Assembly (NCBI GenBank): GCA_963663385.2
Contig: CAXXXD010000002.1
Location: 736,001-800,000, forward strand
Reading direction: 5' to 3'
DNA length: 64,000 bases
Origin: Oceanispirochaeta sp.
Lineage (GTDB): Bacteria; Spirochaetota; Spirochaetia; DSM-2461
Numbering within the stretch: position 1 is the stretch's first letter; each line of letters starts with the position of its first letter. The notes under the pieces were generated by a model. The model was given only the letters and a program-made list of their open reading frames with translations. It was not told the origin of the DNA and searched no databases. The translations under genes and the position numbers were made by a program. Of this stretch, positions 1 through 64,000 are shown one piece after another.

Positions 1-609
1 ACAAGAATCAATGAAGAGATGGTCAAGAACGCCGGTCTCAAGCCCGTACCCTTTATCGGAACTGATAACTACAGCGGTGCGGCTATGGGGGCCGACTATG
101 CCATGAAGAATCTAGGAATCGAAGGTTCCAAGGTTGCTATCCTGACAGGAATCAGCGGTCAGCAGAATGCAGCCGACAGAAGAAACGGATTTGTAGATAA
201 TGTTAAAGGTATCGATATCGTTGCCGAGCAGACCGCTAACTGGGAAGTAGAGCAGGGATATAATGTTCTTCAGAACATTCTGCAGGCCAATCCCGATATC
301 ACTTTTGTATCCTGTGGTAACGACGGAATGGCCCTTGGTGCAGCCCAGGCTGTTAAAGAAGCCGGAAAGGCCGATTCTGTTAAGGTTTTCGGATTTGATG
401 CTGTTTCCGCAGCTCTCGATGCCATTGAAGAGGGTGCTCTGGTAGGTACTGTAGCCCAGTTTCCTGCTGAAATGGGAATCCTCGGTGTACAGACCGCTAT
501 GAAGCTAATCGCCGGCGAGTCTGTTGAGATGACTACCTACACAAAAACGGAAGTTATCGATAAGAGCAACGTTGCCGAGTTCAAAGATTATCTGAAACAG
601 TTCAATTAA
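1..609 (+). CDS. Sugar ABC transporter substrate-binding protein (RbsB-like), 5'-truncated by the window edge
   Basis: Frame is open from base 1. Periplasmic-binding-protein type I motifs: FIGTDNY, RRNGF, ANW, NDGMALGA, GFDA, TVAQFP. Confidence 0.9.
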   Translation, partial: TRINEEMVKNAGLKPVPFIGTDNYSGAAMGADYAMKNLGIEGSKVAILTGISGQQNAADRRNGFVDNVKGIDIVAEQTANWEVEQGYNVLQNILQANPDITFVSCGNDGMALGAAQAVKEAGKADSVKVFGFDAVSAALDAIEEGALVGTVAQFPAEMGILGVQTAMKLIAGESVEMTTYTKTEVIDKSNVAEFKDYLKQFN

Positions 610-615
610 AAAACA

Positions 616-653
616 ATAAAGGGAGGTTTTATCTTAGGATAAAACCTCTTTAT
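616..653 (+). terminator. Intercistronic stem-loop after the substrate-binding gene
   Basis: GAGGTTTTATC-ttag-GATAAAACCTC, a perfect 11-bp stem with extendable A/T flanks. Confidence 0.6.
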
Positions 654-677
654 CAAAACAATAATAAAGGAAAGATC

Positions 678-2180
678 ATGACTTTACTGGAAATGAGCAG
701 CATCTCAAAAGAATTTCCCGGGGTAAAAGCCCTTGAAAATGTTGATTTTTCGATCGAAAAAGGGGAAGTGAGAATCCTTATTGGCGAGAATGGTGCTGGA
801 AAGTCAACGCTGATGAAAATCCTTGCAGGTGTTTACAAACCCGATAAGGGTTCGATCATTGTCGATGGAGAGGATGTTCTTGAAGAGAACTATACTCCCC
901 GAAAGGCAATCGAAACCGGTGTCGCTACTATCTATCAGGAACTCAATTTAAATAACTATACAAGTATCTACGAGAATATCTTTTCAGGTAAGGAACTTAC
1001 CAGGAATAGACTATTCATAAATAAGAGTGAAGAAATCAAGAAGTGCAAAACGCTGCTTCAAAAAGTCGGACTTGATATTTCTCCCATGGAGAAAGTCGGA
1101 AACCTGAGCATCGCACAGATGCAGATGATTGAAATTGCAAAAGCCCTTGCGTTTAACGCCAAGATAATTATATTTGATGAACCTACATCCTCGTTGACCG
1201 AAACTGAAACCAGAACCCTGTTCAAGATTATCAATGAACTGAAAGAAAACGGAATCGGTATTGTCTATATATCCCATCGTCTGGAAGAGCTGTTTGAAAT
1301 AGGGGATTCCTGTACGGTTCTCCGCGACGGTACTCTGATAGATACAAAGCCTGTGGCTGAGCTGACCGTTGAGACACTTATACAGATGATGGTGGGCCGA
1401 TGTGTGGACTCTGATGATGTTCATAGCAGCCACTTCAGCAATGAAGTCGTTCTGGAGATTAAAAACCTGTCCTGGGACGAGAAGCTCCACGATATCAGTT
1501 TTCAGTTGAGGAAAGGGGAGTGTCTTGCCTTCTCCGGCCTTGTCGGTTCGGGCAGGACGGAACTGGCTAAATGTATTATCGGGGAATATAAGCGTGACTC
1601 CGGTGAAATCATAATGAATGGCAAGACTCTTAATAATAAATCTGTTCAGGAATCGGTAAAGAACAAGATCGTTTACCTCAGCGAGGACAGAAAAAAAGAC
1701 GGACTTTTCCTGAAACACTCTGTTTGTAGGAACATAAGCATCTCTTCGCTGGACAGGCTGATCAAGGGCGGTCTGATCTCTTTAAAGAAGGAGAAGGAAA
1801 CCGCTTTAAAATCTATCAAAGAACTAACTGTCAAAACACCGAACAGCAAGGTAAACGCCGAGACTCTCAGCGGAGGTAATCAGCAAAAAGTTATCATAGC
1901 CAAATGGCTGTTAACCGATGGCGAGGTCTATATTTTTGACGAGCCCACCAGAGGAATTGATGTGGGTGCAAAATTTGAAATCTATAATGTAATGGAAGAA
2001 CTACTTCAAAACGGCGCCTCAATTATCATGATATCATCAGATATGCCGGAGGTATTGAATATGTCCGACCGTGTCCTTGTCATGCGGGAGGGATATTGCG
2101 AGGCTATTCTTGAGAACAACGGATTATGTCAGGAAGATATATTTCACTATGCAATAGGAGCAAACAAGTACAATGGATAA
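678..2180 (+). CDS. Sugar ABC transporter ATP-binding protein (RbsA/MglA type, two ABC domains)
   Basis: GENGAGKST Walker A, IIFDEPT, YISHRL, LSGGNQQKV, FDEPTRGIDVGAK; RBS AAAGGAA. Confidence 0.95.
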   Translation: MTLLEMSSISKEFPGVKALENVDFSIEKGEVRILIGENGAGKSTLMKILAGVYKPDKGSIIVDGEDVLEENYTPRKAIETGVATIYQELNLNNYTSIYENIFSGKELTRNRLFINKSEEIKKCKTLLQKVGLDISPMEKVGNLSIAQMQMIEIAKALAFNAKIIIFDEPTSSLTETETRTLFKIINELKENGIGIVYISHRLEELFEIGDSCTVLRDGTLIDTKPVAELTVETLIQMMVGRCVDSDDVHSSHFSNEVVLEIKNLSWDEKLHDISFQLRKGECLAFSGLVGSGRTELAKCIIGEYKRDSGEIIMNGKTLNNKSVQESVKNKIVYLSEDRKKDGLFLKHSVCRNISISSLDRLIKGGLISLKKEKETALKSIKELTVKTPNSKVNAETLSGGNQQKVIIAKWLLTDGEVYIFDEPTRGIDVGAKFEIYNVMEELLQNGASIIMISSDMPEVLNMSDRVLVMREGYCEAILENNGLCQEDIFHYAIGANKYNG

Positions 2181-3579
2181 CAAAAAAACGTATCATGTTG
2201 CCTTCGACTGCGGAAATTCATCCTTTCGTGTCCTCCTCGGTACATTTGAAAACGATAATCTGGTAGTTGATGTTATCGATCAGATCTCCAATGATCCCAT
2301 CAGAGTCAATGAGTACCTCTACTGGGATATCCTTAGAATCTTCGACGGGTTAAAGAAAGGATTGAAAAAAGCCTACGATAAAGTCGGCCGTATTGATACT
2401 GTAGGTATTACAACATGGGGTATCGACTTCGGAATCTTCTCAGAAAATGATCTCCTTATGAGCAATCCGCTCTGCTATCGAAATACTCTTGGTGTTGATT
2501 CATTTAATAACCATTCAGAAGAACAAAAGCATGAAAACTGGGATAATACGGGTATCCAGAATCATCCTATGAACTCACTCTATCAGATGGAAGGTATTCG
2601 AAAAAATATGCCGGAGGTATGGGATCAGGCCGACTCCATTCTGTTTATTCCTGATTTGCTGAACTATCTTTTTACAGGCAATAAATCAACTGAACGGACA
2701 ATCGCCAGTACCTCCCAGCTTTTTGATGTCAGAGAAAATGCCTATTCAGAGAAAATGCTTGAAAAGTACAATCTGTCAGCAGATTTACTCCCCAAGATAA
2801 TGGATCATGGTGAGCCCGTCGGCCTGCTGAAAGAAGAAATTTGCACCGAGCTGAATATTCCGGATCGCATACCATTTATCTGTACTCCCAGTCACGATAC
2901 GGCTTCAGCAGTGGTTGCAGTTCCCGGACCTGAAAATCAGTTGTTTCTAAGCTCCGGTACCTGGTCTCTTATTGGGGTAGAGTTGGATAGTCCTGTAATC
3001 ACTGAAGAATCATATAAAAGTGGTTTTACTAATGAAGCCGGGGCTTTTAATTCGATTACGTACTTAAAAAATGCAACCGGCTTATACTTGCTGCAGCAGA
3101 TCAAGAAGAATCTGGAAAAAAAATCCTATAATCTCAGTTGGGAAGATATGATGAATCTTGCTTTCGAGAATGAAGGCGAAGCCGTGGTTTATGATACAAA
3201 CGCGGAAATACTTTTCAGCGCAGATGATGTTGTGGGAGAAATCAGCAAGTTAATTGACTCGTCAAAACCGGAAGTTATCTTATCCAGTACCTATAAATCT
3301 CTTGCAGAATGTTACAGAGTCAATATTGAAAAGATATTCAATGTTACAGGGAAAAAGTTGTCTACCTTGTATATTATAGGGGGAGGCAGCCGGGACCGTT
3401 ATTTAAGCCAGCTGACGGCAAATGCAACTGGATTAAAAGTAATAGCAGGCCCGATTGAAGCTGCTTCCATCGGTAATATATGTATACAGAAGTGCTTCAC
3501 CAATAAGGACTGGACCATGGAAAAAATAAGGACTGTTGTCAAAAACTCCTTTGAATTGACCGAATATAAACCGTTATAA
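2173..3579 (+). CDS. Rhamnulokinase/fuculokinase-family FGGY sugar kinase (copy 1)
   Basis: AFDCGNSS, TWGIDFG, NPLCYR, SHDTASAV, SSGTWSLIG, FTNEAG, IIGGG, GPIEA. Confidence 0.9.
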   Translation: MDNKKTYHVAFDCGNSSFRVLLGTFENDNLVVDVIDQISNDPIRVNEYLYWDILRIFDGLKKGLKKAYDKVGRIDTVGITTWGIDFGIFSENDLLMSNPLCYRNTLGVDSFNNHSEEQKHENWDNTGIQNHPMNSLYQMEGIRKNMPEVWDQADSILFIPDLLNYLFTGNKSTERTIASTSQLFDVRENAYSEKMLEKYNLSADLLPKIMDHGEPVGLLKEEICTELNIPDRIPFICTPSHDTASAVVAVPGPENQLFLSSGTWSLIGVELDSPVITEESYKSGFTNEAGAFNSITYLKNATGLYLLQQIKKNLEKKSYNLSWEDMMNLAFENEGEAVVYDTNAEILFSADDVVGEISKLIDSSKPEVILSSTYKSLAECYRVNIEKIFNVTGKKLSTLYIIGGGSRDRYLSQLTANATGLKVIAGPIEAASIGNICIQKCFTNKDWTMEKIRTVVKNSFELTEYKPL

Positions 3580-3613
3580 CTTTTTTCATAATATAATTAA
3601 ATATTCCTTATTT

Positions 3614-3641
3614 CTGCTTCCCGGTTTGGGAGGCAGTTTTT
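3614..3641 (+). terminator. Rho-independent terminator after kinase 1
   Basis: CTGCTTCCC-ggttt-GGGAGGCAG followed by TTTTT. Confidence 0.75.
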
Positions 3642-3692
3642 ATAAATTGTCTATCATTGAATTTTCTTAAGTGTATTAACCTGTCAATTTCC

Positions 3693-3757
3693 ATTGTATT
3701 CGCCGGTAATATCTTTAAGATCTGATTATTGAAAAAATATCGGGTTGGGGGTAATCA
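3693..3757 (+). repeat. Degenerate copy of the promoter/start region of the GGDEF gene (15730-15798)
   Basis: attgtattcgccggtaatatc-tttaagatctgattattgaaaaaa..tatcgggttgggggtaatca aligns with attgtgttcaactataatatcttttaagatcagataatataaaaagtcatatcaggttggggatgatca. Confidence 0.65.
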
Positions 3758-3769
3758 CTTTATTCCGTA

Positions 3770-3889
3770 TTTTGCCAATACACTTTAGGGGGGAGAGCAA
3801 GTGCAGCTCCAGCGCAGTCCCCAATACCATGCCATTCCTGTATTTATCAGATAAGAGGGGTGAGTAGAACCGCTTTATCCACGGCATCC
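3770..3889 (-). pseudogene. Remnant of the 3' end of a paralog of the 195-aa secreted protein (17728-18315)
   Basis: Minus-strand translation MPWIKRFYSPLLSDKYRNGMVLGTALELHLL vs MPGIKLFYSPLLSDEYRDGMVLGTALELHML (26/31 identical); nucleotide similarity continues past the stop codon. Confidence 0.85.
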
Positions 3890-3893
3890 CGAA

Positions 3894-3985
3894 TCTGCTG
3901 TAATAGCCCTTCCTGGTTCTGAAATCAGTTTTTTCTCAGCCCTGGTACTTGGTCGCTCATCGGTATGGAGCTGGATGAGCCAATT
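3894..3985 (+). pseudogene. Frameshifted internal fragment of a third rhamnulokinase-family gene
   Basis: SAVIALPGSE, then a 1-nt shift at about 3923, then NQFFLSPGTWSLIGMELDEPI; compare kinase 1 SAVVAVPGPENQLFLSSGTWSLIGVELDSPV. Confidence 0.85.
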
Positions 3986-4028
3986 TTTAATGGATGTATG
4001 TTTTCCTCCATACCGAATTTATTTAATA

Positions 4029-4805
4029 TCATACTATTTTCAGTTCAATTCCGGATGATCGGATCTCGTCAGCAATCTCTTCTGAAATTCCTGTATCTGT
4101 TATTATAACATCAAAATCCTTGATATCAGCAAAATATAAGCTCTGAACTTTGTTGAATTTAGAGGAATCCAGTAGTAATACCCGTGTAAAGGCCGAATTT
4201 AATGCAGACCTTTTCAAGTCTCTTTCAAACTCGGCAGAGCAGGTTGCTCCCAGTCGCAGATTCATTCCGCTTGCCGAAAGGAAGGCTTTATTCACCCTTG
4301 TATTTTTGATCAGTTCAATGCCTTCCCGGCTTTCAAACATCATGGAACTTTTATGATACCGGCCACCAGGCAGTGTAACACAGGGTATATCTTTTGCCAG
4401 AATGATATTCAGTATGTTCAGGCTGAAACAGACTACTTTGATTTTTTGATAATCGGGTAGATTCTTTGCAAGAAATTCGGTGGTAGAACCGGCATCAATA
4501 AGAATCTGATCATCAGGCTCAATCATTCTAATTGCTTCCTGGGCAATACGTTGTTTTTCTATTTTAGATTCTGTTGAAGCCGAGATAACTGAGTATTGGG
4601 AACTGTCATCCATCTCTTTCGGCGGGTTGTAGAGAAACATACCGCGAATCATCTGAATATCCGGATCCTTCACTATTTCATCGATATCCCTTCTGATAGT
4701 CATAATTGAAACATTGAGAATCTCTGCCAGCTGCCTGATGGATAGAGACTGCGATTCCTTGATCAATTCTGTTGTCCTGTTCACCCGCTCCTGTTTGATA
4801 CCCAT
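4029..4805 (-). CDS. DeoR/GlpR-family transcriptional regulator
   Basis: N-terminal HTH LAEILNVSIMTIRRDI; DeoR C-domain motifs EKQRIA, ILIDAGSTT, LLLDSSKF, DVIITD. Confidence 0.93.
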   Translation of the reverse strand: MGIKQERVNRTTELIKESQSLSIRQLAEILNVSIMTIRRDIDEIVKDPDIQMIRGMFLYNPPKEMDDSSQYSVISASTESKIEKQRIAQEAIRMIEPDDQILIDAGSTTEFLAKNLPDYQKIKVVCFSLNILNIILAKDIPCVTLPGGRYHKSSMMFESREGIELIKNTRVNKAFLSASGMNLRLGATCSAEFERDLKRSALNSAFTRVLLLDSSKFNKVQSLYFADIKDFDVIITDTGISEEIADEIRSSGIELKIV

Positions 4806-4877
4806 ATGATCCTCACTTTTTTAATGTCATTAGGATACTGTTATTTCCCGTTCGTCCGCAATATCTGAAAAATAAAT

Positions 4878-4938
4878 TTGACAGGAAATATCAGCAATGT
4901 TACCATAGTAACACATAAATGATATTAAAGTAACATTG
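4878..4938 (+). promoter_or_regulatory. sigma70 promoter and overlapping operator for the aldolase-ABC-kinase operon
   Basis: TTGACA (4878)-17 bp-TACCAT (4901) with a TGn extension. Palindrome TGTTAC-cata-GTAACA (4898-4913) overlaps the -10, and a further GTAACATTG sits at 4930. Confidence 0.7.
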
Positions 4939-4954
4939 TTTAGGAGATGATAAT

Positions 4955-5611
4955 TTGCAAAATAGTAAAAACTCTTTTAAACAGGCCATTGTTGACGGCG
5001 GTATGGATCTATTCACCCAGGGGCTGACAGTCGGAACCTGGGGAAACCTCAGCATCAGGGATCCGGAAACAGGATTGATCTATATTAAACCGAGCGCTAT
5101 GCCATACCCGGATATCACGGCCGATGATGTTGTTGTTATGAACAGTCAGTTTGTGGTTGTGGAAGGGCACAGAAAACCTTCCATTGAGTACAACTTTCAT
5201 ATTTCCATTATGAATGAAAGACCTGATGTGAATGCTGTAATTCACACCCATCCCATCTATTCCAGTGTATTTGGCGTATTGAATGAAGACCTTCCCGGAA
5301 TCAGTGAAGATTTTGTTCAGATTGTGGGAGACAAAATCATAAATTGTGACTATGCCCTGCCCGGTACGCCTGAACTGGCTGTAAATGTCGTCAAGGCACT
5401 GGGTGACCGGAATGCCGTGATGATCCCCAATCATGGGACGATTTGCGTAGGAGGGGACTTCAAGGCTGCCATGAAAATAATATTTGTGGTTGAGAAATCA
5501 GCGCAGATATATATCATGGCCCGTTCAATAGGGACGCCGAAGCTGATTTCGGAGGAAGATATCCTGGCTATGCAGGATTTTGCCAGAAACCATTACGGTC
5601 AGGATAAATAA
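4955..5611 (+). CDS. Class II aldolase/adducin family (L-fuculose-1-phosphate aldolase-like)
   Basis: GTWGNLSIRD, KPSIE..FH, HTHP, PNHG zinc-ligand pattern; TTG start with RBS AGGAG. Confidence 0.88.
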   Translation: MQNSKNSFKQAIVDGGMDLFTQGLTVGTWGNLSIRDPETGLIYIKPSAMPYPDITADDVVVMNSQFVVVEGHRKPSIEYNFHISIMNERPDVNAVIHTHPIYSSVFGVLNEDLPGISEDFVQIVGDKIINCDYALPGTPELAVNVVKALGDRNAVMIPNHGTICVGGDFKAAMKIIFVVEKSAQIYIMARSIGTPKLISEEDILAMQDFARNHYGQDK

Positions 5612-5681
5612 ACTGTATTTTATTTTCGATCCCCGGATCGGGAATTTAATGATATTATTATAAAGAAGGAGAGTTGTAGAG

Positions 5682-6680
5682 ATGAAATGTTTTTTGAAAA
5701 ATGTGCTCATCGGATTGTTCTGTTTTCTACTCGTTTCTCCGGTTTTGTTTGCTGCAGGTCAGCAGGAAACCGCAGATGACAGGCTGGAAATCGCAACTGT
5801 TGTCAAGATCACCGGTATTCCCTGGTTCAACCGGATGGAAGAGGGGGTAAAGCAGGCAAAGAGTGAACTGGGTATTGATTCCTACCAGATCGGCCCGTCT
5901 GATGCAGATCCTGCCCAGCAGGTTCGAATGGTGGAAGACCTGATCAACAAAGGTGTCGATGCCATCTGTATCACCCCCAACGATGCCCATGCTCTTGAAC
6001 CGGCCTTTTTGAAGGCAGAGATGAAAGGAATCAAGATCATTACCCATGAATCTCCCGATCAGAATGGTAAAGATTATGATGTGGAGCTCATTGATAATGT
6101 CAAATTCGGACGCCATTTCTGGGATATGCTGGTTCAGTATATGGGTGATTCCGGTCAGTATGCTATTTTTGTCGGTGGACTGACAGTACCCCTTCACAAC
6201 CTGTGGGCTGATGAAGGCTTGAAATATGCAGCAGAGAAATACCCTAATCTTGAGCTTGTTGTCGAAAGAATCCCCTGTGGTGAGGATCAGGAACTGGCAA
6301 AACAGACTACTCTTGAACTTATCAAGACCTATCCCGACCTTAAAGGAATCATCGGTTTCGGCAGTCTGGGCCCTCCCGGTGCTGCTCAGGCGCTGAAGGA
6401 AAAAGGTCTGGCAGGCAAAGTAACAGTTGTCGGTACAGTGCTTCCTGATCATGCGGCTCCCTATCTGAAAGAGGGCTCCATGCAGCATGGTATCCTGTGG
6501 GATCCCAAAGACGCCGGATTTGCCATGTCCTGGATTGCCAAGCAGGTTGTCGAAGGAAAAACCATTGAATCCGGAATGGAAATCCCCGGACTGGGTAAAG
6601 TGGAAGTCGATGGTGATGTTATCAAGGTTGATGCTGTTATAGATATTACAAAAGATAATGTAGGCAGCTTTGGTTTCTGA
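5682..6680 (+). CDS. Sugar ABC substrate-binding protein, LsrB/RhaS-like
   Basis: Signal peptide ending AAGQQE; VKITGIPWFNRMEEG, DPAQQV, LWDPKDAG motifs. Confidence 0.88.
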   Translation: MKCFLKNVLIGLFCFLLVSPVLFAAGQQETADDRLEIATVVKITGIPWFNRMEEGVKQAKSELGIDSYQIGPSDADPAQQVRMVEDLINKGVDAICITPNDAHALEPAFLKAEMKGIKIITHESPDQNGKDYDVELIDNVKFGRHFWDMLVQYMGDSGQYAIFVGGLTVPLHNLWADEGLKYAAEKYPNLELVVERIPCGEDQELAKQTTLELIKTYPDLKGIIGFGSLGPPGAAQALKEKGLAGKVTVVGTVLPDHAAPYLKEGSMQHGILWDPKDAGFAMSWIAKQVVEGKTIESGMEIPGLGKVEVDGDVIKVDAVIDITKDNVGSFGF

Positions 6681-6708
6681 TAGTTACTGATATTTAATAA
6701 AAAAAATA

Positions 6709-6733
6709 CCCCTGCAGGGAAATACTGCAGGGG
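6709..6733 (+). terminator. Intercistronic stem-loop after the substrate-binding gene
   Basis: CCCCTGCAG-ggaaata-CTGCAGGGG. Confidence 0.55.
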
Positions 6734-6774
6734 ATCTATAAAAGTTAAACCAAAAATCTATGAGGTAGTGAAAT

Positions 6775-8271
6775 ATGTCCTCTGCTTTTCTTAAAATGAA
6801 GAATATCAGTAAGAGATACGCTGGTGTACAGGCATTAGACAATGTTAACCTGGAAATACAGGCGGGCGAAGCCCACTGTCTGGCAGGTATTAACGGATCG
6901 GGTAAATCTACCCTGATTAAAATTATATCCGGTGTGGAAGTTCCGGATGAGGGATCTGAAATCTACATTAATGGAAACAGAAGTATTAATCGGACTTCAA
7001 TTGATTCAATACATCAGGGTATTGAAGTTATCTATCAGGATCTCTCCCTTTTTCCCAATTTAACGGTAGCCGAGAATATTGGAATAAGCCGTATGATTTC
7101 CGGCAATAGAAAATTCCTGAATAAAAAAGAGTATATAGATATTGCCCGCAAGGCAATGGACCGCATCAATATAAAACTCCCCCTGGACAGCAAGGTCGAA
7201 TCTCTGTCCATAGCTGATCAGCAGCTGGTGGCAATCTGCAGAGCTTTGACGGGAGAGCTTAAACTGCTCATTATGGATGAACCCACAACCGCTCTGACCA
7301 AGAAAGAGGTTGATGCCCTGTTAAGAGTTGCCATAGATCTTAAAAAAAAGGGGATTGCCATAATATTTGTCAGCCATAAACTGAACGAAGTAATGGATGT
7401 CGCCGAAAAGGTGACAGTATTAAGAGACGGTGTTGAGATTGGCTGCTATCCTGCTTCCGAGCTCAATAGCGACAAGATTGAGTTCCTCATGACAGGAGGC
7501 AACTTCAAATACTCCAAAAACGAGGAAGCCTTTTCGGCAGATTCCCCCCTGCTGGAAGTGGAATCCCTGTCCAGAAAAGATAACTACAAGGATATCTCCT
7601 TTATCCTTCATCCCGGAGAAATCCTCGGAATCACCGGCCTGCTCGGTTCCGGGCGCACGGAACTGGCCATGTCTCTCTTTGGTATGAATCCCTATGATGA
7701 AGGGCGGATCAGACTGAAAGGCAAAGACATTAATTTCAGGACTATCGAAGAAGCAGTTGCCAATGGCGTGGCCTATGTTCCGGAAAACAGACTGGTTCAG
7801 GGGCTGGTTATGGAACAGTCTGTTTCCAGCAATACGGTTGTTACCATTATCGACAGGCTGCTGAAAAGCACAAAAACCATCGACCATGATAAAAAAGAGA
7901 AAATCGTGGCGGACCTGGTAAAAGATTTTAATATCAAGATACCTTCTGTTGATGCCCCGGTTTCCACATTATCCGGAGGAAATCAGCAAAAAGTGGTTCT
8001 GGCAAAATGGATTGCCACGGAGCCGGATCTGTTAATACTGGACGGGCCGACCGTCGGGGTCGATGTCGCAGCCAAAGGCAGTATACACGATGCAATCAAG
8101 GCGCTGGCAAAGCAGGGGCTGGGAGTTATCATCATTTCTGATGAAGTGGCGGAAGTTGTCAATAGCTGCCATCGCGTGCTTGTCATGAACAGGGGACGTA
8201 TCGTCTCTGAATTTTCTACAAAAGATTCTCAGGAAGAAGATATTCTGAAATGCATTGAAATGTCTGAATAA
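6775..8271 (+). CDS. Sugar ABC ATP-binding protein (two ABC domains)
   Basis: GINGSGKST, IMDEPTT, FVSHKL, LSGGNQQKV, ILDGPTVGVD. Confidence 0.93.
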   Translation: MSSAFLKMKNISKRYAGVQALDNVNLEIQAGEAHCLAGINGSGKSTLIKIISGVEVPDEGSEIYINGNRSINRTSIDSIHQGIEVIYQDLSLFPNLTVAENIGISRMISGNRKFLNKKEYIDIARKAMDRINIKLPLDSKVESLSIADQQLVAICRALTGELKLLIMDEPTTALTKKEVDALLRVAIDLKKKGIAIIFVSHKLNEVMDVAEKVTVLRDGVEIGCYPASELNSDKIEFLMTGGNFKYSKNEEAFSADSPLLEVESLSRKDNYKDISFILHPGEILGITGLLGSGRTELAMSLFGMNPYDEGRIRLKGKDINFRTIEEAVANGVAYVPENRLVQGLVMEQSVSSNTVVTIIDRLLKSTKTIDHDKKEKIVADLVKDFNIKIPSVDAPVSTLSGGNQQKVVLAKWIATEPDLLILDGPTVGVDVAAKGSIHDAIKALAKQGLGVIIISDEVAEVVNSCHRVLVMNRGRIVSEFSTKDSQEEDILKCIEMSE

Positions 8272-8281
8272 GGGTAATTGT

Positions 8282-9295
8282 GTGAAAAAAATATTAAAAT
8301 ATCATGAAACATATTTGCTGATGATAATTGTACTGTTGTCAATTGTGATAACAACGAAGAATGCGAATTTCTTCACAGCCGAAAATATGTTTGATCTGCT
8401 GAAAAGCAATTCGTTTGTAGGAATTATGGCCATAGGTGTCCTTCTGGTTCTCATCTCCGGAGGTATTGATATCTCTTTTGCCGCAATCGCTACGGTAAGC
8501 GAATATATAATGGCTGTTACGATAATCCGGATAGGAGGAACAATCTTTTCTGCAGTGGCTATTGCTGTTCTGATCGGCACCCTTCTCGGGTTTCTGAACG
8601 GGTATCTGATCTATCGCTTCCGGATTCCTCCCATTATAACAACTATTGCAACAATGAATATCTACTATGGCCTGCTGATTGTCATAACAGGGGGTAAATG
8701 GATCTATTCTCTGCCGGACTGGTTCCGTTCATTTGCAGAAATACGCCTCTTTACACTTCAGAACGCCAACGGGAACCCCTACGGGCTCTCTGTTATTACG
8801 GTAATCTGGATTCTGGTAATCCTGGCCGCTGTCGTTATACTCCGTTTTACCATTCTGGGGCGCGGTATCTATGCGCTGGGCGGAGACAGGAACTCTGCTG
8901 TCCGCGTAGGATTCAATGTCTTTCTGACCGAAACCTTTGTCTACTCTTTTCTGGGGTTCATGGCCGGTCTGGCCGGTGTCGTTCAGGCTCTTCTGGTTCA
9001 GACGGTTGCCCCCAATTCGATAGTCGGAAAGGAACTGGATGTAATTGCCGCTGTTGTTCTGGGCGGGGCAAGCCTTTCCGGCGGCAAGGGTAGTGTTCCC
9101 GGTGCCATCCTGGGAGTGGCTCTTCTGGCTATTCTGAAAAACGGTATGACCATGATGGCCGTCCCTGCCGTATGGTATGAGTTCTTCGTTGGCGCTGTAA
9201 TCCTGATCAGTATCGGATTCAGTTCATACCAGGAGAAGAAAAAACAGGGAAATACAACAATTATTGATGTGAAAGGGCAGGAAGAGGTATGTTGA
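8282..9295 (+). CDS. Sugar ABC permease (RbsC-like)
   Basis: Multi-[40 protein letters not shown] at 8282 chosen as start (ORF track starts at 8255). Confidence 0.9.
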
Positions 9296-10275
9296 AAATA
9301 AATACAAAGAAAACTCCCGAGTTAAAAATACTTTCTCTTATCCTGGTCGGGGCATTTGTTCTGATGGCTATTCTTAGTCCGCGGGATTTCCTGAGGATCG
9401 GCACCTTTCAGGGCATGGCCTACCAGCTTCCGGAATTGGGACTGCTGTCTCTGGCCATGATGATCTCCATGCTGACCGGTGGAATCAATCTATCCATTAT
9501 TGCCACAACAAATATTTCCGCCATTACGGCGGCCATGATACTGACCTCCCGTATTGATCCCGCAGCGGCATCGTCCGGGGATGGGATGGTTATTGTCCTT
9601 GCCATTCTGGCCGCACTTCTTGTATCGGTTCTGGTGGGATTCATCAACGGGGTTCTGATCTCGGTAATCAATATCCCTCCCATTCTGGCTACTCTGGGAA
9701 CTATGAAACTCCTGCAGGGATTAGCTTTTATCGTGACTAGAGGGTATGTTATTTCCGGTATGCCGAAGGCGGTTATCCTGATTGGAAACGGGATGCTCCT
9801 GGGAATTCCGATTCCCCTCTTTATATTTGCGTTCTTTGCCTGGTTAATGGCTTTCTATCTGAACCATACCGCAACGGGTTTTAATATCTTTCTTTTCGGT
9901 TCAAACTCTATCGCTACTTTCTTTTCCGGAGTCAATAACAGAAAAGTGATTATCCAGACCTACATGCTGTCCGGGCTCTACTGCGGCGTGGCGGCACTGG
10001 TTATGATGTCCCGTTTCAATTCCGCCAAAGCCGGTTATGGCGAGTCTTATCTGCTGGTTACAATCCTTGCAGCCGTTTTAGGAGGCGTGAAAAGTGAAGG
10101 CGGATTCGGTACTGTAACCGGTCTGGTCCTTGCATTGGTTATCCTTCAGATTGTGGCGAATGGTTTGAATCTTATCGGTATCAGTTCGTTCCTTACCATG
10201 GCTATCTGGGGATTTATCATGATTACGGTTATGGTAATCCATTTTCTGAACAGTAAGAAAGCAATCCGGCAGTAG
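9289..10275 (+). CDS. Sugar ABC permease (second subunit)
   Basis: Multi-[21 protein letters not shown]. Confidence 0.9.
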
Positions 10276-10294
10276 GAAAACAGCAGGAGGTAAC

Positions 10295-11773
10295 ATGAGT
10301 AGTAGTTTACAGAATATAGTAGCATTCGATTGCGGGAATTCTTCTGTCCGGGTGGTTTCCGGCTTGTTTGACGGAAAGTCAGTCGAAACCAGGGTTGTGC
10401 ATCAGGTTCCCAATGAAGCAATCAATATAAACGGAGTCTTCTACTGGGATATCCTCTATATCTTCAGGGAACTGCAGAAGGGCCTGCAGAAAGCCTACCT
10501 GGAATACGGTCCAATTGAATCGGTAGGTATATCAACCTGGGGAATTGATTTCGGACTTCTGGGCGAGTCGGGGCAGCTGTTGGGCAATCCCCTCTGTTAC
10601 CGGAACACCTTTGGACAGTCCGTACTGGATGTGCTCCCGGAAAGTGAAAAAAGGAGGACGTTCAAGGCTACGGGGATTCCGGAACATCCGATGAATTCCC
10701 TCTATCAGCTATTGGGAATTCGCCGGTACCTTCCGGAGTATTATAAAAACGCCAGAAAAATGCTTTTAATTCCCGATCTGCTGGCCTATCTCTTTACAGG
10801 GGTTATCCAGGGCGAACCGACAATCGCGAGTACAACGCAGATGATGGACATGCGGGAGCATTGCTATACGGATGATGTCTTTGAGCAGTTCGATATCGAT
10901 TCATCCCTTTTTCCCGAACTGACAAATCACGGCATTGTTTACGGGGAACTGAAAGAGGAGCTGGCGGACAGCCTTAAAATCAACCGCTGTCCCTTTATCA
11001 GTGTCCCCTCCCATGATACGGCCTCAGCGGTTGTTTCCGTTCCGGCCGGGTCGGAGGACTTCCTCTTTATCTCATCCGGTACCTGGTCTCTGATCGGAAC
11101 CGAACTCTCCGATCCGGTTATTAATGATCAGGTTTATGCCAGAGGATTTGCCAATGAGGGAGGCGCTTTCGGAACCATAACTCTCCTTAAAAACTCGGCG
11201 GGGATGCATATCCTGCAGAATGTGAAACGGGACCTGGAGAAATCCGGCAGAAAATATTCCTGGGATGAACTGGTGGATATGGCAACTGCCTGTGAGAGTC
11301 ATGTTCCGATTTTTAACCCCAATGATCCTGTCTTCTTCAACCCCCATGAGATGTCCGCCGCTATCAGGAGCTATACGGGGAAAGACCTGGAGGATGGAGA
11401 AGTGCTGGCATCGGCCTATTTATCCCTGGCCTGCAGCTATAAACACAGTATTGAACAGATTGAAGAGATTACCGGTCGGGAGTACAGGAAGGTGCATATC
11501 ATAGGAGGCGGCTGCCGTAATGACAACCTGAACCAGTATACCGCCGATTTATGCTCTAAAACGGTGGTGGCCGGGCCCGATGAGGCTACATCACTGGGAA
11601 ATATCGGTGTTCAACTGAAGAAAAACAGCCCGGACCTGTCTTTAATGGATATCCGGAATATTCTGAAACGGTCCATTCCCGTGAACTCCTTCAGTCCTTC
11701 CGATCGCGAGGATCGAAGTAAAATGATGAAGGGGTATTACGATTCCTATCTGAAGCTGGAGGGAATTGAATAG
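10295..11773 (+). CDS. Rhamnulokinase/fuculokinase-family FGGY kinase (copy 2)
   Basis: Same motif set as 2173-3579 (AFDCGNSS, TWGIDFG, HPMNSLYQ, SHDTASAV, SSGTWSLIG); RBS AGGAGG. Confidence 0.9.
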   Translation: MSSSLQNIVAFDCGNSSVRVVSGLFDGKSVETRVVHQVPNEAININGVFYWDILYIFRELQKGLQKAYLEYGPIESVGISTWGIDFGLLGESGQLLGNPLCYRNTFGQSVLDVLPESEKRRTFKATGIPEHPMNSLYQLLGIRRYLPEYYKNARKMLLIPDLLAYLFTGVIQGEPTIASTTQMMDMREHCYTDDVFEQFDIDSSLFPELTNHGIVYGELKEELADSLKINRCPFISVPSHDTASAVVSVPAGSEDFLFISSGTWSLIGTELSDPVINDQVYARGFANEGGAFGTITLLKNSAGMHILQNVKRDLEKSGRKYSWDELVDMATACESHVPIFNPNDPVFFNPHEMSAAIRSYTGKDLEDGEVLASAYLSLACSYKHSIEQIEEITGREYRKVHIIGGGCRNDNLNQYTADLCSKTVVAGPDEATSLGNIGVQLKKNSPDLSLMDIRNILKRSIPVNSFSPSDREDRSKMMKGYYDSYLKLEGIE

Positions 11774-11776
11774 ACT

Positions 11777-12466
11777 TCAGTCCCGAATCCCCGATGAATA
11801 AACCGCGTGGGGGCGTCCCACGTCGCTGTATTCGAAGCTTTTCTGAATCTCTCCCTGGTTGTGGAGGTACTCCAGGTACCGCCGGGCCGTAATACGGGAG
11901 AGGTTCAGCTTTTCCGCCATTTCCTGGATGGTTACCCTTCGATTCTGCACCAGAAAGAACTCCTCTACTTTCTGCAGTGTAAAGGAGCTGATCCCCTTGT
12001 CCAGGTTCCGGGGAGGACCTTCTTTCTGCTCTGTCTGCATCAGGCTGTCAACCGCTGAGGAAGGGATACTCTCCCCCGCATCCAGCCTGAGGCGGTAGTT
12101 CCTGTATTTATCCAAAGCCTGAATCAGTCTCTCCTTTGAAAAAGGTTTCATAATATAATCGAAGGTCCCGGCCCGGACTGCTTTCATCACAGTTTCTCCG
12201 TCGCTGGCCGCTGTGATCAGGATGATATCCGTGTTATACTCCCTTTCCCGGATCTCTTTTGAGAGTTCCAGACCGGAGATATCCGGCAGATAGACGTCCA
12301 CCAGGGCGAGATCCACCGGGTGTTCTTCCAGATAATCCAGAGCGTCCCGGCCTTTCAGTTGGACCGAAACTACCTGAAATCCCTCAATGCTCCTTATGAT
12401 CTCTTCGTTGATAGAGGCCACGTGGAAGTCGTCTTCTACAATCATTACTGTAAATTCTCTTGTCAT
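11777..12466 (-). CDS. CitB/DctR/MalR-family response regulator
   Basis: REC domain VEDD..DVYLPD..KPF; C-terminal HTH SRITARRYLEYL..GRP. Start set at MTREF. Confidence 0.9.
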   Translation of the reverse strand: MTREFTVMIVEDDFHVASINEEIIRSIEGFQVVSVQLKGRDALDYLEEHPVDLALVDVYLPDISGLELSKEIREREYNTDIILITAASDGETVMKAVRAGTFDYIMKPFSKERLIQALDKYRNYRLRLDAGESIPSSAVDSLMQTEQKEGPPRNLDKGISSFTLQKVEEFFLVQNRRVTIQEMAEKLNLSRITARRYLEYLHNQGEIQKSFEYSDVGRPHAVYSSGIRD

Positions 12467-12471
12467 ATTTT

Positions 12472-14049
12472 CTAACCTGTGTTTGCCTTCAGACCTGCTG
12501 CAGGGAGGCGGACCCTGAATAGGCATCCCCCTCCGGAACTCTCATATTCTACTGTACCGCAGCGTTTTTCTGTCAGTTTTTTTACCAGACTCAGGCCCAT
12601 GCCCCTTTTCCGGGAGCTTCCCTTTGTGGATATCCCCTCCTGAAAGATATCCACATCGGGACCGGCGTGAATCCCTCCTCCATTATCGCCAACTTCCATA
12701 TAGAGTTCCCTGTCTGTCATAACCAGAAAAATATCAATCCGGGTCGGGGCTTCATCGATGGCATTCTGAATCAGGTTCCCCATAATTGAGACAATATCGT
12801 TCAGCGCTCCTTTTTCCAGCGTCGGGATTTCCGTATCAGGGTTGAGTATGACTTCGATCCCTTTTTCTTCGGCATCCCGGATTTTTGCCAGGATCAGCCC
12901 CGACAGACCGGGATCCCTGATGTTTTCCAGAATAAAATCGCTGATCTCCTGCTGATACTCTGTTATGGAATTGATAAACTCCACTGCTTCCCGTTGTTTT
13001 CCCAGCTGCATCATGCCCGAAATAACCTGCAGGTGATTCAGGTGTTCATGATGCTGGGCCCGAAGGGCATTGATATAGCTTCTAACCTCCGTCAGCTCTT
13101 CAGCGAGGTTCTGAATTTCACTCATATCGCGGAAGGTGGCAACGGCGCCGATCAATCTGCCCTGATGAAACAGAGGTATCCGGTTGGCCATTATATGGAT
13201 ATTGTTAATTACCAGTTCGCTGTCAAGCAGAGCTTTCTCTGAGGCGATGACATCCGGGAGCCGGGACTGGGGGATGACCGACAGTACAGCCTTTCCCATG
13301 GGGTCTCCGCTGATCCTCAGGATTCTGCAGGCCTGTTCGTTAATCAGAATGATTTTCCCCTCCGTATCGATAGCCAGGATCCCCTCCCGTATGGAAGCTG
13401 TAATGGTATTGTGCTGGGTCAGTAGGTTGGCAATCTCTTCAGGTTCCAGACCGTATATGCTCTTTTTTACATGCCTTGCCAGTAAAAGAGCTCCCAGAAC
13501 AACAATAATGGTACCCACGGCGGCCACAAGGTAGAGTATACGGTTGATAACCAGCTGGATTTCCTTCAGGTTTTCCAGAAGAACCCCAACCACAACGACT
13601 CCTATAATTTCCCCGTTCCGGGATCTGACCGGTTCAAAGGCCCGGATGGACGTTCCCAGGGTCCCCTGGGCTATGGACGTGTAGGACTTTCCCTTTAATG
13701 CCGCCAGTTCGTCTCCTCCTACAAAATGTCTGCCGATCCTTTTCGGATCGGGGTGACTGTACCGGAGGGAATCCCGGTTGATGACGACAATGAAACTGAC
13801 ATCCGTACGCCTCTGCATTCCCAGGGTCAGAGGCTGCAGTATCCGGGAGGGATCCTCCTCTCCGAAGGCTTCGATGAGTCTGGGATCTTCCGAGATAAGG
13901 CTGGCCGTCGCCCTGACTTTCTCCCCGCCGTCTTTTACAATCTGCCGTTCCATTACAATCTGTATAATCGCTGTCTGCAGGAGGAGCGCCAGAAACAGGA
14001 TCGACAGGGTGAGCAGGAATATTTTCAGGTTGAGGGATATAGGTTTCAT
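12472..14049 (-). CDS. CitA/DcuS/MalK-family sensor histidine kinase
   Basis: Periplasmic sCache RYSHP..GTLG, PAS (REGILAID), LRAQHHEHLN H-box, GNLIQNA, DNGGG, GMGL. Confidence 0.92.
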   Translation of the reverse strand: MKPISLNLKIFLLTLSILFLALLLQTAIIQIVMERQIVKDGGEKVRATASLISEDPRLIEAFGEEDPSRILQPLTLGMQRRTDVSFIVVINRDSLRYSHPDPKRIGRHFVGGDELAALKGKSYTSIAQGTLGTSIRAFEPVRSRNGEIIGVVVVGVLLENLKEIQLVINRILYLVAAVGTIIVVLGALLLARHVKKSIYGLEPEEIANLLTQHNTITASIREGILAIDTEGKIILINEQACRILRISGDPMGKAVLSVIPQSRLPDVIASEKALLDSELVINNIHIMANRIPLFHQGRLIGAVATFRDMSEIQNLAEELTEVRSYINALRAQHHEHLNHLQVISGMMQLGKQREAVEFINSITEYQQEISDFILENIRDPGLSGLILAKIRDAEEKGIEVILNPDTEIPTLEKGALNDIVSIMGNLIQNAIDEAPTRIDIFLVMTDRELYMEVGDNGGGIHAGPDVDIFQEGISTKGSSRKRGMGLSLVKKLTEKRCGTVEYESSGGGCLFRVRLPAAGLKANTG

Positions 14050-14087
14050 CTTATTTCAGAATAGGGGCTGTGATTCCCGGGGTCAAC

Positions 14088-14131
14088 AAAAAAAGGCATG
14101 CTCCGCAAACCGGGGCCTGCGGAGCATACCT
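14088..14131 (-). terminator. Rho-independent terminator after the 2-HCT transporter
   Basis: ATGCTCCGCA / TGCGGAGCAT stem; the A-run at 14088-14094 gives a U-tail on the minus strand. Confidence 0.75.
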
Positions 14132-14167
14132 GAATAGGCTGATAGATGTTACACTAACCGGTTAATA

Positions 14168-15490
14168 CTAGATGATTCCCAGAAGGGCTGTGGCCAGGAT
14201 CAGCATAAAGGCGCCTCCGATCCGGGACGATATCTGGGCAAAGGGCATAAGTTCCATCCTTTTGGAAGCGGAGAGAACGGCTACATCTCCGGTCCCGCCC
14301 ATATTGGCCATGCAGAGACCAGCCGTAATAGCCGACTCAATGGGGTAGAATCCCAGAAGGCGGCCCACCAGTCCGGAACCGATTACAGCCCCAATGAGCG
14401 TAACGGCAACCAGTACGATATAACTGAAAGAGAGGGCATTGATTACGGCGTTGAGATCCGTATAGGCAATCCCGATCCCGACCAGAAGAGCGGGGGTCAT
14501 AACGACCATGATAAAGCGGAACCATTGAAAGGCGCCGATTTCATATTCCCGCGGCAGGATTCCCAGAGCCTTTACGACGGCTACGGAAATGATCATCAGG
14601 GCGTAGGAGTGTATGGGGATAAAGGAGCCCAGGATTTTCCCCCAGGCAAAGAATGCCGTGGAGAGAAGCAGGCCGATACCCATAACCACATAATCCGGGT
14701 TCAGGAGGGCGTCCCTGTTTTCATCTTCGGGAACGTCTTTCTTATCAGCGCCCGGGAGGAGGAGGTTCCCGTTCCCTGTAAGGTTCTGCCGTTTCTTTCC
14801 GATCTTATCCAGGATTCCCGCTGTTACGATGGCCAGGGCGTTTCCCAGAGCAAGAGCCGGAACCATTTTGGAAAGCATCTGGGCCGTATCAATCCTGAGG
14901 GCGTCTCCGAAAATCTGGGAGAGGGGGACCGCGCCGGCTCCCATTCCGCCACCCATAATGGGAACGGCAATATAGAGCATCGCCTCTTTTCCGCCGTATC
15001 CGATCACTGTTCCTACCAGAAAGGTCAGGCCAAGGGCAAAGACGACTCCTCCCAGGATAGCGGGTAGATAGCGGATAGAGGCTTTTATCAGCAGGTTCCT
15101 GTTCATCCCCAGAATACTACCGGTAATGAGGGCGGCAATATAAAAACTGAGGAACCCCTCTCCCTTCATGAAGTTGACAACAATAGTTGATGTCGCTTCG
15201 GGGATTATTCCATAGGTCGCCAGGGCGGCCGAGCCGAAAATAACAACAATGGCGCCGCCTCCCAGATAATCCTTGACAATGGGAGTCCTGTTTCCGATCT
15301 CATTGAGAATAGCTCCCAGTATGATGGTCAGGGGGAATGCTCCGATCATCCCCTTGGGAAGGGCTCCCAGGTACATGGCTGAAAATACAATAGCCGATAA
15401 CAGGGCAAACAGAGGGAGTTTGACTCCCGCCAGTGTGAACCCTTTCATGGTATCCGAAGGGACTCTATTTATTACAGCGGTTTGACTCAT
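14168..15490 (-). CDS. 2-hydroxycarboxylate transporter (CitS/MaeN family, citrate or malate symporter)
   Basis: PIMGGGMGAGAVPLS, ANMGGTGDVAVL, RMELMPFAQISSRIGG signatures; RBS AAGGAG before MSQTA. Confidence 0.93.
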   Translation of the reverse strand: MSQTAVINRVPSDTMKGFTLAGVKLPLFALLSAIVFSAMYLGALPKGMIGAFPLTIILGAILNEIGNRTPIVKDYLGGGAIVVIFGSAALATYGIIPEATSTIVVNFMKGEGFLSFYIAALITGSILGMNRNLLIKASIRYLPAILGGVVFALGLTFLVGTVIGYGGKEAMLYIAVPIMGGGMGAGAVPLSQIFGDALRIDTAQMLSKMVPALALGNALAIVTAGILDKIGKKRQNLTGNGNLLLPGADKKDVPEDENRDALLNPDYVVMGIGLLLSTAFFAWGKILGSFIPIHSYALMIISVAVVKALGILPREYEIGAFQWFRFIMVVMTPALLVGIGIAYTDLNAVINALSFSYIVLVAVTLIGAVIGSGLVGRLLGFYPIESAITAGLCMANMGGTGDVAVLSASKRMELMPFAQISSRIGGAFMLILATALLGII

Positions 15491-15785
15491 CCTTTTTCTC
15501 CTTTTTCGGGAACAGAAAAAGCTGAACCCGTTTAATGGTAGGTTCAGTATAGGAGCCATACCCTCTGTGAACTAAATGAATTAAAAGATTTTTAGGATGA
15601 AAGCCCTGTCTGGAAACAGAAGCTTCCTCCGATCACTCCTGTTGGAAGCTGAATCATAGAAAACGGCATTCCTGTAAGCAGACGCTTAACAGGACTTACC
15701 TGTTCAGGAGAATTTATCCGGCTGTTTATATTGTGTTCAACTATAATATCTTTTAAGATCAGATAATATAAAAAGTCATATCAGG

Positions 15786-17693
15786 TTGGGGATGATCAGA
15801 AAAAAGCATTTATCAGAAACTCTGATTTTTATTCTTCTTGCAGTTTTGATTCTTTCTCTACTCATTACAGGAGCCGCTGCTTCCTTCTTTTACACGAATC
15901 GCCAAACTGAAAACAAGTCGATATATTTTCCGCACTACCTGCTGCTGGAATCGGAGCGGGATGAGGGCGCTCATCTTGATTTAAAGACTGCCGATAGGGG
16001 CGTAATCGATTACAGGGGAGGCCCGCTTCCGGTAGGTACGGAATATAAAGATAAAATGTACACCTTTAAAACCGTTTTTCAACTCCCCGACACGGCAGAT
16101 GAAACGGATTGGGCTCTTTATGCCGGACTGTTTGAATACCCGTATCGTCTATACCTTAACGGGTATGAGATTTACAAAAAAGGTTGTTATCTGTCATCCC
16201 GGTATAACTCAAGTCTGCGAATGGTAAATAGTGTCTACCTGTCTCCGGATCTGTTAAAGAAAAATGCGCTTAACGAACTTGTTCTTGAAATATATCCGGC
16301 TTATGAAACATGGGGGCTGGATACCCTGTATATCGACTCCAGAGCTGCAGTGGCAAAAGCTGTTTTTATACGGAATTTTATTGGTGTCCATTTTCTGCAG
16401 GGGGCATTTGTTCTTTCCCTGGTTATTGGGATATATTTCATCACCCTGTTCCTTGTTATCAAGGGGAATACAAAAAAATATATCTATTTTGCCTTTTTTG
16501 CCTTTTTCTTTTGCTCTGTCTATTTCAATGTTGTTAGCTATTACGAATCCAACAATGAGATCGTATTGGAATCCCTATCAAAATCCTCAATGATTCTGCT
16601 TTCAGCCTCTCTGCTTTTCTTTATAAGAGAGTTTACAAAACTTCTGTATGGGAAGAAACTCTTCTGGGGTTTTATATTGTTCAGCAGCCTTATGGGATTT
16701 GTGTTTGTATTCTGCCAGAATGATAAAGAGTCCCTCCTCAGAGTCTTCGGGTATTTTCTCAATTTTATGATTATTCCCCAGATGCTGGTTGCATCGGGTA
16801 TGATCCTGTATTACGGGATAAAGATGAAGGGCGCTTTCTTCTGGCCCATACTGATCTCTTTTTCAATTATTATTCTGACCATGATTCATGACGCCTATTA
16901 CTTTATTAATATGATGCTGCCTTATGCCTGGATGATGACCTACGGATTCTTTGCCATGGTCGTAGGGATTTTTGTTTCATTGGTAGAAGAACAATCCTCT
17001 ATATATAAAACCTCAATACAACAAGCCCGTGATCTGGAAGTCAAACAAAACAGTAATGAAAAGCTGAACCGGAAATTAATTCAATTAAACAATAATCTGG
17101 AATCGCTTGTTGAAGAAAAAACCGCAGACCTGAAGAACACCATCGAGCTGCTCAACTATGAAATCAGGGAAAGAGAAAACGTTTCGGAACAATTACGGCA
17201 GCAGGCTTCTACCGATTCCCTTACAGGGATTCTGAACCGGAACTATGGTATCTCTTTTCTGGAAAAACAGATGGCATTAATTAAACGTAGAGGAAGCCGT
17301 TTAGTCGTTTGTTTTATCGATCTTAACGATTTAAAAATGGTGAATGACACACTCGGCCACAAATGGGGAGATGTTTTCATTACGGATACAGCCCGGCTGA
17401 TTACTTCAATACTGAGGGATTCGGATGTTCTCTGCCGGCTGGGCGGTGATGAGTATATGGCCATTCTCTCTGATACCAGTATGGATGAGGCTGTAATTAT
17501 TTTTAAGCGGGTTCTTGCTCTTGTGGATGAATATAACTCTAACGAAGAAAACCCCTATACCTTGAGTTTCAGTTTCGGATTTGCGGAATACGGAGATCCC
17601 TGGATTATACAATCTCAAGAACTGATAGAGAAGGCGGATCAGGAAATGTATAAGGCAAAGCAGCAGTATAGAAAAAAACGAACCGGCTCATAG
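15786..17693 (+). CDS. Membrane diguanylate cyclase (extracellular domain, about 7 TM, coiled coil, GGDEF)
   Basis: TDSLTGILNR, DLNDLK.VND..GH..GD, RDSD I-site, RLGGDEY. Start may be ATG at 15792. Confidence 0.9.
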   Translation: MGMIRKKHLSETLIFILLAVLILSLLITGAAASFFYTNRQTENKSIYFPHYLLLESERDEGAHLDLKTADRGVIDYRGGPLPVGTEYKDKMYTFKTVFQLPDTADETDWALYAGLFEYPYRLYLNGYEIYKKGCYLSSRYNSSLRMVNSVYLSPDLLKKNALNELVLEIYPAYETWGLDTLYIDSRAAVAKAVFIRNFIGVHFLQGAFVLSLVIGIYFITLFLVIKGNTKKYIYFAFFAFFFCSVYFNVVSYYESNNEIVLESLSKSSMILLSASLLFFIREFTKLLYGKKLFWGFILFSSLMGFVFVFCQNDKESLLRVFGYFLNFMIIPQMLVASGMILYYGIKMKGAFFWPILISFSIIILTMIHDAYYFINMMLPYAWMMTYGFFAMVVGIFVSLVEEQSSIYKTSIQQARDLEVKQNSNEKLNRKLIQLNNNLESLVEEKTADLKNTIELLNYEIRERENVSEQLRQQASTDSLTGILNRNYGISFLEKQMALIKRRGSRLVVCFIDLNDLKMVNDTLGHKWGDVFITDTARLITSILRDSDVLCRLGGDEYMAILSDTSMDEAVIIFKRVLALVDEYNSNEENPYTLSFSFGFAEYGDPWIIQSQELIEKADQEMYKAKQQYRKKRTGS

Positions 17694-17718
17694 CATCGAA
17701 GGATGAACCGGCTTTTTT
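17682..17718 (+). terminator. Probable terminator between convergent genes
   Basis: CCGGCTCAT...ATGAACCGG stem (one mismatch) followed by C and T6. Confidence 0.45.
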
Positions 17719-17727
17719 CAACACCCT

Positions 17728-18315
17728 TCAGGGTTTATAGAGCATGTGCAGTTCAAGAGCAGTCCCCAGAACCATGCCATCCCTGTATTCATCAGATAAA
17801 AGGGGAGAGTAGAAAAGCTTTATCCCCGGCATCCAGCTTCTGTTTTCCCCCGGAAATTGTCTCCCTAAAAAACCGCTGAAAAGGGGGCCCCAGGCAAAAA
17901 AGTCCTCCCCCCTGTCATCCATGGAAGATTTATAGTCAGGCCCGTAGTGGAATACCACACCCAGTCCTCCTCCCAGAATAAAATGGGGTTCCTCCAATTT
18001 GCCAAGGTGGTGTTCGTAGGACATCTGCGGTTCGAACTGAAGCATCTGGAAGGCCGCGCCAAAGAGAATCGGGCGCATAATCGGAATATTAAGAGCCAGA
18101 TTGTCCCTGTCCCCAACGGGAAAACGGATATCCGCGTATACATCCATAATCGGGCCGCCCTTAACGCCCGCATCCGACCCGACGCACATCCTCACATCAT
18201 CATAACGGCCTCCAGCCAGAATATGCAGGCCGTATGTAACCGGTCTACCGGTTTCTGCGGGCAGGCCTGCTGAAACATACAGAAAAAGAACCGGGAATAG
18301 TACAAACTTTTTCAT
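17728..18315 (-). CDS. Secreted hypothetical protein, probable small outer-membrane beta-barrel
   Basis: RBS AAGGAG, signal peptide MKKFVLFPVLFLYVSAGLPA, about 8 amphipathic Gly/aromatic-rich beta-strand-like segments. Confidence 0.75.
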   Translation of the reverse strand: MKKFVLFPVLFLYVSAGLPAETGRPVTYGLHILAGGRYDDVRMCVGSDAGVKGGPIMDVYADIRFPVGDRDNLALNIPIMRPILFGAAFQMLQFEPQMSYEHHLGKLEEPHFILGGGLGVVFHYGPDYKSSMDDRGEDFFAWGPLFSGFLGRQFPGENRSWMPGIKLFYSPLLSDEYRDGMVLGTALELHMLYKP

Positions 18316-18449
18316 GGTAAACTCCTTGAATTGTTACTTAGACAATAGGCCAGAATCGGGAAATAGGCAAATTCAGCTTCTGTCTCTGCGGGTTTCCTTC
18401 CATTCCGGTTGTTTTTTTTCTTCCAAACCTCCTATTATTAAGTACTCTT

Positions 18450-19427
18450 GTGTATAAAGGTCGAATATTGAACAGATTCTTCAAAGTTGCCGCAACGGTT
18501 TGCGGTGTGATGTTTGCAGCGGCTCTCCTTATCTCTTTCAGGACAATAGCTTCTTCTCCGTACACCGCTCAGGAACGGGCATCCCCGGATAGTGTTCAGT
18601 ATGCCTTCTCCATCTATATGCCCGATAAAGACTATCCCTATTACAATAAAATACGGCAGGGAGTATCCGATAAAGCCCGGGAGCTGGATTGTGCGGTCAC
18701 CTTTCACTCTCTCAGTGAGGATTCAATCGAACTGAAAGCCGCCTCCCTGTCCGGAGTCGACGGCGCCGCCTACTATCCTCAGGGTGAACAGGCCTGCATT
18801 CTGGATCAGATAGAAAGTTTTTTGAACTCTTCCCTGCCGCTGGTGCTGATTGAGCACCTTCTGCCGACGGATCCTGCCCTCTACCTGGTGGGTACGAACA
18901 GCTACGATGTGGGACGAAAAATAGGAGAGCTTGTATCGGGTTGTAAACATCAATCCCACCATATCGCTTTTATATACAGTGAAAAAAATCCGGGCCTGAT
19001 GGCAGACCGGCAGGCTCTGGAGCTGGGATTCCGCCTGGCCCTGGAGGGACAGGAGTACTCTGTCGTTTCAAGGGAAACCAATTCCAATCCTCTGGATGCG
19101 GAGAGTGAAGTGGATGAGCTTTTAAGGGAGAATCCCGATATCAATCTGATTATTCTCACCGATTCCAACGATACCATGGCAGCTCTTCAGGTCATTATTG
19201 ACAGGAATCTGGTCGGGAAGGTGGAAATCATCGGTTTTGGAGACGACTTTACCATACAGGATTATATAAAAAAGGGTGTATTAAGGGGGACGGTTGTTCC
19301 CAATTCCTATCAGATCGGTTCCCGGGTTGTTCAAACCCTGTACGAAGTGGCCCGAACAGGATCTTCTTCCGCCATTGTGGATATTGAAGCGGGGATACTG
19401 ACCAGGGAGTCCATCCGTGCGAAGTAA
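18450..19427 (+). CDS. Membrane-anchored sugar-binding (PBP1) protein, probable co-sensor of the adjacent kinase
   Basis: N-terminal TM; VGTNSY.VG, IIGFGD, GTVV..YQIG motifs; overlaps the kinase start. GTG start is uncertain. Confidence 0.8.
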   Translation: MYKGRILNRFFKVAATVCGVMFAAALLISFRTIASSPYTAQERASPDSVQYAFSIYMPDKDYPYYNKIRQGVSDKARELDCAVTFHSLSEDSIELKAASLSGVDGAAYYPQGEQACILDQIESFLNSSLPLVLIEHLLPTDPALYLVGTNSYDVGRKIGELVSGCKHQSHHIAFIYSEKNPGLMADRQALELGFRLALEGQEYSVVSRETNSNPLDAESEVDELLRENPDINLIILTDSNDTMAALQVIIDRNLVGKVEIIGFGDDFTIQDYIKKGVLRGTVVPNSYQIGSRVVQTLYEVARTGSSSAIVDIEAGILTRESIRAK

Positions 19428-20901
19428 TTCCCTGCGGTTCCGGATCCTTTTCTACTTCTCCCTCAGTCTGCTGGTTACGGTTGTGGCTCTGGGTTTTATT
19501 ATGGTTTTGTCCAGCCGGCTGCAGAATATGGCAAACCGGCAGTTTGATGATGAACTGCAGCTGCAGGAGATCCAGATGGAGCTGACTGAAATACAGGAGC
19601 CTCTTCTGGAATTCCTTTCAACCCGATCCTCCGCTTCTCTGTCCGAGTTGCTGATCCTGACACAGAATCTGAAAAGTGAGCTGTATGAGCAGCGTCCCAA
19701 ATCCAGGGATATGGTTAAACAGATTAAACGGGAAGTTTTTTTTCTGATTGAAGCCTATCTGGATCAGATAGACCGGATTATTGAACTGAAACGGGGCAGG
19801 AATATTCAGGCCTATACGCTTCAGTATGAACAGATGCAGTCTCTTCTGGATTATATCAATGACAGAATAGATTATGCCTGTCTTCAGGGATTCCGGCAGG
19901 GGATTATCGATTACCAGGACTTTATCAAACTGTTCAGAAAGATGCACATCTATATTTTCATTTTGATGCTGCTGGGAGCAAGTTTCGCTTTTTCATTAAT
20001 CGTACTGAATATGGAGCGTATAACAGGTCCCCTCTATCTGCTTTCCGAACTGGCGGGCAAGCTCTCCAAAGGAGATTTTACGCCGGCCGATATCCATCTG
20101 AACAGTGTGAACGAGGTTAATCAGGTAGCCGAAGCGTTTAATGATATGAAGCAGAATCTCCATCACTATATCCGTGAACTGCAGAAACAGAAACAGGTGG
20201 AGCAGGATATCATGAATGAACGCATCCGGAATATGAATATGGAACAGATGCTCAAGCGCATGGAGCTTTATACCATGCAGGCCCAGATGAATCCTCACTT
20301 CCTGTTCAATACCCTGAATACGGGGGTTCAGCTGGCCATCATTGAAGATGCGGACAGAACGGCAGAATTTATGGAGAATCTGGCAAACCTTTTCAGGCAT
20401 AATCTGAAGGATCGTCAGTTTTTTATCCCCCTCCGTCATGAAGTAAACGGTCTGGAATCCTATCTGGATATTCTCAAAATCCGTTTTCCTAAAACAAGGC
20501 AATTTGATCTGAATGTGGATACCGATCTGCTGGATGATTATCAGGTCCCTGCCATGGTAATACAGCCTCTTGTGGAGAATTCCGTCCTTCACGCCTTCAA
20601 GGAGAATCCCGATATGGGGACAGTGTCAGTGGGAATCACTTATGAAGCGCCCCACATCGTGATATCTGTTAAGGATAACGGTTCCGGGATTCCCGCTGAA
20701 ACTGTAAAAAAACTCCTCATACCCCATACGGGGGAATACAGTATTTCCTCCAGGGTGATGGGGCTGGAAAATGTTATTCAGCGCTGCTATTTTTTCTACC
20801 CCCATGAGCGGGATGTGATAGCAATCAGGACTGCTCCCGGGGAGGGAACAGAAATCCTTATCCGAATTAACACTGAGGCTGAACCATGTATAAGATTATG
20901 A
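19417..20901 (+). CDS. YesM/LytS-type sensor histidine kinase
   Basis: 2 TM, HAMP, QAQMNPHFLFNTLN, QPLVENS, DNGSG, MGLENV. Confidence 0.92.
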   Translation: MRSNSLRFRILFYFSLSLLVTVVALGFIMVLSSRLQNMANRQFDDELQLQEIQMELTEIQEPLLEFLSTRSSASLSELLILTQNLKSELYEQRPKSRDMVKQIKREVFFLIEAYLDQIDRIIELKRGRNIQAYTLQYEQMQSLLDYINDRIDYACLQGFRQGIIDYQDFIKLFRKMHIYIFILMLLGASFAFSLIVLNMERITGPLYLLSELAGKLSKGDFTPADIHLNSVNEVNQVAEAFNDMKQNLHHYIRELQKQKQVEQDIMNERIRNMNMEQMLKRMELYTMQAQMNPHFLFNTLNTGVQLAIIEDADRTAEFMENLANLFRHNLKDRQFFIPLRHEVNGLESYLDILKIRFPKTRQFDLNVDTDLLDDYQVPAMVIQPLVENSVLHAFKENPDMGTVSVGITYEAPHIVISVKDNGSGIPAETVKKLLIPHTGEYSISSRVMGLENVIQRCYFFYPHERDVIAIRTAPGEGTEILIRINTEAEPCIRL

Positions 20902-22352
20902 TTGCAGATGATGAAGAGCCGGTTCTGGAGAGTTTCTCCCTTATTATCAACCGGGATGTGAAGCAGTTTGAACTTTGCGCGGCGGCCAGGTCCGGGTATG
21001 AAGCCATAGAACTGTTTGATGATTTAAAACCGGATGTTGTGTTTATGGACATTCAGATGCCCGGTATTGACGGTATAGAGACTATCCGCCGGATAAGGCA
21101 GGACTATCCGGGAACGGTCTTTATTCTGGCTACAGCGTTTGAGCGCTTCGATATAGCCAAAAAGGCTATCAGCCTTGGGATCTTCAGCTATCTTGTCAAA
21201 CCGATTTCCAGACGGACTTTTCTGGAAGAACTGGATAAGGTCCATCAGTATCTGGACAAGCGGAAGGAGCGCCGCTCAAGATCCTTCTCTCTGGAGCAGG
21301 ATAATTCCAGGGACCGGGAGAGGCTTGAACAACGTTATCTGACCCGCCTTTCCCGGGGGGAGCTGGAAAAGGAGGAGTGGCAGGCTTTTGAGGCCTTCGG
21401 CAGATTTCAGACAGACCGGGCGGCCTTCTTTATAATTGGAAACTGGCAGGAGGGCATGGATGATCTGAAAAATCGGCTTAACTACCGTTATCTCTGTTTC
21501 AGCGCCCGGATGGGGAATCGCCTGCTGCTCCTTTTTCCGGAGATACAGGAACTTTCCGGGGTTTATCAGACTGTGCTTGAATGCCTTGCTGATCTCTCCG
21601 GCAGGGATGATCCAGAAGCCTTTACTGTAGGCTGCGGCGGAATCTACTCTTTTCAGGAACTGTCCCACTCCTACAGGGAGGCCCTGGAGCCATTCCTGAC
21701 TGATTGGGACAACAGCGCAAAGGAGTGGGAACGGGAGCAGCTCCTCTTATTGAGAGGGTATCTGAAACGGGGCGAGAGAATGGAGTTTACCGAGTGCTTC
21801 AAGGATTTTTACAACCATCAGTTCTCTCACTGCAGTTTTGATCTTGCCAGAGGAAAGATGATAGAAGCTTTTACCCTTTTCAGGGAAACCATGGACTGGT
21901 ATGTTCCGGGGGATCATTATCTGGACGAGTTTTCTGCGGTAGAAGAGATTGCCCTGTTGAATAACGAGAAAGAGTGGGAGCTCTGGTGGCCATCCGGAAT
22001 CAGCCGTATTCTGGCTGATATAAAAGAGACGAAAGGGGAACCTCTGCCCCAGCCTCTGGAAAAAGCCATATCCTATATTCAGGAAAACTATCAGGAGCCC
22101 ATCTATCTGGGATCCGTAGCAGAAGCATGCCAGGTCTCAACGGGGTATCTGAGCCGACTGTTCTCTGAGCATCTGGAGACAACCTTTGTAAACTATCTCA
22201 ACTCTCTGAGAACAGACAAGGCTCTGGAACTGCTAAAAAGAGGGGATCTGAATATTAAGGAGATAGCCTTCAGGACCGGGTATCAGGACCCCAATTACTT
22301 CAGCCGGATTTTTCGAAAATTTAAGGGGTGTTCTCCTTCGGAAGTGTGTTAA
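20886..22352 (+). CDS. YesN-type response regulator (REC + AraC HTH)
   Basis: ADDE, DIQMPGIDG, YLVKP; YLSRLF, GYQDPNYFSRIFRK. Confidence 0.92.
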   Translation: MYKIMIADDEEPVLESFSLIINRDVKQFELCAAARSGYEAIELFDDLKPDVVFMDIQMPGIDGIETIRRIRQDYPGTVFILATAFERFDIAKKAISLGIFSYLVKPISRRTFLEELDKVHQYLDKRKERRSRSFSLEQDNSRDRERLEQRYLTRLSRGELEKEEWQAFEAFGRFQTDRAAFFIIGNWQEGMDDLKNRLNYRYLCFSARMGNRLLLLFPEIQELSGVYQTVLECLADLSGRDDPEAFTVGCGGIYSFQELSHSYREALEPFLTDWDNSAKEWEREQLLLLRGYLKRGERMEFTECFKDFYNHQFSHCSFDLARGKMIEAFTLFRETMDWYVPGDHYLDEFSAVEEIALLNNEKEWELWWPSGISRILADIKETKGEPLPQPLEKAISYIQENYQEPIYLGSVAEACQVSTGYLSRLFSEHLETTFVNYLNSLRTDKALELLKRGDLNIKEIAFRTGYQDPNYFSRIFRKFKGCSPSEVC

Positions 22353-22410
22353 AATCTAGGATGTTCCTGTCTGCGTAATATAATTGCAATATCATTCTTG
22401 AGGATTGTCT

Positions 22411-23460
22411 ATGAAATCAGGTAAATATCGAACTTTCTTCCGCTGCGTTCTGCTGATCCTTTTTGCTTTTATCCCCATGTCCTGTCAGAAAAGGGAAGCC
22501 GTAAAAGATGACGGTATTATCCGCATAGGATTCTCTTCCGTTTCTGATACTTTTCTGCTGGAGCGCTGGAACAGGGATCTCAAGATATTTACCAGTACCG
22601 CCCGGGATCTGGGAGCTGAACTGATTATACAGGTTGTACCGGGAAATGCCCGGGAACAGGTGGAGCAGATTCAGTATCTGATGGATCAGGATATTGATGT
22701 GCTTGTGGTGATTCCCCAGGATATGGAAATCCTGGCGGGGATCATTAAAAAAGTCCGGGACAGGGGAATTCCCATTCTTGCCTACGACCGCCCGATTATG
22801 GGGGTTCCCATTACCGGCTACGTGTCATTCGATAACCGTGAAGTGGGGCGTCTCTTCTCCAAAGCTCTGCTGCAGCAGGTTCCCCGGGGAAACTATCTTA
22901 TCGTAAACGGATCTGTTCGTGATAATAACAGTTTTGAAGTCAACCGGGGGGTATACGATATCCTTAACCCTTCCATAAATAATGGAAATGTCAGAATCGT
23001 AGAGGAGATCTGGCTGGATGAGTGGAGTTTTGACGAAGCTCTGGAGAAAATTGGAGCATTCCTCGACAGCGGAGCACATGTTGATGCCATTTCGGCCGCC
23101 AACGATCAGATTGCCGATGCTGCCATAAGGCTTCTGGCCGAACGGCAGCTTGCGGGCAGAGTTGCCGTTGTCGGGCAGGATGCGGATACGCTCGCCTGTC
23201 AGCGGGTTGTGGAAGGGACGCAGCTTATGACAGTGTACAAACCGATTCCCCGTCTGGCCATCAGAGCGGCGCATCTTGCGGTAGCCTTTGCAAAAGGGGA
23301 AATCCCCGAAGCCGACCGGACAATCGATAATAACAGTTCCGGGCCCATACCGTATTACGTGGAAATACCGATCGCCGTTTTCAAGGATCAGATGGACTCC
23401 ACTGTAATCCATGATGGTTTTCATTCACGGGAAGATGTCTACAGGAACGTTTCCGAATAA
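22411..23460 (+). CDS. XylF-like sugar-binding lipoprotein
   Basis: Lipobox-like IPMSC; ERWNRD, AYDR, SFDN, DNN, AAND, GQDAD, MTVYKP. Confidence 0.87.
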   Translation: MKSGKYRTFFRCVLLILFAFIPMSCQKREAVKDDGIIRIGFSSVSDTFLLERWNRDLKIFTSTARDLGAELIIQVVPGNAREQVEQIQYLMDQDIDVLVVIPQDMEILAGIIKKVRDRGIPILAYDRPIMGVPITGYVSFDNREVGRLFSKALLQQVPRGNYLIVNGSVRDNNSFEVNRGVYDILNPSINNGNVRIVEEIWLDEWSFDEALEKIGAFLDSGAHVDAISAANDQIADAAIRLLAERQLAGRVAVVGQDADTLACQRVVEGTQLMTVYKPIPRLAIRAAHLAVAFAKGEIPEADRTIDNNSSGPIPYYVEIPIAVFKDQMDSTVIHDGFHSREDVYRNVSE

Positions 23461-23615
23461 TACGTACAATCCTGATGTCAAAATAATCCAGATGGGCAGA
23501 AATCTCCCTGCTCCCATGTCAGAACTGAACAGTCTTTAGCATATCTTTCCTGTATCGCCGTTCATGAATGGAGATGTACAATTTTTTCAGATAATAAAAC
23601 CAAAGGAGTTTTTGA

Positions 23616-24710
23616 ATGAAAAAATCATTACTTTCAGCGGCTGCAGTTGCTGTTGTTTTCGGCGGCAGTCTTTTCGCTAACGGACAGAGCGAATCCCTCG
23701 ATATCGGTCTGGCAATGCCTGAAACTCATGTTGAGAGATGGCAGCAGGATGGTGCTTCCCTTAAAGAAGAAGCTATTGCCATGGGCTACGGGGCAGAAGT
23801 TGCTTTCGGGGATGCGGATCAGAGTAAGCAGAATCAGCAGATTGAGGACTTCATTACCAAAGGGGCCAAGCTTCTGGTTGTCGGTTCGGTTAACGAAGGT
23901 GTCGGTTCCGTAGTCGCAGATGCCGCAAGAGACGGAGTGGAAGTTATTGCCTACGACAGACTGATTACCAACTCCGGTGATTATGATTACTATATCACTT
24001 TTGACAACTTCAAAGTCGGTCAGTTTCAGGGTGAAGGCATTGTAAAAGGTCTGGACCTGGATAACGTTTCCGATAAAAAATACATAACCCTTTTTGCCGG
24101 TTCTCCCACAGATAATAACGCCAACTTCTTTTTTGACGGCGCCATGTCTGTCCTTAAACCCTATGTAGATGCGGGAAAGCTGGTTGTTGTAGGTCCCGCT
24201 CCCATGAGTTCTGCCGACAAAGCCAATTTTACCAAAATTGCAACAGAAAACTGGAGAGCCGATGTGGCCAAGGCCAGAATGGAAAACCTTTTGAACAACG
24301 ATGCAAAAGATGTTGTACTGGATGCTGTTCTTGCTCCCAACGATACCCTTGCCAGAGCCATTATCGAAGCCTGTTTAACCGATGCCAAATATGACAGCAC
24401 AGACAAACTGCCTGTTGTAACCGGTCAGGACGGTGAAGTTGCCTCTGTCAAGTTTATCCGCGACGGAAAACAGTATATGTCCGTATTCAAAGATACAAGA
24501 AGCCTGGCAAAAGCAGCTATTGAGCTGGCAGACGCAATCCTGAAAGGGGAAGAGCCCTCTATCGCAGGAGCCAGACTGGATACCACTTCCTATGATACAG
24601 GAAAGAAAGTTGTAAAATCCTACCTGCTCGAGCCCGTAATGGTTACAGCTGACAACTATAAGGAAATCTTTATCGGCAGCGGTTACTACTCTGAGGATGA
24701 TTTAAAATAA
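23616..24710 (+). CDS. ChvE/XylF-like multiple-sugar-binding protein
   Basis: GLAMP...ERWQQDG, AYDRLI, TFDNFKVG, GSPTDNNA, TGQDGE, VFKDTR; signal peptide ending ANGQSE. Confidence 0.92.
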   Translation: MKKSLLSAAAVAVVFGGSLFANGQSESLDIGLAMPETHVERWQQDGASLKEEAIAMGYGAEVAFGDADQSKQNQQIEDFITKGAKLLVVGSVNEGVGSVVADAARDGVEVIAYDRLITNSGDYDYYITFDNFKVGQFQGEGIVKGLDLDNVSDKKYITLFAGSPTDNNANFFFDGAMSVLKPYVDAGKLVVVGPAPMSSADKANFTKIATENWRADVAKARMENLLNNDAKDVVLDAVLAPNDTLARAIIEACLTDAKYDSTDKLPVVTGQDGEVASVKFIRDGKQYMSVFKDTRSLAKAAIELADAILKGEEPSIAGARLDTTSYDTGKKVVKSYLLEPVMVTADNYKEIFIGSGYYSEDDLK

Positions 24711-24732
24711 TCTCCTGAACGAATCCTTAGAT

Positions 24733-24807
24733 GTCTGCCCGGAAGGGTAGACTCAAATTCAATCGGCCGGCTTTCTGAAGACGGGTATCCGCCTTTTAAA
24801 GGCCGGC
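24733..24807 (+). terminator. Two intercistronic stem-loops after the ChvE-like gene
   Basis: GTCTGCCC-ggaa-GGGTAGAC and GCCGGCTTT...AAAGGCCGGC. Confidence 0.5.
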
Positions 24808-24824
24808 TTTATCAGGATAGTATT

Positions 24825-26351
24825 GTGAGTGAATATATATTGGAAGTTCAGAAATTAACCAAAACCTTTCCCGGGGTAAAGGCTCTGGATAATGTGAACT
24901 TCAAAGTGAAAAAAGGGGAAATCCACTGTCTCTGCGGCGAAAACGGCGCTGGAAAATCGACATTGATGAATGTGGTCAGCGGTGTTTATCCTCACGACTC
25001 CTATACCGGTAAAGTTGTATTTCACGGAAAGGAGACCAATTATAAAAGCGTCAAGGACAGTGAAAAGGACCGCCTGGCCATTATTCACCAGGAATTGGCC
25101 CTCAGTCCGTACCTGTCAATATTTGAAAATATATTTCTTGGTCATATCGAGACTAAAACAGGAATTATAAACTGGGATAAACTGATTATCGAATCCAGGC
25201 CCTACCTTAAAAGGGTCGGACTCAATGAAAATCCGGAAACCATTGTCAGTAAAATGGGAGTGGGAAAACAGCAGTTGGTGGAAATTGCCAAAGCCCTTTC
25301 GAAAAATGTGGAATTACTGATTCTGGATGAGCCTACATCATCTCTAAATGATGATGAGAGCGATAAGCTTCTCGATCTCATCCTGGATCTGAAGAAAGAG
25401 GGGATCACCTGTATCATGATCTCCCATAAATTGAATGAAGTTATGAAAGTGGCGGATACCGTTACGATTCTCCGGGACGGTCAGTCCATCTGCTCCTATG
25501 ATACCAAAGCGGATAATCTGACAGAAGATCTGATCATTCAGGGGATGGTCGGCCGGGATCTGACCCACCGTTTCCCCGAAAAAACAGCTGTTGTAGGCGA
25601 GAATGTGATGGATGTGGAAAACTGGACGGTTTTTCATCCCGAGTATCCCGACAAGGCTGTTGTCAAGGACGCCTCTTTCCATCTGAAAAAAGGGGAAATC
25701 CTTGCTTTCTGCGGACCTATGGGCGCCGGGCGTACTGAACTGATGATGAGTCTTTTCGGCAGGGCATACGGATCGTCCTGCCGCGGTGTATTGAAAATAA
25801 GGGGGGAAGAGAAACATTTCCATACTCCCATGAATGCCATTGCAGACGGACTCGGCTATGTTTCCGAAGACAGAAAAGATCTGGGGTTGATCCTTATCCA
25901 GGACGTTAAAACCAATATCTCCAATTCAAGTCTCAAAAAGTTGTCCCGATTCGGCGTCATCAACAAGAACCAGGAAATACATGAGGCGGAGAGGTATAAA
26001 AAAGCCCTGAATATAAAAACACCCAGCATAGAGCAGCTGACAAAGAACTTAAGCGGCGGAAACCAGCAGAAGGTGGTTCTGAGCCGCTGTCTGCTGGCCG
26101 ATCCGGAGATCTTTATCGTTGATGAACCGACCAGGGGAATCGATGTAGGCGCCAAGTATGAAATCTACTGCATACTGAATGAACTGGCTTCCCAGGGAAA
26201 GAGCATTATCATGATTTCTTCCGAGCTGCCGGAAGCACTGGGGATGGCAGACCGTATCTACGTAATGAACGAAGGTGAAATCAGAGGGGAGCTGAGCAGG
26301 GACGAAGCGACTCAGGAAAAAATCATGCAGATCGCCCTGCGGTCAAAGTAG
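24825..26351 (+). CDS. Multiple-monosaccharide ABC ATP-binding protein (MmsA/GguA/XylG)
   Basis: GENGAGKSTLMNVVSGVYP, IHQELAL, ISHKL, GAGRTEL, LSGGNQQKV, DEPTRGIDVGAKYEIY. Confidence 0.93.
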   Translation: MSEYILEVQKLTKTFPGVKALDNVNFKVKKGEIHCLCGENGAGKSTLMNVVSGVYPHDSYTGKVVFHGKETNYKSVKDSEKDRLAIIHQELALSPYLSIFENIFLGHIETKTGIINWDKLIIESRPYLKRVGLNENPETIVSKMGVGKQQLVEIAKALSKNVELLILDEPTSSLNDDESDKLLDLILDLKKEGITCIMISHKLNEVMKVADTVTILRDGQSICSYDTKADNLTEDLIIQGMVGRDLTHRFPEKTAVVGENVMDVENWTVFHPEYPDKAVVKDASFHLKKGEILAFCGPMGAGRTELMMSLFGRAYGSSCRGVLKIRGEEKHFHTPMNAIADGLGYVSEDRKDLGLILIQDVKTNISNSSLKKLSRFGVINKNQEIHEAERYKKALNIKTPSIEQLTKNLSGGNQQKVVLSRCLLADPEIFIVDEPTRGIDVGAKYEIYCILNELASQGKSIIMISSELPEALGMADRIYVMNEGEIRGELSRDEATQEKIMQIALRSK

Positions 26352-26362
26352 GAGAAAAGGGA

Positions 26363-27550
26363 ATGACTGAAATAAAGAATAAGGTGTCCTTCTGGGAACT
26401 TGCCAAGGGGAATATCAGAAATTACTCCATGTTTATCGTGCTGGGCCTGATAATTGCGGTTTTTGCTTTTTTAACAAATTCGGTAAATATCAATGCCCGG
26501 AACGTGACGAATATTTTTATACAGAACAGTTATATACTTGTATTGGCTGTAGGGATGGTACTGGTCATTATCATAGGGAATATTGATCTTTCCGTAGGTT
26601 CAGTGGCAGCCTTCACAGGTGCCCTGGGAGCCATGATCTACAACACCGGTATGGGGATGTTTCCGACTATCCTTTTAACAATGCTCATTGGAGGAGCTAT
26701 CGGATGTTTTATGGGCTACTTTATAGCCTTTATCAAGATACCGGCTTTTATTGTTACCCTGGCGGGAATGCTTTTTTTCAGGGGCATGACCTATATTGTC
26801 ACAAATGTTACTCCTGTTTCCCTGCGGGATGATCAGTTCAGGGAGATCGCATCCGGTTCCATTTCTTTCGATGCCCTTCAGGTGGGAGGACTCCATCTGC
26901 TGCCCCTGGTACTGGGAGTTCTGATTCTCGTTTTTTATATCATCCATGCTTCTACGGATAGAAGAAAAAAAATCAGCAATCACTTCCATGTCCTTCCTGT
27001 TCAGTATTTCATTATGAAAATAGCCTTCCTGGCACTGGTTGTTCTGGTTCTCTGCTACAAGTTTGCCGACTACAGAGGTCTTCCTACGGTTGTACTTGTG
27101 CTGGCTCTGACAGTGGCTGTTTTTGTATTTATTACAAACAGTACAATCTTCGGCCGTTATATTTATGCCGTCGGCGGAAATGCCAGATCTGCCAAGCTGT
27201 CCGGTATCAATTCGGAACAGGTAATCTTCTTTGTTCATGTCATTATGGGTGTTATGGCGGGACTTTCCGGTATTATCTTTACCGCATATATGAACTCTGC
27301 CCTGCCCCAGGCGGGCAACCTTTTTGAACTGGATGCCATTGCTTCCTGTTTTATCGGCGGAGCTTCGGCTTCCGGAGGAATCGGAACGATTATCGGCGCT
27401 ATTACGGGTGCTCTTGTTATGGGTGTCATCAATAACGGTATGTCCCTTATGAATATCGGGGCTGACTGGCAGTATGTTGTAAAAGCATCCGTACTTCTTC
27501 TGGCCGTATGGTACGATATCTATACAAGAAAGAAATCCGGTGTGGCCTGA
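26363..27550 (+). CDS. Multiple-monosaccharide ABC permease (MmsB/GguB/XylH)
   Basis: QNSYIL, IDLSVGS, IPAFIVTLAGML.FRG, FELDAIASCFIGGAS. Confidence 0.93.
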   Translation: MTEIKNKVSFWELAKGNIRNYSMFIVLGLIIAVFAFLTNSVNINARNVTNIFIQNSYILVLAVGMVLVIIIGNIDLSVGSVAAFTGALGAMIYNTGMGMFPTILLTMLIGGAIGCFMGYFIAFIKIPAFIVTLAGMLFFRGMTYIVTNVTPVSLRDDQFREIASGSISFDALQVGGLHLLPLVLGVLILVFYIIHASTDRRKKISNHFHVLPVQYFIMKIAFLALVVLVLCYKFADYRGLPTVVLVLALTVAVFVFITNSTIFGRYIYAVGGNARSAKLSGINSEQVIFFVHVIMGVMAGLSGIIFTAYMNSALPQAGNLFELDAIASCFIGGASASGGIGTIIGAITGALVMGVINNGMSLMNIGADWQYVVKASVLLLAVWYDIYTRKKSGVA

Positions 27551-27579
27551 TTCGTTTATCAGAATTTTTACCTGATTAC

Positions 27580-27607
27580 ACAGCCTGCCGTAATCCCGGC
27601 AGGCTGT
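27580..27607 (+). terminator. Terminator-like hairpin after the permease
   Basis: ACAGCCTGCCG-taatcc-CGGCAGGCTGT, a perfect 11-bp stem. Confidence 0.7.
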
Positions 27608-27738
27608 TATACTTATAGATAATTAAACGGATGCACAAAAAACATCTCTTCACTATCGTTCCTTTCTTCAATACAACCCGTTTTATTTCGCCAACCCTCT
27701 TTCTATATTGTCTGAAATCAATATAATTATAGATATAA

Positions 27739-29505
27739 ATGAAAGCAAGTTCCTTATTTTTCCTGTTAATTCTTCTCTCTTTCCTGCCCCTTTCCCTTTC
27801 CGGAAGGGGCCTGGGGGATGATTCTCTGCCTGCTGCAGAACGGGGGGGGATGGACCTGTCATCATTTCCCTGTTCTGATGAACAGAAGCCGGTACGGCTT
27901 GACGGTCTGTGGGAATTCAGATGGAATGAGTTGCTGGAACCCGGCGATTCCCGCTGGATCAGTCAGCAGGATGAGGCTGAATACTTCCCGGTACCACTGT
28001 TCTGGACGGCATACAAAGACCGGAACTATAATAAAGCGGGGCAGGGAACCTACCGCCTGACTATCATAACTTCCGGTGCATGCCGCTATTACGGGATCAG
28101 CCTGCCGGAAATTTTTTCCGAGTACAGATTCTGGGTTAACGGGGAACTTGTCGATGAGAGGTGGGGCAGGGATGGAGAGAATGTTCTCTTTTTAAGGCCA
28201 TCCACCTTTGTTGTTTATTCGGGGGAGGAGTCTCTGGAAATGATTCTTCAGGTTCGAAACAGATCGCACAGTAATGCCGGAATCGGTCAGAGTATTCTCC
28301 TGGGATCGGAACAGAGCATCCGCCGCCGCAGTCTTTTCAGTACCTCCATTGATGTGATCCTTATTGCCATATGCCTGTTCGCCGGTATGTATCACTCCAT
28401 TATTTTTATTTTCCGGAGAGAAGAGAAGGAGCTGCTGTTTTTCGGTCTGTTCTGTTTTGTTCTGGCTCTTAGAACCTTTACAACAGGCAGTACCCTGATG
28501 ATGCAGATTACACCAGACCTGCCGTTTCTGACCGGATCGCGTATTGCCACAGCCTTTATTCCATTATCCGTAATATTTTTTCAGTTGTTTTCCCATTATT
28601 TCTTCCGGAAGTATACACCTGTAAAAACGAATCTGATCCTTATAGCTTTTCAGGTCGTTTATATTGTCATGGTATTAACAACAGGCTCCCTTTTCTATTC
28701 CACCGTGTATTCCTGGTATCTTTTAACAATCATTGCGTCCTGCCTTTTCATTATAGGTGTTAATATCTATGCCATTACAAAAAAAGAGAGTTATTCTCTT
28801 TTCTTTTTTTCCGGGTTTCTTATCCTCCTGGCTGGAATAGTCAATGACATGATGCATTACCTGCAGTTTATTATCACAGGGTATTACCTTTCCGCTTTTT
28901 TCTCGGGTTTCATTCTGTTGGAATCATTAATCCTTTCCATAAAATTCTCCCGGGAACACCGGATGGTATCAGAGCTTTCGGAAAGACTGGAAAATGCTGT
29001 AAATACGGCAAATCTGGACCATCTGACCGGCATCTATAACAGGCGATACCTGGCCGTCGCAGGGACGCGGGAGCAGGAAATTGCCAAACGATACGGGCAT
29101 CCTTTTTCTCTGGTTATAATGGATATAGACCATTTTAAGCAGATCAATGATAACTTCGGACATGAGGTGGGAGATATTGTTATTATGAAGCTGGCTTCCA
29201 TCCTTTCATCCCATATAAGGGGAACCGATGTTCCCGCGCGCTTCGGAGGAGACGAATTTATACTTCTTTTACCCCAGACAAGTTGTGAAGAAGCCGTTAT
29301 GGTTGCCCGGAAGATAAGATCGATAGTAGAGGAAACGAATGTTTTTATAAATGATAATGAAAATATAAAGTTTACTGTCAGTATGGGAGTAGCCTGTTCC
29401 GGGGGGATGGGAGATGACTATGATGAAATCCTGCGGCAGGCTGATGAAATGCTATATAAATCCAAGGAAATGGGGAGAAACAGAGTTTCCTGTTCAAATA
29501 AATGA
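27739..29505 (+). CDS. 7TM-DISM-type diguanylate cyclase
   Basis: Signal peptide; extracellular LDGLWEFRWNELL..GTYRL..VNG domain; about 7 TM; DHLTGIYNRR, DIDHFK.IND.FGH..GD, RGTD I-site, RFGGDEF. Confidence 0.92.
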   Translation: MKASSLFFLLILLSFLPLSLSGRGLGDDSLPAAERGGMDLSSFPCSDEQKPVRLDGLWEFRWNELLEPGDSRWISQQDEAEYFPVPLFWTAYKDRNYNKAGQGTYRLTIITSGACRYYGISLPEIFSEYRFWVNGELVDERWGRDGENVLFLRPSTFVVYSGEESLEMILQVRNRSHSNAGIGQSILLGSEQSIRRRSLFSTSIDVILIAICLFAGMYHSIIFIFRREEKELLFFGLFCFVLALRTFTTGSTLMMQITPDLPFLTGSRIATAFIPLSVIFFQLFSHYFFRKYTPVKTNLILIAFQVVYIVMVLTTGSLFYSTVYSWYLLTIIASCLFIIGVNIYAITKKESYSLFFFSGFLILLAGIVNDMMHYLQFIITGYYLSAFFSGFILLESLILSIKFSREHRMVSELSERLENAVNTANLDHLTGIYNRRYLAVAGTREQEIAKRYGHPFSLVIMDIDHFKQINDNFGHEVGDIVIMKLASILSSHIRGTDVPARFGGDEFILLLPQTSCEEAVMVARKIRSIVEETNVFINDNENIKFTVSMGVACSGGMGDDYDEILRQADEMLYKSKEMGRNRVSCSNK

Positions 29506-29563
29506 TTCTGCCCGGGTATGCAGCTTTAACAAAATAAACCGATCACTATTAATAAATAAACAT

Positions 29564-29592
29564 TTGCCATGTTCACTTTTATCCGGTAAACT
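29564..29592 (+). promoter_or_regulatory. Candidate sigma70 promoter for the hybrid kinase
   Basis: TTGCCA-17 bp-TAAACT. Confidence 0.4.
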
Positions 29593-29639
29593 GTTCTGCA
29601 TAATCAAGGCATTGCTTACTGATAGGACTGGAACGGTAT

Positions 29640-32573
29640 ATGAACAAGAAATCCATGAGAATTATCCTCACCCTGGGAATGCCGGGACTGATAGTCGCTA
29701 CGGTTATCTGTCTGATTCTATCTACCCATATTTCAACAAAACGTGTCTTTCGGGAACATGCTCAGGATATAATGCGGAATACCGCTTCCTGCACCATAGA
29801 TAAAGCCAGGAGTCATCTGACTCCGGCCCGAGATGCGGCTCTCCTGACCAGTGCTCTGGCTGTTAACAATATTGTAACGTCCCATGATGTTTCTCAAATG
29901 GAGCACTATTTTTATGAACAGCTTCTGATTAATTCCCAGTTTTCCAATATATACTACGGGTCTTCGGACGGAGAATTTATTATGGCCTCCCGCCTGGAAT
30001 CGGATAAGTTCCTGTCCAAAAATATTATGATAAAGGATGGCCGGCGGGATGTCCTGTTCAAGGAAATGGACAGGAATTTCCAGACTGTCCGGGAGTATTT
30101 CGATAGAAATGATGCCTATGATCCCCGTATCCGCCCCTGGTATACGAAAGCAGTGGCGGAAGGGGAACTTATCTGGACGAGTCCCTATGTCTTTTTTACT
30201 TCAAAGAATCCGGGGATAACGACCGCCAGCCCTGTCTACGGCATTGAAGGCGAGATACTGGGCGTCGTCGGTGTCGATATCGAAATCTCCGACCTTTCCG
30301 ATTTTATAGCCACTCTGCAGATCGGGAAGAGCGGCAAGGCCTTTATCCTTGATGAAAAGGGGCAGGTCATTGCCTTTCCCGATAAATCGAAGATTACACA
30401 TAAAATCAGACAGAGTGATGACCTTAATCTGGTCGCGATAGGTGAACTGGATGATGAAGTCAGCCTGGCCGCCTATAATGCCATACAGGAGTCCGGTTAT
30501 GATTTTGGCGGGAATAAGGAGTTGTTTCTAACCTTTGATTATAACGGAGAGGATTATCATGCCATGTTCGCTCCCTTTCAGATCTCCTATTGGCCCTGGC
30601 TCATCGGCATTTATATTCCTGAAAACGATTATATCGGGCTGCTGAAGCAGAACAGAACATTTACTCTTTCCATCACAGCTGTCCTTGGCGTTCTTACCGG
30701 TCTGATCGGTTTCCTGATTACCCGGTCCGTTGTCCGTTCTCTCCGCTCGCTTCAGGATGCTGCAAGAGAGGTCAGCTGCGGAAATCTGCAGAGTCCTCTT
30801 CATATCAATAGCTCTTACAGCGAACTGGAAGAGACCGGCCGGGTTTTTGAATATATGCGAAGCAGCCTGGAAGACTATTCTTCCCATATGGAATCTCTGG
30901 TCCGGAAAAGAACCGCAGAGCTGGAACAGAAAAACAGCGAGCTGGCAGATGAAATAAACCAGAGGAAGAGGATTGAGAAAGAACTGATCTATGCCCGTAA
31001 CAGAGCTGATGAATCCAGAGAAGCGGCAGAGGAGGCCAATGAGGCAAAGAACAGCTTCCTTGCCAATATCTCCCATGAAATCCGCACGCCTCTCTCGGGG
31101 ATTATCGGCTATGCCGAACTGATAGGGCCGGAAAACTCAAAAGAGATAAATGAAAGTTTCCGGAATACCATATTAAAGGAATCGGAACGTCTTATTGTAC
31201 TGATAAACCGTCTTCTGGATATTACCAAAATCGAATCGGGAAAGTTCTCTCTGGACCTGAGGCCGTTCCGGCTCTCTGATGTCGTGGAGAGCGCCTGGCT
31301 TGATGTAGCCCCCCGTATGGAAGAGAAAGGGCTGGACAGGAAGAGTTCAATTGATCCCGATATTCCGGACCTGCTTCTGGGGGATCCCGATCTGCTGACC
31401 CAGATCCTGACCAACCTTCTTTCCAATAGTGCCAAATTCACAGACAGCGGATATATTTCCCTCGGCATTGAGAGGGGGGATACCGAGAACAGTTTTGTGG
31501 ATCTGAATTTTACCATCAAAGATACGGGGATTGGTATCTCCTCTGAAAAACAGGAAGAAATTTTTTGTGTTTTTCATCAGGGTGACAATTCCATTTCGAA
31601 GCGCTACGGCGGTTCGGGACTGGGGCTGTCCATAGTAAAGGAACTGACAGAACTGATGGGCGGAACCGTTTCTGTCAGCAGCTGTGAATCCAAGGGGAGT
31701 ATCTTTACCCTTTTTATTCCCTTCCGGAAAATAGAAGGTGAAATCACTCCCCTGGACAGGAATGGGGCAAAAAAGAAAATCCCCGGACAGTTTAAAGACC
31801 TTAAGGTCCTTCTGGCGGAGGACTATGTTGTAAACCGGGATCTTATCCGGCACCATCTGGAAGGCACAGGCTGCAAGCTTGTAACCGCCGATAACGGTGT
31901 GGATGCTGTAAAACTCTTCCGGGAAGTGAAACCTGATCTTGTCCTGATGGATATTCAAATGCCTGAACTGGACGGAGTGGGCGCCACCAGGCTTATCCGG
32001 AACGAAGAGGACGGGCATTCTGTCTGCATTATCGGTGTCACCGCCAATGCTTTCCCTCAGGATTTGAAAAAGTACTGGAAGGCCGGGATGAATGACTGCC
32101 TGGTAAAGCCGTTTCGTAAACAGGATCTGTTTGACAAGATAAGCCACTGGGAGAAATTCTCCCGCATGAATTGGGGAATACATGAAGAGGGTATACCGAA
32201 GATTTCAGAAGAGGACTCCCTGGTGTTTGAACCCCATACCCTTATGAATCGTGTCGATAACGACAGAGAGATGGCCCGTATCCTTCTGGAAGGGTTCCGG
32301 GAAGAATCCCGCAAGTCTCTGAAACTGTTTGCGGGGCCTCTGGATGATGTCAGGGAAGATGAGCTTCACAGACATGCCCACTCCATAAAATCCGGGTCCC
32401 TGAATATAGGAGCACCGCGCCTGGCAGAAGCGGCGGAAATCCTGGAGCGGGCTGCCAAAAATACATGGCACCACCTTTATCCGGATGCCATTGAAGCGGT
32501 TGAAAGGGAGTATGCCAGCTGGCAGGAGAGTGCCGATGCGTGGGAAAACTCCCTTAGATCCATCCCTTCCTGA
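29640..32573 (+). CDS. Hybrid sensor histidine kinase (dCache, HAMP, HisKA, HATPase, REC, Hpt)
   Basis: YDPRIRPWY Cache motif, SHEIRTPL, NLLSNSAKFT, GGSGLGL, MDIQMP, AHSIKSGS. Confidence 0.93.
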   Translation: MNKKSMRIILTLGMPGLIVATVICLILSTHISTKRVFREHAQDIMRNTASCTIDKARSHLTPARDAALLTSALAVNNIVTSHDVSQMEHYFYEQLLINSQFSNIYYGSSDGEFIMASRLESDKFLSKNIMIKDGRRDVLFKEMDRNFQTVREYFDRNDAYDPRIRPWYTKAVAEGELIWTSPYVFFTSKNPGITTASPVYGIEGEILGVVGVDIEISDLSDFIATLQIGKSGKAFILDEKGQVIAFPDKSKITHKIRQSDDLNLVAIGELDDEVSLAAYNAIQESGYDFGGNKELFLTFDYNGEDYHAMFAPFQISYWPWLIGIYIPENDYIGLLKQNRTFTLSITAVLGVLTGLIGFLITRSVVRSLRSLQDAAREVSCGNLQSPLHINSSYSELEETGRVFEYMRSSLEDYSSHMESLVRKRTAELEQKNSELADEINQRKRIEKELIYARNRADESREAAEEANEAKNSFLANISHEIRTPLSGIIGYAELIGPENSKEINESFRNTILKESERLIVLINRLLDITKIESGKFSLDLRPFRLSDVVESAWLDVAPRMEEKGLDRKSSIDPDIPDLLLGDPDLLTQILTNLLSNSAKFTDSGYISLGIERGDTENSFVDLNFTIKDTGIGISSEKQEEIFCVFHQGDNSISKRYGGSGLGLSIVKELTELMGGTVSVSSCESKGSIFTLFIPFRKIEGEITPLDRNGAKKKIPGQFKDLKVLLAEDYVVNRDLIRHHLEGTGCKLVTADNGVDAVKLFREVKPDLVLMDIQMPELDGVGATRLIRNEEDGHSVCIIGVTANAFPQDLKKYWKAGMNDCLVKPFRKQDLFDKISHWEKFSRMNWGIHEEGIPKISEEDSLVFEPHTLMNRVDNDREMARILLEGFREESRKSLKLFAGPLDDVREDELHRHAHSIKSGSLNIGAPRLAEAAEILERAAKNTWHHLYPDAIEAVEREYASWQESADAWENSLRSIPS

Positions 32574-32728
32574 CAGCTATTAAGCATTAAATGTCAAAAT
32601 CCTCATAGTTTTTGAAAATATGTCTCATATGCGGCAGAAAGATTCCCGTCCATAATATATCCAGGACGGCTCCTGAAGGGTTCAACCCTTCTTCGAGACG
32701 TACCCAAGATACTAATTGGAGGAAAATA

Positions 32729-34030
32729 ATGAAAAAAACAGTTATTTTTATGATGACTGTCCTGATGACTTTTTCGTTTGCACTGAGTGCCAACGGTCAG
32801 CAGGAAGCAGCAGCTGACGGACCCGTCACTATTGAATTCTGGACCCATGAAGATCCCAATAGAGATGCCATTGAAAACCGTTATGTAGAAGAGTTTATGG
32901 CTGCCAACCCCGATGTTACTGTAAACCGCGTAACCCACTCTTCAAAGAAAATCTTCGAACTGGTTCTGACTGCCTTCGCAGCCAACGCCGGTCCCGATAT
33001 TTTCAATATGCAGATTGAACAGGCTTACTCTTATATTATTAATGAAAGAGTTGCCCCCGTGGATTATATGGCTGCCGGGTATATCGATGCTGACGATATG
33101 GTGGATAAATTCATGGAAGGATCTCTGGATTCTGTTATTGTAGACGGCGAAGTCTACGGTATTCCCCTGGAACTGAATAACTGGGCTATTTACCTGAATA
33201 AACGTGTATTCGCCGATGCCGGTCTGGATGCTGAAAAAGACTATCCCAAGACATGGGAAGAAATGGCTGATATCTCTGAAAAACTGGTTCTCCGTGACGG
33301 AGAAATTATCACCCGCCGTGGTTTTGACTTCCGCTATCCCTACTACCTGATTTCCATGATTCCCATGGTGGAACAGCTCGGAGGAAAACTGGTAAGTGAT
33401 GATGGTAAAACCGCAATTATCGGTGATGAAGCCTGGATCCAGTTCCTGACTTTCATGCAGGAATGGGGCCCCAACGGCAGAAACCTCGGTTCTCCCACCT
33501 ATAAAAACGGTAGAAAACTTTTCAATATGGACAATAACGATATGGGTATGTGTATTTCCGGTCTCTACCAGGAAGCCCGTATCCGCAGTGATAATCAGGA
33601 ATTTTACGACAGCGGCGACTGGATGATCATTCCCTTCCCCGTATTCGAAAATGCTGTAAATAACGTAGCAAGCAACTTCTACGGACAGTACTACATGGTT
33701 AATGCCCAGAACTCCGCTCACGAAATAGAGACAGCCTGGGAACTGACCGGTTACATGATGGGTCATGAAGAAGAGTATCTGAAAGCGGTAAATATCATTC
33801 CTCCCTCAAAGAAGCTGATGAACTCCGAGACTTTCAAAAACATGCCTTACTCTGATGTTTTCGTAAACGATCTGGCCAGAGCCCATGTTGTCTATACAGC
33901 AGAGAACGGTGCCAAAATGGAAGAGCTTGTCAAGGAAGCGGTAGAATCCGTAATGCTCACCGGTATTGCTCCGGTTCAGGCTCACGCTACCCTGAAGGCT
34001 AAAGCTCAGGAACTGCTGAACGAGTATTGA
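32729..34030 (+). CDS. Carbohydrate ABC (CUT1) extracellular solute-binding protein
   Basis: RBS GGAGG; signal peptide ending ANGQQE; IEFWT, GPDIF, DGEVYGIP, PKTWEEM. Confidence 0.9.
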   Translation: MKKTVIFMMTVLMTFSFALSANGQQEAAADGPVTIEFWTHEDPNRDAIENRYVEEFMAANPDVTVNRVTHSSKKIFELVLTAFAANAGPDIFNMQIEQAYSYIINERVAPVDYMAAGYIDADDMVDKFMEGSLDSVIVDGEVYGIPLELNNWAIYLNKRVFADAGLDAEKDYPKTWEEMADISEKLVLRDGEIITRRGFDFRYPYYLISMIPMVEQLGGKLVSDDGKTAIIGDEAWIQFLTFMQEWGPNGRNLGSPTYKNGRKLFNMDNNDMGMCISGLYQEARIRSDNQEFYDSGDWMIIPFPVFENAVNNVASNFYGQYYMVNAQNSAHEIETAWELTGYMMGHEEEYLKAVNIIPPSKKLMNSETFKNMPYSDVFVNDLARAHVVYTAENGAKMEELVKEAVESVMLTGIAPVQAHATLKAKAQELLNEY

Positions 34031-34042
34031 GGTTTCCCTCAA

Positions 34043-34254
34043 CCCTTTCTCGACTCCGCTCGAGAAGCGAGGATTCTTCTTCCAGAGGGAGAAGGGAATT
34101 AAGGACTTTGTAATTATAGAATAACTTATATACCCCTCTCCCTCGATTCCTGAGCGGAGTCGAGGGAGAGGGAATTAAGGGGTGAGGGCCTCAGGGCTGC
34201 CATCTCCCTCTCAATCTCCAGACAAAGTCATAGGGGGGGGAGCGGGGAGATTTT
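34043..34254. repeat. Cluster of REP/BoxC-like imperfect palindromes
   Basis: CTCGACTCCGCTC (34049) and its inverse GAGCGGAGTCGAG (34152); CCCTCTCCCTCG..CGAGGGAGAGGG stem; GGGAATTAAGG occurs twice; G8 run at 34233. Confidence 0.65.
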
Positions 34255-34283
34255 ATGCACCTCTTACTCTAGGAGATAATTTT

Positions 34284-35195
34284 ATGGGAAAAAAAATCCC
34301 TGTAGGAAAAATTGAAAGAAAACTGGCCCGCTGGGGATTGATCTTTGTCGCCCCTTCCATCGTCTTTTTCTCCATTTTCAGTTTTTATCCAATTTTCATG
34401 GCTTTTTATACAAGCCTTTTCAAGAAGAATCTGCTTTCTCTGAAGAAACCGGATTTTATCGGTTTGATGAACTATAAATACCTGTTTACTTCCGCGGATT
34501 TCTGGAATTCCGTAGAAGCTACCTTTGTATTTGCCCTTGGAACGTTTCTGCCTCTTCTTGTGTTAAGTTTGATGCTGGCAGCTTTTATTATGAATATTCC
34601 CAAGGCCGGACGGTTTTTCCAGATGGCCTATTATACCCCGGCGGTAATCTCGTCTGTAGTTTCCGCGGCCATATGGCTTTTAATCTTTGATCCCCGCGGG
34701 TTGGCTAACCAGTGGGCCAATGCCATTATGCAGACCCCCGGAATTGACCATCACTGGCTGGCAAACAGTATAACTGTCAGGATTTCAACGATGATTGTCT
34801 ACTTCTGGAAGTACATCGGTTACTTCGTGATCATCTTCATTTCCGGACTGGCTTCGATTCCGCCCAGTATGTATGAGGCCGCCAGGATAGACGGCGCTAC
34901 CGGCTGGAATGTTTTCTGGCGTATAACCTTTCCCCTCCTGAGGCCGACGGTTGTACTGGTTTCCATTATGAGTATGCTTCAGTGTCTGAAGACCTTCTCC
35001 ACCCAGTACCTCTTTACCCAGTCCGGAGCCCCGCAGGCGCCTATCAACGTTATCACCCTGAATATCTACAATACGGGTATTCGCGACTTCCGGATCGGCC
35101 GGGCCAGCGCCATGAGTATCATCCTGTTTTCTTTGATGCTCTTTTTTACCTGGCTGCAGTTCAAAGTGTCCAGATCCGACGATGTCAGTTATTAA
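34284..35195 (+). CDS. Carbohydrate ABC permease (MalF-like)
   Basis: FIGLMNY, EAA motif YEAARIDGA..FWRITFPLLRP; RBS AGGAG before MGKK. Confidence 0.92.
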   Translation: MGKKIPVGKIERKLARWGLIFVAPSIVFFSIFSFYPIFMAFYTSLFKKNLLSLKKPDFIGLMNYKYLFTSADFWNSVEATFVFALGTFLPLLVLSLMLAAFIMNIPKAGRFFQMAYYTPAVISSVVSAAIWLLIFDPRGLANQWANAIMQTPGIDHHWLANSITVRISTMIVYFWKYIGYFVIIFISGLASIPPSMYEAARIDGATGWNVFWRITFPLLRPTVVLVSIMSMLQCLKTFSTQYLFTQSGAPQAPINVITLNIYNTGIRDFRIGRASAMSIILFSLMLFFTWLQFKVSRSDDVSY

Positions 35196-35207
35196 GGAGG
35201 TCTGATA

Positions 35208-36065
35208 ATGAATAATACTCTTACTTATTTTAAGGAAAAATGGCCTCTTCTTGTAATGTATACCCTTCTCGGGTTGATGGTGCTTTTTACGGTCGCTCCT
35301 CTTCTGTTTATGACAACGGCATCTTTTATGCCTTCCAAAGAGATTGTAAAGATGCCCTATCGCTGGATTCCCAATACCCTGCACTGGCCAAACTTTTATA
35401 AAGCTATTGCCGGGAACGATATGCGTTATATGTTCCCCCGGAATATACTCAACTCTCTGATTGTAGCCATAGCGGTAACTCTGACCACTGTATTCCTGGC
35501 CTGTATGACCGGATACGGACTGGCCAAGTTCAGATTCAAGGGAAGAACAGTTGTCTTTCTTATGATAATGGCAACCATGATGATCCCCTTCGAAGCCATT
35601 ATGATTCCCCTCTATCTGGTTACAACCAAGATGGGTCTTCAGAACAGCTACGGCGGACTGATAATTCCCTTTATGGTAAATGCCTTCGGTGTGTTTATGA
35701 TGCGCCAGTACCTGGTTACATTCCCCGATGAATTCCTGGAGGCGGCCCGGATTGACGGGATGGGAGAGATGCGGATTTTCTGGTCCATCATATTCCCCAA
35801 CAGCGGACCGACCATTGCCACCCTGGCTATCCTGGCTTTCCGTGCCCAGTGGGATAACCTGCTCTGGCCCCTTCTGGTTGTTCAGTCCGAAAAGATGAAG
35901 ACCATACCTCTCTATATTGTTAAATTCACCGCAGAGAAGCATAGTGACGAGGGAGCCATGATGGCTGTAGCCCTTCTGGCCAGCATCCCCATGTTTATCC
36001 TGTTCTTTGCCCTGTCAGAATATTTTGTAGGCGGGTCTGCTGTCTACTCATCAAGGAAGGGGTAA
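35208..36065 (+). CDS. Carbohydrate ABC permease (MalG-like)
   Basis: NSLIVA, GYGLAKFRFKGR, LEAARIDG, WDNLLWPL. Confidence 0.92.
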   Translation: MNNTLTYFKEKWPLLVMYTLLGLMVLFTVAPLLFMTTASFMPSKEIVKMPYRWIPNTLHWPNFYKAIAGNDMRYMFPRNILNSLIVAIAVTLTTVFLACMTGYGLAKFRFKGRTVVFLMIMATMMIPFEAIMIPLYLVTTKMGLQNSYGGLIIPFMVNAFGVFMMRQYLVTFPDEFLEAARIDGMGEMRIFWSIIFPNSGPTIATLAILAFRAQWDNLLWPLLVVQSEKMKTIPLYIVKFTAEKHSDEGAMMAVALLASIPMFILFFALSEYFVGGSAVYSSRKG

Positions 36066-36631
36066 TGCTCTATATCTTTGATATGGGTGGAGTTCTCCTT
36101 CACGGTGTTTTCGAGCTGAAAACCATTCTGGAAAACGCGGGGCATCACCTGGATCTGATGAATCTCTACCGGGATGACCTGATGGATAAACTGTCTGCCG
36201 GTCTGATTGAAGAGGATGCTTACTGGAAGGAATTCAATGCCCGTTACGGAACGGATATTGCCAGCCCTCAATGGGGGAGGCAGTTTAATCCGGAGGTCGA
36301 TCCGGAAATGATCGCCCTGATTAAAGAGCTGAAAAAGAATAACCGTGTGATCTGTGGAACCAATACCATAGAGGCTCACTGGCAGTTCAGTCAGGACAGG
36401 GGCGATTATAAGGTCTTTGATAAGGTTTATGCTTCTCATCTTATGGGTGTAGCCAAACCGGATGCGCGCTTCTGGGAGACTATCCTGGAGGAAGAGGGTG
36501 CAAAACCTGAAGAGGCTGTCTTTATTGATGATTTTCACGACAATGTCGATGCTGCCGCATCACTGGGGATCCGGAGTATTCTTTACAGCAATATCAATGC
36601 TCTGCGGGAGGAACTGACCCTTTCTGTTTGA
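36065..36631 (+). CDS. HAD-family phosphatase (YihX-like)
   Basis: IFDMGGVL, TN, KPD, FIDD motifs; TAATG coupling to the permease. Confidence 0.88.
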   Translation: MLYIFDMGGVLLHGVFELKTILENAGHHLDLMNLYRDDLMDKLSAGLIEEDAYWKEFNARYGTDIASPQWGRQFNPEVDPEMIALIKELKKNNRVICGTNTIEAHWQFSQDRGDYKVFDKVYASHLMGVAKPDARFWETILEEEGAKPEEAVFIDDFHDNVDAAASLGIRSILYSNINALREELTLSV

Positions 36632-37379
36632 GTCCGTTCTGGTACTGATTGGGGGTCACCCCGATGTACTTCCGGAACTGACCGCTGAAATAACTCATAT
36701 CCCGGAATCCTGTCATACGGGCAATCTCATTAATTCTGAGGCTCTGGTCCTGCATAAGTTCCAGAGCCTTTTTCAGTCTCAGATTCCTCAGGTACTCCAG
36801 GAAGGAGTAGTTTGTTTTGGAACGGAACAGACGGGACAGGTAACTTTCTGTAATTCCTATGTTTCCGGCGGCATCGGACAGGGATATATCGCTTGTGTAA
36901 TTCTGCTCAATAAAATCAATTGTCCGGTTTACATAGAAATCCTGCTTGTCCCCTTCGGGCGGCTTTATATACTCCCTGAAAGGGGAGGGGGACGGTCCGG
37001 CGGATGATTTCTGCTGTTTCAGCAGGGCCGAGACTTTTTTAAGAGCAGCATAGAACTCATCATCATCCACAGGTTTTGTTATGTAGTCTTTCACACCCAG
37101 CCGGATAGCTTGTCTGGCGTAGCTGAAGTCGCTGTAACCGGTAAGGATAAGAGCCGCCGGCGGGGGAGCGTTTTTCAGCATGTTTATACCGTCCTGCCCC
37201 GGCATCCTGATATCGGTAACGACCAGGTCCGGTTTAAGATTCCTGATCATCTCTTCTCCTTCCAGACCGTTTTCCGCCGAACCGATCACTTCGCAGTCAA
37301 AATCCTCCCAGGGCGTTGTCAGAAGAATTTCATCACGCACAAGTTTCTCATCTTCCACAACAAGAACCTTAATCCTCAT
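36594..37379 (-). CDS. YesN-type response regulator (REC + AraC)
   Basis: VEDE, TDIRMPG, YITKP; YLSRLF, GFRDMSYFS. Confidence 0.92.
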   Translation of the reverse strand: MRIKVLVVEDEKLVRDEILLTTPWEDFDCEVIGSAENGLEGEEMIRNLKPDLVVTDIRMPGQDGINMLKNAPPPAALILTGYSDFSYARQAIRLGVKDYITKPVDDDEFYAALKKVSALLKQQKSSAGPSPSPFREYIKPPEGDKQDFYVNRTIDFIEQNYTSDISLSDAAGNIGITESYLSRLFRSKTNYSFLEYLRNLRLKKALELMQDQSLRINEIARMTGFRDMSYFSGQFRKYIGVTPNQYQNGLKQKGSVPPAEH

Positions 37380-39084
37380 CTGTATCCTCCTCCAGCGGGG
37401 TCCACCGGATTCGTATTATAGTCATCCCTCCCTGACTCGTATAGGAGAGTCCGGCCCCATCTCCGTAAAAGAGTTTCAGCCTTCTGTTAACATTGGATAA
37501 TCCTATTCCCTTTTCTCCGTTTAATGCTTTCTGCCAGATCTTCCTGTTCAGGCTGTTCCCATTGTCGGCTATCTCAATACAGGGGGGATTACAGCTGCCG
37601 GTAATATGGATCCATCTCTCACCTGTCAGATTTTCCAGGCCGTGGATTACGGAATTCTCAACAACCGGTTGAAGAATCAGCCGCGGGATGGATTGCTCCA
37701 AAAGCTCATCCTCTATTTCTATGGACCAGTTGAAGTTCTCTCCGTAGCGGATTTTCTGGATCTGCAGGTATCCCTCCACCAGATCTATACTGTCCCTCAC
37801 TCTGCCCAGCTCTTCTCCCGAATCCATGGCGTTTCTGAGCAGTTTTCCCAGTTGTGTTATAATCAGGGTAATATCGTCCACTCCATGGAGCTTGGACAGG
37901 GCCTTTACCGTATTCAGCGTATTATAAAGAAAGTGGGGATTTATCTGGGATTGAAGAGCCTGGCGCTCTGCTGTCCGAAGGGCTTTCTCCCTCTCTACTC
38001 GCATCTCCAGAAGGGAGTGAATCTGCAGGGCCATATCGTTGAAACCGTGTATCAGGATATCAAATTCGTCTCCATTCGTTTCATCCATTCGAACAGTCAG
38101 GTCTCCCTCTTCCATTTTCTTCATGGCTTCCACCAATCCGGTCAGGGGCTGTGTTATTGTCCTGGCCAGACTCATCGCCATCAGGGAGGCGAGGATTAAA
38201 CCCGCTAAGGAGATAGCCAGTATGATCCGTATCAGTATTCCGATATTCGTCGTTACAGTTCCCAGTGTCAGGGTCCCCACAAGGGTAAGCTCTTCCGGAT
38301 AGAGGGTTTTATAGGCGACCAGAGTCTCTCCGGATATAAGAACTCCCGATTCCCCGGAGGGCACACGCCAGTCCAGGCCCGAAAAGTTTCCCGATTCATC
38401 CTCTCTGAAGAGATTTACAAATTTATAGGTGATATTATCCAGAAGGTAGATATCCGTAAAAAATCCCGCATTGATCAGCCTCATCTCGTCCGCCAGAGCC
38501 TGTGCATTCAGGTCGTAAATCAGATAGGCCGATTGATTTTCAGACGTCAGCAGATGGAAGAGGGACAGCGCTACCGTATCTCCCGCCGGATTGATGAAAC
38601 TGTCCACTATGGGGAAGGAGGTTCTGGATCTTTTCAATGCCGCATAGGTGCTGAGAGAAGGATCGGAGGAGTTGGGGTTGAAAATATCCGGAACCACGTG
38701 GGTTGAAAACAGGCGGGTTCCCTTTTGGTGAACAAGGTGTATGGAGGCATCTTCTATCCCTCCTGTGAGTTCCTTATATATTGTCGTGTAAAGCTTTGAA
38801 AGCTCCATCTTGTCAGGATAGTCCTCAGAGAACAGGACATCCCGTATGCCGGGGGTTTTTGACAGCTGTAAAGCCGATTCCCGGTAGTGATTGATGGTCA
38901 GATTCATCCTTGAACCCAAAAGTTCCATCCGGCCGTCCGATTGATCGCTGTATGTTGACTGGACCATACGGTTGGAGAACAGGATGGTGATTGTTCCCAG
39001 AAGAAGAACCTGAATCAAACCGCTGAGCAGTAAAGAGAGGAAAATCTTTGTCAGGAAGCGGCGGGGCAGAAAGCGGTATCTCAT
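37369..39084 (-). CDS. YesM-type sensor histidine kinase
   Basis: 2 TM, HAMP, QSQINPHFLYNTLN, QPVVENS, DNG, GIGLSNV. Start set at MRYRF (ORF track starts at 39207). Confidence 0.9.
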   Translation of the reverse strand: MRYRFLPRRFLTKIFLSLLLSGLIQVLLLGTITILFSNRMVQSTYSDQSDGRMELLGSRMNLTINHYRESALQLSKTPGIRDVLFSEDYPDKMELSKLYTTIYKELTGGIEDASIHLVHQKGTRLFSTHVVPDIFNPNSSDPSLSTYAALKRSRTSFPIVDSFINPAGDTVALSLFHLLTSENQSAYLIYDLNAQALADEMRLINAGFFTDIYLLDNITYKFVNLFREDESGNFSGLDWRVPSGESGVLISGETLVAYKTLYPEELTLVGTLTLGTVTTNIGILIRIILAISLAGLILASLMAMSLARTITQPLTGLVEAMKKMEEGDLTVRMDETNGDEFDILIHGFNDMALQIHSLLEMRVEREKALRTAERQALQSQINPHFLYNTLNTVKALSKLHGVDDITLIITQLGKLLRNAMDSGEELGRVRDSIDLVEGYLQIQKIRYGENFNWSIEIEDELLEQSIPRLILQPVVENSVIHGLENLTGERWIHITGSCNPPCIEIADNGNSLNRKIWQKALNGEKGIGLSNVNRRLKLFYGDGAGLSYTSQGGMTIIRIRWTPLEEDTDED

Positions 39085-39368
39085 TACAGTCCATTGTACT
39101 TTATCTGCAGGATTTCCGGAAGAAGCGGGTAATAACTGCTTCGCGGATACTGCTGGCATATTTTTTTTATGGTCTGTTTTTCCGGGAATCCTCCGGGAAT
39201 TATACAAAAGAGTATTCGTATTTATTTTTAGAGTGTACAGCAGAAACCGGGCTCTCAGAGCCTGAGAGGTCTGAAGGTACTTGTTAACTAATAACTGTTT
39301 ACAATGACTTTCTGCTTATTATTGACAAAAGGAATAATAATGTCAAAAACGTAGGAAAATCCTTATTA

Positions 39369-39407
39369 TTTGCATAATTATACATTTAAATTGGATTATT
39401 ATACATT
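39369..39407. promoter_or_regulatory. Tandem ARG-box-like operator upstream of dppA
   Basis: TTTGCATAATTATACATT, a 3-bp gap, then ATTGGATTATTATACATT: two 18-mers resembling ArgR boxes. Confidence 0.55.
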
Positions 39408-39646
39408 TTCCGAAACAACCAAATTGTAATATACAGCGTCGAAAAATTACATCCCCGTATTTTTTTTGTTGATTAATAAAGAAGTTCCGGACTAAAATAT
39501 TTCACTATACTTTTTCTTAATTAATCCTAAGTAACTATATCGAAAAGGGTTCCGGATGATCGCTCTTTCAGGTAGAAACATCTATGGTATGGTTCTTGCA
39601 TTATATTGGGAAAACTATAACTACATTTTTTATCTAAGGGGATAGT

Positions 39647-41272
39647 ATGAAGAAAATTCTTACAGTAAGCCTTATTCTATTGATGGCTTTGTCATTTACC
39701 GCTTTGTTTGCCGGCGGAGGACAGGAAGCTCCCGCTTCATCTGGCAGTGATGCACCCGCTGCTGAAAAAGACAGCAGATTCGGAGGCGTGCTTGTTTTCG
39801 CCCGTTCCGGTGATTCTGTCGGCCTCGATCCCGGTCGGGAAACCGACGGAGAATCTTTTTACGGAAGTACGCAGGTTTATGATACTCTGGTAGAGTTCGA
39901 ACCCGGAAAAACTTCTATACGGCCCGCTCTGGCTGAAAGCTGGACTTTTTCCGATGACGGACTGTCTGCCACCTTCAAATTGAGAAAAGGCGTCAAATTC
40001 CACGACGGAACCGATTTTAATGCGGATGCTGTTGTGTTCTCTTTTGAAAGACAGTTTAAAGAAGATCATCCCTTCTACGAAAACGGTCCCTGGAAATACT
40101 GGGGATATATGGGAATGAGCGATATTGTTGACGATGTAATTGCGGTTGACGATTACACTGTCACCTTCAAGCTGAAAGTCGTTGAGGCTCCCTTTATTGC
40201 CAACCTGGCCATGGATTTTGCCGCCATTGTTTCTCCCGCAGCAGCTGAAAAATACGGTGCTGATCTGGCTAACCATCCTGTAGGTACAGGCCCCTTTAAA
40301 TTCGTATCCTGGATTAAGGACGACAGCATTGTTTTTGAAAGAAACCCCGACTACTGGGGCGGAGATGTTTACCTGGACCGTCTGATTCTGAAAGTTATCC
40401 CCGATGCGACAGCACGCTGGCTGGCTCTTCAGAAAGGCGAAGTGGATGTCATTGACTTTCCTTCTCCCGAAGATCTGGATGAGATGAAGGCAACTGCCGG
40501 AATCAAAGTCATTCAGCAGGAAGGCCTCAACGTAGGTTACCTGGCTCTGAATAATGAAAAGGCGCCCTATGACAACGTACTGGTTCGTCAGGCCATGAAC
40601 TACGCCATCGACCGCGAAGAAATCGTAGCCGGTGTTTACGGCGCTGCCGGAAAACCTGCCAAGAACCCCCTGCCTCCCACCATGTGGTCCTACAATGACA
40701 GCATTGAAGCTTATCCCTACGATCCAGCCAAGGCCAGAGCCCTGTTGGCCGAAGCCGGTTATGCGGACGGTTTTAAAACCGAGATCTGGGCCATGCCCGT
40801 TGCAAGACCTTACAATCCCAATGGGAAAAAGGTGGCGGAAATTATGCAGGCTCAGCTGGCCAAAGTCGGAATCGAAGTGGAAATCGTATCCTACGAGTGG
40901 GGTACATACCTGGATAAATGCGATTACGGTGAACATCAGGCCGCCATGCTCGGTTGGACCGGTGATAATGGCGACCCAGACAACTTCCTGTGGGTTCTGC
41001 TTTCCAAGCAGGCTGCCGAAAAACCCGCCGGAAACATTGCTTTCTGGAAGAACGATGAGTTCACCAGCCTGATTGCGGAAGCCAAACAGGAAATGGATGT
41101 TGCCAAACGGACCGAACTGTACGAAAAAGCGCAGGTTGTGTTCCATGATGACGCTCCCTGGGTACCCATCGCCCACTCCGTTGTTTCCGAACCTATGAAA
41201 GAATCCGTACAGGATTTTTATCTCTACCCCACCGGAAAACGGGTCTTTGCCAAGGTATGGCTTAAGAAATAA
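39647..41272 (+). CDS. dppA: Dipeptide ABC transporter substrate-binding protein
   Basis: PALAESW, LRKGVKFHDG, PVGTGPF, MPVARPYNPN, GWTGDNGDPDNF, PIAHS; signal peptide ending AGGGQE. Confidence 0.93.
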   Translation: MKKILTVSLILLMALSFTALFAGGGQEAPASSGSDAPAAEKDSRFGGVLVFARSGDSVGLDPGRETDGESFYGSTQVYDTLVEFEPGKTSIRPALAESWTFSDDGLSATFKLRKGVKFHDGTDFNADAVVFSFERQFKEDHPFYENGPWKYWGYMGMSDIVDDVIAVDDYTVTFKLKVVEAPFIANLAMDFAAIVSPAAAEKYGADLANHPVGTGPFKFVSWIKDDSIVFERNPDYWGGDVYLDRLILKVIPDATARWLALQKGEVDVIDFPSPEDLDEMKATAGIKVIQQEGLNVGYLALNNEKAPYDNVLVRQAMNYAIDREEIVAGVYGAAGKPAKNPLPPTMWSYNDSIEAYPYDPAKARALLAEAGYADGFKTEIWAMPVARPYNPNGKKVAEIMQAQLAKVGIEVEIVSYEWGTYLDKCDYGEHQAAMLGWTGDNGDPDNFLWVLLSKQAAEKPAGNIAFWKNDEFTSLIAEAKQEMDVAKRTELYEKAQVVFHDDAPWVPIAHSVVSEPMKESVQDFYLYPTGKRVFAKVWLKK

Positions 41273-41289
41273 GTCTACGGACTGGCAAT

Positions 41290-41321
41290 AGCCCTCCGGA
41301 ACCAGTTTCCGGAGGGCTTTT
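41290..41321 (+). terminator. Stem-loop with U-tail after dppA
   Basis: AGCCCTCCGGAA-ccagt-TTCCGGAGGGCT followed by TTT. Confidence 0.7.
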
Positions 41322-41340
41322 CCCCATTACAGAAGGTATT

Positions 41341-42354
41341 ATGATACGATTTATACTAAAACGTCTTTCCATGCTGCTCCCGACCCTTTTCGGGGTAGTT
41401 ACCCTTGTCTTTTTTATGATTGCTCTGGCTCCGGGAGATCCGGCGCGGGTTATGCTGGGGGAACGGGCCAGCAAAGAGAAAATTGAAAAACTGCGGGCTG
41501 ATCTGGGTTTGGATAAACCCCTGACACAGCAGTATGCCCTTTATCTGAAACGGGTGGTACACCTGGATTTCGGAAAATCCATTAAATCCGGTCAGCGGGT
41601 TATGGATGAAATAAAAGAACGCTTCCCTGCAACGGTGGAACTGGCTATCTGTGCCATGATTTTTGCCTCGGTCCTTGGAATCTGGATAGGCGTTCTTTCC
41701 GCAACAAAGAAAAATACCTGGATCGATTATACTTCCATGGTGGGGGCCCTCTTCGGGGTTTCCATGCCGGTTTTCTGGCTGGCTCTGGTCATGATTATGA
41801 TCTTTTCAGTTAATCTGAATATGTTCCCCACCGGGGGGCGTATGAATATCCGCTACTATTTTACGCCGGAAACAAATTTTTACCTGATCGATACGTTCAA
41901 ATATCTCTTTCAGGGGCATCCGGAATATTTCCTGTCTGCCCTGCATCACCTGATCATGCCTTCTGTAGCACTTGGGACAATTCCGCTGGCCATTATTGCC
42001 CGGACGACACGGAGCAGCATGCTGGAGGTTCTGAAACAGGACTATGTTAAAACCGTCCGTTCCGCGGGAATAAAGGAAAAACGGGTCATCTACCGCTATG
42101 CTCTGAGAAATGCCCTGCTGCCGGTTATAACAGTTATCGGTCTGCAATTCGGTCTGTTACTGGCCGGAGCCATACTGACGGAAACCATTTTTGCCTGGCC
42201 GGGGATCGGCAAATGGATTTATCAGGCTATTGAAGCCCGGGACTACCCCGCCGTTCAGGGAGGTATAATCATTATCTCCACCACTTTTGTCCTGATCAAT
42301 CTGGTAGTGGATATTCTCTATTCCGTTATTAATCCCAAGATCAGACTGCAGTAG
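41341..42354 (+). CDS. dppB: Dipeptide ABC permease
   Basis: PGDPA, FPATVELA, GVSMPVFW, TRSSMLEVL..DY, ETIFAWPGIG, RDYP. Confidence 0.93.
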   Translation: MIRFILKRLSMLLPTLFGVVTLVFFMIALAPGDPARVMLGERASKEKIEKLRADLGLDKPLTQQYALYLKRVVHLDFGKSIKSGQRVMDEIKERFPATVELAICAMIFASVLGIWIGVLSATKKNTWIDYTSMVGALFGVSMPVFWLALVMIMIFSVNLNMFPTGGRMNIRYYFTPETNFYLIDTFKYLFQGHPEYFLSALHHLIMPSVALGTIPLAIIARTTRSSMLEVLKQDYVKTVRSAGIKEKRVIYRYALRNALLPVITVIGLQFGLLLAGAILTETIFAWPGIGKWIYQAIEARDYPAVQGGIIIISTTFVLINLVVDILYSVINPKIRLQ

Positions 42355-42369
42355 AAAGGAAAAAGCATT

Positions 42370-43245
42370 ATGAGTGAAACTACAGGGGTCATAGAGCTGG
42401 ATGAATCCCCTATAAAAGAGCATTGGCATCAGCTGAAGCGGAATAAAACCGCCATAGCCGGTCTTATCGTTATAATCCTGTTTATCCTGATCGGGGTTCT
42501 GGCACCCGTGCTGGCCCCTATGGATCCGCTGGAACAGAATATCGAACTGCGGAAATCCGCTCCCTTCAGCAATGGATTTATATTGGGAACGGATGATCTG
42601 GGACGGGATATGCTTTCCCGCCTGATCTATGGCGCCCGGATATCCATGATCATCGGGGTTATTTCCGTAAGTATCTCCCTTTTCTTCGGAATGGCAATCG
42701 GCATGATCTCTGCCTTTTACGGCGGAATTGTGGATAAGATCATCATGCGCTTTATAGACATCATGCTGGCTTTCCCCTATATCCTTTTGACCATCGTTAT
42801 CGTAGCCGTATTGGGGCCGTCCCTGGTAAACGGCATGATCGCCATCGGTATTTCCCAGATCCCCCGGTACGCCCGGGTTATGCGGGCTTCCGTTCTGTCC
42901 GAGAAGGAGAACGACTATGTCCTGGCGGAAAGAGCCCTGGGCGCTTCTGATATGGAACTGATGTTCCGTTCCATCCTGCCCAACTGTCTGGCTCCCATCT
43001 CCGTACAGGCGACACTGGGTGTGGGAACAGCCATACTCGATTCGGCGGCCCTCTCTTTTCTGGGACTGGGCGCCCAGCCTCCCACTCCCGAGTGGGGACT
43101 GATGATTGCCAGTTCCAAAGAGTTTGTCACAAGCGCCTGGTGGATAGTCACCTTTCCGGGTATTGCCACCCTGCTGGCTGTGCTGGGATTCAACCTTCTG
43201 GGGGATGGTCTCCGTGACATTCTGGATCCCCGGCTCCGAGATTAA
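42370..43245 (+). CDS. dppC: Dipeptide ABC permease
   Basis: LGTDDLGRD, LSFLGLGAQPPTPEWG, GDGLRDILDP. Confidence 0.93.
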   Translation: MSETTGVIELDESPIKEHWHQLKRNKTAIAGLIVIILFILIGVLAPVLAPMDPLEQNIELRKSAPFSNGFILGTDDLGRDMLSRLIYGARISMIIGVISVSISLFFGMAIGMISAFYGGIVDKIIMRFIDIMLAFPYILLTIVIVAVLGPSLVNGMIAIGISQIPRYARVMRASVLSEKENDYVLAERALGASDMELMFRSILPNCLAPISVQATLGVGTAILDSAALSFLGLGAQPPTPEWGLMIASSKEFVTSAWWIVTFPGIATLLAVLGFNLLGDGLRDILDPRLRD

Positions 43246-43258
43246 GGAAAGGACTGAT

Positions 43259-44263
43259 ATGAGCGATAACAGATTACTTGCAATGGAAAATGTCAATGTC
43301 CACTTTCATACGAGACGGGGCATAGTGAGAGCTGTAAGGGATCTCTCCCTTCATATAGACAAGGGGGAAACCCTGGCACTGGTAGGAGAGTCGGGCTGCG
43401 GAAAATCCGTAACCGCCCATACCATAAACCAGCTTATCCCCATGCCGCCCGGAGTCATTGAGAGCGGTTCTGTCGTATTTAACGGGAAGGACCTGCTGAA
43501 ACTGCCGGCCAGAGATATTCAGGCCCTCCGGGGAACCCAGATCTCCATGATCTTCCAGGAGCCCATGACCAGCCTGAACCCTGTTTTTAAAATAGGCGAT
43601 CAGCTGGCGGACGTATTTATGTCTCATCAGAAGATGAAGAAAAAGGAAGCCCATGCCAGAGCGGTTGAACTGCTGGAAATGGTAAAAATCCCGTCTCCCG
43701 GGAAACGGGCCGATGACTATCCCCATCAGCTTTCGGGAGGGATGCGTCAGAGGGTTATGATTGCCATGGCTCTGGCCTCCCCCGAACCGGGACTGATGAT
43801 TGCCGATGAGCCGACAACCGCCCTCGATGTAACCATCCAGGCTCAGATCCTGGATCTTCTGACTGATCTGAAAGACAAGGTCAATATGGCTCTCCTGCTG
43901 ATTACGCACGATATGGGTGTTGTGGCGGAAACCGCAGACCGGGTTGTGGTTATGTATGCCGGCCGGAAGGTTGAGGAAGGAACGGTTTATCAGATCTTCG
44001 ATAACCCCTCCCATCCCTATACACTGGGACTGCTCAACTCCCTGCCGTCCAATGAGAAATACCGGAATGCCACCCGTCTTGAAGCTATCCCCGGAACGGT
44101 TCCCGATCTCCTGACTCTGGGAGAGGGCTGCCCCTTTGCCAACCGCTGCAAGTGGGCCGGTGAAGCCTGCGGGGAATCATTTCCCGGAGAGACCGTTCTG
44201 GAAAAGGGGCACACTATCTGGTGTCATTACGCCGACAGAGTCAAAAACGGGGAAGGGGAGTAA
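43259..44263 (+). CDS. dppD: Dipeptide ABC ATP-binding protein
   Basis: GESGCGKS, FQEPMTSLNP, LSGGMRQR, ADEPTTALD, HPYT, C-terminal Cys motif. Start set at MSDNR. Confidence 0.93.
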   Translation: MSDNRLLAMENVNVHFHTRRGIVRAVRDLSLHIDKGETLALVGESGCGKSVTAHTINQLIPMPPGVIESGSVVFNGKDLLKLPARDIQALRGTQISMIFQEPMTSLNPVFKIGDQLADVFMSHQKMKKKEAHARAVELLEMVKIPSPGKRADDYPHQLSGGMRQRVMIAMALASPEPGLMIADEPTTALDVTIQAQILDLLTDLKDKVNMALLLITHDMGVVAETADRVVVMYAGRKVEEGTVYQIFDNPSHPYTLGLLNSLPSNEKYRNATRLEAIPGTVPDLLTLGEGCPFANRCKWAGEACGESFPGETVLEKGHTIWCHYADRVKNGEGE

Positions 44264-44264
44264 C

Positions 44265-45233
44265 ATGGAAAATTTAATGGAGGTGAAAGACCTCAAAAAA
44301 TACTACACCATCTCTTCCAGTGATATGAAAAGCGGAAAAGCTGTTCTGAAAGCTGTGGATGGCGTTTCTTTTGATCTGAAAAAAGGGGAGATCCTCGGTA
44401 TCGTAGGGGAATCGGGCTGCGGAAAATCCACCCTGGGAAAGACCGTGCTGCGTCTTCATGATAAAACCGATGGAAAGGTGCTGTACAATGGAGAGGATCT
44501 TTTTGAAATGAACCGCAGGGATATAACAGCTCTGCGGAGACGGATGCAGATGGTTTTCCAGGATCCCTTTTCCTCCCTGAATCCACGAAAGAAAATCGCC
44601 TCTCTTATAGGACAGCCTCTCAGAATCCATAATCACGGAACCCCGCAGGAAATCGCGGAGAAAGTAAACACCATAATGGAAGAGGTCGGGATCAATCCGC
44701 ATTATAAAAAGCGTTTCCCTCATCAGTTTTCCGGCGGACAGAGGCAGCGGATCGGGATTGCCCGCGCCCTGGCTCTTAATCCCGAGCTGGTTGTCTGCGA
44801 CGAGGCTGTTTCGGCTCTGGATGTTTCGGTCCAGGCCCAGATACTGAATCTGCTGCTGGACCTGCGTGAGAAGCATGATCTGACCTATATGTTTATAGCC
44901 CATGATCTGGCGGTCGTTGAATTTATCTCTACCCGTATTATTGTTATGTATCTGGGGAAGGTTGTTGAAGTAGCCTCAAAGGATGACCTGATGAAAAACC
45001 GCCTGCACCCCTATACGCAGGCTCTGTTTGCCGCTTTTCCCATGACCGATCCCTACAGGCGGGATAAAAAGGAAAAAATCGTAATGGGGGATGTCCCCAG
45101 TCCGGTAAATCCGCCGAAGGGCTGTCATTTCCATCCGCGCTGTCCCCATGCCAAAGATATCTGCCGGCAGGAGTATCCGCCTCTGAAGGACATGGGAGCC
45201 GGGCATTCTGTGGCCTGCTGGCTTCATCAGTAA
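44265..45233 (+). CDS. dppF: Dipeptide ABC ATP-binding protein
   Basis: GESGCGKST, FQDPFSSLNP, FSGGQRQR, CDEAVSALD, GCHFHPRC. Start set at MENLM. Confidence 0.93.
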   Translation: MENLMEVKDLKKYYTISSSDMKSGKAVLKAVDGVSFDLKKGEILGIVGESGCGKSTLGKTVLRLHDKTDGKVLYNGEDLFEMNRRDITALRRRMQMVFQDPFSSLNPRKKIASLIGQPLRIHNHGTPQEIAEKVNTIMEEVGINPHYKKRFPHQFSGGQRQRIGIARALALNPELVVCDEAVSALDVSVQAQILNLLLDLREKHDLTYMFIAHDLAVVEFISTRIIVMYLGKVVEVASKDDLMKNRLHPYTQALFAAFPMTDPYRRDKKEKIVMGDVPSPVNPPKGCHFHPRCPHAKDICRQEYPPLKDMGAGHSVACWLHQ

Positions 45234-45307
45234 AACCTCCCCCGCCCCCTCGCTCCCCCCCCCCCCCCCGACCCCTCGACTCCGCTCGGGGATCAGGGGG
45301 GATTTTT
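45233..45307. repeat. REP-like element with a C15 homopolymer
   Basis: Contains CTCGACTCCGCTC (45275), identical to 34049; poly-C at 45255-45269. Confidence 0.6.
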
Positions 45308-45355
45308 GCAGCCGCCCCTTTCAATTTATGAAACTCTGTTACTATAATTAAGTTG

Positions 45356-48037
45356 ATGTCGAAATATCAGTTCAGAAAAAACAAAGTTTTATTTATTGTA
45401 TTCTTCGGGGTGTTATTACCTTTCTTTTTATATGCGGATAATACCATGCCCCGGATTTTACTGTTATTCTCCTATCACTCCGGCCATGAATGGGAAGACA
45501 GTATCTATAATACTCTTGTCTCCGATCTGAAACAGCAGGTTCCCGGCAGCGAGCTCTTTCTGGAATATATGGATACAAAGAGATATAATCCGGAATCCCG
45601 AATCCCTGTTGTAAAGGGTCACCTCTCATCCTATCCCGCAGACTGGTTCTCCCTGATTATTGCAGTAGATGATAATGCCCTTCAGTTCCTGATCGACCAT
45701 GGGCAATCTCTCTATCCCGACACACCTGTTGTATTTTGCGGAATCAACGGCTACGAAGGGATGAAATCCCGCCTCCCCGCAGAGACCAGCGGTGTCGTGA
45801 GCCGGGTAAACCTGGAGGATACTCTTCTTCTGGCAAAGGGATTTATCCCGGATTTAAAAAGGATCTATGTTATAACTGACGCGACTCCTACGGGAGAGGG
45901 GAACCGTCAGATGGTTTTTAATCAGATAGGCGCCCTGCCGGATTCCCTGTCAGAGCTGGAGTTCCGGTTCCTTTCCGGCAGTGAATACAGCACGGATGAA
46001 ATGCTGACATGGACATCGGGATTGGAAAAGAATTCCATTATCCTGATGACCAGCTGGTATCAGGACAAAAACGGTTTATATATTGCCGAGAAGAAGCTGA
46101 TTGAAGAGCTCAACCGTTATTCTGCTGTCCCCGTTTTTAATATGCTTCATATCAGGCCGGGGCTTCTGGGCGGGAAAGTGACAACCGGTACAGTTCAGGC
46201 TGAGATAGCTTCCCGAATAGCCGCAGAAGTCCTTTCCGGCACTCCCGCATCGGAAATCCCGGTTGTTCTGGAAGATACCACAATTTACACGGTTGATTAT
46301 AAGCGCTTGCGGCACTGGGGATTCCGGATGAAAATGGTACCGGAGAATTCTCTGCTGTTAAATCCCTCTGTATTTTATGAGTATCGCGGAATGATCGGTT
46401 TTACTGTTCTGATCATGCTGATTCTCGTTCTCCTTTCGGGGGCATTGGGCTTTGCCATTATTAAACTGAAGAATGCCGGATCTCAACTGATTCAACAGAA
46501 AAACGAGTTATATATTACCCTGAAGTCCATTGGCGACGGTGTTATCTCTACGGATACGGACGCCCGTATTCTCTTTATGAACGGAGTGGCTGAAAAACTG
46601 ACCGGATGGACATGGAAAGAAGCGATCGGGCGGAAACTGGAAGATATTTTTATTATCCATAATGTCATAAGCGGGGAAACTGTAGACAATCCCGTTCAAA
46701 AGGTGCTGGAAAGCAGAAAAATTGTCGAACTGGCCAATCATACAGTACTAACGAGCCGCCAGGGGGAACAGTATCATATTGCAGACAGTGCGGCCCCCAT
46801 CCAGGGTTCCGACAATACAGAGCTGTTCGGTGTTGTCCTTGTGTTCAGGGATGTAACGGAACAGTATCAAACCAGAGAGGAATTGAAACAGAACCGGGAG
46901 CAGCTTAGACAGGCTGCCCGGATGGAGGCTGTCGGAAAGCTGGCCGGAGGAATCTCTCATGAGTTTAATAATCTGCTTCAGATTATCCTGGGGTATTCCC
47001 AGATCCTGAAAGAAGGAGAGAGTTCCAGGTTCGCCTGCGATATTGCAGACACTATCTATAAGACTTCATTAAGTGCCAGAGAACTTACCAGGCAGCTGCT
47101 CCTGTTCAGCCGGAAAGAGGGGGTAGAGAAGAAAGTCCTTTCTGTTTCCCATCTTATGAGGGATCTTCTACCGATGCTGGAACGTCTGCTGGAAGAGAAT
47201 ATTACACTGGAATCTGATATCTCTCTGGATGATGACTGGATATACGCGGATGCCAGGCAGCTGGAACAGGTTCTGATTAATCTGAGTGTGAATGCCAGAG
47301 ATGCCATGTCGAAAGGTGGAGTCCTGAGAATCACCACAGAGAACCGGATCCTTCCGGATAAAATCGAGGGGTTGGAGGGATCTATACCCAGGGGCCATTA
47401 TATTGTCATATCTGTCAGCGATACGGGTGATGGTATTGATCCGGAAATACTGCCCGAAATATTCGATCCGTTTTTTACTACAAAAGAGAAGGTGAAGGGA
47501 ACCGGTCTGGGACTATCCATTGTATACGGAATCATCAAACAGCATGAGGGTTATCTAAGTATTCATACAGAACCCTCCAGAGGAACCTGTTTCAATATCT
47601 ATCTTCCCAGTGTTAACCGTAATGTTGTTAAAAACGGGAATACCCGGGCTGCCGAGATCGAGAGAAACGGCCAGGGAATGATATGTATTGCGGAAGATGA
47701 TCCTCTTGTCAGAGAATTGACAGAGACAATGGTTCATGATTTGGGTTATGCCTCCCGCAGTTTTCCTGACGGCAGAGAACTTTTGAACTTTCTGATGAAT
47801 GAACCCGACAGGGCAATCGATCTTATTCTTATGGATGTTGTTATGCCTGTTATGGGTGGAGTGGAAGCCTGTCATCAGATCCGGAAGGCCGGTTTTAATA
47901 CTCCTGTCTTGTTTTCAAGCGGCTATACCCGGGAGAAACTGGCAGATCTGGGGTCCCTGGATAATATCAGATTAATGCATAAGCCTTTTACCCTGAAAGA
48001 GCTGAACGCCAATCTGAAGGAACTCCTCTCTTCATGA
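45356..48037 (+). CDS. Hybrid sensor histidine kinase (periplasmic PBP-like sensor, TM, PAS, HisKA, HATPase, REC)
   Basis: EYMDTKR, SIGDGVISTD PAS, LAGGISHEFNNLL, NARDAM, PFFTTK, GTGLGL, MDVVMP. Confidence 0.92.
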   Translation: MSKYQFRKNKVLFIVFFGVLLPFFLYADNTMPRILLLFSYHSGHEWEDSIYNTLVSDLKQQVPGSELFLEYMDTKRYNPESRIPVVKGHLSSYPADWFSLIIAVDDNALQFLIDHGQSLYPDTPVVFCGINGYEGMKSRLPAETSGVVSRVNLEDTLLLAKGFIPDLKRIYVITDATPTGEGNRQMVFNQIGALPDSLSELEFRFLSGSEYSTDEMLTWTSGLEKNSIILMTSWYQDKNGLYIAEKKLIEELNRYSAVPVFNMLHIRPGLLGGKVTTGTVQAEIASRIAAEVLSGTPASEIPVVLEDTTIYTVDYKRLRHWGFRMKMVPENSLLLNPSVFYEYRGMIGFTVLIMLILVLLSGALGFAIIKLKNAGSQLIQQKNELYITLKSIGDGVISTDTDARILFMNGVAEKLTGWTWKEAIGRKLEDIFIIHNVISGETVDNPVQKVLESRKIVELANHTVLTSRQGEQYHIADSAAPIQGSDNTELFGVVLVFRDVTEQYQTREELKQNREQLRQAARMEAVGKLAGGISHEFNNLLQIILGYSQILKEGESSRFACDIADTIYKTSLSARELTRQLLLFSRKEGVEKKVLSVSHLMRDLLPMLERLLEENITLESDISLDDDWIYADARQLEQVLINLSVNARDAMSKGGVLRITTENRILPDKIEGLEGSIPRGHYIVISVSDTGDGIDPEILPEIFDPFFTTKEKVKGTGLGLSIVYGIIKQHEGYLSIHTEPSRGTCFNIYLPSVNRNVVKNGNTRAAEIERNGQGMICIAEDDPLVRELTETMVHDLGYASRSFPDGRELLNFLMNEPDRAIDLILMDVVMPVMGGVEACHQIRKAGFNTPVLFSSGYTREKLADLGSLDNIRLMHKPFTLKELNANLKELLSS

Positions 48038-48064
48038 AATCTTTACAATGAACGGCTTCCCTTC

Positions 48065-48093
48065 TTGTCACAGATGGGCCGAATTATTAGAAT
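48065..48093 (+). promoter_or_regulatory. sigma70 promoter for the small ORF-rlmB unit
   Basis: TTGTCA-17 bp-TAGAAT. Confidence 0.65.
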
Positions 48094-48116
48094 GAGGTCG
48101 ATTTTACGGAGGTTAT

Positions 48117-48254
48117 ATGGCTAAAAGGAATCCGGACTGTCCCTGTACCAATACATCGTGTCCCAGGCACGGCGACTGCGCTGCCTGCAAAGACTATCAT
48201 CACTCCATCGGCGGCCAGACCAGCTGCGAAAAGTTAAAGAGTAAAAATGGATAA
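48117..48254 (+). CDS. Small Cys/His-rich putative metal-binding protein (45 aa), not in the ORF track
   Basis: RBS GGAGG; MAKRNPDCPCTNTSCPRHGDCAACKDYHHSIGGQTSCEKLKSKNG*; overlaps the rlmB ATG by 8 nt. Confidence 0.8.
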   Translation: MAKRNPDCPCTNTSCPRHGDCAACKDYHHSIGGQTSCEKLKSKNG

Positions 48255-48999
48255 TTATATAACTTCCATTCATGGGATCGAAGAATCCCTGAAAAGGAAC
48301 CCCAAAGGGGCTGTGCTCTATATCTCCAAATCCAATAAAAGGATTGATCAGCTTGAGCAGACCGCCCTTAAAAAGGGGATTGCCGTTCATAAAGTGGAAA
48401 CTCCCGAAATGAACCGCCTGTGCGGGAAAGGGGAGAATAAAGGGGCGGCCCTGAAGGTCGGGATGAAACAGAGTGTTTCCGAAGTGCGCTATAAGGATAT
48501 TAAAAACTTCATACGGAATAATGAGGACCGGGACCAGCTCCTTGTTCTTATACTGGACGGGATTACGGATCCCCATAACTTCGGCGCCATTCTCCGCTCT
48601 GCCGATCAGTTCGGGGTTGATCTTGTGGTTACTCCCGAAAAACGGAGCGTCAGTATCAATGCAACGGTTGCCAAAGTCTCTGTGGGAGCCCACGCCTGGG
48701 TCCCCACCCTGCAGGTTACCAATATAGGGCGTACCATCGAAGAGCTTCAGAAACAGGGTTTCTGGATATACGGCGCCGATATGGGCGGCGGTACAGCAGC
48801 CGAAACGGATCTTAAGGGCCGTACGGTTATCGTTATGGGAAGCGAAGGGGAGGGAATCTCCCGTCTTATCCGTGAAAAATGTGATACCATGGTAAGCATC
48901 CCCATGAACGGACATGTGGACTCCCTCAATGTTTCAGTTGCCGCGGGAATCCTTATGTATGAGGTCGTTCGTCAGAGAGGCGTTCATAATTCAGCTTAA
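48247..48999 (+). CDS. rlmB: 23S rRNA (Gm2251) 2'-O-methyltransferase, SPOUT family
   Basis: LDGITDPHNFGAILRS, VMGSEGEG, IPMNGHVDSLNVSVAAGI. Confidence 0.9.
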   Translation: MDNYITSIHGIEESLKRNPKGAVLYISKSNKRIDQLEQTALKKGIAVHKVETPEMNRLCGKGENKGAALKVGMKQSVSEVRYKDIKNFIRNNEDRDQLLVLILDGITDPHNFGAILRSADQFGVDLVVTPEKRSVSINATVAKVSVGAHAWVPTLQVTNIGRTIEELQKQGFWIYGADMGGGTAAETDLKGRTVIVMGSEGEGISRLIREKCDTMVSIPMNGHVDSLNVSVAAGILMYEVVRQRGVHNSA

Positions 49000-49926
49000 C
49001 TGTTCGATCAGATAGAGTCCGATCATGGTCGTAACGGCGGATGCCGCCGTGGTAAACATAACAATCAGGGCGGCCAGTTCCCCGTCGTTTTCCATGGATT
49101 CAGCCATCACATGGCTGGTCACGGCTGTGGGGGCTCCCAATATGAGAAATGTCATTCCCAGATCGTCTCCCCGGTATCCCAGTTTGTAAAAGACCGTTAC
49201 CCCTGCCAAAGGGAGGATCAGGAGTTTTATAAACGAAGCGCTCAGGGCCAGGGTGCCTTTATGCATCATTCCATGATAGGTCAGGGTCCCCCCGATGGTA
49301 ATAAGGGCCAGGGGGAGAGCCAGATCGGAAAGGTACCCCAGAAAACGTTTAATCGTCATGGGAACAGGTATTTCGAACAGGGAAAAGATCAGAGCTGTTG
49401 CCACCGATAGGATGATGGGGTTTTTCACTATGTTGGCAAGGGAGTGACTCAGTCCTTTCATGGTCAGGCCATGGAGGGGAACCGTCAGGGCTATAACGGA
49501 AAAAACATTGAAAATGGGAAGCAGAAACGCCAGGATCATGGCTCCCCGGGCCATCATCTCTTCTCCATACAGGTTGAGAATCAGGGCAATCCCGATAATG
49601 GCTACATTCCCGCGGAAAGCTCCCTGTACAAAGGGCCCCTTCTGTTTACTGTCTTTTATCTTCAGACTGAGAAGGACGCTGAACAGAAGGCTGCCCAGGA
49701 TAATCCCGCAAATCAGGAGGGTCTCCCGTATATTGAAAACCTGATTGAAATCCAGTGGGGATATCTTGAGAAAGACCAGCGCGGGCAGACCTATTTTAAA
49801 TACCAGTTTTGAAGCTCCGCTGAAGAAGCCTTCGCCCACGAGCTTTTTTCTCTTTATAAGCCAACCGCAGACAATCAGCAGGAATACGGGAAATACCCCT
49901 TCGAATATAAATAAGAGTGTAGACAT
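48991..49926 (-). CDS. AEC (auxin efflux carrier)-family transporter
   Basis: PVFLLI..G, LPALVF, FRGN, KNPII, LALITIG, APTAV; about 10 TM. Start uncertain (49926 or 49941). Confidence 0.85.
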   Translation of the reverse strand: MSTLLFIFEGVFPVFLLIVCGWLIKRKKLVGEGFFSGASKLVFKIGLPALVFLKISPLDFNQVFNIRETLLICGIILGSLLFSVLLSLKIKDSKQKGPFVQGAFRGNVAIIGIALILNLYGEEMMARGAMILAFLLPIFNVFSVIALTVPLHGLTMKGLSHSLANIVKNPIILSVATALIFSLFEIPVPMTIKRFLGYLSDLALPLALITIGGTLTYHGMMHKGTLALSASFIKLLILPLAGVTVFYKLGYRGDDLGMTFLILGAPTAVTSHVMAESMENDGELAALIVMFTTAASAVTTMIGLYLIEQLS

Positions 49927-50157
49927 GTCTATTTGTATCATCCCCGCCGCAAAAGGGTAAAGCGGAACGGGGTGAAAGGTACAATGAATCCGCATTAATG
50001 ACAAAAAGAAGTGTAATGTCATTTTAAAGAATGCTTTCCCTCGTTTTGCATATAGACTACACGGATAAAATTCTTTAGTATTTCATTTTATATAACCAAT
50101 TTTATTTTTTTATTGCGGTATATGCATCGCAATATGCCGCAAATCAAGGAGAGCTTC

Positions 50158-51849
50158 ATGAGTTACGATTACAGGAAGTATAAACCCTTCCCACCAGTTT
50201 CACTGCCTGACAGGACATGGCCGGACAAGGTCATTAAAACCGCACCCCAATGGTGCAGTGTTGATCTGAGAGATGGAAATCAGGCCCTACCCATTCCCAT
50301 GAATGTGGAAGAAAAACTGGAACTATTTGAGCTACTTCTAAAAATTGGTTTTAAAGAGATTGAAATCGGATTCCCCTCTGCGTCCCAGACAGAGTTTGAT
50401 TTTCTGAGAACACTTATCGATAGGAACCTGATTCCTGAGGATGTGACAATTCAGCTTCTCACACAGGCCAGAGAGCACCTTATAAGGCGTTCTTTCGAGG
50501 CCATAAAAGGCTGTAAAAATGTGATCATACATTTTTACAATTCCACTTCCACTCTGCAGAGGGATGTGGTTTTCCGGAAGAGCCGGAAAGAGATCATCGA
50601 TATTGCCGTAGAAGGGGCCAGGCTGATCAAAGAGATAGCCAGAGAACACCCGGAAACCAACCTCCGCTACGAGTACTCCCCAGAGAGTTTTACCGGAACG
50701 GAGCTGGACTTTGCCAGGGAAATCTGCGAAGCCGTGATGGATGTAATGGAACCGACCCCCGACAGCAAGCTGATCCTCAACCTTCCGGCTACAGTGGAGG
50801 GGCATACCCCCAATATTCACGCCGACCAGATCGAATGGTTCAGCAGGAATATTAAAAATCGGGACTGTGTCTCCATCAGCCTGCATGCTCATAACGACCG
50901 GGGAACCGGTGTGGCCGCAACAGAGCTGGCTGTTATGGCTGGTGCCGACAGGGTAGAGGGAACCCTCTTCGGAAACGGAGAGAGAACCGGAAACACGGAT
51001 CTAATGAATGTTGCGCTTAACCTGTATTCTCAGGGAATTGATCCTGAACTGGACTTCTCCAGGATGGACAGGATTGTGGAAATCTACAGGCGCTGTACAC
51101 GGATGGATGTCCATCCCCGTCACCCCTATGCGGGAGAGCTGGTCTACACCGCCTTTTCCGGGTCCCATCAGGATGCCATTAAAAAGGGACTTGACCGGTA
51201 CAATACGGAAAAACCTTTTCACTGGGAAATCCCCTACCTTCCTATCGATCCTTCCGACCTGAACAGAGAGTATGAAGCGATCATCAGGATCAACAGCCAG
51301 TCCGGTAAGGGGGGAGTCGCCTTCATTCTGGATTCCCAGTACGGTTACAAGCTGCCCAAGGCAATGCATCCCGAGTTCAGCAGTATAATCCAGAGGATCA
51401 CCGATGAAACCGGAAATGAGCTGAAGGGTGAGGAGGTCTATGAAGTATTCTCAAGGGAATACCTGGATGATTCGGGGCCCTATTCTCTGGTGGACTATGA
51501 GATCCATGCCAAGCTGGATTCCAAAAAGTCCGATGCGGAAAAACATGATGTGGGTATCCAATGTGCTCTCGATTATCATGGGGAAATCCTTCACCTGGAG
51601 GGACACGGAAACGGACCGATCGACGCTTTTTTCCATGCTCTTCAGGGATCAGGTGCCCCGAAAGTGGATTTCATCTCCTATGATGAGCATGCTCTGAGCG
51701 AAGGCGCCGATTCTCAGGCGGTTTGTTATATCGGAGTATCCGACTCGAAAGGCCGGCCCTTTTTTGGAGTAGGTGTAGACAGCAGCATCAATGCAGCGTC
51801 ATTAAAAGCGCTGCTCTGTGCGATAAACAGGATAGAAAAGAGAGCGTAA
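50158..51849 (+). CDS. leuA: 2-isopropylmalate synthase (yeast/actinobacterial type)
   Basis: WCSVDLRDGNQAL, YSPESF, LNLPATVE, SLHAHNDRG, FGNGERTGN, AFSGSHQDAI, RINSQSGKGG; RBS AAGGAG. Confidence 0.96.
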   Translation: MSYDYRKYKPFPPVSLPDRTWPDKVIKTAPQWCSVDLRDGNQALPIPMNVEEKLELFELLLKIGFKEIEIGFPSASQTEFDFLRTLIDRNLIPEDVTIQLLTQAREHLIRRSFEAIKGCKNVIIHFYNSTSTLQRDVVFRKSRKEIIDIAVEGARLIKEIAREHPETNLRYEYSPESFTGTELDFAREICEAVMDVMEPTPDSKLILNLPATVEGHTPNIHADQIEWFSRNIKNRDCVSISLHAHNDRGTGVAATELAVMAGADRVEGTLFGNGERTGNTDLMNVALNLYSQGIDPELDFSRMDRIVEIYRRCTRMDVHPRHPYAGELVYTAFSGSHQDAIKKGLDRYNTEKPFHWEIPYLPIDPSDLNREYEAIIRINSQSGKGGVAFILDSQYGYKLPKAMHPEFSSIIQRITDETGNELKGEEVYEVFSREYLDDSGPYSLVDYEIHAKLDSKKSDAEKHDVGIQCALDYHGEILHLEGHGNGPIDAFFHALQGSGAPKVDFISYDEHALSEGADSQAVCYIGVSDSKGRPFFGVGVDSSINAASLKALLCAINRIEKRA

Positions 51850-51859
51850 GGAGAAAACT

Positions 51860-52921
51860 ATGTCATATAAAGTAGCGGTTCTTCCCGGAGACGGGATCGG
51901 GCCTGAAGTCATGAAGTCGGCGCTGGATGTACTGGCCGCCGTGGAGAAAAAGTTCGGTTTCAAACTGGAACTGGAAGAAGGTCTGATAGGCGGATGTGCT
52001 TACGATGAGACGGGCGATCCCCTTCCTGAAGCCACAAAGAAAATCTGCCTTGCAGCGGATGCTGTTCTTCTGGGAAGCATCGGCGGTCCCAAATGGGACG
52101 GTCTTCCCCCTGAGAAAACCCCGGAGCTGGGAGGCCTTCTTGCTATTCGTAAAATGCTTAAACTCTATGCCAACCTGCGTCCGGCTGTGATCTACGAAGA
52201 ACTGAAAGCCATGTCGCCCCTGTCCGATAAGGTGCTCCGGGAAAAGGTTGATCTTTTAACAGTTCGAGAACTGGCCCATGGTATCTACTTCGGTGAACCC
52301 AAAGAGCTGAGCGATGACAGAGGCCTTGATACCATGGTCTATACAAGGGCGCAGGTCGAACGTATTGCCCGTCAGGGATTTGAAGCAGCCCGGAGAAGAA
52401 ATAAAAAACTCTGCTCTGTAGATAAGGCCAATGTCCTCTCCTCCTCCAAACTCTGGAGAAAGGTTGTGATTGAGGTGGCCAAAGACTACCCCGATGTGGA
52501 ACTGACTCATATGTATGTGGATAATGCGGCCATGCAGCTGATGCTGAATCCCCTGCAGTTTGACGTTATTGTTACCTCCAACCTCTTCGGTGATATTCTC
52601 TCCGATGAATCGGCCGCTATCTGCGGATCCCTGGGAATGCTGCCTTCCGCTTCTCTGGGAGAGAAGATCAGCCTTTTTGAACCATCCGGCGGAAGCGCCC
52701 CCGATATTGCAGGCAAAGGCATTGCCAACCCCATTGCCCAGATCCTTTCTCTGGCCATGATGCTGGAAATCTCCTTTAACCTGAACGATGCGGCCGCTGC
52801 CATCCGCAAGGCTATTGATGATTGTGTAACCGGCGGTATCCGTACCGGTGATATTGTGGATCCCGGTATGAAGGCTGTTTCCACAGAAGAGATGACAAAA
52901 GAGATTATCAGCCGGATCTGA
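51860..52921 (+). CDS. leuB: 3-isopropylmalate dehydrogenase
   Basis: LPGDGIGPEV, ANLRP, VDKANV, NLFGDILSD, EPSGGSAPDIAG. Confidence 0.96.
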   Translation: MSYKVAVLPGDGIGPEVMKSALDVLAAVEKKFGFKLELEEGLIGGCAYDETGDPLPEATKKICLAADAVLLGSIGGPKWDGLPPEKTPELGGLLAIRKMLKLYANLRPAVIYEELKAMSPLSDKVLREKVDLLTVRELAHGIYFGEPKELSDDRGLDTMVYTRAQVERIARQGFEAARRRNKKLCSVDKANVLSSSKLWRKVVIEVAKDYPDVELTHMYVDNAAMQLMLNPLQFDVIVTSNLFGDILSDESAAICGSLGMLPSASLGEKISLFEPSGGSAPDIAGKGIANPIAQILSLAMMLEISFNLNDAAAAIRKAIDDCVTGGIRTGDIVDPGMKAVSTEEMTKEIISRI

Positions 52922-52950
52922 TCTCTTTCTGATTTAGCGTAAACGTGCTG

Positions 52951-52983
52951 AAGGGCTGTCCGATTCCGGGCAGCCCTTTTTTT
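52951..52983 (+). terminator. Rho-independent terminator after leuB
   Basis: AAGGGCTGTCCG-attc-CGGGCAGCCC followed by T7. Confidence 0.85.
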
Positions 52984-53083
52984 CGATTCCTGATTTCCTT
53001 TATGGCAGTGACTCCCTGATTACCCTCCTTCAGTGCTGTTTCCACGACTCTTCTGATAGAAATGATCTTCTTTGAAGATTTTG

Positions 53084-53144
53084 TATGAATTAATATGAAT
53101 CCATATGAATTAACTTGATCGTATATGATCGTGTGTGTTATGCT
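53084..53144 (+). promoter_or_regulatory. Promoter overlapped by five 10-bp-period direct repeats
   Basis: TATGAAT at 53084, 53094 and 53104, CTTGATC at 53114, TATGATC at 53124; TTGATC (53115)-18 bp-TATGCT (53139) with a TGn extension. Confidence 0.6.
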
Positions 53145-53193
53145 GTCACTATATAACCAGTAGAGCGGCCCTGTTTTATAGTAAGGAGTTCAG

Positions 53194-54654
53194 ATGTCAG
53201 AAGTATTTGATGTAACAGTTATCGGAGCCGGAGTGACCGGTGCGGCCATTGCCCGGAAGCTTTCATCCTACAATTTGAAAACTGTCATTGTCGAAAAGGA
53301 GTGCGATGTCAGCTTCGGGGTGTCAAAGGCGAATTCCGGGATCATTCACGGCGGATTCCACCATGATTCCTCCTCCCTGAAATCCCGTCTGGAGGTTAAG
53401 GGAAATATTATGTTCGATCAGCTGAAGGAAGAGCTGCACTTTCCTTTTACCCGCTGCGGCATTGTAGTGGCGGCCTTCAATAACGAAGAGATGCGAACCG
53501 TTGAAAAACTTTATGAAAACGGTGTGAATAACAAGGCTGTAGGCATTGAATTGTGTAATCACGAGCGGATACTTGCCCTCGAACCCAAATTGAATCCCGA
53601 TGTAACGGGCGGTCTGTATGCTCCGGGAGGAGGGATTATCGAGCCCTACCGTTTTGTCTTTGCTCTTATGGAATCAGCCGGAAAGAACGGGGTTGAACTT
53701 CTGAAAGGTTTTCGGGTCGTCAGGGGGGTGCTGAAGGGAGACTATTATGAGATAAGCGCCGAAGACAGCCGGGTTATCAGGTCCAGATGGGTTGTGAATG
53801 CGGCAGGGCTGTACTGTGATCAGGTTTCCAGAGCCTTTCAGGCGGAAGAGTACGAGATTAAAGCCCGAAAGGGAGAGGAGTTTCTGCTGGATAAAAACTC
53901 ACCCGCCTATACAAGCCGGGTTGTTTTCCCGGCCCCTTCCAGAAAATCCAAGGGGATGCTGGTTATTCCCACGGTGGAGAAGACCACCATGGTGGGACCC
54001 ACAGCTGAAATGGTTGAGGACAAAGAGGATGCCGCCACATCCCGGGAGAATTTCTTCAAGATCTTTTCCAGTGCCAAAAGGCTGGTACCGGCAGTTTCGG
54101 AAAGGGATATTATCACCTCCTTTACCGGCCTCAGGCCGACTCTGGAGGGGGAGGATTTTTATATCAGCCCTTCCGGTAAAATCCCCCGTTTTATTCAGGT
54201 GGCCGGGATTCAGTCTCCTGGCCTGACCGCCTCTCCGGCTATTGCGGATTATGTGAAGGATATTCTGAAGAAACAGGGGCTTCGGCTGGTTGAAAAGCCG
54301 GATTATGATCCCCATATCGATAGGGTCCCCCGTTTTCATAACAGCAGCCGGGAAGAAGTGGACAGGCTGATAAAGGAAAATCCCGCCTACGGGGAAATCA
54401 TCTGCCGCTGTGAAAGTATTTCAGAAGCAGAGATTGTTGCCGCTATCCGGCAGGGTCATACGACTCTGGATGGAATCAAGTTCTATACAAGAGCCATGAT
54501 GGGGCGCTGCCAGGGTGGATTCTGCACCTATAAGATAATGAAAATTATCTCCCGGGAGACGGGAATCCCCATGGATGAGATCACAAAAAGGGGCGGATCC
54601 AGCTGGATTGTTAATAAAAAGGTGGGGGATTATCCCCTGGGAAAAGAATCATGA
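53194..54654 (+). CDS. FAD-dependent oxidoreductase with C-terminal BFD-like [2Fe-2S] domain (glycerol-3-phosphate dehydrogenase-like)
   Basis: IGAGVTG, SKANSGIIHGG, NAAGLY, GIQSPGLTASPA, ICRCE...GRCQGGFC. Confidence 0.88.
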   Translation: MSEVFDVTVIGAGVTGAAIARKLSSYNLKTVIVEKECDVSFGVSKANSGIIHGGFHHDSSSLKSRLEVKGNIMFDQLKEELHFPFTRCGIVVAAFNNEEMRTVEKLYENGVNNKAVGIELCNHERILALEPKLNPDVTGGLYAPGGGIIEPYRFVFALMESAGKNGVELLKGFRVVRGVLKGDYYEISAEDSRVIRSRWVVNAAGLYCDQVSRAFQAEEYEIKARKGEEFLLDKNSPAYTSRVVFPAPSRKSKGMLVIPTVEKTTMVGPTAEMVEDKEDAATSRENFFKIFSSAKRLVPAVSERDIITSFTGLRPTLEGEDFYISPSGKIPRFIQVAGIQSPGLTASPAIADYVKDILKKQGLRLVEKPDYDPHIDRVPRFHNSSREEVDRLIKENPAYGEIICRCESISEAEIVAAIRQGHTTLDGIKFYTRAMMGRCQGGFCTYKIMKIISRETGIPMDEITKRGGSSWIVNKKVGDYPLGKES

Positions 54655-55913
54655 AAAAGATTACCAAAGAAGTTCTTGTCATAGGCGGCGGTTCCGCCGG
54701 AATGGCCGCTGCAGCCGAAATTTCAGAGAAGGGGCATTCTGTTGTCATTATTGAACGGGAATCCACCATGGGCGGTATCCTCAATCAGTGTATTCACAAC
54801 GGGTTTGGTCTGCACCGCTTTAAAGAGGAACTGACCGGTCCGGAATATGCCGAAAAATACATCGGTATCATAAAAGGACTGGGTATTGAATACTATACGG
54901 GAACAACCGTATCCGAAATTGAAGATAGGGGGGATTATAAAGTTGTTTATGCCTTTTCTTCCGTTAACGGAATGCTGGAAATAACCGTACAGGCCATTGT
55001 CCTGGCTATGGGGTGCCGTGAAAGAAACCGGGGGAATATCGGTACCGCCGGAACCAGGCCCTCCGGAATCTATACGGCGGGCCTGGCCCAGAGGCTGGTC
55101 AATGTGGACGGCCTGATGCCAGGATCAAGGTGTGTGATTGTAGGCTCGGGCGATATCGGTCTGATTATGGCCAGACGGATGTCCTGGGTGGGAGCGAAGG
55201 TCAGCGCTGTGGTGGAGATTCAGCCCTATCCGGCAGGTCTGACCAGAAATATCGTTCAGTGTCTGAATGACTTTGATATTCCCCTCTACCTCTCCCATGT
55301 GGTATCCCGGATTTATGGAAAGGACCGGGTGGAAGGCGTGGATATTACCCCTCTGAAAAACGGTATGGAAATGGTAGAGGATACCTTTCATGTGGAGTGC
55401 GACACCCTTCTTCTCTCCGTGGGGCTCGTCCCGGATAACGAAGTGTCACAGAAAGCGGGGGTAGAAATCAACAAAGAGACCAGCGGTCCCCTTGTTGACA
55501 GCAGGCTGATGACCAGTGTGGAGGGGATTTTTGCCAGCGGCAATGTGCTGCATGTTCACGATCTGGTGGATTATGTCACTGAAGAGTCACAGCGCTGCGG
55601 GACTTATGTTTGCGAATATCTTGAAAACAGAAAAGAGCAGGAACAGTATTCCATTACGCCCGGGAGCAACCTAAAATATGTTGTTCCCAATAAGTTTGCA
55701 GCCGGAAGGGATAATAAATTTTATATGCGGAGTATGATTGTCAAGAATCAGGCCCAGCTTGTTCTTACTCTGGACGGGAAAGAGATCGTACGAAAAAAAC
55801 AGACTCACATTCAGCCGTCCGAGATGATCAGCTATACCCTGAAAAAAGAGGACCTTCCACAGGAAGCATTAAATGAAGACAGCTGTCTGGAAATCAGTCT
55901 GATGGAATCATAA
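54651..55913 (+). CDS. NAD(P)/FAD-dependent oxidoreductase, partner subunit
   Basis: IGGGSAG, GGILNQCIHNGFG, ELTGPEY, GCRER, GSGDIGLIMARR, GNVLHVHDLVD. Confidence 0.88.
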   Translation: MKKITKEVLVIGGGSAGMAAAAEISEKGHSVVIIERESTMGGILNQCIHNGFGLHRFKEELTGPEYAEKYIGIIKGLGIEYYTGTTVSEIEDRGDYKVVYAFSSVNGMLEITVQAIVLAMGCRERNRGNIGTAGTRPSGIYTAGLAQRLVNVDGLMPGSRCVIVGSGDIGLIMARRMSWVGAKVSAVVEIQPYPAGLTRNIVQCLNDFDIPLYLSHVVSRIYGKDRVEGVDITPLKNGMEMVEDTFHVECDTLLLSVGLVPDNEVSQKAGVEINKETSGPLVDSRLMTSVEGIFASGNVLHVHDLVDYVTEESQRCGTYVCEYLENRKEQEQYSITPGSNLKYVVPNKFAAGRDNKFYMRSMIVKNQAQLVLTLDGKEIVRKKQTHIQPSEMISYTLKKEDLPQEALNEDSCLEISLMES

Positions 55914-55938
55914 TCAAAAGGGAAACGAGGAGAAAAGT

Positions 55939-56313
55939 ATGAAAAAGAGCATGATCTGTATCAGCTGCCCCATCGGGTGTCATCTGACGGTTTCCTGCAG
56001 TGACAGTGAAACTGTTACCCCTGAGACCATTCAGGTGGAGGGAAATAAATGCCCCCGGGGGATAATCTACGGCAAAGAGGAGATATTCGCTCCCAAACGG
56101 GTTGTTACCGCAACCTGTGCCATTGAATCGGGGCTGATGGACCGTATACCTGTAAAATCCACCGGAGCCGTAATGAAAGAGGATATCAACGGACTTCTGA
56201 AGGAGCTGTATCAGATGCGGCTGACGGCGCCCGCAAAAATGGGAGATGTGATTATCCGTGACTATAAAAAATCCGGTGTGGATATTGTCACCACCCGGTC
56301 ATTGCTGAGTTAA
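55939..56313 (+). CDS. DUF1667-like small Cys protein, third subunit of the trio
   Basis: CISCPIGC...GNKCPRG..Y...E...P.R motif. Confidence 0.85.
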   Translation: MKKSMICISCPIGCHLTVSCSDSETVTPETIQVEGNKCPRGIIYGKEEIFAPKRVVTATCAIESGLMDRIPVKSTGAVMKEDINGLLKELYQMRLTAPAKMGDVIIRDYKKSGVDIVTTRSLLS

Positions 56314-56576
56314 AACCTTTTCCCTACACCTTCGGGGGAAGGTGTGTTATTAAAGTTACTTCTCCCCATGAGGGGAGACCGAGAGGGGTCTGGCCTGTCA
56401 GTAGTAGTAATACAAATTTCCGCTTATATCGAAGGATGTTACACCCACCCCATAAATATTAAAATCCATTTCCAGCCTTTCCGGGTCGCAATAAGTAAAA
56501 TTGATGTCCCACCCCGTGCTGGCCTGGATCTCATTGCTAAGTTAAAAACCATTTCCCTTCACCCTTCGGGGGAAGG
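56299..56576. repeat. About 45-bp imperfect direct repeat (56299-56342 and 56531-56576) with BoxC-like hairpins
   Basis: tcattgctgagttaaaa-ccttttccctacac-cttcgggggaagg vs tcattgctaagttaaaaaccatttcccttcacccttcgggggaagg (3 substitutions, 2 indels). Confidence 0.8.
56398..56541 (-). pseudogene. Orphan alternative C-terminus of the adjacent lipoprotein
   Basis: LSNEIQASTGWDINFTYCDPERLEMDFNIYGVGVTSFDISGNLYYYY* vs lipoprotein end NEIEAQAGWPINFDMNTEETLVVDFTIQDAGGTYNINGKLYYYR* (about 22/45 identical); preceded by an in-frame TAA. Confidence 0.85.
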
Positions 56577-56608
56577 GTTAGGGATGGGGGTCTGAGAAGG
56601 GGGTTCTT

Positions 56609-58231
56609 TTATCGATAATAATAAAGCTTTCCATTGATATTATATGTACCACCGGCATCCTGAATAGTAAAATCAACTACAAGGGTTTCCTCTGTATTCA
56701 TATCAAAGTTGATAGGCCATCCGGCTTGAGCTTCTATCTCATTCGGTGAATTGTCAGGATGTCTGAACCAGACCATATCATCTACAGTATCAAGAGTCGT
56801 ATAACCGCTGGTATCACCGATGGTTATGGGAAAAGATCCGTCTGTTTCCAGCTCAATTCCATGATCGCCTGATATTGTAAAGTTCAGGGTAGCGCCTTCT
56901 GCTCTTGTTGTAAACTCTGCCGATACATCACTTGAATAGAAGTATTGGTTTGGTATGGAATTAATCATTCCCGTATATTGAACGGCATGATATTTCTGCG
57001 GCGTACTGCTGGAGCCGGTTTTATATAACAGATTCATATTAACAGCATCTGTATCGTAACTGCCGCTGTCGGAAATATTAAAACTGAAGTTTTGAACCTC
57101 ACCCAAGTTAACATCATCCCAACCGGGGAATTTGGGGTAGCGTACTTCCATGCCGATACTGTCATTTATGGCTGTTGAACCTCCTCCGAAATAATCCGTC
57201 CCATTATGATTTGATGATACATTCCATCTGTTGAATGTTGAATCATAGCTAATGTTATGGGATGTTCCGATACCGCTGGAACGATTAATAAACAGATTGT
57301 AATTCAGGTTTGTGTCATAAGAACCATAACTGTCATTGAATGTATAAAAAGCATAGATAAAGTTCTCATCCTGAGCCAGATATATCTCATTATAATCTGA
57401 ATTGTACTGACTATAACCGTCTGTTTCGTCCGGATCAGTATACCAGGGAGAAATGGAAGCCCAGTCCTCATTGTTTCCATCTATAACCGGAGTCAGTACG
57501 GGTAAATTCAAAACGGACTGATCAATATCCGGATCGGTCTGCCAGGTGGGTCTGAGTACGAAGGAAGGGGCATTATCCGTATCGTCCACGGTTCTGCTCT
57601 CACTCTCGTACCACATGTCCACATTCAGTTCATAAGCGGTCCCGTATTCCAGGTTCTCCAGGTAGCTCCCCTTGTAGATGGCCACCTCCAGGGCGTTGGC
57701 GTCCGTATCCATCCCGGCAAAGCGGATCTGGGGATTGGCAATATTCGTCCACTCCCAGCTTGTGGATTCATTCTTGTACCCCATCCAGGTATTGTACGAA
57801 CCGTTTATATCATGGCTCATACTGAAAATCTGAAGATGGCTGCCGTGACCTTCCTCATCAACTTCAGGTCCGTTCATATTAACATGAATATGCAGCTCTT
57901 CTGTCTGACAGGGAGGGTAACCGTGGGTTGATATATAGAGGTAAATATTGTTGGCGTCCTCCGCTATTTTTATCTGGTACAGGTCTCCCCCGTCGGGCAT
58001 TTCGGTACCTTCGGCAAGATCTCCTTCGGAGTCCACGTAAACCGGGGATATGGCGTCCCAGTCCGCGGTATCACCATCAATTACAAGACCTTCCGCACTG
58101 GCAATTTCTCCGGAACTGACGTTCCGGTCCGGGTCATAGGGGTTGTCGAACTCGTAGTCATTATATAAAAAGCACCCTCCTGCCAGAGTCAGGGTCAGGA
58201 GGGCCGCTAGAATATAAGGTGATCTTTTCAT
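56609..58231 (-). CDS. Acidic surface lipoprotein with two DOMON/CBM9-like repeats
   Basis: Lipobox LAGGC, DNPYDP linker, two 'VIDG...DW..ISP.Y.D...D...I..A.D.N.IY' repeats. TGCTATAAT sits just upstream of ATG 58231 (possibly leaderless; ORF track starts at 58240). Confidence 0.8.
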   Translation of the reverse strand: MKRSPYILAALLTLTLAGGCFLYNDYEFDNPYDPDRNVSSGEIASAEGLVIDGDTADWDAISPVYVDSEGDLAEGTEMPDGGDLYQIKIAEDANNIYLYISTHGYPPCQTEELHIHVNMNGPEVDEEGHGSHLQIFSMSHDINGSYNTWMGYKNESTSWEWTNIANPQIRFAGMDTDANALEVAIYKGSYLENLEYGTAYELNVDMWYESESRTVDDTDNAPSFVLRPTWQTDPDIDQSVLNLPVLTPVIDGNNEDWASISPWYTDPDETDGYSQYNSDYNEIYLAQDENFIYAFYTFNDSYGSYDTNLNYNLFINRSSGIGTSHNISYDSTFNRWNVSSNHNGTDYFGGGSTAINDSIGMEVRYPKFPGWDDVNLGEVQNFSFNISDSGSYDTDAVNMNLLYKTGSSSTPQKYHAVQYTGMINSIPNQYFYSSDVSAEFTTRAEGATLNFTISGDHGIELETDGSFPITIGDTSGYTTLDTVDDMVWFRHPDNSPNEIEAQAGWPINFDMNTEETLVVDFTIQDAGGTYNINGKLYYYR

Positions 58232-58427
58232 GTTTTTCATTATAGCAGAGGATCTTACCAGACTCTATGTTAAATTTAAACAAGCCCGTCATTTCCAATG
58301 GTTCTTCTGTCAGGAATTAGAGATAATCCGGTTAGTGAACGGTTGACTTTTACCTGTTCCGTTAAGGTTTGTTAACATGGGCGGTTTTTCTTTGACTAAA
58401 TGGCGGTTCTGTTTTTAATGTGTTTTT

Positions 58428-59309
58428 ATGGACCAACTGGATCAATTGGAAAGCATCGGCATCCGCATCCTCCGGGAAGCGTATGCCAACTTCAGGAACC
58501 TGTGCATGCTCTGGTCAATCGGCAAAGACAGCACCGTCCTCCTGTGGCTGGCCCGTAAAGCCTTCTACGGTCATGTCCCTTTTCCTCTGGTGCACATCGA
58601 TACCCATCATAAAATCCCGGAGATGATCGAGTACCGGGACCGTCTGACCAGGGAGTGGAAACTCCCCATGGTTTACGGGGAGAACGCGGAAGCCCTCGAA
58701 GCCAAACAAACCTTCCCGGACGGGAAGGCCGACCGTCTGACCTGCTGCCGGCTGCTTAAGGCGGAAGCCCTGAAGAATACCCTGAACGGAAGCTGGAAGC
58801 GCTACCGTTTTGATCATAACGCCGACCGGTATGCTCCGGATGAAGACACAGAGATGTATACCGGTGTCATCGTGGGCGTCCGGGCGGATGAAGAGGGCTC
58901 CCGTTCCAAGGAGAGGTATTTCAGCCCCCGGGACAGGGAGAATATCTGGGATGTGGGGGACCAGCCCCCCGAGTTCTGGAACCAGTTTAAAACGGATTAT
59001 GCTCCGGGAACCCATGTCAGGATCCATCCCCTTCTGGACTGGACTGAGCTGAATATCTGGGAGTATATCCAGAGGGAGAGTATCCCGACGGTCTCCCTCT
59101 ATTACAACCGGGGGGACGGCAAACGCTACCGGTCTCTGGGCTGCGGCCCCTGTACGGTTCCCGTGGAATCGGATGCCAGGACTGTGGCGGAAATTATCGA
59201 AGAGCTGAAAACCGGCAGGTTCGCCAATATAGCCGAGCGGTCCGGTCGGGCCCAGGACAAGGATGACGGGGGCGGTCTGGAAACCCTCAGGCGGGACGGG
59301 TACATGTAA
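58428..59309 (+). CDS. cysD: Sulfate adenylyltransferase subunit 2
   Basis: WSIGKDS PP-loop, [43 protein letters not shown]. Confidence 0.95.
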
Positions 59310-61117
59310 TGCGGAAAGAACAGATGAATATCGTTTTTACCGGTCATGTGGATCACGGAAAGAGCACCGTGGTGGGGCGTCTCCTGGCAGACACGGAGAG
59401 CCTTCCCGAAGGAAAGCTGGAACAGGTGAAAAAAGAGTGTGAGAGAAACTCAAAACCCTTCGAGTATGCCTTTCTGCTGGATGCTCTCAAGGATGAACAG
59501 TCCCAGGGAATTACTATCGATTCGGCCCGGGTGTTTTTCAACACGGATAAGCGGGACTACATAATTATTGATGCGCCGGGGCATATAGAGTTTCTGAAAA
59601 ACATGATTACCGGAGCGGCCCGGGCGGAAGCGGCCTTCCTGGTGATTGATGCGGACGAAGGGGTCCAGGAAAACTCCCGCCGTCACGGCTACCTCCTTTC
59701 CATGCTGGGAATCCGGCAGCTTTGCGTACTGGTTAATAAAATGGACCTTGTTGACTACAGCCGGCCTGTCTATAACCGGATCGTCCGGAGGTATACCCGC
59801 TTTCTGCGGAATATCAATCTGAGTGATGTCAATTTTATTCCTGTCAGCGGCCGGGAAGGGGACAATATCTTTCACAAGGGTGAGAACATGCCCTGGTGGG
59901 ACGGGGGAACGGTTCTGGATCTGCTGGATAATTTTGAAAAAGAGAAGGACCTGATCCATCTGCCCATGCGGATGCCCGTTACGGATATCTACAAATTTAC
60001 CAATCACGGCGACAGCCGGCGTATTATAGCCGGCACTGTGGAAACGGGGTATTTCACTCAGGGGGACGAACTGATCTTCTACCCCTCCGGGAAGAAAAGC
60101 CGCATAAAATCGGTGGAGGCATTTAACGCGGATGTCCCTGACAGAATCAGTGCCGGCATGGCTACCGGGGTGACTCTGGAAGAGCAGATCTATCTTTCCC
60201 GGGGGGCTGTCGCCTGCCGGTCCGACCAGATGCCCCCCAAAGTGGGGAACTGCCTTAAAGTCAGCCTTTTCTGGCTGGGGAAAGAGTCCCTGAAAACGGG
60301 GAAAGAGTACTTCCTCAAGACTGGAACCGCCAGAGTCCGGGCCCAGCTTGTGGAAGTTTCAAGGGTCATAGACGCATCTACCCTTGATGCCGAAGTCAGG
60401 GATAATCAGGTGAACCGTCATGATGTGGCCGAATGCGTATTCAGTCTGCAGAAGGCAATCGCCTTTGATCTGGTGGAAGAACTTCCTCAGACCAGCCGTT
60501 TCGTTCTGGTGGATGAGTATGAAATCGCCGGGGGCGGGATTATCCGTGATCTGGATGACCGGGGACAGGCCGAGTATGGGGAAAAACTGATCAGGCGGAA
60601 CCTGGAATGGGAGAATGGCATTGTAACAGAACTGGACCGGATGCAGGCTTACGGTCAGAGACCCGCCCTTATCCTTGTTACGGGAGAACAGGGCTGCGGG
60701 AAAAAAGTTTTTGCGGAAAAGCTGGAAAAAGAGTTTTTCCGTCTGGAGAAGAAAGTCTACTACCTGGGGTATAAAAGCCTTGAATACGGGCTGGATTCGG
60801 ATCTGAAGACGGGAAAGCGCTTCCGGCTGCAGCAGGCTGTCCGGGAGGAGCATATCCGCAGGATTGCCGAAATTGCCCATATTATGATGGATGCCGGGCT
60901 TTTTCTTATCATCAGGATTGATAACCTGTCTTATGAGGAACGGGATCTGATTCAGCTTCTGATCGGTTCGTCCCGACTGAAAACTGTATGGGTCGGGAAG
61001 GATATAACAACGGATATAGAACCGGACTGGCATATTAAACGGCCACTGGATGTGGACGAACACATGAGGAAGGTGGAACAGATTATGATCGATTGGGAAC
61101 TGGTAGAGGTACGGTGA
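59309..61117 (+). CDS. cysN: Sulfate adenylyltransferase subunit 1 (GTPase) with a degenerate C-terminal APS-kinase-like domain
   Basis: [31 protein letters not shown]; tail [10 protein letters not shown]...GLDSDL...[17 protein letters not shown] resembles CysC. Confidence 0.92.
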
Positions 61118-62409
61118 TGAGTGGAGCATTTGAAAAATCGGAATACAAAGTGAAAGCCCTCTGCTGCGGCAGAATCCTGAGCGATGAGGGACAGCCCCTG
61201 GTCTGTCCGGATTGCCCGGAATCTCATTTTTTAAGGACAGAATATGCAGACAAACAGCTGAAACTCAAAGACGATTCTCTCGGTTTGTATAAATACAGCG
61301 GATGGCTGCCGGTTGAGAGAGTCCTGGAGGGATCCGCCGCTCCCGTCAGCTATAGAAGTACCGCTCTGGCAGAAAAACTGGGGCTGGAAAATCTCTGGAT
61401 AACCTTTAACGGCTGGTGGCCTGAAAAAGGGGCCGCCATGAAAACAGGAACATTCAAGGAGTGCGAAGCCTATTCGGTTTGCGCCCGTATCCCACGGGAT
61501 AAAAAGGGCATTCTGGTTGTGGCATCCGCGGGAAATACGGCGCGGGCTTTTGCCCGGGTCTGCTCCGATAACAATATCCCCCTTGTTATTACCATTCCCG
61601 AAGATAATATTGGGGCCATGTGGTCGGATAAACCCCTGGCGGACTGTGTGAAAATAGTGGCGGTTTCAGCGGGGGCCGACTATTTTGATGCCATTTCCCT
61701 GGCGGGGAAGCTCTGCAGGGGAGAAGGCTATTTCCCCGAAGGGGGCGCCAGGAATATAGCCCGCCGGGACGGAATGGGGACAACCGTCCTGTCTGCGGTA
61801 ACCGCCATGGGACGAATCCCGGACTACTATTTTCAGGCTGTCGGAAGCGGAACCGGCGCCATTGCCGCCTGGGAGGCAAATCTGCGCTTTCTGAAAGACG
61901 GACGGTACGGGAACAGCAAGATGAAGCTTATGGTCTCCCAGAACGCCCCTTTTCAGATAATCTATGATTCCTGGAAACAGGACAGCCGGGGACTGGTTCC
62001 CCTGGATGATAATCTGGCCCGGGATCAGGTAACGGCCATGGATGCCAAGGTCCTGTCCAACCGCAAGCCTCCGTACTCCCTTCCCGACGGGCTCTATGAT
62101 GCCCTGAAAGACTCGAAAGGGGATGTTTTCCTGGCAGACAACAGGGAAGCTGAAGAGGCCGGACGGCTGTTTCAGGAGTGTGAAGGCATTGATATCTCCC
62201 CGGCGGCTTCGGTTGCGGTTGCTTCTCTGGTGAAGGCCGTCGAAAGCGGCGCTGTGGGAAGGAAAGAAAGAATTATGCTGAATATTACAGGGGGCGGAAC
62301 AAAGCGTTTCGCCGCCGAGTTTACTGTGCGGTATGCCGGGGCTGATCTTGTCTTTGATCCGGATGTGGAAGAGGGAACTCTGATAGACGAAGTTAATAAA
62401 TTATTTTAA
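61117..62409 (+). CDS. Cysteate synthase (PLP, threonine-synthase fold, MA3297 type)
   Basis: N-terminal CCG..CPDC; TGTFKECEA (PLP Lys), ASAGNTARAF, EGGARNIARRDGMGT, YFQAVGSGTGAIAAWE, VLSNRKPPY, LNITGGG; TGATG coupling to cysN. Confidence 0.88.
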   Translation: MSGAFEKSEYKVKALCCGRILSDEGQPLVCPDCPESHFLRTEYADKQLKLKDDSLGLYKYSGWLPVERVLEGSAAPVSYRSTALAEKLGLENLWITFNGWWPEKGAAMKTGTFKECEAYSVCARIPRDKKGILVVASAGNTARAFARVCSDNNIPLVITIPEDNIGAMWSDKPLADCVKIVAVSAGADYFDAISLAGKLCRGEGYFPEGGARNIARRDGMGTTVLSAVTAMGRIPDYYFQAVGSGTGAIAAWEANLRFLKDGRYGNSKMKLMVSQNAPFQIIYDSWKQDSRGLVPLDDNLARDQVTAMDAKVLSNRKPPYSLPDGLYDALKDSKGDVFLADNREAEEAGRLFQECEGIDISPAASVAVASLVKAVESGAVGRKERIMLNITGGGTKRFAAEFTVRYAGADLVFDPDVEEGTLIDEVNKLF

Positions 62410-62448
62410 TACTGGTCCGCCGGATGACGGATACAAGGAGATAATAAA

Positions 62449-63735
62449 ATGAGCGTGGACATTTTTGACAAATGTAAAGGAGACGGAGGTTACTTCGGAA
62501 AATACCGGGCGGCAGGAGATAAAGATCTGACAAGACCCACTATGGACCCCATCCCCGGAAAGACCATGATGTACAACAACGAGGAGTATGTCATGTGGTC
62601 CGTGAACAACTATATTGGACTGGCTGAAAATCAGGAGATAAAGGCTGCCGCCGCACAGGCTCTTGAAACATACGGAACAAGCGCCCCCATGGGATCCCGG
62701 ATGATGAGCGGCAATACCATTCATCATCAGAACCTGGAAAAGCGTTTTGCAGAACTGTCCCGGAAAGAGGCTGCCTACCTTTTTAACTTTGGCTATCTGG
62801 GCGTTCTGGGTATTGTGTCCTCCCTCTGCGGTCCCAAAGATACGGTCGTGGTGGATAAACTGGCCCATGCCTGTATCCTGGATGCGGCCATGATGGCAAA
62901 AGCTTCGGGAGCAAAGATCCGTTACTTCAAGCACAACAACATGGAAGACCTGGAACAGGTTTTGGATAGTGTCAATAAAGACCGGGAAGGCGGTGTGATG
63001 ATCCTGATTGAAGGCGTGTACGGTATGACTGGCGACCTGGCGGATCTGCCCGGCATCTGCGCCCTGAAAGAGAAGTACAACGCCCGTCTGTTTATCGATG
63101 ATGCTCACGGTATAGGTGTTATGGGCGAAAAGGGCCGTGGAACGGGAGACCACTTCGGTGTTCAGGACAGGATCGATATCTACTTCGGAACCTTTGCCAA
63201 GGCTTTCGCTTCCATAGGCGGCTTCTGTGCGGCCGATCAGGATGTTATCGACTGGATCGCCTACAACTCAAGAACCCAGGTTTTTGCCAAGAGCCTCCCC
63301 ATGGTCTATGTAAAAACCCTGGATAAAACCCTGGACTATGTTATTGACGGGGATAACCGCAGAAAGACAATGTGGGACAACTCGAACAAGCTGAGAGACG
63401 GTCTGCGGGATCTGGGATACTACATCGGCACAGGGGAGTCTCCCATCTGTTCCGTTTTTACTCCTACCGGGAGTGATGATCCCAATGGAATGGGGGTCCG
63501 GATGGTAAAATACCTCAGGGAGAATAACATCTTTGTTACGGCTGTTGTATACCCCGTTATCCCTCCCGGGCTTTGTATGTTCCGGATGATCCCCACCACA
63601 TCCCATACGGATGCGGAAATCAATAGAACTATTGAGGTATTCGCCGCCATGAAAAAGGACCTTGATCTGGAAGACACCGTAACGGAAGAGGATATCAGAA
63701 AGATCAGCAAAGTCTACAGAAAAAGACAGGACTGA
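62449..63735 (+). CDS. PLP alpha-oxoamine synthase, cysteate:acyl transferase (Alistipes SulA / CapB type, 3-ketocapnine synthase)
   Basis: WSVNNYIGLA, APMGSRMMSG, NFGY, HACI.D, EGVYGM.GD, DDAHG, GTFAK251, and FAK281SLPM where serine palmitoyltransferases have Ala. Confidence 0.82.
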   Translation: MSVDIFDKCKGDGGYFGKYRAAGDKDLTRPTMDPIPGKTMMYNNEEYVMWSVNNYIGLAENQEIKAAAAQALETYGTSAPMGSRMMSGNTIHHQNLEKRFAELSRKEAAYLFNFGYLGVLGIVSSLCGPKDTVVVDKLAHACILDAAMMAKASGAKIRYFKHNNMEDLEQVLDSVNKDREGGVMILIEGVYGMTGDLADLPGICALKEKYNARLFIDDAHGIGVMGEKGRGTGDHFGVQDRIDIYFGTFAKAFASIGGFCAADQDVIDWIAYNSRTQVFAKSLPMVYVKTLDKTLDYVIDGDNRRKTMWDNSNKLRDGLRDLGYYIGTGESPICSVFTPTGSDDPNGMGVRMVKYLRENNIFVTAVVYPVIPPGLCMFRMIPTTSHTDAEINRTIEVFAAMKKDLDLEDTVTEEDIRKISKVYRKRQD

Positions 63736-63736
63736 T

Positions 63737-64000
63737 GTGAAAAACAGAGTTACACTCTGGTGTCATGAGTTGGCTGGGGCCTCCCCGCAGGAGGTTCTTG
63801 CCTGGGCTTATAAAACATTTGATCTGTCCAGAATCGCTCTCTCTAACAGTCTGGGGCTGGAGGACATGGTATTAACGGATATGCTGATGAAACTCGATCA
63901 GGAGTTCCCCGTATTCACCCTGGATACGGGGCGTCTCTTTCAGGAAACCTATGATCTGATGGAAGAGGCTCGGCTTAAATGGAAGCTGTCCATGAAGGTT
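63737..64000 (+). CDS. cysH: APS/PAPS reductase, 3'-truncated by the window edge; not in the ORF track
   Basis: GTG start 2 nt after the upstream stop; ...SPQEVLAWA...SNSLGLEDMVL...VFTLDTGRLFQETYDL... Confidence 0.88.
   Translation, partial: MKNRVTLWCHELAGASPQEVLAWAYKTFDLSRIALSNSLGLEDMVLTDMLMKLDQEFPVFTLDTGRLFQETYDLMEEARLKWKLSMKV

Follow-up and report, generated by a model that had tools for sequence, protein, structure and literature searches.

We propose that a compact operon of five genes in the genome of a marine spirochaete, Oceanispirochaeta sp., probably encodes every step needed to turn sulfate into the sulfonated long-chain base on which sulfonolipids are built. The operon codes for the two subunits of an ATP sulfurylase (CysD and CysN), an archaeal-type cysteate synthase, a predicted cysteate fatty-acyltransferase (CFAT) and an APS reductase (CysH). 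The features of the CFAT, the absence of the sulfite-reductase domain PF01077, the tracking of the cassette by the APS reductase and an APS-kinase-like domain that appears to be dead all bear on the direction of sulfur flow, so that sulfate most likely passes through APS, sulfite and cysteate to a 3-ketocapnine-type base. The initial annotation of this DNA had suggested that sulfate activation here feeds a sulfonolipid base, and the gene families, the CFAT tree and the lack of PF01077 support this at the gene level.

In outline, CysD and CysN would activate sulfate to APS, which would not be converted to PAPS, since the kinase-like tail of CysN is predicted to be inactive; instead, CysH would reduce it to sulfite. 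The cysteate synthase would then combine sulfite with O-phospho-L-serine to give L-cysteate, and the CFAT would join cysteate to a long-chain acyl thioester, yielding the 3-ketocapnine-type base and CO2. The acyl donor is probably an iso-branched C13-C15 acyl-ACP; iso-C13:0 and iso-C15:0 are given as major fatty acids of cultured Oceanispirochaeta in Table S45 of PMC11129491. Reduction of the base would then fall to an SDR whose gene lies elsewhere, and its N-acylation to some further enzyme.

Organization of the operon and its sulfate-activation genes

The ORF listing of the window (the whole stretch of 64,000 nucleotides that was analysed) places the five genes on the + strand, co-directionally, from 58428 to 64000 (Table 1), and both the ORFs and the junction sequences bear out the tight linkage that had been claimed for them. 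The cysD and cysN genes meet in a TAATG at 59307-59311, and cysN meets the cysteate synthase gene in a TGATG at 61115-61119, where ATG 61117 overlaps the cysN stop. The longest ORF of the cysteate synthase begins at the first TTG at 61093 (61093-62409, 438 aa); however, the overlap with cysN makes ATG 61117 the likelier start. A gap of 39 nt, containing AAGGAG 8 nt before ATG 62449, separates the cysteate synthase gene from that of the CFAT, which is in turn followed after 1 nt by the GTG start of cysH at 63737. The genome had been called spirochaete-like, and by its FlaA genes and Oceanispirochaeta relatives we judge the host to be a spirochaete.

Table 1. Genes of the operon, with positions in the window
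Gene	Position	Strand	Product and basis of assignment
cysD	58428..59309	+	293 aa, sulfate adenylyltransferase small subunit; NF003587, PF01507
cysN	59309..61117	+	602 aa, ATP sulfurylase GTPase subunit with degenerate APS-kinase-like C-terminal domain; TIGR02034
cysteate synthase, archaeal (MA_3297) type	61117..62409	+	TIGR03844, PDB 9k3c
predicted CFAT (CapB/SulA type alpha-oxoamine synthase)	62449..63735	+	428 aa, catalytic Lys251; PDB, pocket, tree
cysH	63737..64000	+	thioredoxin-type APS reductase, cut by the window end; TIGR02055, NF002537

CysD scores 340 bits against NF003587 (cut-off 195) and is 80-90% identical to the CysD proteins of the relatives' cassette loci; a second cysD elsewhere in the genome is 38% identical to it. 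CysN passes TIGR02034 just over the cut-off (338.8 versus 336.1). Its naming as CysN in the initial annotation stands, with the correction that its C-terminal ~175 residues (about 426-602; about 60584-61117 in the window) form an APS-kinase-like domain (PF01583, 42 bits), which is degenerate and fails TIGR00455. By the models, the protein is not a functional bifunctional CysNC (TIGR00455, 43.7 versus 138.7; NF004035, 434 versus 715). An alignment against the true APS kinase encoded in the same genome shows a P-loop that varies among the cassette CysNs, LGYKS or a similar sequence in place of LDGDN and a deletion of about 22 lid residues; on these sequence grounds we judge the domain to be dead. 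The true kinase (PF01583, 220 bits) belongs to a separate cysD-cysQ-cysNC locus inside a polysaccharide gene cluster, and the ATP sulfurylase of the operon is therefore a second, specialised copy.

The full cysH gene (G000:C2:799737-800444; L001:5737-6444) codes for 235 aa, and its product passes both the APS-reductase model TIGR02055 (255.8 versus 235.3) and NF002537 (275 versus 154). It contains CC, CAPC and a C-terminal ECGLH, which we take to be the cysteine pairs of an Fe-S type APS reductase. A SulP transporter gene is also found in the genome.

Distribution of the cassette and nature of its product

The finding extends beyond a single genome: the cassette is present in 19 of 41 related genomes from several families, and a sample of 201 genomes spanning Spirochaetota contains 21 with CFAT-like genes. 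Within Oceanispirochaeta the operon is found in nine of the 11 genomes searched, the present one included. The order cysD-cysN-cysteate synthase-CFAT is contiguous in three genera (g1, g2 and g5), in one further genome (G039) and in a Brevinematales MAG. Departures from the full set are also seen: G034 has a CFAT-like gene and no match to the cysteate synthase, and G027 has no match to cysH. Loss of the cassette is seen within Oceanispirochaeta, where G005 lacks it and G010 retains a CFAT fragment bearing an in-frame TGA; it is therefore dispensable.

Beyond position 64000, cysH runs to its end; then come genes for a lipoprotein that is not conserved, for an E1-lipoyl-FabH fusion and for a VOC-fold protein. 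The suggestion in the initial annotation that a CapC-like SDR and an N-acyltransferase might lie there was not borne out, for neither a ketocapnine reductase gene nor an N-acyltransferase gene is encoded in the 14 kb downstream of the locus. The missing reductase is weak counter-evidence, because the ketocapnine reductases of Bacteroidota are likewise described as scattered, unlinked and promiscuous SDRs (PMC11211663). The VOC-fold protein, a conserved two-domain protein of 355 residues, is a new finding, being found only in genomes with cassette genes in both phyla: it is present in 21 of the 41 spirochaete relatives, of which 20 carry a CFAT-like gene and one, G015, carries the cysteate synthase alone, and in none of the remaining 20, and in 24 of 43 CFAT-positive as against 0 of 78 CFAT-negative Bacteroidota.

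For two strains of Oceanispirochaeta grown in culture, the table of intact polar lipids in PMC11129491 (Table S46) reports glycolipids, PC, PG, a phospho-sugar lipid of unknown kind and cardiolipins; these classes total 100% with no capnine lipid among them, as positive ions and from strains that may or may not carry the operon. Its authors had earlier found capnine lipids in isolates of Bacteroidota, work to which that paper refers. Table S46 speaks against an abundant end product. Together with the lack of a nearby reductase or N-acyltransferase gene and the dispensability of the cassette, it favors an alternative in which the enzymes act as proposed but make no bulk membrane lipid, their product perhaps being a minor, conditional or exported sulfonated base or signal, or in which the operon is silent in usual culture. 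We regard this alternative as rather unlikely: a trace product would hardly repay the cost of devoting to it an APS reductase and an additional ATP sulfurylase, the cassette has been retained in close to half of the related genomes across several families and the lipid data carry the above limits of ion mode and strain. A bolder form of the preferred reading, which we put forward tentatively, is that this self-contained operon lets several spirochaete classes turn sulfate into capnine-type sulfonolipids, such that these lipids would not be a Bacteroidota trait, and that the VOC-fold protein is a metalloprotein acting as an undescribed oxygen-independent enzyme of sulfonolipid synthesis or modification.

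The cysteate synthase, the acyltransferase and the fate of sulfite

The cysteate synthase passes the TIGR03844 equivalog model (474.6 versus 324.9 bits; profile positions 1-391 of 398), which we take to represent the family of Methanosarcina MA_3297. Its best PDB match is 9k3c, ‘Cysteate synthase’ (E 4.7e-149, 500.5 bits, residues 13-435), the next being threonine synthases at no more than 51 bits. The archaeal type is the one used by Alistipes and Odoribacter, and the CapA type is ascribed to environmental Bacteroidota (reviewed in PMC10191378). A SerC gene, which would supply the phosphoserine, is found in the genome.

The protein encoded at 62449-63735 is a fold-type I alpha-oxoamine synthase (PF00155, 146 bits over residues 47-397), whose Schiff-base Lys251 aligns with Lys250 of CO-CFAT. 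It lies below all NCBIfam equivalog cut-offs, with the SPT, BioF and KBL models scoring about equally (288-297 bits), and first-shell residues alone do not fix the choice of substrate in these enzymes (PMC13692747). It could hence be argued that it uses Ser, Gly or Ala in the manner of SPT, KBL or BioF, and that cysteate goes elsewhere, to sulfopyruvate, taurine or an osmolyte. Several observations make this very improbable. First, its best PDB matches are the solved CFATs, CapB (28eh, 348 bits) and SulA (7u7h, 326 bits), against 230 for SPT (3a2b), 207 for KBL, 159 for BioF, 151 for ALAS and 106 bits for CqsA. Second, 18 residues have been named around the PLP-cysteate adduct of CO-CFAT (Asn52, Gly81, Ala82, Phe113-Gly114-Tyr115, His139, Cys141, Glu187, Asp216, His219, Phe245, Thr247, Ala249, Lys250, Met277, Phe278 and Lys280; PMC13692747), and 16 of these are identical here; the two changes, Ala82 to Ser (Ser83 here) and Met277 to Val (Val278 here), are conservative. 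Third, Lys281, which is essential in SulA (K281A is inactive) and Ala in bacterial SPT according to PMC9304779, is found in all 18 spirochaete CFAT-like proteins and all 14 Bacteroidota CFATs that we aligned; the same position is Ala in seven full-length SPT-like spirochaete paralogues and Asn in two KBLs. More generally, Lys281, Phe114, Glu188, Phe246 and Ala250 of the protein agree with the CFATs, the corresponding residues of the SPT-like paralogues from spirochaetes being Ala, Thr, Asp, Met and Ser.

The maximum-likelihood tree concurs: the 18 spirochaete CFAT-like proteins and the 14 Bacteroidota CFATs, among which two Bacteroidota sequences with 567-613 bits to 28eh and 7u7h stand in for the characterised enzymes, are split from the SPT-like proteins, the KBLs and one Bdellovibrionota alpha-oxoamine synthase with support 100/99. 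Within this assemblage the Bacteroidota CFATs form a clade (100/100), with the spirochaete proteins outside it in a grouping of their own (89/71). Thus, PDB scores, pocket residues and tree agree in placing the acyltransferase with characterised CFATs rather than with BioF, KBL or SPT, as had been supposed, and we identify it by sequence as a probable CFAT of the CapB/SulA type. Genome context also argues against this alternative. The CFAT gene is translationally linked to the cysteate synthase gene; the genome's other alpha-oxoamine synthase gene lies paired with one for a Zn-dependent alcohol dehydrogenase, an arrangement like that of KBL-TDH pairs; and the sole sulfopyruvate-decarboxylase-like gene codes for a phosphonopyruvate decarboxylase and adjoins that of PEP mutase.

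The fate of sulfite is illuminated by the search for sulfite reductases. None had been visible in the window, and at genome scale PF01077 is likewise without a match, both in this genome (98% complete), with the control positive in 11 of 14 genomes, and in all 19 genomes that carry the cassette. An APS reductase scores above the cut-off in 20 of the 41 related genomes: 18 of these have the cassette and no PF01077, whereas in the other two (G018 and G029) PF01077 adjoins cysH and there is no cysteate synthase. Hence, while cysD, cysN and cysH are classical assimilation genes and the search covered PF01077-bearing reductases as opposed to types such as octahaem MccA, it is improbable in the extreme that the operon merely performs ordinary assimilatory sulfate reduction to cysteine via an unrecognised sulfite reductase, with as bystanders two PLP enzymes whose genes sit between cysN and cysH at junctions that overlap or span 1-39 nt. 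The remark in the initial annotation that no cysK is visible is correct for the window but not for the genome, which has one elsewhere; sulfide is thus the probable source of cysteine.

Significance and comparison with known systems

Sulfonolipids are sulfur analogues of sphingolipids with roles in gliding motility and choanoflagellate development. They have also been linked to host immune signalling (PMC11525784, PMC11211663). Reviews still assign them to Bacteroidota only, and we found no report of them in Spirochaetota in the literature searched, supplements included, in line with the initial annotation. If free-living spirochaetes make sulfonolipids, the value of these lipids as taxonomic biomarkers would change, a second phylum would be opened for studies of their function and there would be a way for anaerobes to invest sulfate in the head group of a membrane lipid, with sulfide supplying the sulfur of cysteine. 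As a protein co-inherited with the cassette genes, the VOC-fold protein gives a handle on a so far unknown step common to Spirochaetota and Bacteroidota. As cultured Oceanispirochaeta strains exist, the question is directly testable.

With the assimilatory CysDN-CysH(-CysIJ) systems of Pseudomonas and Bacillus (the APS reductase route) the operon shares CysD and CysN as well as an APS reductase that shows CC...CXXC and ECGLH; it differs in that its CysN bears the degenerate kinase-like domain and in that its own encoded sulfite consumer, in a genome devoid of PF01077, is the cysteate synthase. The latter matches the archaeal-type enzyme (TIGR03844, 9k3c) over nearly its full length and is not of the CapA type, yet its gene is flanked by the ATP sulfurylase genes on one side and the acyltransferase gene on the other. 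The putative CFAT has the fold, length, catalytic Lys, Lys281 and most of the pocket in common with CapB/CO-CFAT of Capnocytophaga ochracea (28eh, 28fa) and SulA of Alistipes finegoldii (7u7h); in contrast to these, it comes from Spirochaetota, is only about 40% identical to Bacteroidota CFATs and carries Ser83 for Ala and Val278 for Met. Finally, the first two dedicated steps of the Bacteroidota capnine/sulfobacin pathway, whose reductases are unlinked, would be encoded together in the spirochaete operon, which has the sulfite supply built in. In the spirochaete, the CFAT gene adjoins that of the enzyme predicted to provide its cysteate; the 14 Bacteroidota CFAT loci, by contrast, are all without a cysteate synthase or cysDNH within 10 kb.

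Host and gene content of the operon

The operon at 58428..64000 is part of a 5.3-Mb genome in four contigs, in which the window occupies G000:C2:736001-800000. The closest relatives of the product of its alpha-oxoamine synthase gene, hereafter the cysteate fatty-acyltransferase (CFAT), are found in three MAGs, one each of Oceanispirochaeta (89%), Spirochaetales (80%) and Brevinematales (59%); the contig bearing the first of these is labelled as belonging to the same genus as our genome, with a lineage in Spirochaetaceae, Spirochaetota. The genome further encodes three FlaA proteins (PF04620), a family that was matched in none of 14 control genomes. Taken together, the FlaA genes and the lineage of the CFAT relatives uphold the spirochaete host proposed in the initial annotation and indicate that the contig does not come from a Bacteroidota genome.

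The ORF listing and a reading of the sequence recovered the five co-directional genes with the junctions originally described for them: TAATG, TGATG, a 39-nt gap with an AAGGAG and a 1-nt gap. The TGATG overlap favors the ATG at 61117 as the likely start of the cysteate synthase over the TTG at 61093. In family scans, CysD (NF003587; 340 bits, cut-off 195), CysN (TIGR02034; 338.8, cut-off 336.1) and the cysteate synthase (TIGR03844; 474.6, cut-off 324.9) were recognized, and the alpha-oxoamine synthase scored under every NCBIfam equivalog cut-off. The APS reductase encoded by cysH, once completed from the genome sequence, likewise matches its family (TIGR02055; 255.8, cut-off 235.3). An Rfam scan of 56000-64000, at E-values up to 0.1, found no riboswitch upstream of cysD; its sole match, to the Leptospira sRNA 30_292 inside cysN, scores 29.7 bits against a gathering score of 112 and was taken as chance. 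A promoter and terminator scan of the locus extract L001 (1-12800) gave counts (17 and 20) close to those expected from shuffled sequence (10.6 and 14.4, respectively) and nothing usable.

Coordinates of features in and around the operon and elsewhere in the genomes (L, locus extracts; G000, the Oceanispirochaeta genome; other G numbers, genomes of relatives; C, contigs)
Feature	Locus	Genome position	Strand	Remarks
Degenerate APS-kinase-like domain	window, about 60584-61117			final 175 residues of CysN; retained by every aligned cassette CysN
cysH, full gene	L001:5737-6444			APS reductase
Lipoprotein-like ORF, 399 aa	L001:6460-7659			first after cysH
E1alpha-E1beta-lipoyl-FabH fusion, 1113 aa	L001:7850-11191	G000:C2:801850-805191	+	2-oxoacid dehydrogenase E1alpha and E1beta, lipoyl domain, FabH (KAS III)
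Two-domain VOC (glyoxalase-fold) protein, 355 aa	L001:11512-12579	G000:C2:805515-806579	-	5.5 kb past window end
cysD2-cysQ-cysNC	L056:5998-9612	G000:C4:617998-621612		inside glycosyltransferase, UDP-galactopyranose mutase, ABC-2 exporter cluster
Phosphonate cluster	L058:3499-7072	G000:C2:1383499-1387072		PEP mutase, phosphonopyruvate decarboxylase, Fe-alcohol dehydrogenase, adjoining IS1380 transposase
SPT-like alpha-oxoamine synthase in place of CFAT-like gene	L046-L051, L054	G029, G036, G031, G032, G025, G027, G030		NF047600, 467-520 bits

Sulfur supply and the partners of cysH

The initial annotation had seen no sulfite reductase in the window, and the sulfite-reductase domain PF01077 has no match anywhere in the genome. 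Its companion observation on cysK holds for the window, but a cysK is nonetheless present in the genome, which also encodes SerC and a SulP transporter. We surveyed this genome and 40 relatives and found a cysteate synthase over the cut-off in 20 of the 41, CFAT-like orthologues of at least 53% identity in 20, and both genes together in 19; G010 has only a CFAT fragment interrupted by an in-frame TGA. APS reductases over the cut-off are likewise encoded by 20 of the 41, namely 18 genomes with the cassette (cysD, cysN, cysteate synthase and CFAT genes) together with G018 and G029; G027 is the sole cassette genome that has none. PF01077 is confined to G018 and G029, no more than about 3 kb from cysH, and neither of these genomes has the cassette. 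In this class, the partner of cysH is either a sulfite reductase or the cysteate synthase; the alternatives are clean, the genomes being kin and not independent of each other.

A second feature of the sulfur branch is the APS-kinase-like tail of CysN, in which the P-loop consensus, the Asp-Gly-Asp stretch and the lid are lost in all six of the cassette CysNs aligned. This degenerate domain may serve in regulation or as a structural element. The one true APS kinase of the genome (TIGR00455, 244 bits) is part of a second cysD-cysQ-cysNC set, which probably supplies PAPS for a sulfated polysaccharide. The only gene resembling a sulfopyruvate decarboxylase was discarded, as it actually encodes a phosphonopyruvate decarboxylase (TIGR03297, 482 bits) and adjoins that of a cytidylyltransferase-fused PEP mutase (TIGR02320, 385 bits).

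Genes downstream of the operon

A CapC-like SDR and an N-acyltransferase had been anticipated past base 64000; neither was found in L001, which covers up to 14 kb beyond the window. The lipoprotein-like ORF that follows cysH matched nothing in Pfam or NCBIfam, and tblastn did not detect it in any of 19 related loci; it was rejected as part of the system. Next comes a single polypeptide that combines both E1 subunits of a 2-oxoacid dehydrogenase with a lipoyl domain and FabH, without an E2 catalytic core. We found no description of this fusion in the literature; it is widespread in spirochaetes, where its full-length clusters number more than 120. It may prime branched fatty acids from 2-oxoacids with no need for CoA, and may supply branched acyl chains. 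The fusion is present in 16 of the 41 relatives in a pattern uncorrelated with the cassette: it adjoins the cassette only in the loci of one genus (g1), it is present without it in G005, G010, G029, G033 and G035, and it was not found in the cassette-bearing genera g2 and g5 or in G027 and G039. Given this independent occurrence, we rejected it as a dedicated part of the cassette.

The VOC protein behaves differently from the fusion, its presence being tied to the cassette genes. It is encoded by 21 of the 41 spirochaete relatives, i.e., all 20 with a CFAT-like gene and G015, a 74% complete genome with the cysteate synthase only and no CFAT-like gene; none of the other 20 has it, the same-genus G005 and G010 among them. 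Homologues with 52-60% identity are found in Bacteroidota and Rhodothermales, and in a sample of 121 Bacteroidota genomes the protein occurs in 24 of the 43 that are CFAT-positive and in none of the 78 that are CFAT-negative. In four spirochaete families (G027, G028, G034, G039) its gene is the convergent neighbor of the CFAT gene, and in g2 and g5 it is far from the cassette. A tblastn search with five query proteins, this one included, had no match in 17 further loci (L013-L029), among them 14 Bacteroidota CFAT loci. As a separate observation, the homologue adjoining the CFAT gene of G034 (L041:8372-9404, + strand) matches as two pieces in different frames and may be frameshifted; this genome has a CFAT-like gene, with no match for the cysteate synthase or cysH.

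The predicted structure of the VOC protein (pLDDT 92.6) retrieved in Foldseek only generic two-domain VOC proteins at no more than 15% identity, such as PcpA, maize glyoxalase I and GLOD4, and a sequence search of the PDB returned one glyoxalase (E = 5e-4). In anaerobes, a role as an isomerase, epimerase or lyase appears more plausible than one as an oxygenase.

The acyltransferase, its evolution and its predicted product

Among all solved structures, the two that score best against the CFAT are the Capnocytophaga cysteate-C-fatty acyltransferase 28eh (348 bits) and Alistipes SulA 7u7h (326 bits), followed by serine palmitoyltransferase (SPT, 230), KBL (207), BioF (159), ALAS (151) and CqsA (106). 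Alignments to these structures, along with 43 proteins aligned in MAFFT, show that 16 of the 18 pocket residues that surround the adduct of PLP and cysteate, as named in PMC13692747, are identical, the exceptions being Ala82, replaced by Ser, and Met277, replaced by Val. The same alignments show that Lys281, the sole clear difference from SPT according to PMC9304779, is also kept. In a maximum-likelihood tree of 42 rows, excluding L055, which is partial, and L044 (from the same contig as L010), 18 spirochaete CFAT-like proteins and 14 Bacteroidota CFATs share one side of a branch with a support of 100/99; the Bacteroidota clade is supported at 100/100 and the spirochaete rows group at 89/71. 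This tree carries a tool warning that long branches meet, and in place of the characterised CFATs, which are absent from it, its anchor is two Bacteroidota rows scoring 567-613 bits to 28eh and 7u7h. The structure scores, the pocket, Lys281 and the tree concur with the original assignment of this enzyme to the CFATs.

In every locus of g1, g2 and g5, as well as in G039 and the Brevinematales MAG, the four cassette genes lie next to one another; cysH follows them only in g1 and that MAG, and is distant elsewhere. The CFAT tree agrees in its topology with the labels for genus and family, consistent with vertical descent over a long time. Of 201 genomes sampled evenly across the phylum Spirochaetota, 21 yielded a CFAT-like gene (E up to 1e-110), including 15 of the 17 genomes of one family in another class. 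Within 10 kb of the 14 Bacteroidota CFAT genes there is neither a cysteate synthase nor cysDNH. The TGA-interrupted fragment in G010 (C72:28149-28604, - strand) is 84% identical over residues 151-302 and lies beside the E1-FabH fusion; as that genome has no match for the cysteate synthase, cysH or the VOC protein, the fragment is a remnant of a decayed cassette.

At the level of its genes, the operon quite probably encodes the conversion of sulfate into a 3-ketocapnine-type base; the lipid at the end of the pathway is itself a prediction. Published data bear on its abundance. Cultures of two Oceanispirochaeta strains contain chiefly iso-C13:0, C14:0, iso-C15:0 and C16:0 fatty acids (PMC11129491, Table S45), and their intact polar lipids in Table S46 sum to 100% with hexosyl-diacylglycerols, PC, PG, an unknown phospho-sugar lipid and cardiolipins. 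Capnine lipids are absent from that list, which is of positive ions and from strains that may or may not carry the operon; that paper refers back to its authors' own description of capnine lipids in Marinifilaceae (PMC11129491). The list makes an abundant sulfonolipid less likely, and has no bearing on what the enzymes of the operon do.

In line with the novelty suggested for Spirochaetota, none of the literature matches listed gave an account of spirochaete sulfonolipids or of genes for them; two surveys record loose homologues 'across 13 phyla' and in '21 phyla', with spirochaetes unnamed in their text or text-form supplements. To this we add the full operon from sulfate to base, cysH included, the dead kinase domain of CysN, the alternative partners of cysH, the phyletic pattern of the VOC protein and the published lipid data arguing against an abundant product.

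Finally, sister spirochaete families have an SPT-like paralogue, under the NF047600 cut-off of 640, which displays Thr114, Ser142, Asp188, Met246, Ser250 and Ala281; among these families, G027 is the only genome with both this and a CFAT-like gene. The alternation of CFAT-like and SPT-like enzymes in spirochaetes echoes the 'sphingolipid or sulfonolipid' split of Bacteroidota described by a 2023 review.
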